The position numbers were made by a program, and so were the translations under genes. A model generated the notes under the pieces. It had not been told where the DNA came from. It did not search any database and worked only from the letters and a program-made list of their open reading frames with translations. This document shows, piece by piece, positions 1-64,000 of a stretch of 64,000 nt of DNA. The DNA is from Escherichia coli. GTDB taxonomy: Bacteria > Pseudomonadota > Gammaproteobacteria > Enterobacterales > Enterobacteriaceae. Numbering within the stretch: position 1 is the stretch's first letter; each line of letters starts with the position of its first letter. Where the stretch lies: the NCBI RefSeq assembly GCF_048403405.1, contig NZ_CP183129.1. The stretch is one strand, 5' to 3'.

Positions 1-874
1 GGAGATCAACACTGGTATTCTGATTGCCAACGGCGCAGATATGAAACGCTGGCTGGCGAAGCTGACCAACAATAACGCTCAGGGTGAATACTACATCACC
101 GACATTATTGCGCTGGCGTATCAGGAAGGGCGTGAAATCGTCGCCGTTCATCCGCAACGTTTAAGCGAAGTAGAAGGCGTGAATAACCGCCTGCAACTCT
201 CCCGACTGGAGCGCGTTTACCAGTCCGAACAGGCTGAAAAACTGCTGTTAGCAGGCGTTATGCTGCGCGATCCGGCGCGTTTTGATCTGCGCGGTACGCT
301 TACTCACGGGCGCGATGTTGAAATTGATACTAACGTTATCATCGAGGGCAACGTGACTCTCGGTCATCGCGTGAAAATCGGCACCGGTTGTGTGATTAAA
401 AACAGCGTGATTGGCGATGATTGCGAAATTAGCCCGTATACCGTTGTGGAAGACGCGAATCTGGCGGCGGCCTGTACCATTGGCCCGTTTGCCCGTCTGC
501 GTCCTGGTGCTGAGTTGCTGGAAGGTGCACACGTCGGTAACTTCGTTGAGATGAAAAAAGCGCGTCTGGGTAAAGGCTCGAAAGCCGGGCATCTGACTTA
601 CCTGGGCGATGCGGAAATTGGCGATAACGTTAACATCGGCGCGGGAACCATTACCTGCAACTACGACGGTGCGAATAAATTTAAGACCATTATCGGTGAC
701 GATGTGTTTGTCGGTTCCGACACTCAGCTGGTGGCCCCGGTAACAGTAGGCAAAGGCGCGACCATTGCTGCGGGTACAACTGTGACGCGTAATGTCGGCG
801 AAAACGCCCTGGCGATCAGCCGTGTGCCGCAGACTCAAAAAGAAGGCTGGCGTCGTCCGGTAAAGAAAAAGTAA
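1..874 (+). CDS. glmU: GlmU, bifunctional UDP-GlcNAc pyrophosphorylase / GlcN-1-P acetyltransferase (3' part; 5' end outside window)
   Basis: ORF 41..874 translation is the left-handed beta-helix acetyltransferase C-terminus; frame is open to position 2; lies directly upstream of glmS as in E. coli. Confidence 0.9.
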
Positions 875-1035
875 TTCTGGCCGGGAAATCCGGTCATATG
901 GGATGAGGAGATAACATAATCTCCCGCCCACAAGCAGTAACTATAAAAATAACCCCACTCTCTACAAGGCTCGGGGTGCCCGAAAAAACGGGCATACAGG
1001 TTGACCGACAACGATATAAATCGGAATCAAAAACT

Positions 1036-2865
1036 ATGTGTGGAATTGTTGGCGCGATCGCGCAACGTGATGTAGCAGAAATCCTTCTTGAAGGTTTACG
1101 TCGTCTTGAATACCGCGGATATGACTCTGCCGGTCTGGCCGTTGTTGATGCAGAAGGTCATATGACCCGCCTGCGTCGCCTCGGTAAAGTCCAGATGCTG
1201 GCTCAGGCAGCGGAAGAACATCCTCTGCATGGCGGCACCGGTATTGCTCATACTCGCTGGGCGACCCACGGTGAACCTTCAGAAGCTAACGCGCATCCGC
1301 ATGTTTCTGAACACATTGTGGTGGTGCATAACGGCATCATCGAAAACCATGAACCGCTGCGTGAAGAGTTAAAAGCGCGTGGCTATACCTTCGTTTCTGA
1401 AACCGACACCGAAGTGATTGCCCATCTGGTGAACTGGGAGCTGAAACAAGGCGGTACTCTGCGTGAGGCTGTTCTGCGTGCTATCCCGCAACTGCGTGGT
1501 GCGTACGGTACAGTGATCATGGACTCCCGTCACCCGGATACCCTGCTGGCGGCACGTTCTGGTAGCCCGCTGGTGATTGGCCTGGGCATGGGCGAAAACT
1601 TTATCGCTTCTGACCAGCTGGCGCTGTTGCCAGTGACTCGTCGCTTTATCTTCCTTGAAGAGGGCGATATTGCGGAAATCACTCGCCGTTCGGTAAACAT
1701 CTTCGATAAAACTGGCGCGGAAGTAAAACGTCAGGATATCGAATCCAATCTGCAATATGACGCGGGTGATAAAGGTATTTACCGCCACTACATGCAGAAA
1801 GAGATCTACGAACAACCGAACGCGATCAAAAACACCCTTACCGGGCGCATCAGCCACGGTCAGGTTGATTTAAGCGAGCTGGGACCGAACGCCGACGAAC
1901 TGCTGTCGAAGGTTGAGCATATTCAGATCCTCGCCTGTGGTACTTCTTATAACTCCGGTATGGTTTCCCGCTACTGGTTTGAATCGCTGGCAGGTATTCC
2001 GTGCGACGTCGAAATCGCCTCTGAATTCCGCTATCGCAAATCTGCCGTGCGCCGTAACAGCCTGATGATCACCTTGTCACAGTCTGGCGAAACCGCGGAT
2101 ACCCTGGCGGGCCTGCGTCTGTCGAAAGAGCTGGGTTACCTTGGTTCGCTGGCAATCTGTAACGTTCCGGGTTCTTCTCTGGTGCGCGAATCCGATCTGG
2201 CGCTGATGACCAACGCCGGTACGGAAATTGGCGTGGCCTCCACCAAAGCATTCACCACCCAGTTAACTGTGCTGTTGATGCTGGTGGCGAAACTGTCTCG
2301 CCTGAAAGGTCTGGATGCCTCCATTGAACATGACATCGTGCATGGTCTGCAGGCGCTGCCGAGCCGTATTGAGCAGATGCTGTCTCAGGACAAACGCATT
2401 GAAGCGCTGGCAGAAGATTTCTCTGACAAACATCACGCGCTGTTCCTGGGACGTGGCGATCAGTACCCAATCGCGCTGGAAGGTGCATTGAAGCTGAAAG
2501 AGATCTCTTACATTCACGCTGAAGCCTACGCTGCGGGCGAACTGAAACACGGTCCGCTGGCGCTGATAGATGCCGATATGCCGGTTATCGTCGTTGCGCC
2601 GAACAACGAGTTGTTGGAAAAACTGAAATCTAACATTGAAGAAGTTCGCGCGCGTGGTGGTCAGTTGTATGTCTTCGCCGATCAGGATGCGGGTTTTGTG
2701 AGCAGTGACAACATGCACATCATTGAGATGCCGCATGTGGAAGAGGTTATTGCACCGATCTTCTACACCGTTCCGCTGCAACTGCTGGCTTACCACGTTG
2801 CGCTGATCAAAGGCACCGACGTTGACCAGCCGCGTAACCTGGCGAAATCGGTTACGGTTGAGTAA
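1036..2865 (+). CDS. glmS: Glutamine--fructose-6-phosphate aminotransferase
   Basis: Translation begins [12 protein letters not shown] (N-terminal Cys amidotransferase); the track ORF starts upstream at 976, the ATG at 1036 gives the canonical 609 aa. Confidence 0.96.
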
Positions 2866-2885
2866 TATCTCTCGTTGATAGAAAA

Positions 2886-2911
2886 GGGCTGCCGACCTGC
2901 GGCCCTTTTTT
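2886..2911 (+). terminator. Intrinsic terminator downstream of glmS
   Basis: GC-rich hairpin GGGCTGCCGACCTGCGGCCC followed by TTTTTT. Confidence 0.65.
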
Positions 2912-3172
2912 ATAAGTGATATCAATAATTCCATTATTCATATGCCCATTGATATAAATATATTCTGAATTATTGCTAATGTCTGATAATAAACTTGATT
3001 TCTTGCTGTTTTAATAATATTTAAATAATAAATTTATATTTAAGATTGAGTAATTAATATTATTTTTAGATAAAGTTGTCTCTTTGGTGTACTATTCCTT
3101 TGGATCAAAAATACACTTATTAATATAAGTGATGATTCATGGTAAAGGATATATTATATCAATGGAGTTTTT

Positions 3173-3745
3173 ATGAAGCGTAATATTATAGGCGGTGCAT
3201 TCACTCTGGCATCTCTAATGCTGGCCGGGAATGCACTGGCAGAAGATGGTGTTGTTCACTTCGTCGGTGAAATTGTCGACACTACTTGTGAAGTTACCTC
3301 CGATACAGCCGATCAAATTGTCCCACTGGGTAAAGTCAGTAAAAATGCTTTTTCAGGTGTAGGTAGTCTGGCGTCACCACAGCAGTTCAGTATTAAGCTT
3401 GAAAAGTGCCCGGCAACCTACACTCAGGCAGCCGTTCGTTTTGATGGTACAGAAGCGCCTGGCGGCGACGGCGACCTGAAAGTGGGTACGCCGCTTACAG
3501 CGGGCAACCCTGGCGATTTTACCGGTACAGGACAAGCGATTGCGGCAACGGGTGTCGGTATTCGTATTTTTAACCAGTCAGATAACTCGCAGGTTAAACT
3601 TTATAACGATTCTGCCTATACCGCTATCGACGCTGAAGGCAAGGCTGAAATGAAGTTTATTGCACGCTATGTGGCAACCAATGCAACTGTAACGGCGGGT
3701 ACGGCGAACGCCGATTCACAATTTACTGTCGAATATAAGAAATAA
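3173..3745 (+). CDS. lpfA: Fimbrial major subunit (long polar fimbria LpfA-like)
   Basis: 190 aa with a cleavable signal peptide (…LAGNALA) and fimbrial subunit architecture; first gene of a chaperone-usher cluster at the glmS-pstS position where lpf2 is known to sit. Confidence 0.75.
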   Translation: MKRNIIGGAFTLASLMLAGNALAEDGVVHFVGEIVDTTCEVTSDTADQIVPLGKVSKNAFSGVGSLASPQQFSIKLEKCPATYTQAAVRFDGTEAPGGDGDLKVGTPLTAGNPGDFTGTGQAIAATGVGIRIFNQSDNSQVKLYNDSAYTAIDAEGKAEMKFIARYVATNATVTAGTANADSQFTVEYKK

Positions 3746-3792
3746 TTTATCAAGGGCCTTTTTATTCAGTTGGCTTTGGCCAGGGAGTCGTT

Positions 3793-4524
3793 ATGTCCAG
3801 AAAAAGTTGTTTAATCAGGCTCTTTAAAACAACCGTTTCATGTAAGTTATTTACCGCGATTATACTCAGTGTTTTTTTAGTCCAACCAGCATTAACCTAT
3901 GCAGGCGTTGTCATTGGTGGTACACGGGTAGTTTACTTAAGTAATAACCCAGATAAATCTATTTCTGTATTTAGCAAGGAAGAAAAAATTCCTTATCTCA
4001 TCCAGGCATGGGTAGATCCGTTTAATAAAGAGGATAAAAGCAAAGCACCGTTTACCGTTATTCCTCCGGTATCACGATTAGAACCCGCGCAAGAAAAAGT
4101 ATTACGCATTATTCATACCAAAGGTGTGTCATTGCCTGATGATCGCGAGTCAGTCTTCTGGCTGAATATTAAAAATATTCCGCCCTCTGCGAGCAACAAA
4201 GCGGCGAACTCACTGGAAATCGCAGTTAAAACGCGTATCAAGCTGTTCTGGCGACCGGCAAGCATTCGCCTGATTCCCGAAGATGCTGCACCGAAGGTGA
4301 AGTGGCACCGGGAAGGGCGAAACCTGATTGTAGAGAATCCCAACCCGATTCATATCAGTGTGATGGATGTCATCGTTGATGGTCATGATGTGCCCCTCAA
4401 CATGATCCGTCCTTTTGAAACGCTCACGTTACCTTTACCTGCTAATTCTGCGGGAGGCCAAATGATCTGGCGATTTATTAATGATTACGGCGCAGTCAGT
4501 GACCCGATAAAAATGACGCTGTAA
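3793..4524 (+). CDS. lpfB: Periplasmic fimbrial chaperone (PapD-like)
   Basis: 243 aa with signal peptide; position and size fit a PapD-family chaperone; second gene of the cluster. Confidence 0.75.
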   Translation: MSRKSCLIRLFKTTVSCKLFTAIILSVFLVQPALTYAGVVIGGTRVVYLSNNPDKSISVFSKEEKIPYLIQAWVDPFNKEDKSKAPFTVIPPVSRLEPAQEKVLRIIHTKGVSLPDDRESVFWLNIKNIPPSASNKAANSLEIAVKTRIKLFWRPASIRLIPEDAAPKVKWHREGRNLIVENPNPIHISVMDVIVDGHDVPLNMIRPFETLTLPLPANSAGGQMIWRFINDYGAVSDPIKMTL

Positions 4525-4548
4525 GCAAGGGAAAAGGATAGGCGTATT

Positions 4549-7044
4549 ATGATGACGACCAGAATAAAGGTTGGCCTCACGGCAGGGACGTGTCTGATTT
4601 TCTCGCAAAGCCTGATGGCCGAGGTCAGTGTATTCAATCCGGCGCTTCTGGAAATCGACCATCAATCCGGAGTCGATATTCGCCAGTTTAATCGGGCAAA
4701 CCTGATGCCCCCAGGTTTTTATAGCGTTGATATTTTTATCAACGGTAAAATGTTTGAACGTCAGGATGTGACCTTTGTTCAGGATAATCCCGATGCTGAT
4801 TTACACGCCTGCTTTGTCGCTATTAAAAAAACGCTAACCACCTTTGGCGTAAAAGTTGATGCGCTGAAATCGCTCAATGATGTAGATGAAACAGTCTGTA
4901 TTGATCCTGGGCCACGCATTGAAGGCTCATCATGGCAGTTCGACAGCGATAAACTGCAACTGAATATCTCCATTCCCCAAATCTATATGGATGCGATGGC
5001 TTATGATTACATCAGCCCCTCGCGTTGGGATGAGGGGATTAACGCGCTCACCATCAACTACGATTTTTCTGGTTCACATACTCTACGTTCGGATTATGGT
5101 TCACAAGAGACAGATACCAGTTATCTCAATCTGCGCAATGGACTGAATATTGGGCCGTGGCGATTACGCAATTACAGCACCTTAAATACGACCGATGGCA
5201 GTGCAGAATACAACTCTATAAGCACCTGGATACAACGTGATATAGCTGCGTTAAGAAACCAGATTATGATAGGTGATACGTGGACGGCGAGCGATATCTT
5301 CGACAGTACGCAAATTCGTGGCGCACGCTTGTATACCGATAAAGATATGTTGCCTGCCAGCCAAAACGGATTTGCCCCCGTAGTGCGTGGGATTGCAAAG
5401 TCTAACGCCACTGTCATTATTCGCCAGAATGGCTACGTGATTTATCAGTCAGCCGTTCCACAAGGTGCTTTTGAAATTACCGATCTCAACACCGCCAGTA
5501 CAGGTGGTGATCTGGACGTAACCATCAAAGAAGAAGACGGTAGCGAACAACGATTTACTCAACCTTATGCGTCGTTAGCCATCCTCAAACGTGAAGGTCA
5601 AACTGATGTTGATGTCAGTGTGGGAGAATTACGCGATGAAGATGGCTTTACCCCTGACGTTATTCAGGCTCAGATCCTTCATGGTTTTCCCTACGGTTTC
5701 ACCTTATATGGAGGTATGCAGGCTGCTGAAAAGTATGGTTCTGCCGCTTTGGGTGTCGGTAAAGATCTTGGCGCATTGGGCGCAATTTCTTTCGATGTGA
5801 CACATGCTCGCGCGAAATTTAGCCATGATGATACGGAAACCGGTCAGTCTTATCGCTTCCTGTACTCGAAACGCTTTGACGATACGGATACCAGCTTGCG
5901 CCTGGTTGGCTATCGTTACTCCACCGAAGGTTATTATACCCTCAATGAATGGGCGTCCCGGCGTAATAATCCTGAAGATTTCTGGGAAACCGGTAACCGC
6001 CGCAGCCGTGTGGAAGGAACGTTAACGCAATCACTGGGCAGAGATTATGGCAACTTATATCTGACATTAAGTCGCCAGCAGTACTGGCATACCGATGATG
6101 TTGAACGATTAATGCAATTTGGCTACAGCAGTAGCTGGAAGCGTCTCTCGTGGAACGTCTCCTGGAGTTATTCCAATACTGCCCGGCAGGGGACGGGGAA
6201 CAACAATGCCAGTGATAACACCAGTGAGCAGATCTACATGCTCTCTTTATCTGTTCCTTTATCGGGCTGGTGGGGGAATAGTTACGCCACCTATTCTGTA
6301 TCGCAAAACGATAATTCCGGTAGCTCACATCAACTTGGACTCAGCGGTACGGCGCTGGAAAGAAATAACCTTTCCTGGAATTTAATGCAGTCCTATAACA
6401 GCCATGATGATGAGGTTGGCGGTAATATGTCCCTGACCTATGATGGCACTTATGGCACGGTGAACGGCAGCTATAACTACAGCCAAAATTCTCAGAGGCT
6501 GAATTATGGTATCAGAGGGGGAATTCTGGCTCACAGCGAAGGCGTAACGTTAAGCCAGGAGTTGGGTGAAACCATAGCTCTTGTTAAAGCACCAGGGGCT
6601 GCCGGGTTAGAAATAGACAATATGCGTGGTGCTGCGACGGACTGGCGTGGTTATACGGTCAAGACACAGCTAAACCCTTATGATGAAAACCGGGTAGCAA
6701 TCAGCGATAACTATTTCTCGAAGTCGAATATAGAACTTGATAATACCGTCGTTACGATGGTTCCCACCCGTGGCGCGGTGGTTAAAGCAGAATTTGTTAC
6801 CCACGTGGGCTATCGCGTACTCTTCAAAGTGGTGAATGCAAAAGGTAAGCCAGCACCTTTTGGCGCTATTGCTGCCGTACAAAATACAAGCTCTGCTGAT
6901 TCAGGGATTGTCGGTGACCTGGGGGAGCTTTATCTCTCCGGCCTTCCTGAAAAGGGGCAAGTGATGCTCTCCTGGGGGAAAATGCCGCCACTACATGTAC
7001 CTTCGATTATTCACTTTCAATACCAGAAAGTGAAAGCGGCTTAA
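4549..7044 (+). CDS. lpfC: Outer-membrane fimbrial usher
   Basis: 831 aa, signal peptide, aromatic-rich beta-barrel composition, typical usher size; uninterrupted here. Confidence 0.85.
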   Translation: MMTTRIKVGLTAGTCLIFSQSLMAEVSVFNPALLEIDHQSGVDIRQFNRANLMPPGFYSVDIFINGKMFERQDVTFVQDNPDADLHACFVAIKKTLTTFGVKVDALKSLNDVDETVCIDPGPRIEGSSWQFDSDKLQLNISIPQIYMDAMAYDYISPSRWDEGINALTINYDFSGSHTLRSDYGSQETDTSYLNLRNGLNIGPWRLRNYSTLNTTDGSAEYNSISTWIQRDIAALRNQIMIGDTWTASDIFDSTQIRGARLYTDKDMLPASQNGFAPVVRGIAKSNATVIIRQNGYVIYQSAVPQGAFEITDLNTASTGGDLDVTIKEEDGSEQRFTQPYASLAILKREGQTDVDVSVGELRDEDGFTPDVIQAQILHGFPYGFTLYGGMQAAEKYGSAALGVGKDLGALGAISFDVTHARAKFSHDDTETGQSYRFLYSKRFDDTDTSLRLVGYRYSTEGYYTLNEWASRRNNPEDFWETGNRRSRVEGTLTQSLGRDYGNLYLTLSRQQYWHTDDVERLMQFGYSSSWKRLSWNVSWSYSNTARQGTGNNNASDNTSEQIYMLSLSVPLSGWWGNSYATYSVSQNDNSGSSHQLGLSGTALERNNLSWNLMQSYNSHDDEVGGNMSLTYDGTYGTVNGSYNYSQNSQRLNYGIRGGILAHSEGVTLSQELGETIALVKAPGAAGLEIDNMRGAATDWRGYTVKTQLNPYDENRVAISDNYFSKSNIELDNTVVTMVPTRGAVVKAEFVTHVGYRVLFKVVNAKGKPAPFGAIAAVQNTSSADSGIVGDLGELYLSGLPEKGQVMLSWGKMPPLHVPSIIHFQYQKVKAA

Positions 7045-7080
7045 TTGAACAAGGTGTGACATGTCATTAAAAGGATTTTT

Positions 7081-8151
7081 ATGAATAAGTATATTATACA
7101 GTGGTGCTTGACTGTTTTTATCTTCTCCTTTAGTGGTGCAACATTTGCGGCCCCAAAAGGTATCTGCACCTCAGATAATGGGGCCTTTCATAGCACACTT
7201 GATTTTTCCGGCTATCTGATTACGGCAGACGAGAACAGAGAGGGAGAGACCTTTAATAAAACCGTGACAAATGGGGACTCTTATCCTGCTCACTGCCATT
7301 GTGATACAGGGAAAGTGGGGGAGTTTCCTTATATTTACTATACAGCGAGAATAAACGAGGCCTTAAGTTATGCGGGTGTTCGTTCTAATGTAAACTACTT
7401 TAATTTGAATCCTAATCTGGATGTTGGAATATCGATAGACCTTCTCGGTGTAGGATACATTAATGCACCTTTTGAATACCATGCTAACAGGCCTACTGGA
7501 GGTTCATATAAATGTAGTCGCACGGACCCATTAAGTATTTCCAGTGGTGCAAAAGCAATAATTTATTTTTATATTAAGAAGACTTTTGCTGGAAAGTTAA
7601 TTGTCCCTGAAACTCTCGTGGCAAAATTGTACGGAACTATAAGCCGTGACACTCCGGTTGATTACTCACAACCTATGGCCGATGTTTATATTCGTGGCGA
7701 TATCACTGCACCGCAAAGCTGTGAAATTAACAGTTTAAGACCCATTAATTTTGATTTTAAAGAAATTCCTGCAGCAGATTTTTCTTCGGTAGCTGGAAGT
7801 ACCGTGACAACGCATAAAATTACCAAAACTGTCACCATTGAGTGTGAAAATTTAGGAATACTAAATACTGATGATATCAGTACCTCTTTTTATGCTACCG
7901 AACCCAGTACTGACAACTCAATGGTCGTGACATCAAACCCGAACGTTGGGATAAAAATTTATGATAAAAATAATAAGGAAATCAACGTTAACGGTGGTGA
8001 ACTACCGACAGATATGGGTAAATCAAACGTCTTTGGTGAAAAAGCCGGTAGCGTCACTTTTTCTGCTGCTCCTGCAAGCCTCACGGGGGCTCGCCCCGCG
8101 CCAGGAACATTTACCGCGACTGCAACGATAACAATTGAGATTGTACGCTAA
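7081..8151 (+). CDS. lpfD: Fimbrial minor subunit / tip adhesin
   Basis: 356 aa with signal peptide; last gene of the cluster; AT-rich codon usage like the rest of the island. Confidence 0.65.
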   Translation: MNKYIIQWCLTVFIFSFSGATFAAPKGICTSDNGAFHSTLDFSGYLITADENREGETFNKTVTNGDSYPAHCHCDTGKVGEFPYIYYTARINEALSYAGVRSNVNYFNLNPNLDVGISIDLLGVGYINAPFEYHANRPTGGSYKCSRTDPLSISSGAKAIIYFYIKKTFAGKLIVPETLVAKLYGTISRDTPVDYSQPMADVYIRGDITAPQSCEINSLRPINFDFKEIPAADFSSVAGSTVTTHKITKTVTIECENLGILNTDDISTSFYATEPSTDNSMVVTSNPNVGIKIYDKNNKEINVNGGELPTDMGKSNVFGEKAGSVTFSAAPASLTGARPAPGTFTATATITIEIVR

Positions 8152-8292
8152 ACGAACTGACAGCGGTGTTCCTCACACCGTTGTCATCTTACGCATTTTT
8201 GTCCGCGAGTTTTCACTCTGCATGACAAAAAGATGACATTACTTTTCTTTTTCTTAGTCAATAAAATCAAAAAGTTAATTAATAATTCTGAT

Positions 8293-8336
8293 TTGTCATA
8301 AAACTGTCATAAACCTTACATATAACTGTCACCTGT
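8293..8336 (+). promoter_or_regulatory. pstS promoter Pho boxes (PhoB binding sites)
   Basis: Tandem CTGTCATAAAACTGTCAT … ACTGTCAC direct repeats about 60-100 bp upstream of the pstS ATG; matches the Pho-box consensus CTGTCATA(A/T)A(T/A)CTGT(C/A)A(C/T). Confidence 0.85.
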
Positions 8337-8380
8337 TTGTCCTATTTTGCTTCTCGTAGCCAACAAACAATGCTTTATGA

Positions 8381-9439
<1,059 letters not shown>

Positions 9440-9450
9440 TAAAACTCAGG

Positions 9451-9483
9451 CCGGGTACGGTATTTTTTACGCCGCATCCGGCA
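9451..9483. repeat. REP-like palindrome in the pstS-pstC intergenic region
   Basis: GCCGGGTACGG…GCCGCATCCGGC imperfect palindrome of the REP/PU type. Confidence 0.5.
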
Positions 9484-9523
9484 TTACAAAATGACTTTGT
9501 AAACGCGTTTAACTGAAGAGTAA

Positions 9524-11376
<1,853 letters not shown>

Positions 11377-11382
11377 CACTTT

Positions 11383-11425
11383 GCCGGATGCGGCGTGAAC
11401 GCCTGATCCGGCCTACGGTAAGCCT
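11383..11425. repeat. REP (palindromic unit) element between pstA and pstB
   Basis: GCCGGATGCGGCGTGAACGCCTGATCCGGCCTAC, classic REP sequence. Confidence 0.75.
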
Positions 11426-11427
11426 GA

Positions 11428-12240
<813 letters not shown>

Positions 12241-12254
12241 TTCAGGAGTGCGTT

Positions 12255-12980
12255 ATGGACAGTCTCAATCTTAATAAACATATTTCCGGCCAGTTCAACG
12301 CCGAACTGGAAAGCATCCGCACGCAGGTGATGACCATGGGCGGCATGGTGGAGCAGCAGCTTTCTGATGCAATCACCGCGATGCATAACCAGGACAGCGA
12401 TCTGGCGAAGCGCGTCATCGAAGGCGACAAGAACGTCAACATGATGGAAGTGGCGATCGATGAAGCCTGCGTGCGCATTATCGCCAAACGTCAGCCGACG
12501 GCGAGCGACCTGCGTCTGGTTATGGTGATCAGTAAAACCATTGCCGAGCTGGAGCGTATTGGCGACGTGGCGGACAAAATCTGCCGTACTGCGCTGGAGA
12601 AATTCTCCCAGCAGCATCAGCCGTTGCTGGTAAGTCTGGAGTCGCTGGGCCGTCATACCATCCAGATGCTGCACGACGTGCTGGACGCGTTCGCGCGGAT
12701 GGACATTGACGAAGCGGTACGTATTTATCGTGAAGATAAAAAAGTCGATCAGGAGTACGAAGGTATTGTTCGTCAACTGATGACCTACATGATGGAAGAT
12801 TCGCGCACCATTCCGAGCGTACTTACCGCGCTATTCTGTGCGCGTTCAATCGAACGTATCGGCGACCGCTGCCAGAATATTTGTGAGTTTATCTTCTACT
12901 ACGTGAAGGGGCAGGATTTCCGTCATGTAGGCGGTGATGAGCTGGATAAACTGCTGGCCGGAAAAGACCCGAAAGAGTAA
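12255..12980 (+). CDS. phoU: Phosphate-specific transport system accessory protein
   Basis: Translation begins [19 protein letters not shown]; the track ORF starts upstream at 12237, the ATG at 12255 follows an AGGAG ribosome-binding site. Confidence 0.95.
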
Positions 12981-13023
12981 CGCTAACTGTAGGTCAGATA
13001 AGGCTTTTACGCCGAATCTGGCA

Positions 13024-13056
13024 ATCAGCCCGGTCATACATAGTTACCGGGCTGAT
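13024..13056 (+). other. Perfect 11-bp inverted repeat (hairpin) at the phoU 3' end / island junction
   Basis: ATCAGCCCGGT-(11 nt)-ACCGGGCTGAT; no strong downstream T-run, so terminator function is uncertain. Confidence 0.5.
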
Positions 13057-13406
13057 ACACTTTCTCCCTGAAATATTGCCACACAAACTCACCTCGAAAC
13101 TCTCCCCAGTGCAATGCAAATATATTATTTCATTTGAATTATTTTACTTTTAATGTAGTGCCCCGTTATAAAATTTTTTTTGTTATTCCTTTCATTTATA
13201 TCGTTACCCGCACAGAAAATGGAAAAGAAAACAAAAAACCAGGGTAAAAGCCCTATATCGGAACATAAAAAATGAGCGATTTTTTACAGTATTCATAGGT
13301 GGTTTAGTCATAATCGTATCAAAACAACACCAAAGTGTTCTTTTTTATACAAAACGGTTATGTATTGTGAGCGGGCGAATAAAAATTGTGTTCAGGAGAA
13401 ATGATT

Positions 13407-33604: not shown

Positions 33605-35251
33605 TCAGGATTTTTTCTTCTCGCGGCTATGCAGGCCACGTTTTTCCAGACCACGGTAAATCAGCTGCTGCTGAATAATGGTTACCAGGTTGCTGACGAT
33701 ATAGTACAGCACCAGACCTGACGGGAACCACAGGAAGAACACGGTGAAGATGACCGGCATAAAGGTCATGATCTTCTGCTGCATCGGGTCGGTCACAGTG
33801 GTCGGCGACATCTTCTGAATGAAGAACATCGTTACGCCCATCAGGATCGGCAGGATGTAGTACGGGTCCTGTGCAGACAGGTCGTGGATCCACAATGCAA
33901 ACGGTGCCTGACGCAGTTCAACGGAACCCATCAGCATGTAGTACAACGCCAGGAAGATTGGCATCTGGATCAGCAGCGGGAAGCAGCCGCCCAGCGGGTT
34001 AACCTTCTCAGCTTTGTACAGCGCCATCATTTCCTGACTGATACGCTGTTTGTCATCGCCCAGACGCTCACGCATTGCCTGAATCTTCGGCTGCAGCATA
34101 CGCATCTTCGCCATGGAGGTGTACTGCGCTTTGGTCAGCGGGTACATGATGCCACGAACGATAAAGGTGATGATGATAATGGAGAAGCCCCAGTTACCCA
34201 CAAAGCTATGGATCCATTTCAGCAGTTTGAACAGCGGCTGAGAGATGAACCACAACCAACCGTAATCAACGGTCAGATCCAGGTGCGGAGCAACAGCTGC
34301 CATTTTGTCCTGGATTTCCGGGCCAACCCACAGGGTGCTGTTCATCGCGCCAGTCTGACCAGGCTGAACCAGTACCGGCTGAGATTTATAGCCGATAGCG
34401 GCGATGCCGTTACCCAGATTAGCGGTATAGAAGTTATTGGTACCGTCGTTATGCGGGATCCACGCCGTCGCGAAATACTGTTGCAGCATCGCCACCCAAC
34501 CACCTTTCGAAGAGATGTTCAGGTTTTCGTTATCGGCAATGGTATCGAACTTGTATTTCTCGTACTTCTCGTCAGGCGTGGAGTACGCCGCGCCGCGGAA
34601 GGTGTGCAGTGCGAAGTTGCTGCTTCCGGTATCGAGATGCGGTGGCAGAGTGATGGATTGCTTCAACTGACCAAAGGTGGAGATCTCCAGCGGTTTCTCG
34701 CCAGCGTTCTGCACGTTGTAGTTGACGTTGACAGCGTAATCACCACGTTTCAGGACAAACGTTTTGGTAAACGTGTTGCCTGCCGCGTCGGTATACGTCA
34801 TCGGCACCTGCAGTTCGTTTTGACCTTCAGCCAGCACATAAGCGTCTTTTTCAACGTTATACAGCGGACGCGGGCCGTTAGCCGGGTTATCCGGGCCATC
34901 ACGACCGGTCAGACCGCTCTGTGCCTGATAAATAAACTGCGGTGAAGTTTCCAGCAGCTGGAACGGCTGGGTAGAGTTCAGCTCTTTCGGGTAAGCAGGC
35001 AGCAGAGCTTGCTCAACATCACCACCACGGGTGTTGATGGTCAGATCAAGCACGTCGGTCTTAACCGAGATCAGTTTCCCCTGGCCACTGGCCGGTACGC
35101 CCTGGTCGGCGGCGCTACCCGCTGCGGTGGTCGTTGTCTGCGTGGTCTGTTGGGCCTGAGGTTGCGGGTTTTTATCCTGCTCCCAGGCTTGCCAGATCAT
35201 GAAAGACACGAACAGCAAAGCGATGACTAAAAGATTGCGTTGCGAATCCAT
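33605..35251 (-). CDS. yidC: Membrane protein insertase
   Basis: 548 aa with large periplasmic domain and C-terminal TM bundle; synteny. Confidence 0.96.
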
Positions 35252-35253
35252 CG

Positions 35254-35511
35254 TTAGTGTTCTCTGGTATCAAATGGTCCGGGCGGGACGGGATCGTCAC
35301 CACCAGGGTGTAAAGGGTGGCATTTTAATACGCGTTTCACCGTCAACCAACTGCCTTTTATCACTCCAAACCTGCGCAATGCCTCAATTCCGTAGCTTGA
35401 ACAGGTTGGAGTGAAACGACAATGCGGCCCGAGTAGCGGACTAATCAGGCGTTGATAGACCCGAATGAGGGCTATCAGGACCCGCGAGCCAGGCGACAGT
35501 GGCGGCGCCAT
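35254..35511 (-). CDS. yidD: Membrane protein insertion efficiency factor
   Basis: 85 aa; overlaps the rnpA 3' end by 37 nt. Confidence 0.9.
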
Positions 35512-35834
35512 AATTTTTCCAACGCTTCCGAGAGAGCACGGTTATCGAGGTCGGCAACCCCTTTTTTCGCCACCACCACGAAATCCATAGCCGGGAGTTC
35601 ATGTTGGCGCAGACGGAAGCTTTCACGCGTCAGACGTTTAATCCGATTGCGTTCATGGGCGCGTCGAACGTTTTTCTTGGCGACTGTAAGACCGATACGG
35701 GGATGCCCCAGCGAATTCAGGCGGCCGAGAATGGTAATTTGCGGCGTGCCAGCCCGTTGTGGCTGCTGGAAGACGAATGTGAATTGACTGGGAGTTAACA
35801 AGCGTAACTCCCTGGGAAATGCGAGCTTAACCAC
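35475..35834 (-). CDS. rnpA: RNase P protein component
   Basis: 119 aa basic protein directly downstream of rpmH. Confidence 0.95.
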
Positions 35835-35850
35835 TCAGGGGTTAGCTTTA

Positions 35851-36003
<153 letters not shown>

Positions 36004-36239
36004 CTAAACTTGAATAAATTCAATGGCTTTATTGGATATCCGCCGAAAAATGAAACGATGGACACCGAAGCCATGGGTGATTAAAGAGGCCGGATTGTAA
36101 TAATTGTACACTCCGGAGTCAATTCTCTTTCCTTATTTACCGCGCTTTTCCGCACCTTTTCGCAGGGAAAATGTACGACCTCACACCAGTGAAAACCAGC
36201 ATGGCGCGCCGGGTGGAGGATTATACGGGCTGACGGGTA

Positions 36240-36480
36240 AAGCGCAAGGATCGTCCTGGATCTTTATTAGATCGATTAAGCCAATTTTTGTCTATGGTCA
36301 TTAAATTTTCCAATATGCGGCGTAAATCGTGCCCGCCTCGCGGCAGGATCGTTTACACTTAGCGAGTTCTGGAAAGTCCTGTGGATAAATCGGGAAAATC
36401 TGTGAGAAACAGAAGATCTCTTGCGCAGTTTAGGCTATGATCCGCGGTCCCGATCGTTTTGCAGGATCTTGATCGGGCAT
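36240..36480 (+). promoter_or_regulatory. dnaA promoter region with DnaA box and GATC cluster
   Basis: TGTGGATAA (reverse complement TTATCCACA) at 36380-36388; eight or more GATC sites across 36249-36474, four of them within 36439-36474. Confidence 0.85.
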
Positions 36481-36597
36481 ATAACCGCAGACAGCGGTTC
36501 GTGCGTCACCCTCATGCAGGGTCTTTTCGACGTACGTCAACAATCATGAATGTTTCAGCCTTAGTCATTATCGACTTTTGTTCGAGTGGAGTCCGCC

Positions 36598-38001
36598 GTG
36601 TCACTTTCGCTTTGGCAGCAGTGTCTTGCCCGATTGCAGGATGAGTTACCAGCCACAGAATTCAGTATGTGGATACGCCCATTGCAGGCGGAACTGAGCG
36701 ATAACACGCTGGCCCTGTACGCGCCAAATCGTTTTGTCCTCGATTGGGTACGGGACAAGTACCTTAATAATATCAATGGACTGCTAACCAGTTTCTGCGG
36801 AGCGGATGCCCCACAGCTGCGTTTTGAAGTCGGCACCAAACCGGTGACGCAAACGCCACAAGCGGCAGTGACGAGCAACGTCGCGGCCCCTGCACAGGTG
36901 GCGCAAACGCAGCCGCAACGTGCTGCGTCTTCTACGCGCTCAGGTTGGGATAACGTCCCGGCCCCGGCAGAACCGACCTATCGTTCTAACGTAAACGTCA
37001 AACACACGTTTGATAACTTCGTTGAAGGTAAATCTAACCAACTGGCGCGCGCGGCGGCTCGCCAGGTGGCAGATAACCCTGGCGGTGCCTATAACCCGTT
37101 GTTCCTTTATGGCGGCACGGGTCTGGGTAAAACTCACCTGCTGCATGCGGTGGGTAACGGCATTATGGCGCGCAAGCCGAATGCCAAAGTGGTTTATATG
37201 CACTCCGAGCGCTTTGTTCAGGACATGGTTAAAGCCCTGCAAAACAACGCGATCGAAGAGTTTAAACGCTACTACCGTTCCGTAGATGCACTGCTGATCG
37301 ACGATATTCAGTTTTTTGCTAATAAAGAACGATCTCAGGAAGAGTTTTTCCACACCTTCAACGCCCTGCTGGAAGGTAATCAACAGATCATTCTCACCTC
37401 GGATCGCTATCCGAAAGAGATCAACGGCGTTGAGGATCGTTTGAAATCCCGCTTCGGCTGGGGGCTGACTGTGGCGATCGAACCGCCAGAGCTGGAAACC
37501 CGCGTGGCGATCCTGATGAAAAAGGCCGACGAAAACGACATTCGTTTGCCGGGCGAAGTGGCGTTCTTTATCGCCAAGCGTCTACGATCTAACGTACGTG
37601 AGCTGGAAGGCGCGCTGAACCGCGTTATTGCTAACGCCAACTTTACCGGACGGGCGATCACCATCGACTTCGTGCGTGAGGCGCTGCGCGACTTGCTGGC
37701 ATTGCAGGAAAAACTGGTCACCATCGACAATATTCAGAAGACGGTGGCGGAGTACTACAAGATCAAAGTCGCGGATCTCCTTTCCAAGCGTCGATCCCGC
37801 TCGGTGGCGCGTCCGCGCCAGATGGCGATGGCGCTGGCGAAAGAGCTGACTAACCACAGTCTGCCGGAGATTGGCGATGCGTTTGGTGGCCGTGACCACA
37901 CGACGGTGCTTCATGCCTGCCGTAAGATCGAGCAGCTGCGTGAAGAGAGCCACGATATCAAAGAAGATTTTTCCAATTTAATCAGAACATTGTCATCGTA
38001 A
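36598..38001 (+). CDS. dnaA: Chromosomal replication initiator protein
   Basis: GTG start, begins [24 protein letters not shown]+ Walker [11 protein letters not shown]; 467 aa. Confidence 0.97.
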
Positions 38002-38005
38002 ACCT

Positions 38006-39105
38006 ATGAAATTTACCGTAGAACGTGAGCATTTATTAAAACCGCTACAACAGGTGAGCGGGCCGTTAGGTGGTCGTCCTACGCTACCGATTCTCGGTAA
38101 TCTGCTGTTACAGGTTGCTGACGGTACGTTGTCGCTGACCGGTACTGATCTCGAGATGGAAATGGTGGCACGCGTTGCGCTGGTTCAGCCACACGAACCA
38201 GGGGCGACGACCGTTCCGGCGCGCAAATTCTTTGATATCTGCCGTGGTCTGCCTGAAGGCGCGGAAATTGCCGTGCAGCTGGAAGGTGAGCGTATGCTGG
38301 TGCGCTCCGGGCGTAGCCGTTTTTCGCTGTCTACCCTGCCAGCCGCGGATTTCCCGAACCTCGATGACTGGCAGAGCGAAGTCGAATTTACCCTGCCGCA
38401 GGCGACGATGAAGCGTCTGATTGAAGCGACCCAGTTTTCTATGGCGCATCAGGACGTTCGCTATTACTTAAACGGTATGCTGTTTGAAACCGAAGGCGAA
38501 GAACTGCGCACCGTGGCGACCGACGGCCACCGCCTGGCGGTCTGCTCCATGCCAATTGGTCAATCTTTGCCAAGCCATTCGGTGATCGTGCCGCGTAAAG
38601 GCGTGATTGAACTGATGCGTATGCTCGACGGCGGCGACAATCCGCTGCGCGTGCAGATTGGCAGCAACAACATTCGCGCCCACGTTGGCGACTTTATCTT
38701 CACCTCGAAACTGGTGGATGGTCGCTTCCCGGATTACCGACGCGTTCTGCCGAAGAACCCAGACAAACATCTGGAAGCAGGCTGCGATCTCCTCAAGCAG
38801 GCGTTTGCTCGCGCGGCAATTCTCTCTAACGAGAAATTCCGCGGTGTGCGCCTGTATGTCAGCGAAAACCAGCTGAAAATCACCGCCAATAACCCGGAAC
38901 AGGAAGAAGCGGAAGAGATCCTCGACGTTACCTATAGCGGTGCGGAGATGGAAATCGGCTTCAACGTCAGCTATGTGCTGGATGTTCTGAACGCGCTGAA
39001 ATGTGAAAACGTGCGCATGATGCTGACCGATTCGGTTTCCAGCGTGCAGATTGAAGATGCCGCATCACAGTCGGCTGCCTATGTTGTCATGCCAATGAGA
39101 CTGTA

Positions 39106-39106
<1 letters not shown>
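38006..39106 (+). CDS. dnaN: DNA polymerase III beta sliding clamp
   Basis: 366 aa, [17 protein letters not shown]. Confidence 0.97.
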
Positions 39107-42622
<3,516 letters not shown>

Positions 42623-42642
42623 TGACGTTAACAATGCGAGCG

Positions 42643-42741
42643 TGCCTGATGCGCTACGCTTATCAGGCCTACGAGACTCGTGCAATATATTGAATTTGCA
42701 TGATTTTGTAGGCCGGATCAGACGTTAACGCCGCATCCGGC
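42643..42741. repeat. REP elements (BIME) downstream of gyrB
   Basis: Two REP palindromes in opposite orientation: GCCTGATGCGCTACGCTTATCAGGCCTAC and GTAGGCCGGATCAGACGTTAACGCCGCATCCGGCA. Confidence 0.75.
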
Positions 42742-42766
42742 AAGAAGCTATAAGAAAAGGGCGGAG

Positions 42767-42789
42767 ATCATCTTCGCCCTTTTTATTTC
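42767..42789 (+). terminator. Intrinsic terminator after the gyrB/BIME region
   Basis: GGGCGGAGATCATCTTCGCCC hairpin followed by TTTTTATTT. Confidence 0.65.
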
Positions 42790-42861
42790 TGCAATCCGCA
42801 ATTATCATCCCGCAGATCTATACTTTTTGAGTCAACACGTAACGCTTTACAGGTGATTATC

Positions 42862-43260
42862 ATGGGGCTTTTTGATGAAGTTGTCGGTGCCTTTCTGAAA
42901 GGCGATGCGGGGAAATATCAGGCCATTTTGAGCTGGGTTGAGGAGCAGGGCGGCATTCAGGTGCTGCTGGAAAAACTGCAAAGTGGCGGTTTAGGTGCCA
43001 TTCTCTCAACCTGGCTGAGTAATCAACAGGGCAACCAACCAGTTAGCGGCGAGCAACTGGAATCAGCGCTCGGCACAAATGCGGTGTCCGATCTCGGGCA
43101 AAAACTGGGCGTGGATACCAGTACAGCTTCCAGTTTACTGGCAGAACAATTGCCGAAGATTATTGATGCACTCTCACCGCAAGGTGAAGTGACAACACAA
43201 GCCAATAACGATCTGCTTTCCGCAGGCATGGAACTGCTGAAAGGGAAACTCTTCCGCTAA
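42862..43260 (+). CDS. yidB: Conserved protein YidB (DUF937)
   Basis: Begins MGLFDEVVGAFLKGDAG; synteny. Confidence 0.85.
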   Translation: MGLFDEVVGAFLKGDAGKYQAILSWVEEQGGIQVLLEKLQSGGLGAILSTWLSNQQGNQPVSGEQLESALGTNAVSDLGQKLGVDTSTASSLLAEQLPKIIDALSPQGEVTTQANNDLLSAGMELLKGKLFR

Positions 43261-43373
43261 GCAAAAGGGGAGCATGCAACGCGCGTTGCATCCCCCTTTC
43301 CCTCGGGTGTTGTACTGATTTTTGAGCGGAATCGCGTTAGCATGGGTCAGGAACCAATCTACCTGGGGAACTC

Positions 43374-44186
43374 ATGGCTATCAAACTCATTGCTATCGAT
43401 ATGGATGGCACCCTTCTGCTGCCCGATCACACCATTTCACCTGCCGTTAAAAATGCGATTGCTGCAGCTCGCGCCCGTGGCGTGAATGTCGTGCTAACGA
43501 CGGGTCGCCCTTATGCAGGTGTTCACAATTACCTGAAAGAGCTGCATATGGAACAGCCGGGCGACTACTGCATTACTTACAACGGTGCGCTGGTGCAGAA
43601 GGCCGCTGATGGTAGCACCGTGGCGCAAACCGCTCTCAGCTATGACGACTACCGTTTCCTGGAAAAACTCTCTCGCGAAGTCGGTTCTCATTTCCACGCC
43701 CTGGACCGCACCACGCTGTATACAGCAAATCGCGATATCAGCTACTACACGGTGCATGAATCCTTCGTTGCCACCATTCCGCTGGTGTTCTGCGAAGCGG
43801 AGAAAATGGACCCCAATACCCAGTTCCTGAAAGTGATGATGATTGATGAACCCGCCATCCTCGACCAGGCTATCGCGCGTATTCCGCAGGAAGTGAAAGA
43901 GAAATATACCGTGCTGAAAAGTGCGCCGTACTTCCTCGAAATCCTCGATAAACGTGTTAACAAGGGTACGGGTGTGAAATCACTGGCCGACGTGTTAGGT
44001 ATTAAACCGGAAGAAATCATGGCGATTGGCGATCAGGAAAACGACATCGCAATGATTGAATATGCAGGCGTCGGTGTGGCGATGGATAACGCTATTCCTT
44101 CGGTGAAAGAAGTGGCGAACTTTGTCACCAAATCTAACCTTGAAGATGGCGTGGCGTTTGCTATTGAGAAATATGTGCTGAATTAA
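43374..44186 (+). CDS. yidA: Sugar phosphatase, HAD/Cof family
   Basis: 270 aa; motif I IAIDMDGTLL; synteny. Confidence 0.92.
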   Translation: MAIKLIAIDMDGTLLLPDHTISPAVKNAIAAARARGVNVVLTTGRPYAGVHNYLKELHMEQPGDYCITYNGALVQKAADGSTVAQTALSYDDYRFLEKLSREVGSHFHALDRTTLYTANRDISYYTVHESFVATIPLVFCEAEKMDPNTQFLKVMMIDEPAILDQAIARIPQEVKEKYTVLKSAPYFLEILDKRVNKGTGVKSLADVLGIKPEEIMAIGDQENDIAMIEYAGVGVAMDNAIPSVKEVANFVTKSNLEDGVAFAIEKYVLN

Positions 44187-44229
44187 ACAGTGGGCGGGCA
44201 AACTGCATAAACGCGTTTGCCCGCAGCGA

Positions 44230-44886
44230 TTAACAATTTCTGGTAGTGCATAAAATCAGGAACTGGAGTGGTGACGTTACTATATCCAGCGTAAGAGTGA
44301 CTGGCAGCAGCGCATTAACGAGGCCGCGCGGGACGCCATCTGTTGCTTTGTACTCATAAAATCCCACCGTAAAGGGTTGATGGAAAACCATCACGTTTGA
44401 GTAATCCGCTTTTTTATTTTTCTGGTGGATTGAGCCTTTCAAACCGTCCAGCATCCATGTACAACGCCGGGTATCACAAATAAAACCATATTGTGTTGCC
44501 AGTGCCTTATCTTCTTCGTTGTTCCAGTCGTAATAGAGCGTAATAGCACCAGAGAATTTCTTATTACTGCTGCTTAAAATAAATTTCGCGTTATCAGAAA
44601 CGGTGATTCTTTCACCATGAATTGCCGGATCGTTCAGCATTTTAACCACCTCACCGCCGCCGGTGGTCAACAGATAGTCCAACGATTCACCAACAAAAAC
44701 ATAGCCTTTCGTACCGTTACTATCTTCTGCCAGCGATAAACCCTTAATCGTGTCTGACCGCCATTGCTCGGCATGTGGACGGCTTGCAGTATTGGAAACC
44801 AATCCCCAGGTGATACATCCGGTCAACGCAAATGCCAAAGAACACAAACCGGCAGCCTTAAAAAATCCCTTAAAATTCAACTTCAT
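44230..44886 (-). CDS. yidX: Putative lipoprotein
   Basis: Start set at [24 protein letters not shown] (lipobox); the track ORF extends upstream to 45003. Confidence 0.8.
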
Positions 44887-45163
44887 GATTAATCCTTTAA
44901 ACGAGTAGCTAAGCCGTTGAAAGCATACTCTTCTTTCCCTCCTGTTTAGCGCCTGTTCTCCCTTTTCAGATTTCTGCCCGACGCATGTCATTTTTTTATG
45001 CATTGTTCTTTTTGTGATCTAAATTGTAGTACAACAATATAATTTTGTACTACATTACGCACACGGCAAACGCGAACGTCATCACGCTGGTACTACAAAG
45101 TTGCCGCGTTATGCATCGATCGGGGTAAAGTAGAGAAGAACATACAGAGCACAAGGACTCTCC

Positions 45164-45853
45164 ATGACTCTCAATAAAACCGATCGCATCGTCATTACGC
45201 TGGGCAAACAGATCGTTCACGGCAAATACGTGCCAGGCTCGCCGCTTCCGGCTGAGGCGGAACTCTGTGAGGAGTTTGCAACCTCGCGCAACATCATCCG
45301 TGAGGTGTTCCGCTCGCTGATGGCGAAGCGGCTGATTGAAATGAAACGTTATCGCGGCGCGTTTGTGGCACCGCGTAACCAGTGGAATTACCTCGACACT
45401 GACGTACTGCAATGGGTGCTGGAAAACGACTACGACCCACGACTTATCAGTGCCATGAGCGAAGTGCGAAATCTGGTGGAACCGGCGATTGCCCGTTGGG
45501 CAGCAGAGCGCGCGACTTCCAGCGATCTGGCGCAGATTGAATCGGCGCTGAACGAGATGATTGCCAACAATCAGGACCGCGAAGCGTTTAACGAAGCGGA
45601 TATTCGCTACCACGAGGCGGTGCTGCAGTCGGTGCATAACCCGGTGTTACAGCAACTTAGCATTGCGATCAGTTCGCTGCAGCGGGCGGTTTTTGAACGA
45701 ACCTGGATGGGCGATGAGGCCAACATGCCGCAAACGCTCCAGGAACATAAGGCGCTGTTCGATGCGATACGGCATCAGGACGGCGATGCGGCAGAGCAGG
45801 CGGCGCTTACCATGATCGCCAGCTCGACACGAAGGTTAAAGGAAATCACATGA
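45164..45853 (+). CDS. dgoR: GntR/FadR-family repressor of the D-galactonate operon
   Basis: 229 aa; first gene of dgoRKADT. Confidence 0.93.
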   Translation: MTLNKTDRIVITLGKQIVHGKYVPGSPLPAEAELCEEFATSRNIIREVFRSLMAKRLIEMKRYRGAFVAPRNQWNYLDTDVLQWVLENDYDPRLISAMSEVRNLVEPAIARWAAERATSSDLAQIESALNEMIANNQDREAFNEADIRYHEAVLQSVHNPVLQQLSIAISSLQRAVFERTWMGDEANMPQTLQEHKALFDAIRHQDGDAAEQAALTMIASSTRRLKEIT

Positions 45854-46728
45854 CAGCTCGCTACATCGCAATTGACTGGGGATCGACCAATCTGCGCGCC
45901 TGGCTTTATCAGGGCGACTACTGCCTGGAGAGCAGGCAATCAGAAGCAGGCGTCACGCGCCTGAACGGAAAATCTCCGGCTGCGGTGTTAGCAGAAGTGA
46001 CGACCGACTGGCGTGAAGAGAATACGCCAGTGGTAATGGCAGGAATGGTCGGCAGCAATGTCGGCTGGAAAGTCGCGCCGTATTTATCCGTTCCTGCCCG
46101 TTTTTCGTCTATTGGCGAACAATTAACGTCGGTTGGCGACAATATCTGGATTATTCCCGGATTATGCGTCTCTCATGACGATAACCACAATGTGATGCGC
46201 GGCGAAGAAACACAATTGATCGGCGCGCGCACTTTGGCTCCTTCCTCTCTTTATGTTATGCCCGGAACCCATTGCAAATGGGTGCAGGCCGATAGCCAGC
46301 AAATCAACGATTTTCGCACCGTAATGACCGGTGAATTACATCATTTACTGTTAAATCACTCATTGATTGGCGCAGGTTTGCCGCCGCAGGAAAACTCTGC
46401 CGATGCCTTCGTGGCTGGCCTTGAGCGTGGCCTTAATGCGCCCGCCATATTGCCGCAGCTTTTTGAAGTTCGCGCCTCGCATGTGCTGGGAACGCTTCCC
46501 CGCGAACAGGTCAGCGAATTTCTCTCTGGTTTGTTGATTGGCGCAGAGGTTGCCAGTATGCGCGACTATGTGGCCCATCAACACGCCATCACCCTTGTCG
46601 CCGGAACATCGCTGACCGCGCGCTACCAGCAAGCCTTTCAGGCGATGGGTTGCGACGTGGCGGCGGTGGCGGGCGACACGGCATTTCAGGCTGGTATAAG
46701 GAGCATCGCTCATGCAGTGGCAAACTAA
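45850..46728 (+). CDS. dgoK: 2-dehydro-3-deoxygalactonokinase
   Basis: 292 aa; start overlaps the dgoR stop. Confidence 0.93.
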   Translation: MTARYIAIDWGSTNLRAWLYQGDYCLESRQSEAGVTRLNGKSPAAVLAEVTTDWREENTPVVMAGMVGSNVGWKVAPYLSVPARFSSIGEQLTSVGDNIWIIPGLCVSHDDNHNVMRGEETQLIGARTLAPSSLYVMPGTHCKWVQADSQQINDFRTVMTGELHHLLLNHSLIGAGLPPQENSADAFVAGLERGLNAPAILPQLFEVRASHVLGTLPREQVSEFLSGLLIGAEVASMRDYVAHQHAITLVAGTSLTARYQQAFQAMGCDVAAVAGDTAFQAGIRSIAHAVAN

Positions 46729-47329
46729 ACTCCCGCTGATCGCCATTTTGCGCGGCATTACGCCCGACGAGGCGCTGGCGCATGTTGGCGCGGTGATTGA
46801 CGCCGGGTTCGACGCGGTTGAAATCCCGCTGAATTCCCCACAATGGGAGCAGAGCATTCCCGCCATCGTTGATGCGTATGGCGACAAGGCGTTGATTGGC
46901 GCAGGTACGGTACTGAAACCTGAACAGGTCGATGTGCTCGCCAGGATGGGCTGCCAGCTCATCGTTACGCCCAATATCCATAGTGAAGTGATCCGCCGTG
47001 CGGTGGGCTACGGCATGACCGTTTGCCCCGGCTGCGCGACGGCGACCGAAGCCTTTACCGCGCTCGACGCGGGTGCGCAGGCGCTGAAAATATTCCCTTC
47101 ATCGGCTTTTGGTCCGCAATACATCAAAGCGTTAAAAGCGGTATTACCACCGGACATCGCAGTCTTTGCCGTTGGCGGCGTGACGCCAGAAAACCTGGCG
47201 CAGTGGATAGACGCAGGTTGTGCAGGGGCAGGCTTAGGCAGCGATCTCTATCGCGCCGGGCAGTCCGTAGAACGCACCGCGCAGCAGGCAGCAGCATTTG
47301 TTAAGGCGTATCGAGAGGCAGTGCAATGA
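46712..47329 (+). CDS. dgoA: 2-dehydro-3-deoxy-6-phosphogalactonate aldolase
   Basis: 205 aa; overlaps dgoK. Confidence 0.93.
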
Positions 47330-48474
47330 AAATCACCAAAATTACCACGTATCGTTTACCTCCCCGCTGGATGTTCCTGAAAATTGAAACCGATGAAGGC
47401 GTGGTCGGCTGGGGCGAGCCCGTGATCGAAGGCCGCGCCCGTACAGTGGAAGCGGCAGTTCACGAACTGAGCGACTATTTGATTGGTCAGGATCCATCGC
47501 GCATCAATGATTTATGGCAAGTGATGTATCGCGCCGGATTTTATCGTGGCGGTCCAATCCTGATGAGCGCCATCGCCGGTATCGACCAGGCGTTATGGGA
47601 TATCAAAGGCAAAGTGCTGAATGCGCCGGTGTGGCAACTGATGGGCGGCCTGGTTCGCGACAAAATTAAAGCCTACAGTTGGGTCGGCGGCGATCGTCCG
47701 GCGGATGTTATCGACGGCATTAAAACCCTGCGCGAAATCGGCTTCGATACCTTCAAACTGAACGGTTGTGAAGAACTGGGGCTAATTGATAACTCCCGCG
47801 CGGTAGATGCGGCAGTCAACACCGTGGCACAAATTCGTGAAGCTTTTGGCAATCAGATTGAGTTTGGTCTTGATTTCCACGGTCGCGTCAGCGCGCCGAT
47901 GGCGAAAGTGCTGATTAAAGAACTGGAGCCGTATCGCCCACTGTTTATTGAAGAACCGGTGCTGGCGGAACAAGCCGAATACTACCCGAAACTGGCGGCA
48001 CAAACGCATATTCCACTGGCGGCGGGTGAGCGCATGTTCTCACGCTTCGATTTTAAACGCGTGCTGGAAGCTGGCGGTATTTCGATTCTGCAACCGGATC
48101 TCTCCCACGCGGGCGGTATTACCGAATGCTACAAAATTGCCGGAATGGCAGAAGCCTATGACGTGACCCTTGCGCCGCACTGTCCGCTCGGACCGATTGC
48201 ACTGGCGGCTTGCCTGCATATCGACTTTGTTTCCTATAACGCCGTACTTCAGGAACAAAGTATGGGCATTCATTACAACAAAGGCGCGGAGTTACTCGAC
48301 TTTGTGAAAAACAAAGAAGACTTCAGCATGGTCGGCGGTTTCTTTAAACCATTAACGAAACCGGGCTTAGGCGTGGAAATCGACGAAGCTAAAGTTATTG
48401 AGTTCAGTAAAAATGCCCCGGACTGGCGTAATCCGCTCTGGCGTCATGAAGATAACAGCGTAGCAGAGTGGTAA
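47326..48474 (+). CDS. dgoD: D-galactonate dehydratase
   Basis: 382 aa enolase-superfamily protein. Confidence 0.95.
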
Positions 48475-48593
48475 TTCCTGCCACGTAAGCCCCTCATCGG
48501 GCACTAAAACAGTAATACAAAAATATAACCCTCTGTAAATTACAGGGCATGGTGAGCGGCTTCGCTATGCCCAAAATCTGGAGAAAGCTCGCT

Positions 48594-49886
48594 ATGGATA
48601 TTCCCGTTAATGCAGCAAAGCCGGGGCGTCGGCGTTATCTGACGCTGGTGATGATCTTTATTACGGTGGTCATTTGTTATGTTGACCGCGCTAACCTGGC
48701 CGTGGCTTCCGCCCATATTCAGGAAGAGTTCGGTATTACGAAAGCGGAAATGGGCTATGTATTTTCGGCCTTCGCCTGGCTTTATACGTTATGCCAGATC
48801 CCCGGCGGTTGGTTCTTAGATCGCGTAGGTTCACGCGTGACTTATTTTATTGCGATATTTGGCTGGTCAGTGGCGACTTTATTCCAGGGCTTTGCCACGG
48901 GATTAATGTCATTAATTGGTCTGCGCGCGATAACCGGTATTTTCGAAGCGCCCGCTTTCCCGACCAATAACCGGATGGTGACCAGCTGGTTCCCGGAACA
49001 TGAACGCGCTTCCGCCGTTGGTTTTTATACGTCTGGTCAGTTTGTCGGTCTGGCGTTTCTGACTCCGCTGCTGATCTGGATTCAGGAAATGTTGAGCTGG
49101 CACTGGGTGTTCATTGTCACTGGTGGTATCGGCATTATCTGGTCGCTGATTTGGTTTAAGGTTTATCAGCCGCCGCGCCTGACTAAAGGCATCAGCAAAG
49201 CTGAACTGGATTACATTCGTGATGGCGGCGGTCTGGTGGATGGTGATGCGCCGGTGAAGAAAGAGGCGCGTCAGCCGTTAACAGCCAAAGACTGGAAACT
49301 GGTGTTCCATCGTAAACTGATCGGCGTCTATCTTGGGCAATTTGCGGTGGCTTCTACACTGTGGTTTTTCTTAACCTGGTTCCCGAACTATTTAACCCAG
49401 GAAAAAGGAATCACGGCGCTGAAAGCAGGCTTTATGACCACGGTGCCATTCCTCGCGGCGTTTGTCGGCGTCCTGCTCTCTGGCTGGGTCGCGGATCTGC
49501 TGGTACGTAAGGGCTTTTCACTGGGCTTTGCGCGTAAAACGCCGATTATCTGCGGCTTGCTGATCTCCACCTGCATTATGGGCGCTAACTACACCAACGA
49601 TCCGATGATGATTATGTGCCTGATGGCGCTGGCATTCTTCGGTAACGGTTTTGCTTCGATTACCTGGTCGCTGGTCTCTTCTCTGGCACCGATGCGCCTG
49701 ATTGGTTTAACCGGCGGCGTGTTTAACTTTGCCGGTGGTCTGGGCGGCATCACCGTTCCGCTGGTGGTGGGGTACCTGGCGCAGGGTTACGGTTTCGCAC
49801 CTGCACTGGTTTATATCTCCGCCGTCGCGTTGATTGGCGCGCTCTCTTACATCCTGCTGGTGGGCGATGTGAAGCGCGTTGGCTAA
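48594..49886 (+). CDS. dgoT: D-galactonate:H+ symporter (MFS)
   Basis: Start set at [16 protein letters not shown] (430 aa); the track ORF starts at 48549. Confidence 0.92.

Positions 49887-64000: not shown

Follow-up and report, generated by a model that had tools for sequence, protein, structure and literature searches.

A probable REP-derived hairpin behind phoU at the left boundary of the Z5211-Z5214 island of Escherichia coli

Rho-dependent 3′ ends were described by Dar and Sorek in 2018 as a stable stem-loop that is not followed by U, with an enrichment of C over G downstream, and their explanation was that the stem-loop blocks trimming by PNPase and RNase II after Rho has terminated transcription further downstream (PMC6061677). 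The same authors pointed out that a terminator can switch class merely through a changed uridine content past its stem, and they discussed intermediate, mixed cases (PMC6061677). A precedent among the repetitive extragenic palindromes (REPs) is REP325, reported to terminate transcription in a partly Rho-dependent manner and also to stabilise the mRNA that precedes it; taken globally, REPs show no association with longer half-lives of mRNA (bioRxiv 10.64898/2026.03.23.713779). For the region beside phoU, Sankar et al. described the Z-locus (Z5211-Z5214) as an alternative to the bgl island, which is silenced by H-NS, and noted that the islands are without apparent mobilisation functions and do not adjoin a tRNA gene (PMC2646131).

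The window, i.e., the whole 64,000-nucleotide stretch of E. coli contig NZ_CP183129.1 that was analysed, carries pstSCAB-phoU, then ~7.4 kb of ~30% GC DNA and then the convergent gene yieH. Based on the ORF list, the annotation of an identical strain and an alignment to K-12, phoU, the last gene of its operon, occupies 12255-12980 on the plus strand, and yieH, the convergent backbone gene at the island's right end, lies at 20413-21078 on the minus strand. The AT-rich DNA between them is the Z-locus (Z5211-Z5214, with EspY-type effectors): in a strain that shows no difference from the window over the 501 nt searched, it encodes two large annotated type III effectors, one of them EspY4, and between the two, on the opposite strand, is a gene whose product is labelled hypothetical in this strain and, in related ones, a pentapeptide-repeat protein. 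The first island gene is an 839-aa ORF at 13386-15905 (+), labelled "type III effector protein" in the identical strain with its start 21 nt further in. Another accessory insertion, an lpf-O113-type long polar fimbria operon (lpfA-D), flanks the pst operon between glmS and pstS (window ~3174-8153, per the identical strain's annotation).

The element of interest is an intergenic, GC-rich palindrome of 33 nt at 13024-13056 (+), whose arms, ATCAGCCCGGT (13024-13034) and ACCGGGCTGAT (13046-13056), are 100% complementary and enclose the loop catacatagtt, with a predicted RNA fold of -19.4 kcal/mol. A sequence-only reading of this DNA had seen a perfect 11-bp hairpin with an 11-nt loop, 44 nt after the phoU stop and at the boundary of backbone and island, and had doubted, for want of a clear T-run, that it is a simple terminator, all of which was borne out; the phoU ORF ends at 12980, and homology to island-free relatives stops at the 3′ end of the right arm. 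It had also put the switch to AT-rich DNA right at the hairpin, and here it needs amending, since a C-rich tract of 60 nt and 47% GC (13057-13116) intervenes and AT-rich sequence begins at ~13117. Both this tract and a degenerate REP hairpin directly upstream of the element (12989-13023) had escaped it.

The bases directly 3′ of the stem are ACAC, with U residues at +5 to +7 and +9, and the tail ACACTTTCTCCCTGA (ACACUUUCUCCCU) has a T-tail score of 0.34 vs. 2.6-3.6 in related canonical terminators. Thus, the stem of an intrinsic terminator is present and the adjoining U-rich tract of 7-8 nt is absent, and a consensus terminator scan did not call the hairpin as an intrinsic terminator on either strand; the minus-strand flank, TGCCAGATTCGG, is also without a T-run. 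Partial intrinsic termination is nevertheless possible, because the tail holds UUUCU at +5 to +9. Taken alone, the hairpin is only mildly unexpected, as Markov simulations gave, per 64 kb, 0.36 perfect inverted repeats that had stems of 11 bp or longer and loops of 3-20 nt (25% of the simulations held at least one), vs. three observed in the window. A statistical case from the hairpin by itself was dropped as too weak on this account, and its significance rests on its position and its conservation across species. Besides this hairpin, the window has perfect ones with stems of 11 bp or more at only two places, 22598-22632 and 26336-26365, and the first of these (AAAAACCCGCC…GGCGGGTTTTT) resembles a bidirectional intrinsic terminator.

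The upstream neighbour is a degenerate Y-type REP (GTAGGTCAGATAAGGCTTTTACGCCGAATCTGGCA, 12989-13023, +), with a stem of 12993-12999/13016-13022 plus an inner GGC/GCC and a predicted fold of -14.8 kcal/mol. At the orthologous position, E. albertii and E. whittamii have the canonical GTAGGCCGGATAAGGCGTT(T)ACGCCGCATCCGGCA. The REP stem starts 12 nt past the phoU stop codon; Liang, Rudd and Deutscher reportedly found in 2015 that REPs less than ~15 nt from a stop codon can stall terminating ribosomes and reduce expression of the upstream gene, and the proximity of the REP to the phoU stop (12981-12999) could matter for PhoU dosage.

This REP, with its GTAG head at the left, and the hairpin stand inverted and 1 nt apart, a layout of the kind found in bacterial interspersed mosaic elements (BIMEs), although the second unit here has ceased to be a proper REP. 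As in REP325/naRNA4, a GC-rich palindrome at an operon 3′ end lies inverted next to a Y-type REP across a 1-nt linker, and the core GCCCGGT-N11-ACCGGGC (13028-13052, +) has a 7-bp stem identical to that of a REP class interspersed in Enterobacteriaceae, with an interior that is likewise 11 nt. The GCCCGGT stem class is low-copy in E. coli and interspersed in other genera; its core motif was found in 19 of 80 PhoU loci, at several positions within loci and not just after phoU, which argues that it is an interspersed REP class. Stem and interior length match the REPs of two loci (L023 and L061) at the same place. Citrobacter amalonaticus has there REP1, ATT and a full REP, GCCCGGT-ggcgcaagctt-ACCGGGCCTAC, with CCTAC, and so shares with the window its two-hairpin architecture, 7-bp stem and 11-nt interior, with a linker of 3 nt. 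The window hairpin is unlike these REPs in that its interior is unrelated to ggcgctgcgctt and in that the CTAC head has been replaced by TGAT, lengthening the stem to 11 bp, such that the right arm runs on into TGATAC rather than CCTAC. The conserved GTAG/CTAC head beside the REP stem serves in recognition by RAYT. The outer 4 bp (ATCA/TGAT) were found only in island-carrying E. coli. Nor is the hairpin present in many copies per genome, as a REP would be, and its being a multi-copy repeat of E. coli or of the window was ruled out, since the E. coli genomes that have it, and likewise the window, hold a single copy. In Rfam, naRNA4 (RF02564, the REP325-derived two-hairpin unit) aligns over REP and hairpin with 33.4 bits, below its gathering score of 59.5 and mostly owed to the REP, and all remaining matches to other families had E-values above 0.4. 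Read from its sequence, the hairpin is probably the decayed second member of an inverted, BIME-like REP pair directly after phoU, and its descent from the REP family is very probable.

That the hairpin is older than the island is indicated by its homologues. E. whittamii has the order phoU, REP, a 15-nt insert and AATCAGCCCGGTG-aaatacgt-CACCGGGTTTCTTTATTTA, the last running into the yieH stop; the left arm of this hairpin is identical to that of the window, its predicted fold is -17.1 kcal/mol and its T-tail score is 3.64. The same terminator is present, and the island likewise absent, in two genomes whose records are titled E. coli, SCPM-O-B-8794 and E69, the layout of which matches the island-free type IV of Sankar et al. 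(PMC2646131); as the collection has one genome per species, they are presumed to be divergent lineages. The U-tract in all three marks their hairpins as intrinsic terminators. They sit, like the window hairpin, after the phoU REP, with a (nearly) identical left arm (AATCAGCCCGGT) and the right-arm core ACCGG(G), but their stems are of 9-10 bp and are followed by TTTCTTTATTTA, running straight into the yieH stop, whereas in the window an 11-bp stem without a U-tract is followed by the 7.4-kb island. E. albertii, also without the island, has a degenerate hairpin sharing TACCGGGCT, then cbrC. The predicted folds of the relatives' hairpins range from -14.7 to -17.3 kcal/mol. When 13 homologues were aligned, 89 of the 91 cells of the seven inner pairs were paired, with one clear compensatory pair, a C-G to A-U change in E69, and a modest covariation signal (13 of 500 shuffles reached the observed score). 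On the evidence of these comparisons, the hairpin predates the island.

K-12 has after phoU an unrelated, AT-rich canonical terminator, AAATCCCAATAA-cttaa-TTATTGGGATTT, and then GTTATATATA. This terminator, upstream of the bgl promoter, resembles the window hairpin in being a stem-loop a few dozen nucleotides past the stop and ahead of H-NS-silenced AT-rich DNA, and differs from it in its AT-rich, unrelated sequence, its T-rich tail and its lack of a REP. Homology between K-12 and the window stops 13 nt before the phoU stop, with none onward, i.e., the boundary of the bgl and Z haplotypes lies inside phoU (window 12968-12980 vs. 6854-6870 of the K-12 locus, L001). The polarity of this difference was addressed by comparing PhoU loci from 80 species-representative genomes of Enterobacteriaceae. 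The PhoU C-terminus of the window is …GKDPKE, an ending common to nearly all 80 representatives, and the last four codons, which give …DPKE, are in the state ancestral for Enterobacteriaceae; the …GKDSDK of K-12 is the exception, and …DSDK recurs in composite strains that carry both islands. REP-type palindromes also follow phoU in the relatives within Escherichia and in many other genera, often with the convergent yieH 3′ end directly after them. These outgroup PhoU ends and REPs identify the phoU 3′ end and REP of the window as ancestral backbone and the bgl haplotype as the overwritten one and, as the boundary lies inside phoU and the last four codons differ, the bgl-side replacement rewrote the PhoU C-terminus. 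The sequence-only reading had held that an identical hairpin downstream of phoU in K-12 would make the element ordinary backbone. No such hairpin is there, and to that extent its comparison stands, but the absence has no force as an argument against backbone, because the outgroup homologues show that it does not make the hairpin island-borne. The same reading's suggestion of a relic of the insertion junction fails on the homologues in island-free genomes and on the lack of a matching repeat at the island's other end. Of the options it had listed, a role in RNA stability is probably the most plausible.

The island's own limits can be drawn from the same relatives. In island-free Escherichia, yieH directly adjoins the hairpin or terminator; in the window, the stop of yieH is kept at 20413 together with the ancestral flanking sequence (TTATCGCG…), and the ancestral TTTCTTTAT U-tract is gone (on the yieH side, ancestral TTATCGCGTAATATCCCAGCCGCG in relatives vs. 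TTATCGCGTTATCTTCCAGCCGCG in the window). Together with the end of homology at the right arm, this retained flank without its U-tract places the island at ~13057-20412 and implies that it replaced the terminator's U-tract. The right junction (20270-20440) contains no copy of either arm, allowing up to two mismatches, and no direct or inverted repeat of at least 8 nt, and no tRNA or tmRNA was found at the junction; an att site, a terminal repeat and a target duplication were therefore rejected, and the hairpin is the last backbone element rather than an insertion scar. A remnant of the cbrC (yieJ) 3′ end to the right of the hairpin was also considered and rejected, as its local alignments with E. 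albertii and K-12 sequence could not be told from those of shuffles (p = 0.20 and 0.96). Between the espY4 end and the yieH stop, at 20337-20397, is an imperfect inverted repeat (~21/24 bp, 14-nt loop; CGCTTACTCATCAGACACCTGGT … ACCAGCGTGACTGATGTGTAAGCG) with no plus-strand T-run after it, a repeat that may now serve yieH or espY4 as terminator in place of the lost one. Toward the left boundary, the first effector gene has in its AT-rich leader a 22-nt inverted repeat of 77% complementarity (13176-13238), a terminator-like site on the minus strand (13240-13255, TAGGGCTTTTACCCTG then GTTTTTTGTT) and, also on the minus strand, a promoter-like site pointing toward phoU (13153-13124).

Among 5426 complete E. 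coli genomes, 1102 have the 33-nt hairpin, in one copy each; 1003 copies are identical to that of the window (including those of O157:H7 Sakai and EDL933), one mismatch was seen in 85, two in 11 and more than two in 3. The full phoU-adjacent arrangement is present in 1075 genomes. In ten sampled phoU-adjacent copies the arms were intact without exception, and the sole hairpin variant was a loop change, T13044C; EDL933 (O157:H7) is one of these samples, and its surrounding 501 nt are only 91% identical to those of the window. A minority of genomes hold both islands, in the order K-12-type phoU end and terminator, bglGFBH-yieLK, a hairpin remnant, the Z island and yieH. Such tandem islands, sampled here from E. 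coli 19KM1831, 33E, JNE25-001 and PapM-32-1, mean that bgl and Z are not the strict alternatives of the 2009 typing scheme. The bgl+Z layout alone has a 126-nt spacer, found in 16 genomes, where it separates the hairpin remnant from a fragment of the cbrC 3′ end. In the four sampled copies that lie ~10 kb from phoU, behind bgl-yieK, the arms were broken in every case (1, 2, 2 and 3 mismatches; -12.7 to -7.4 kcal/mol). In strain 33E (locus L005, 2985-3045), the junction of the cbrC 3′ end and the Z haplotype falls inside the left arm, at a shared TCAGC, and the remaining stem has one compensatory C-G to T-A change and three mismatches. Unbroken arms are therefore associated with a neighbouring phoU, but the degenerate ones of the composite strains need not have decayed and could represent the older form. 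Within E. coli, a block of ~80 nt that includes the hairpin hardly varies, such that the conservation of the phoU-adjacent arms may reflect shared recent ancestry and not selection.

The tract at 13057-13116 (+), the first bases of island-haplotype sequence, is C-rich and G-poor (C22 G6 A18 T14), a candidate rut site, and the top C-minus-G 60-mer of the window's plus strand peaks at 13055 (99.94th percentile). It is predicted to be unstructured (MFE -5.7 kcal/mol over 84 nt, z -0.9) and is kept in all island-carrying strains aligned. With the untranslated leader that comes next (13117-13385, +), which belongs to the first island gene and is AT-rich at about 31-36% GC, it is part of a gap of ~400 untranslated nucleotides after phoU, with no ORF until 13386. 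The locus thus has what a Rho-type protective stem-loop has in sequence, i.e., a stable stem-loop without U and, downstream of it, unstructured, C-rich, G-poor and untranslated RNA. The likeness to the 3′ ends of Dar and Sorek, whose protective stem-loops also lack U and also have C over G just downstream in an untranslated region, is one of sequence signature only (PMC6061677).

Based on this published signature and on the behaviour of REP325, we propose that the 3′ end of the pst-phoU transcript is determined and shielded by REP and hairpin together. In the island-free ancestor, a U-tailed intrinsic terminator would have separated the convergent phoU and yieH, and the Z5211-Z5214 island would have joined immediately 3′ of the right arm, displacing the U-tract. 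RNA polymerase leaving phoU would now mostly read through the hairpin, and Rho would load on the untranslated C-rich RNA of 13057-13116 and terminate transcription in the AT-rich DNA beyond, so that transcripts coming from pst-phoU would not extend into the effector gene. On AT-rich foreign DNA, Rho acts together with H-NS. The 3′-5′ exonucleases would then trim the transcript back to REP and hairpin, setting its steady-state 3′ end and protecting the phoU mRNA. The comparisons above establish what the element looks like, its homologues, its ancestry and its distribution; the Rho dependence, the exonuclease blocking and the insulation of the island are steps that we infer, and we hold it reasonably probable that the hairpin is a 3′-end protective stem-loop with Rho-dependent termination just downstream. 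In either aspect, it is a single-copy addition to known kinds, the REP-derived 3′ hairpin and the Rho-type protective stem-loop, and no new kind of element.

Other accounts of the hairpin have to be weighed against this one. It might be a functionless relic, a decayed REP or former terminator that persists because it is young and linked, with termination and stability left to the adjacent REP or to nothing in particular. Such an account would be at ease with the near-invariance of the whole 80-nt block, in which no conservation signal is specific to the hairpin, and with the weak covariation, an 11-bp inverted repeat that is not very rare by chance and composite strains that tolerate broken arms. 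It is harder to reconcile with hairpin potential that has been kept across Escherichia species despite sequence change, including a compensatory pair and G-U substitutions, with a window stem that is longer and more stable than those of the relatives, and with arm mismatches that appear, among the sampled copies, only in those no longer beside phoU; we judge it rather unlikely. Somewhat less likely still is a weak intrinsic terminator, in which the hairpin and the displaced UUUCU would stop a fraction of the transcripts unaided. Descent from a canonical intrinsic terminator, the strong stem (-19.4 kcal/mol), the U residues at +5 to +7 and +9 and the mixed cases that Dar and Sorek discuss (PMC6061677) all speak for it, and they are countered by the gap between the window's T-tail score and those of the relatives, by the ACAC beside the stem and by the silence of the terminator scan.

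The two remaining accounts place the function, or the origin, of the hairpin in DNA. The perfect dyad symmetry, inverted next to a REP as in BIMEs, might suggest a protein site, i.e., a regulator palindrome or a BIME-type target of DNA gyrase, IHF or a REP-associated transposase; BIMEs bind gyrase and IHF. Outside the 7-bp core, though, the relatives conserve pairing and not sequence, a regulator site would not typically have arms of 11 bp around an 11-nt spacer and the REP-typical CTAC head is missing, so that a site of this kind is very improbable here. We think it just as doubtful that the hairpin is a relic of integration, be it an att site, a terminal inverted repeat or a structure made at the junction by insertion. 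The island does begin right where the stem ends on its 3′ side, composite strains keep the hairpin remnant attached to the left end of the island, the 33E junction falls within the left arm at the TCAGC microhomology, and REPs are documented as insertion targets (PMC1525189). Against these points are the right junction, with neither an arm copy nor a repeat of at least 8 nt, the absence of a nearby tRNA and the observation of Sankar et al. that the islands are without apparent mobilisation functions and not beside a tRNA gene (PMC2646131), and the occurrence of the hairpin in island-free genomes largely excludes such an origin.

Returning to the protective stem-loop with Rho-dependent termination, its evolutionary extension can be put forward only tentatively: the locus might be a natural, still-polymorphic terminator switch, from an intrinsic phoU/yieH terminator to a Rho-dependent one with a protective hairpin, brought about when the island replaced the U-tract and supplied a rut site, the stem being perfected from ~9 to 11 bp and decaying only where it is uncoupled from phoU. 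Were this so, strains already sequenced would supply the states before and after the switch as well as the uncoupled state. For O157:H7 Sakai, a strain whose hairpin is identical to that of the window, there are Term-seq data (PRJNA601151/GSE143631) and RNA-seq data with and without bicyclomycin (GSE197379). The finding is of use mainly for annotating the locus and keeping track of its evolution: the Z5211-Z5214/EspY island has its left boundary at 13056/13057, and it is the island haplotype that retains the ancestral phoU 3′ end, which the K-12 (bgl) haplotype rewrote, including four PhoU codons. It also provides a testable model of how strongly Pho-induced pst-phoU transcription may be kept out of the effector gene. 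If the Rho model is true, the locus would offer matched natural variants, U-tailed, U-less and with a broken stem, for studying how a terminator changes its mechanism beside newly arrived foreign DNA.

Follow-up and report, generated by a model that had tools for sequence, protein, structure and literature searches.

The dnaA control region of an Escherichia coli strain is essentially in its K-12 form

Identity and location of the region

The stretch between the divergent genes rpmH and dnaA is almost certainly the native E. coli dnaA promoter/operator, and no feature of the sequence speaks against this. It was analyzed here within a window, by which we mean the whole stretch of 64 kb of E. 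coli DNA under study. The dnaA control region is textbook and essentially in its K-12 form; it is already known, and nothing new is revealed by it. It has the sequence elements of the K-12 region, is nearly identical to it throughout, and shows deep conservation of those elements among Enterobacterales. The two genes are separated by 606 bp and have the following positions.

35851–35991, minus strand: rpmH (ribosomal protein L34), identified as an ORF and by annotation (K-12 and strain 266917_2), bounding the intergenic region
36598–38001, plus strand: dnaA coding sequence, GTG start, 467 amino acids

ORFs on the minus strand correspond to yidC, yidD, rnpA, and rpmH, and those on the plus strand to dnaA, dnaN, recF, and gyrB. 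This order, with rpmH pointing away from dnaA-dnaN-recF-gyrB, is the standard arrangement of E. coli, including K-12. The rpmH-dnaA intergenic region is identical to that of K-12 MG1655 at 626 of 629 positions, with every named element of the dnaA promoter unchanged. The three differences (36192, A/G; 36234, C/T; and 36515, T/A) avoid the GATC sites, the DnaA boxes, the P2 hexamers, the Shine-Dalgarno sequence, and the start codon. The encoded DnaA protein is identical to K-12 DnaA at 466 of 467 amino acids, the single difference being P111S in the domain II linker. The near-identity to the K-12 dnaA locus bears out the original prediction that the window lies in the replication-initiation gene neighborhood. 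Together with the literature on the K-12 region, it also supports the identification of the known DnaA-autoregulated, Dam/SeqA-sequestered dnaA promoter. A 609-bp query covering the gap found a chromosomal match, and no other, in 5,424 of the 5,426 complete E. coli genomes, and 4,017 of these matches had at least 99% identity.

The origin itself had been placed outside the window, and this proved correct. A blastn search of the 64-kb window with the K-12 rsmG-mnmG-oriC-mioC segment gave no match. Window positions 1–12000 are collinear with strain MS 69-1 (100.0% identity, one single-base indel), window base 1 falling inside glmU of that strain. In MS 69-1, the mioC-mnmG gap lies leftward of window base 1, at a distance of ~11 kb, and is ~48 kb from the dnaA start. 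A location of oriC inside the window was rejected on these two grounds. The locus therefore serves as a positional anchor, with dnaA ~48 kb from oriC and oriC ~11 kb past the left edge.

The description of the region as highly conserved holds for the backbone but not for the remainder of the window, as coverage of window positions 1–12000 reaches 80% in only 1,931 of 5,424 genomes. Inserted genes in the window, named from the annotation of strains collinear with it, encode lpf-O113 fimbriae, an EspY4-type effector, and a ShET2/EspL2-type effector, the last situated between mnmE and tnaC. In this strain, the control region of the initiator gene is wild-type, and unusual biology must therefore be sought elsewhere in the window, for example among the inserted effector and fimbrial genes.

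DnaA boxes and promoters of dnaA

The boxes and promoter elements upstream of dnaA are as follows.

36347–36359, plus strand: GATC (36347–36350) and probable P1 -10 hexamer TACACT (36354–36359)
36380–36388, minus strand: DnaA Box1, exact consensus TTATCCACA (plus strand, TGTGGATAA)
36401–36409, minus strand: second DnaA-box-like 9-mer, TTTCTCACA on the minus strand
36413–36418, plus strand: P2 -35 hexamer AAGATC, overlapping GATC 36415 and AGATCT (36414–36419)
36436–36441, plus strand: P2 -10 hexamer TATGAT, containing the start of GATC 36439 (TATGATC, 36436–36442)
36442–36447, plus strand: GC-rich discriminator CCGCGG, directly after the P2 -10

A DnaA box had been predicted at 36380–36388 on the opposite strand, and TGTGGATAA is indeed found there; exact alignment shows the box to be present and identical in K-12. 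The abundance of such motifs is unremarkable, with two exact TTATCCACA sequences and six TTWTNCACA matches in the window against ~7 expected. As there is no enrichment in the window, the count was dropped as evidence in favor of conservation; the significance of Box1 derives from its position and conservation. The second 9-mer (TGTGAGAAA) has the same orientation as Box1 and lies 21 bp away; it is probably Box2, which published K-12 work places upstream of P2 (PMC5835720). Further DnaA sites in K-12 comprise, besides box 2, sites a, b, and c, some of which need DnaA-ATP (PMC5835720), and AGATCT, as occurs across the P2 -35, is of the ATP-DnaA box type (PMC8203912).

Two promoters drive dnaA in K-12 (PMC5835720), with Box 1 located between them (PMC5835720; PMC8203912). 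In dnaA2p of K-12, the -10 and -35 each have a GATC, and methylation has a two-fold effect on activity, raising it (PMC5835720). The CCGCGG sequence, which immediately precedes +1, has been termed a 'Travers box' (PMC5835720), and sensitivity of P2 to ppGpp via this discriminator has been published for K-12. From these elements, transcription from P2 would start at ~36448–36450. The hexamer TACACT at 36354–36359 is likely the -10 of P1, as judged from the reported placement of a box between the promoters and from the distance between them. For the latter we assumed that P1 lies ~80 bp upstream of P2, and this spacing was used to place P1 here. A generic sigma-70 promoter scan flagged neither P1 nor P2, whose -35 hexamers are poor; the evidence for their positions thus comes from the literature and from conservation. 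The promoter and terminator scan yielded only the proximal rpmH promoter-like site described below and a weak minus-strand hairpin.

GATC cluster

The original prediction counted at least eight GATC sites within ~230 bp, which is correct; there are nine, one more than the minimum given. They are located at 36249, 36259, 36270, 36347, 36415, 36439, 36452, 36465, and 36471, and span 226 bp (36249–36474) with successive spacings of 10, 11, 77, 68, 24, 13, 13, and 6 bp. The K-12 dnaA region has likewise been described as having '9 GATC sites within 225 bp' (PMC5835720). SeqA needs closely spaced hemimethylated sites, according to published K-12 work (PMC5835720), and closely spaced pairs fit for SeqA dimers are present in the cluster. 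Groups of GATC sites referred to below are these.

36249–36273, either strand: upstream GATC triad (36249, 36259, and 36270), 10 and 11 bp apart, or about one helical turn
36452–36474, either strand: three GATC sites just 3' of the P2 start (36452, 36465, and 36471)
37251–37929, either strand: second GATC cluster, within the dnaA gene and comprising 15 sites over 679 bp

The density computation proposed with the prediction was carried out. The whole window has 268 GATC sites, or one per 239 bp, such that the cluster is ~9.5-fold above the average, and no other 230-bp stretch of the 64 kb is as dense. The Poisson probability of at least nine sites is 8e-7 (~2e-4 after correction for ~278 windows), and of 300 simulated windows (first-order Markov), only one attained nine sites.

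The dnaA coding sequence also has a local excess. Its 15 GATC sites compare with 8.9 ± 2.1 expected from synonymous-codon shuffles, 15 having been reached in 11 of 2000 shuffles. Across the listed species, the density of GATC in dnaA coding sequences is only 5.4 per kb.

Conservation across Enterobacterales

Loci from other species were picked, one genome per species, through a degenerate pattern confined to dnaA coding sequence, and the promoter therefore had no part in their selection. At least 120 Enterobacterales loci were obtained, and 99 of those listed have a complete rpmH-dnaA gap; the footprint was read from a 100-sequence alignment, and as the species are related, the counts are not independent. 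Across these listed loci, the median is 10 GATC sites per gap, corresponding to 14.3 per kb, as against 4.05 per kb in the flanks.

Most intergenic columns in the 100-sequence alignment are less than 50% identical to the window. Set within this diverged sequence are blocks that are at least 90% conserved, namely CCTGTGGATAAA, the TCTGTGAG core of the second 9-mer, GAAGATCT, TAGGCTATGATCCGC, and the Shine-Dalgarno/start block. The elements thus form a clear footprint against their diverged surroundings, which supports their function. Exact TGTGGATAA occurs in register and in the same orientation in 98 of the 99 listed species. Within P2, 96 of 99 retain the -10 hexamer TATGAT and 94 of 99 have nnGATC at the -35, and GATC 36415 and GATC 36439 are each in register in 94 of 99. 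The strongest constraint across Enterobacterales is accordingly on the DnaA box and on the GATC sites built into P2. The other GATC sites are kept to varying extents. In the upstream triad, 36249 is in register in 93 of 99 listed species, and 36259 and 36270 each in 57; the sites 3' of the P2 start (36452, 36465, and 36471) are in register in 50, 75, and 4 of 99, respectively. The P1 stretch is poorly conserved outside Escherichia. Closer to home, five diverse E. coli genomes and E. albertii show no variation in any of the nine GATC sites or in either box. Regulatory features of dnaA were reportedly found by Skovgaard and Hansen in 1987 to be conserved among E. coli, Salmonella, and Serratia.

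Start codon and leader of dnaA

The predicted GTG start at 36598 was confirmed by exact alignment, as the codon (36598–36600) coincides with the first base of annotated K-12 dnaA (b3702). Of 120 listed Enterobacterales loci, 119 have GTG at the aligned position. A Shine-Dalgarno sequence, GGAG (36588–36591), is located six bases upstream of it, and the leader stretch GAGTGGAGTCCGCCGTG is conserved in 71 of 99 listed species.

36448–36597, plus strand: dnaA 5' leader from P2, ~150 nt, including GGAG (36588–36591)

No RNA family was detected between 35400 and 36800 by an Rfam scan at E≤1, and there is therefore no evidence for a structured leader or sRNA. An in-frame GTG at 36586, four codons upstream, was returned by the ORF finder and rejected as the start, as it overlaps the GGAG and is without a ribosome-binding site of its own. 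All annotations place the dnaA start at 36598, not 36586.

Regulation of dnaA

The elements in this strain would be expected to support the DnaA binding, the activation and repression, and the sequestration described for K-12, as judged from their sequence. Two promoters would feed dnaA, a distal weak P1 and a proximal P2 that is ~three-fold stronger. At low DnaA-ATP, DnaA bound to Box1 and to the second box 21 bp downstream would stimulate P2. At high DnaA-ATP, the bound DnaA would nucleate an oligomer that extends across ATP-DnaA sites, among them the AGATCT at the P2 -35, and that occludes RNA polymerase, resulting in autoregulation. In K-12, autoregulation requires a DnaA box (PMC5835720), and full repression also takes the ATP-DnaA boxes (PMC8203912). 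The autoregulation by DnaA that had been predicted is established in K-12, but it is not simple repression from one box: published work on K-12 shows that Box1 and Box2 both activate and repress.

Methylation would provide a further level of control. Full methylation of the GATC sites in the P2 -35 and -10 would favor transcription. The replication fork, coming from oriC ~48 kb away, would arrive about a minute after initiation and leave the GATC sites hemimethylated, and SeqA bound to these would block Dam as well as RNA polymerase during a portion of the cell cycle, such that DnaA synthesis pauses. The discriminator CCGCGG would make P2 sensitive to ppGpp, and translation would proceed from the GTG at 36598 behind the GGAG. 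Neither dam nor seqA lies within the 64-kb window; Dam and SeqA are assumed to be present because the organism is E. coli, as 100% matches to complete E. coli chromosomes show, and both genes are standard in such chromosomes.

Several of these steps have been documented in K-12. The five GATC sites around P2 are bound by SeqA, and the SeqA ChIP signal spans the whole dnaA gene (published K-12 work). Remethylation at dnaA is delayed in a SeqA-dependent manner for ~1/5 of the doubling time, and dnaA transcription pauses (PMC5835720). For the prolonged, SeqA-dependent hemimethylation of K-12 dnaA, PMC5835720 cites Campbell and Kleckner 1990 together with Lu et al. 1994. Sequestration by SeqA, also part of the prediction, has therefore been shown in K-12, but its importance is modest. 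Initiation synchrony was reportedly kept when several of the promoter GATC sites were removed (Wilkinson et al. 2006, as cited in later K-12 work), and the physiological weight of sequestration at the dnaA promoter is therefore limited.

Two other explanations of the region can be weighed against this regulatory role. It is scarcely credible that the GATC cluster and its lone 9-mer box arose by chance in an AT/GC-balanced intergenic region and are devoid of regulatory function. One exact box in 64 kb is statistically ordinary by the counts given above, and by itself would accord with chance. Nine GATC sites within 226 bp are not ordinary, by either the Poisson estimate or the simulations, and the box and the P2-embedded GATC sites have been kept in 94–98 of 99 listed species while neighboring sequence diverged. 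This explanation is effectively refuted by conservation and density statistics, and decades of K-12 experiments on an identical sequence likewise speak against it. It also seems very unlikely that the boxes mainly titrate DnaA, acting as a sink that sets the initiation mass instead of controlling dnaA transcription. Such a role would fit with the derepression of dnaA by plasmids that carry the dnaA promoter region (PMC5835720). However, the three to four DnaA molecules involved are a small share of the titration capacity of the cell, of which other sites such as datA hold far more (PMC5835720), and box mutations directly alter P2 output in published K-12 work. Titration and autoregulation are, moreover, two views of one binding event.

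Divergent promoter-like sites and ysdD

The side of the intergenic region nearer rpmH contains two promoter-like sites and a small ORF.

36094–36122, minus strand: proximal rpmH promoter-like site TTGACT-17-TACAAT, from the promoter scan
36220–36247, minus strand: distal promoter-like site TTGCGC-16-TATAAT, read from the sequence and pointing to rpmH
36221–36301, minus strand: ysdD small ORF, 26 amino acids (b4757 in K-12), antisense to the upstream dnaA promoter region

Three promoters upstream of rpmH have been published, and we infer that TTGACT-17-TACAAT is one of these. Its hexamers are kept in 95–97 of 99 listed species. The distal site, which is situated in a conserved block, has TATAAT in register in 97 of 99 and TTGCGC in 78 of 99, and may also act as a promoter.

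The ysdD ORF covers the GATC triad and ends inside the distal TATAAT. YsdD differs from its K-12 counterpart by H23R, which is caused by the change at 36234. Only 15 of 99 listed species have this ORF intact and in register, and the conserved YsdD residues are exactly those encoded by the GATC sites and the distal -35. The identification of ysdD presumably originates from ribosome-profiling studies; a literature search for ysdD returned nothing relevant.

These features raise the question of which transcription unit the triad serves. One alternative is that the triad (36249–36273) belongs to the divergent unit, either as a Dam/SeqA-sensitive element of a minus-strand promoter feeding rpmH-rnpA-yidD-yidC or as sequence constrained by YsdD coding. 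GATC 36249 adjoins the -35 of the distal minus-strand site, with its nearly invariant TATAAT; the triad is ~100 bp upstream of the putative P1 start as compared with only 37–60 bp from the putative minus-strand start; the ysdD frame spans all three GATC sites; and three promoters have been reported upstream of rpmH. We nevertheless regard this assignment as unlikely. All nine GATC sites are counted in the literature to the dnaA promoter region, which is sequestered as a whole (PMC5835720). Protein coding cannot explain the conservation, since ysdD is intact in 15 of 99 listed species whereas GATC 36249 is kept in 93. Roles of the triad at dnaA and at the divergent promoter are also not mutually exclusive. 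Tentatively, then, and with little confidence, the triad might be envisioned as a shared switch, at which SeqA acting after passage of the fork would transiently silence dnaA together with part of the transcription of rpmH-rnpA-yidD-yidC. The conservation of YsdD would in that case be a by-product of the DNA elements and not of selection on the peptide.

Comparison with known systems

The closest known system is the dnaAp1/dnaAp2 region of K-12 (Hansen et al. 1982; review, PMC5835720). The two are one and the same locus and share the nine GATC sites, boxes, AGATCT, P2 hexamers, CCGCGG, Shine-Dalgarno sequence, and GTG; the differences consist of the three base changes outside these elements, YsdD H23R, and DnaA P111S. 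Like E. coli oriC, the region combines consensus DnaA boxes with a ~ten-fold GATC density and a SeqA-dependent delay in remethylation. Unlike oriC, the dnaA region is without origin function and has one consensus box with weaker sites in place of a multi-box orisome array. Sequestration lasts ~1/5 of the doubling time at dnaA as compared with 1/3 at oriC (PMC5835720), and the output is dnaA transcription here and DNA unwinding at oriC. The mioC promoter and other DnaA-repressed promoters similarly have closely spaced DnaA boxes that overlap or precede the promoter, and are repressed by DnaA-ATP (PMC5835720). The dnaA promoter differs from mioC in having GATC sites built into its -35 and -10 hexamers.

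A related logic operates in a more distant bacterium. In Caulobacter crescentus, the methylation state of the dnaA promoter, set by CcrM at GANTC, changes with passage of the fork and tunes the synthesis of the initiator through the cell cycle. E. coli follows the same logic, but the methyltransferase and motif are different and SeqA is not known to be involved in C. crescentus, making this an analogy and not a homology.

Sequence variation next to Box1 in E. coli

The segment from 36343 to 36419 is identical to the window in 3,400 of 5,423 E. coli genomes. In 1,456 E. coli genomes (~27%), GGATCATCC replaces GGAAAGTCC at 36371–36379. The GGATCATCC allele creates a tenth GATC, three bases from Box1, and its carriers include Nissle 1917, U15A, strain 105, and an O157:H7 strain.

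Elements of the rpmH–dnaA intergenic region

The minus strand of the region between the divergent genes rpmH and dnaA contains two promoter-like sites directed at rpmH, a small ORF antisense to the dnaA promoter region, and a terminator-like hairpin.

36094–36122, minus strand: proximal promoter-like site, directed at rpmH
36196–36212, minus strand: terminator-like hairpin, CCGGCGCGCCATGCTGG followed by TTTTCACTGG
36220–36247, minus strand: distal promoter-like site, TTGCGC-16-TATAAT, directed at rpmH
36221–36301, minus strand: ysdD, small ORF of 26 amino acids

Both promoter-like sites are conserved among the 99 Enterobacterales species compared (one genome per species). The perfect -10 element (TATAAT) of the distal site occurs in 97 of these, and the proximal site (TTGACT-17-TACAAT) in 95–97. 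The -35 element of the distal site adjoins the first site of the dnaA promoter GATC cluster (nine Dam sites, 36249–36474). Because of this adjacency and the conservation of the rpmH-facing sites, the divergent rpmH operon may be an additional target of the upstream GATC triad of the cluster (36249, 36259, and 36270).

Three GATCs fall within ysdD, whose 3' end is located inside the TATAAT of the distal site. The product differs from that of K-12 by H23R, and an intact ORF in the same register occurs in only 15 of the 99 species. The GATCs and the -35 element specify the conserved part of YsdD (RSNKDP..RSLRF), and thus conservation of ysdD may reflect these DNA elements rather than the peptide. 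The partially conserved hairpin lies directly after the ysdD stop codon and directly downstream of the position inferred as the start for the distal promoter-like site, and could be either a ysdD terminator or a 5' stem-loop.

A within-species polymorphism occurs beside DnaA Box1, the exact consensus box at 36380–36388 (minus strand). At 36371–36379, 1,456 of the 5,423 E. coli genomes have GGATCATCC in place of GGAAAGTCC; among the carriers are Nissle 1917, U15A, strain 105, and one O157:H7 strain. This allele brings the number of GATCs to ten, with the additional site located three bases upstream of the box. The window has the K-12-type allele, common to 3,400 genomes.

GATC sites and DnaA-box matches outside the promoter region

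A second GATC cluster occurs inside the dnaA coding sequence.

37251–37929, strand not applicable: 15 GATC sites in 679 bp

Synonymous-codon shuffling predicts 8.9 ± 2.1 coding GATCs for dnaA as compared to the 15 observed (≥15 in 11 of 2,000 shuffles). This excess is absent from dnaN, recF, gyrB, and yidC, and is smaller in other Enterobacterales (5.4 per kb). It is consistent with the published SeqA ChIP signal, which extends over the whole dnaA gene. Also within the dnaA coding sequence, TTTTCCACA (37346–37354, plus strand) fits a relaxed DnaA-box consensus. Besides Box1, the single exact consensus match in the window, TTATCCACA (27190–27198, plus strand), is located inside tnaB.

Strain-variable insertions

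The oriC-proximal backbone has strain-variable insertions at 1–8300 and about 13600–32000. Among these are the lpf-O113 fimbrial operon (between glmS and pstS), T3SS effector-type genes (EspY4-like and ShET2/EspL2-like, the latter between mnmE and tnaC), and a pentapeptide-repeat protein gene. Two paralogous stretches, about 13605–13825 and 18054–18274, are 70% similar.
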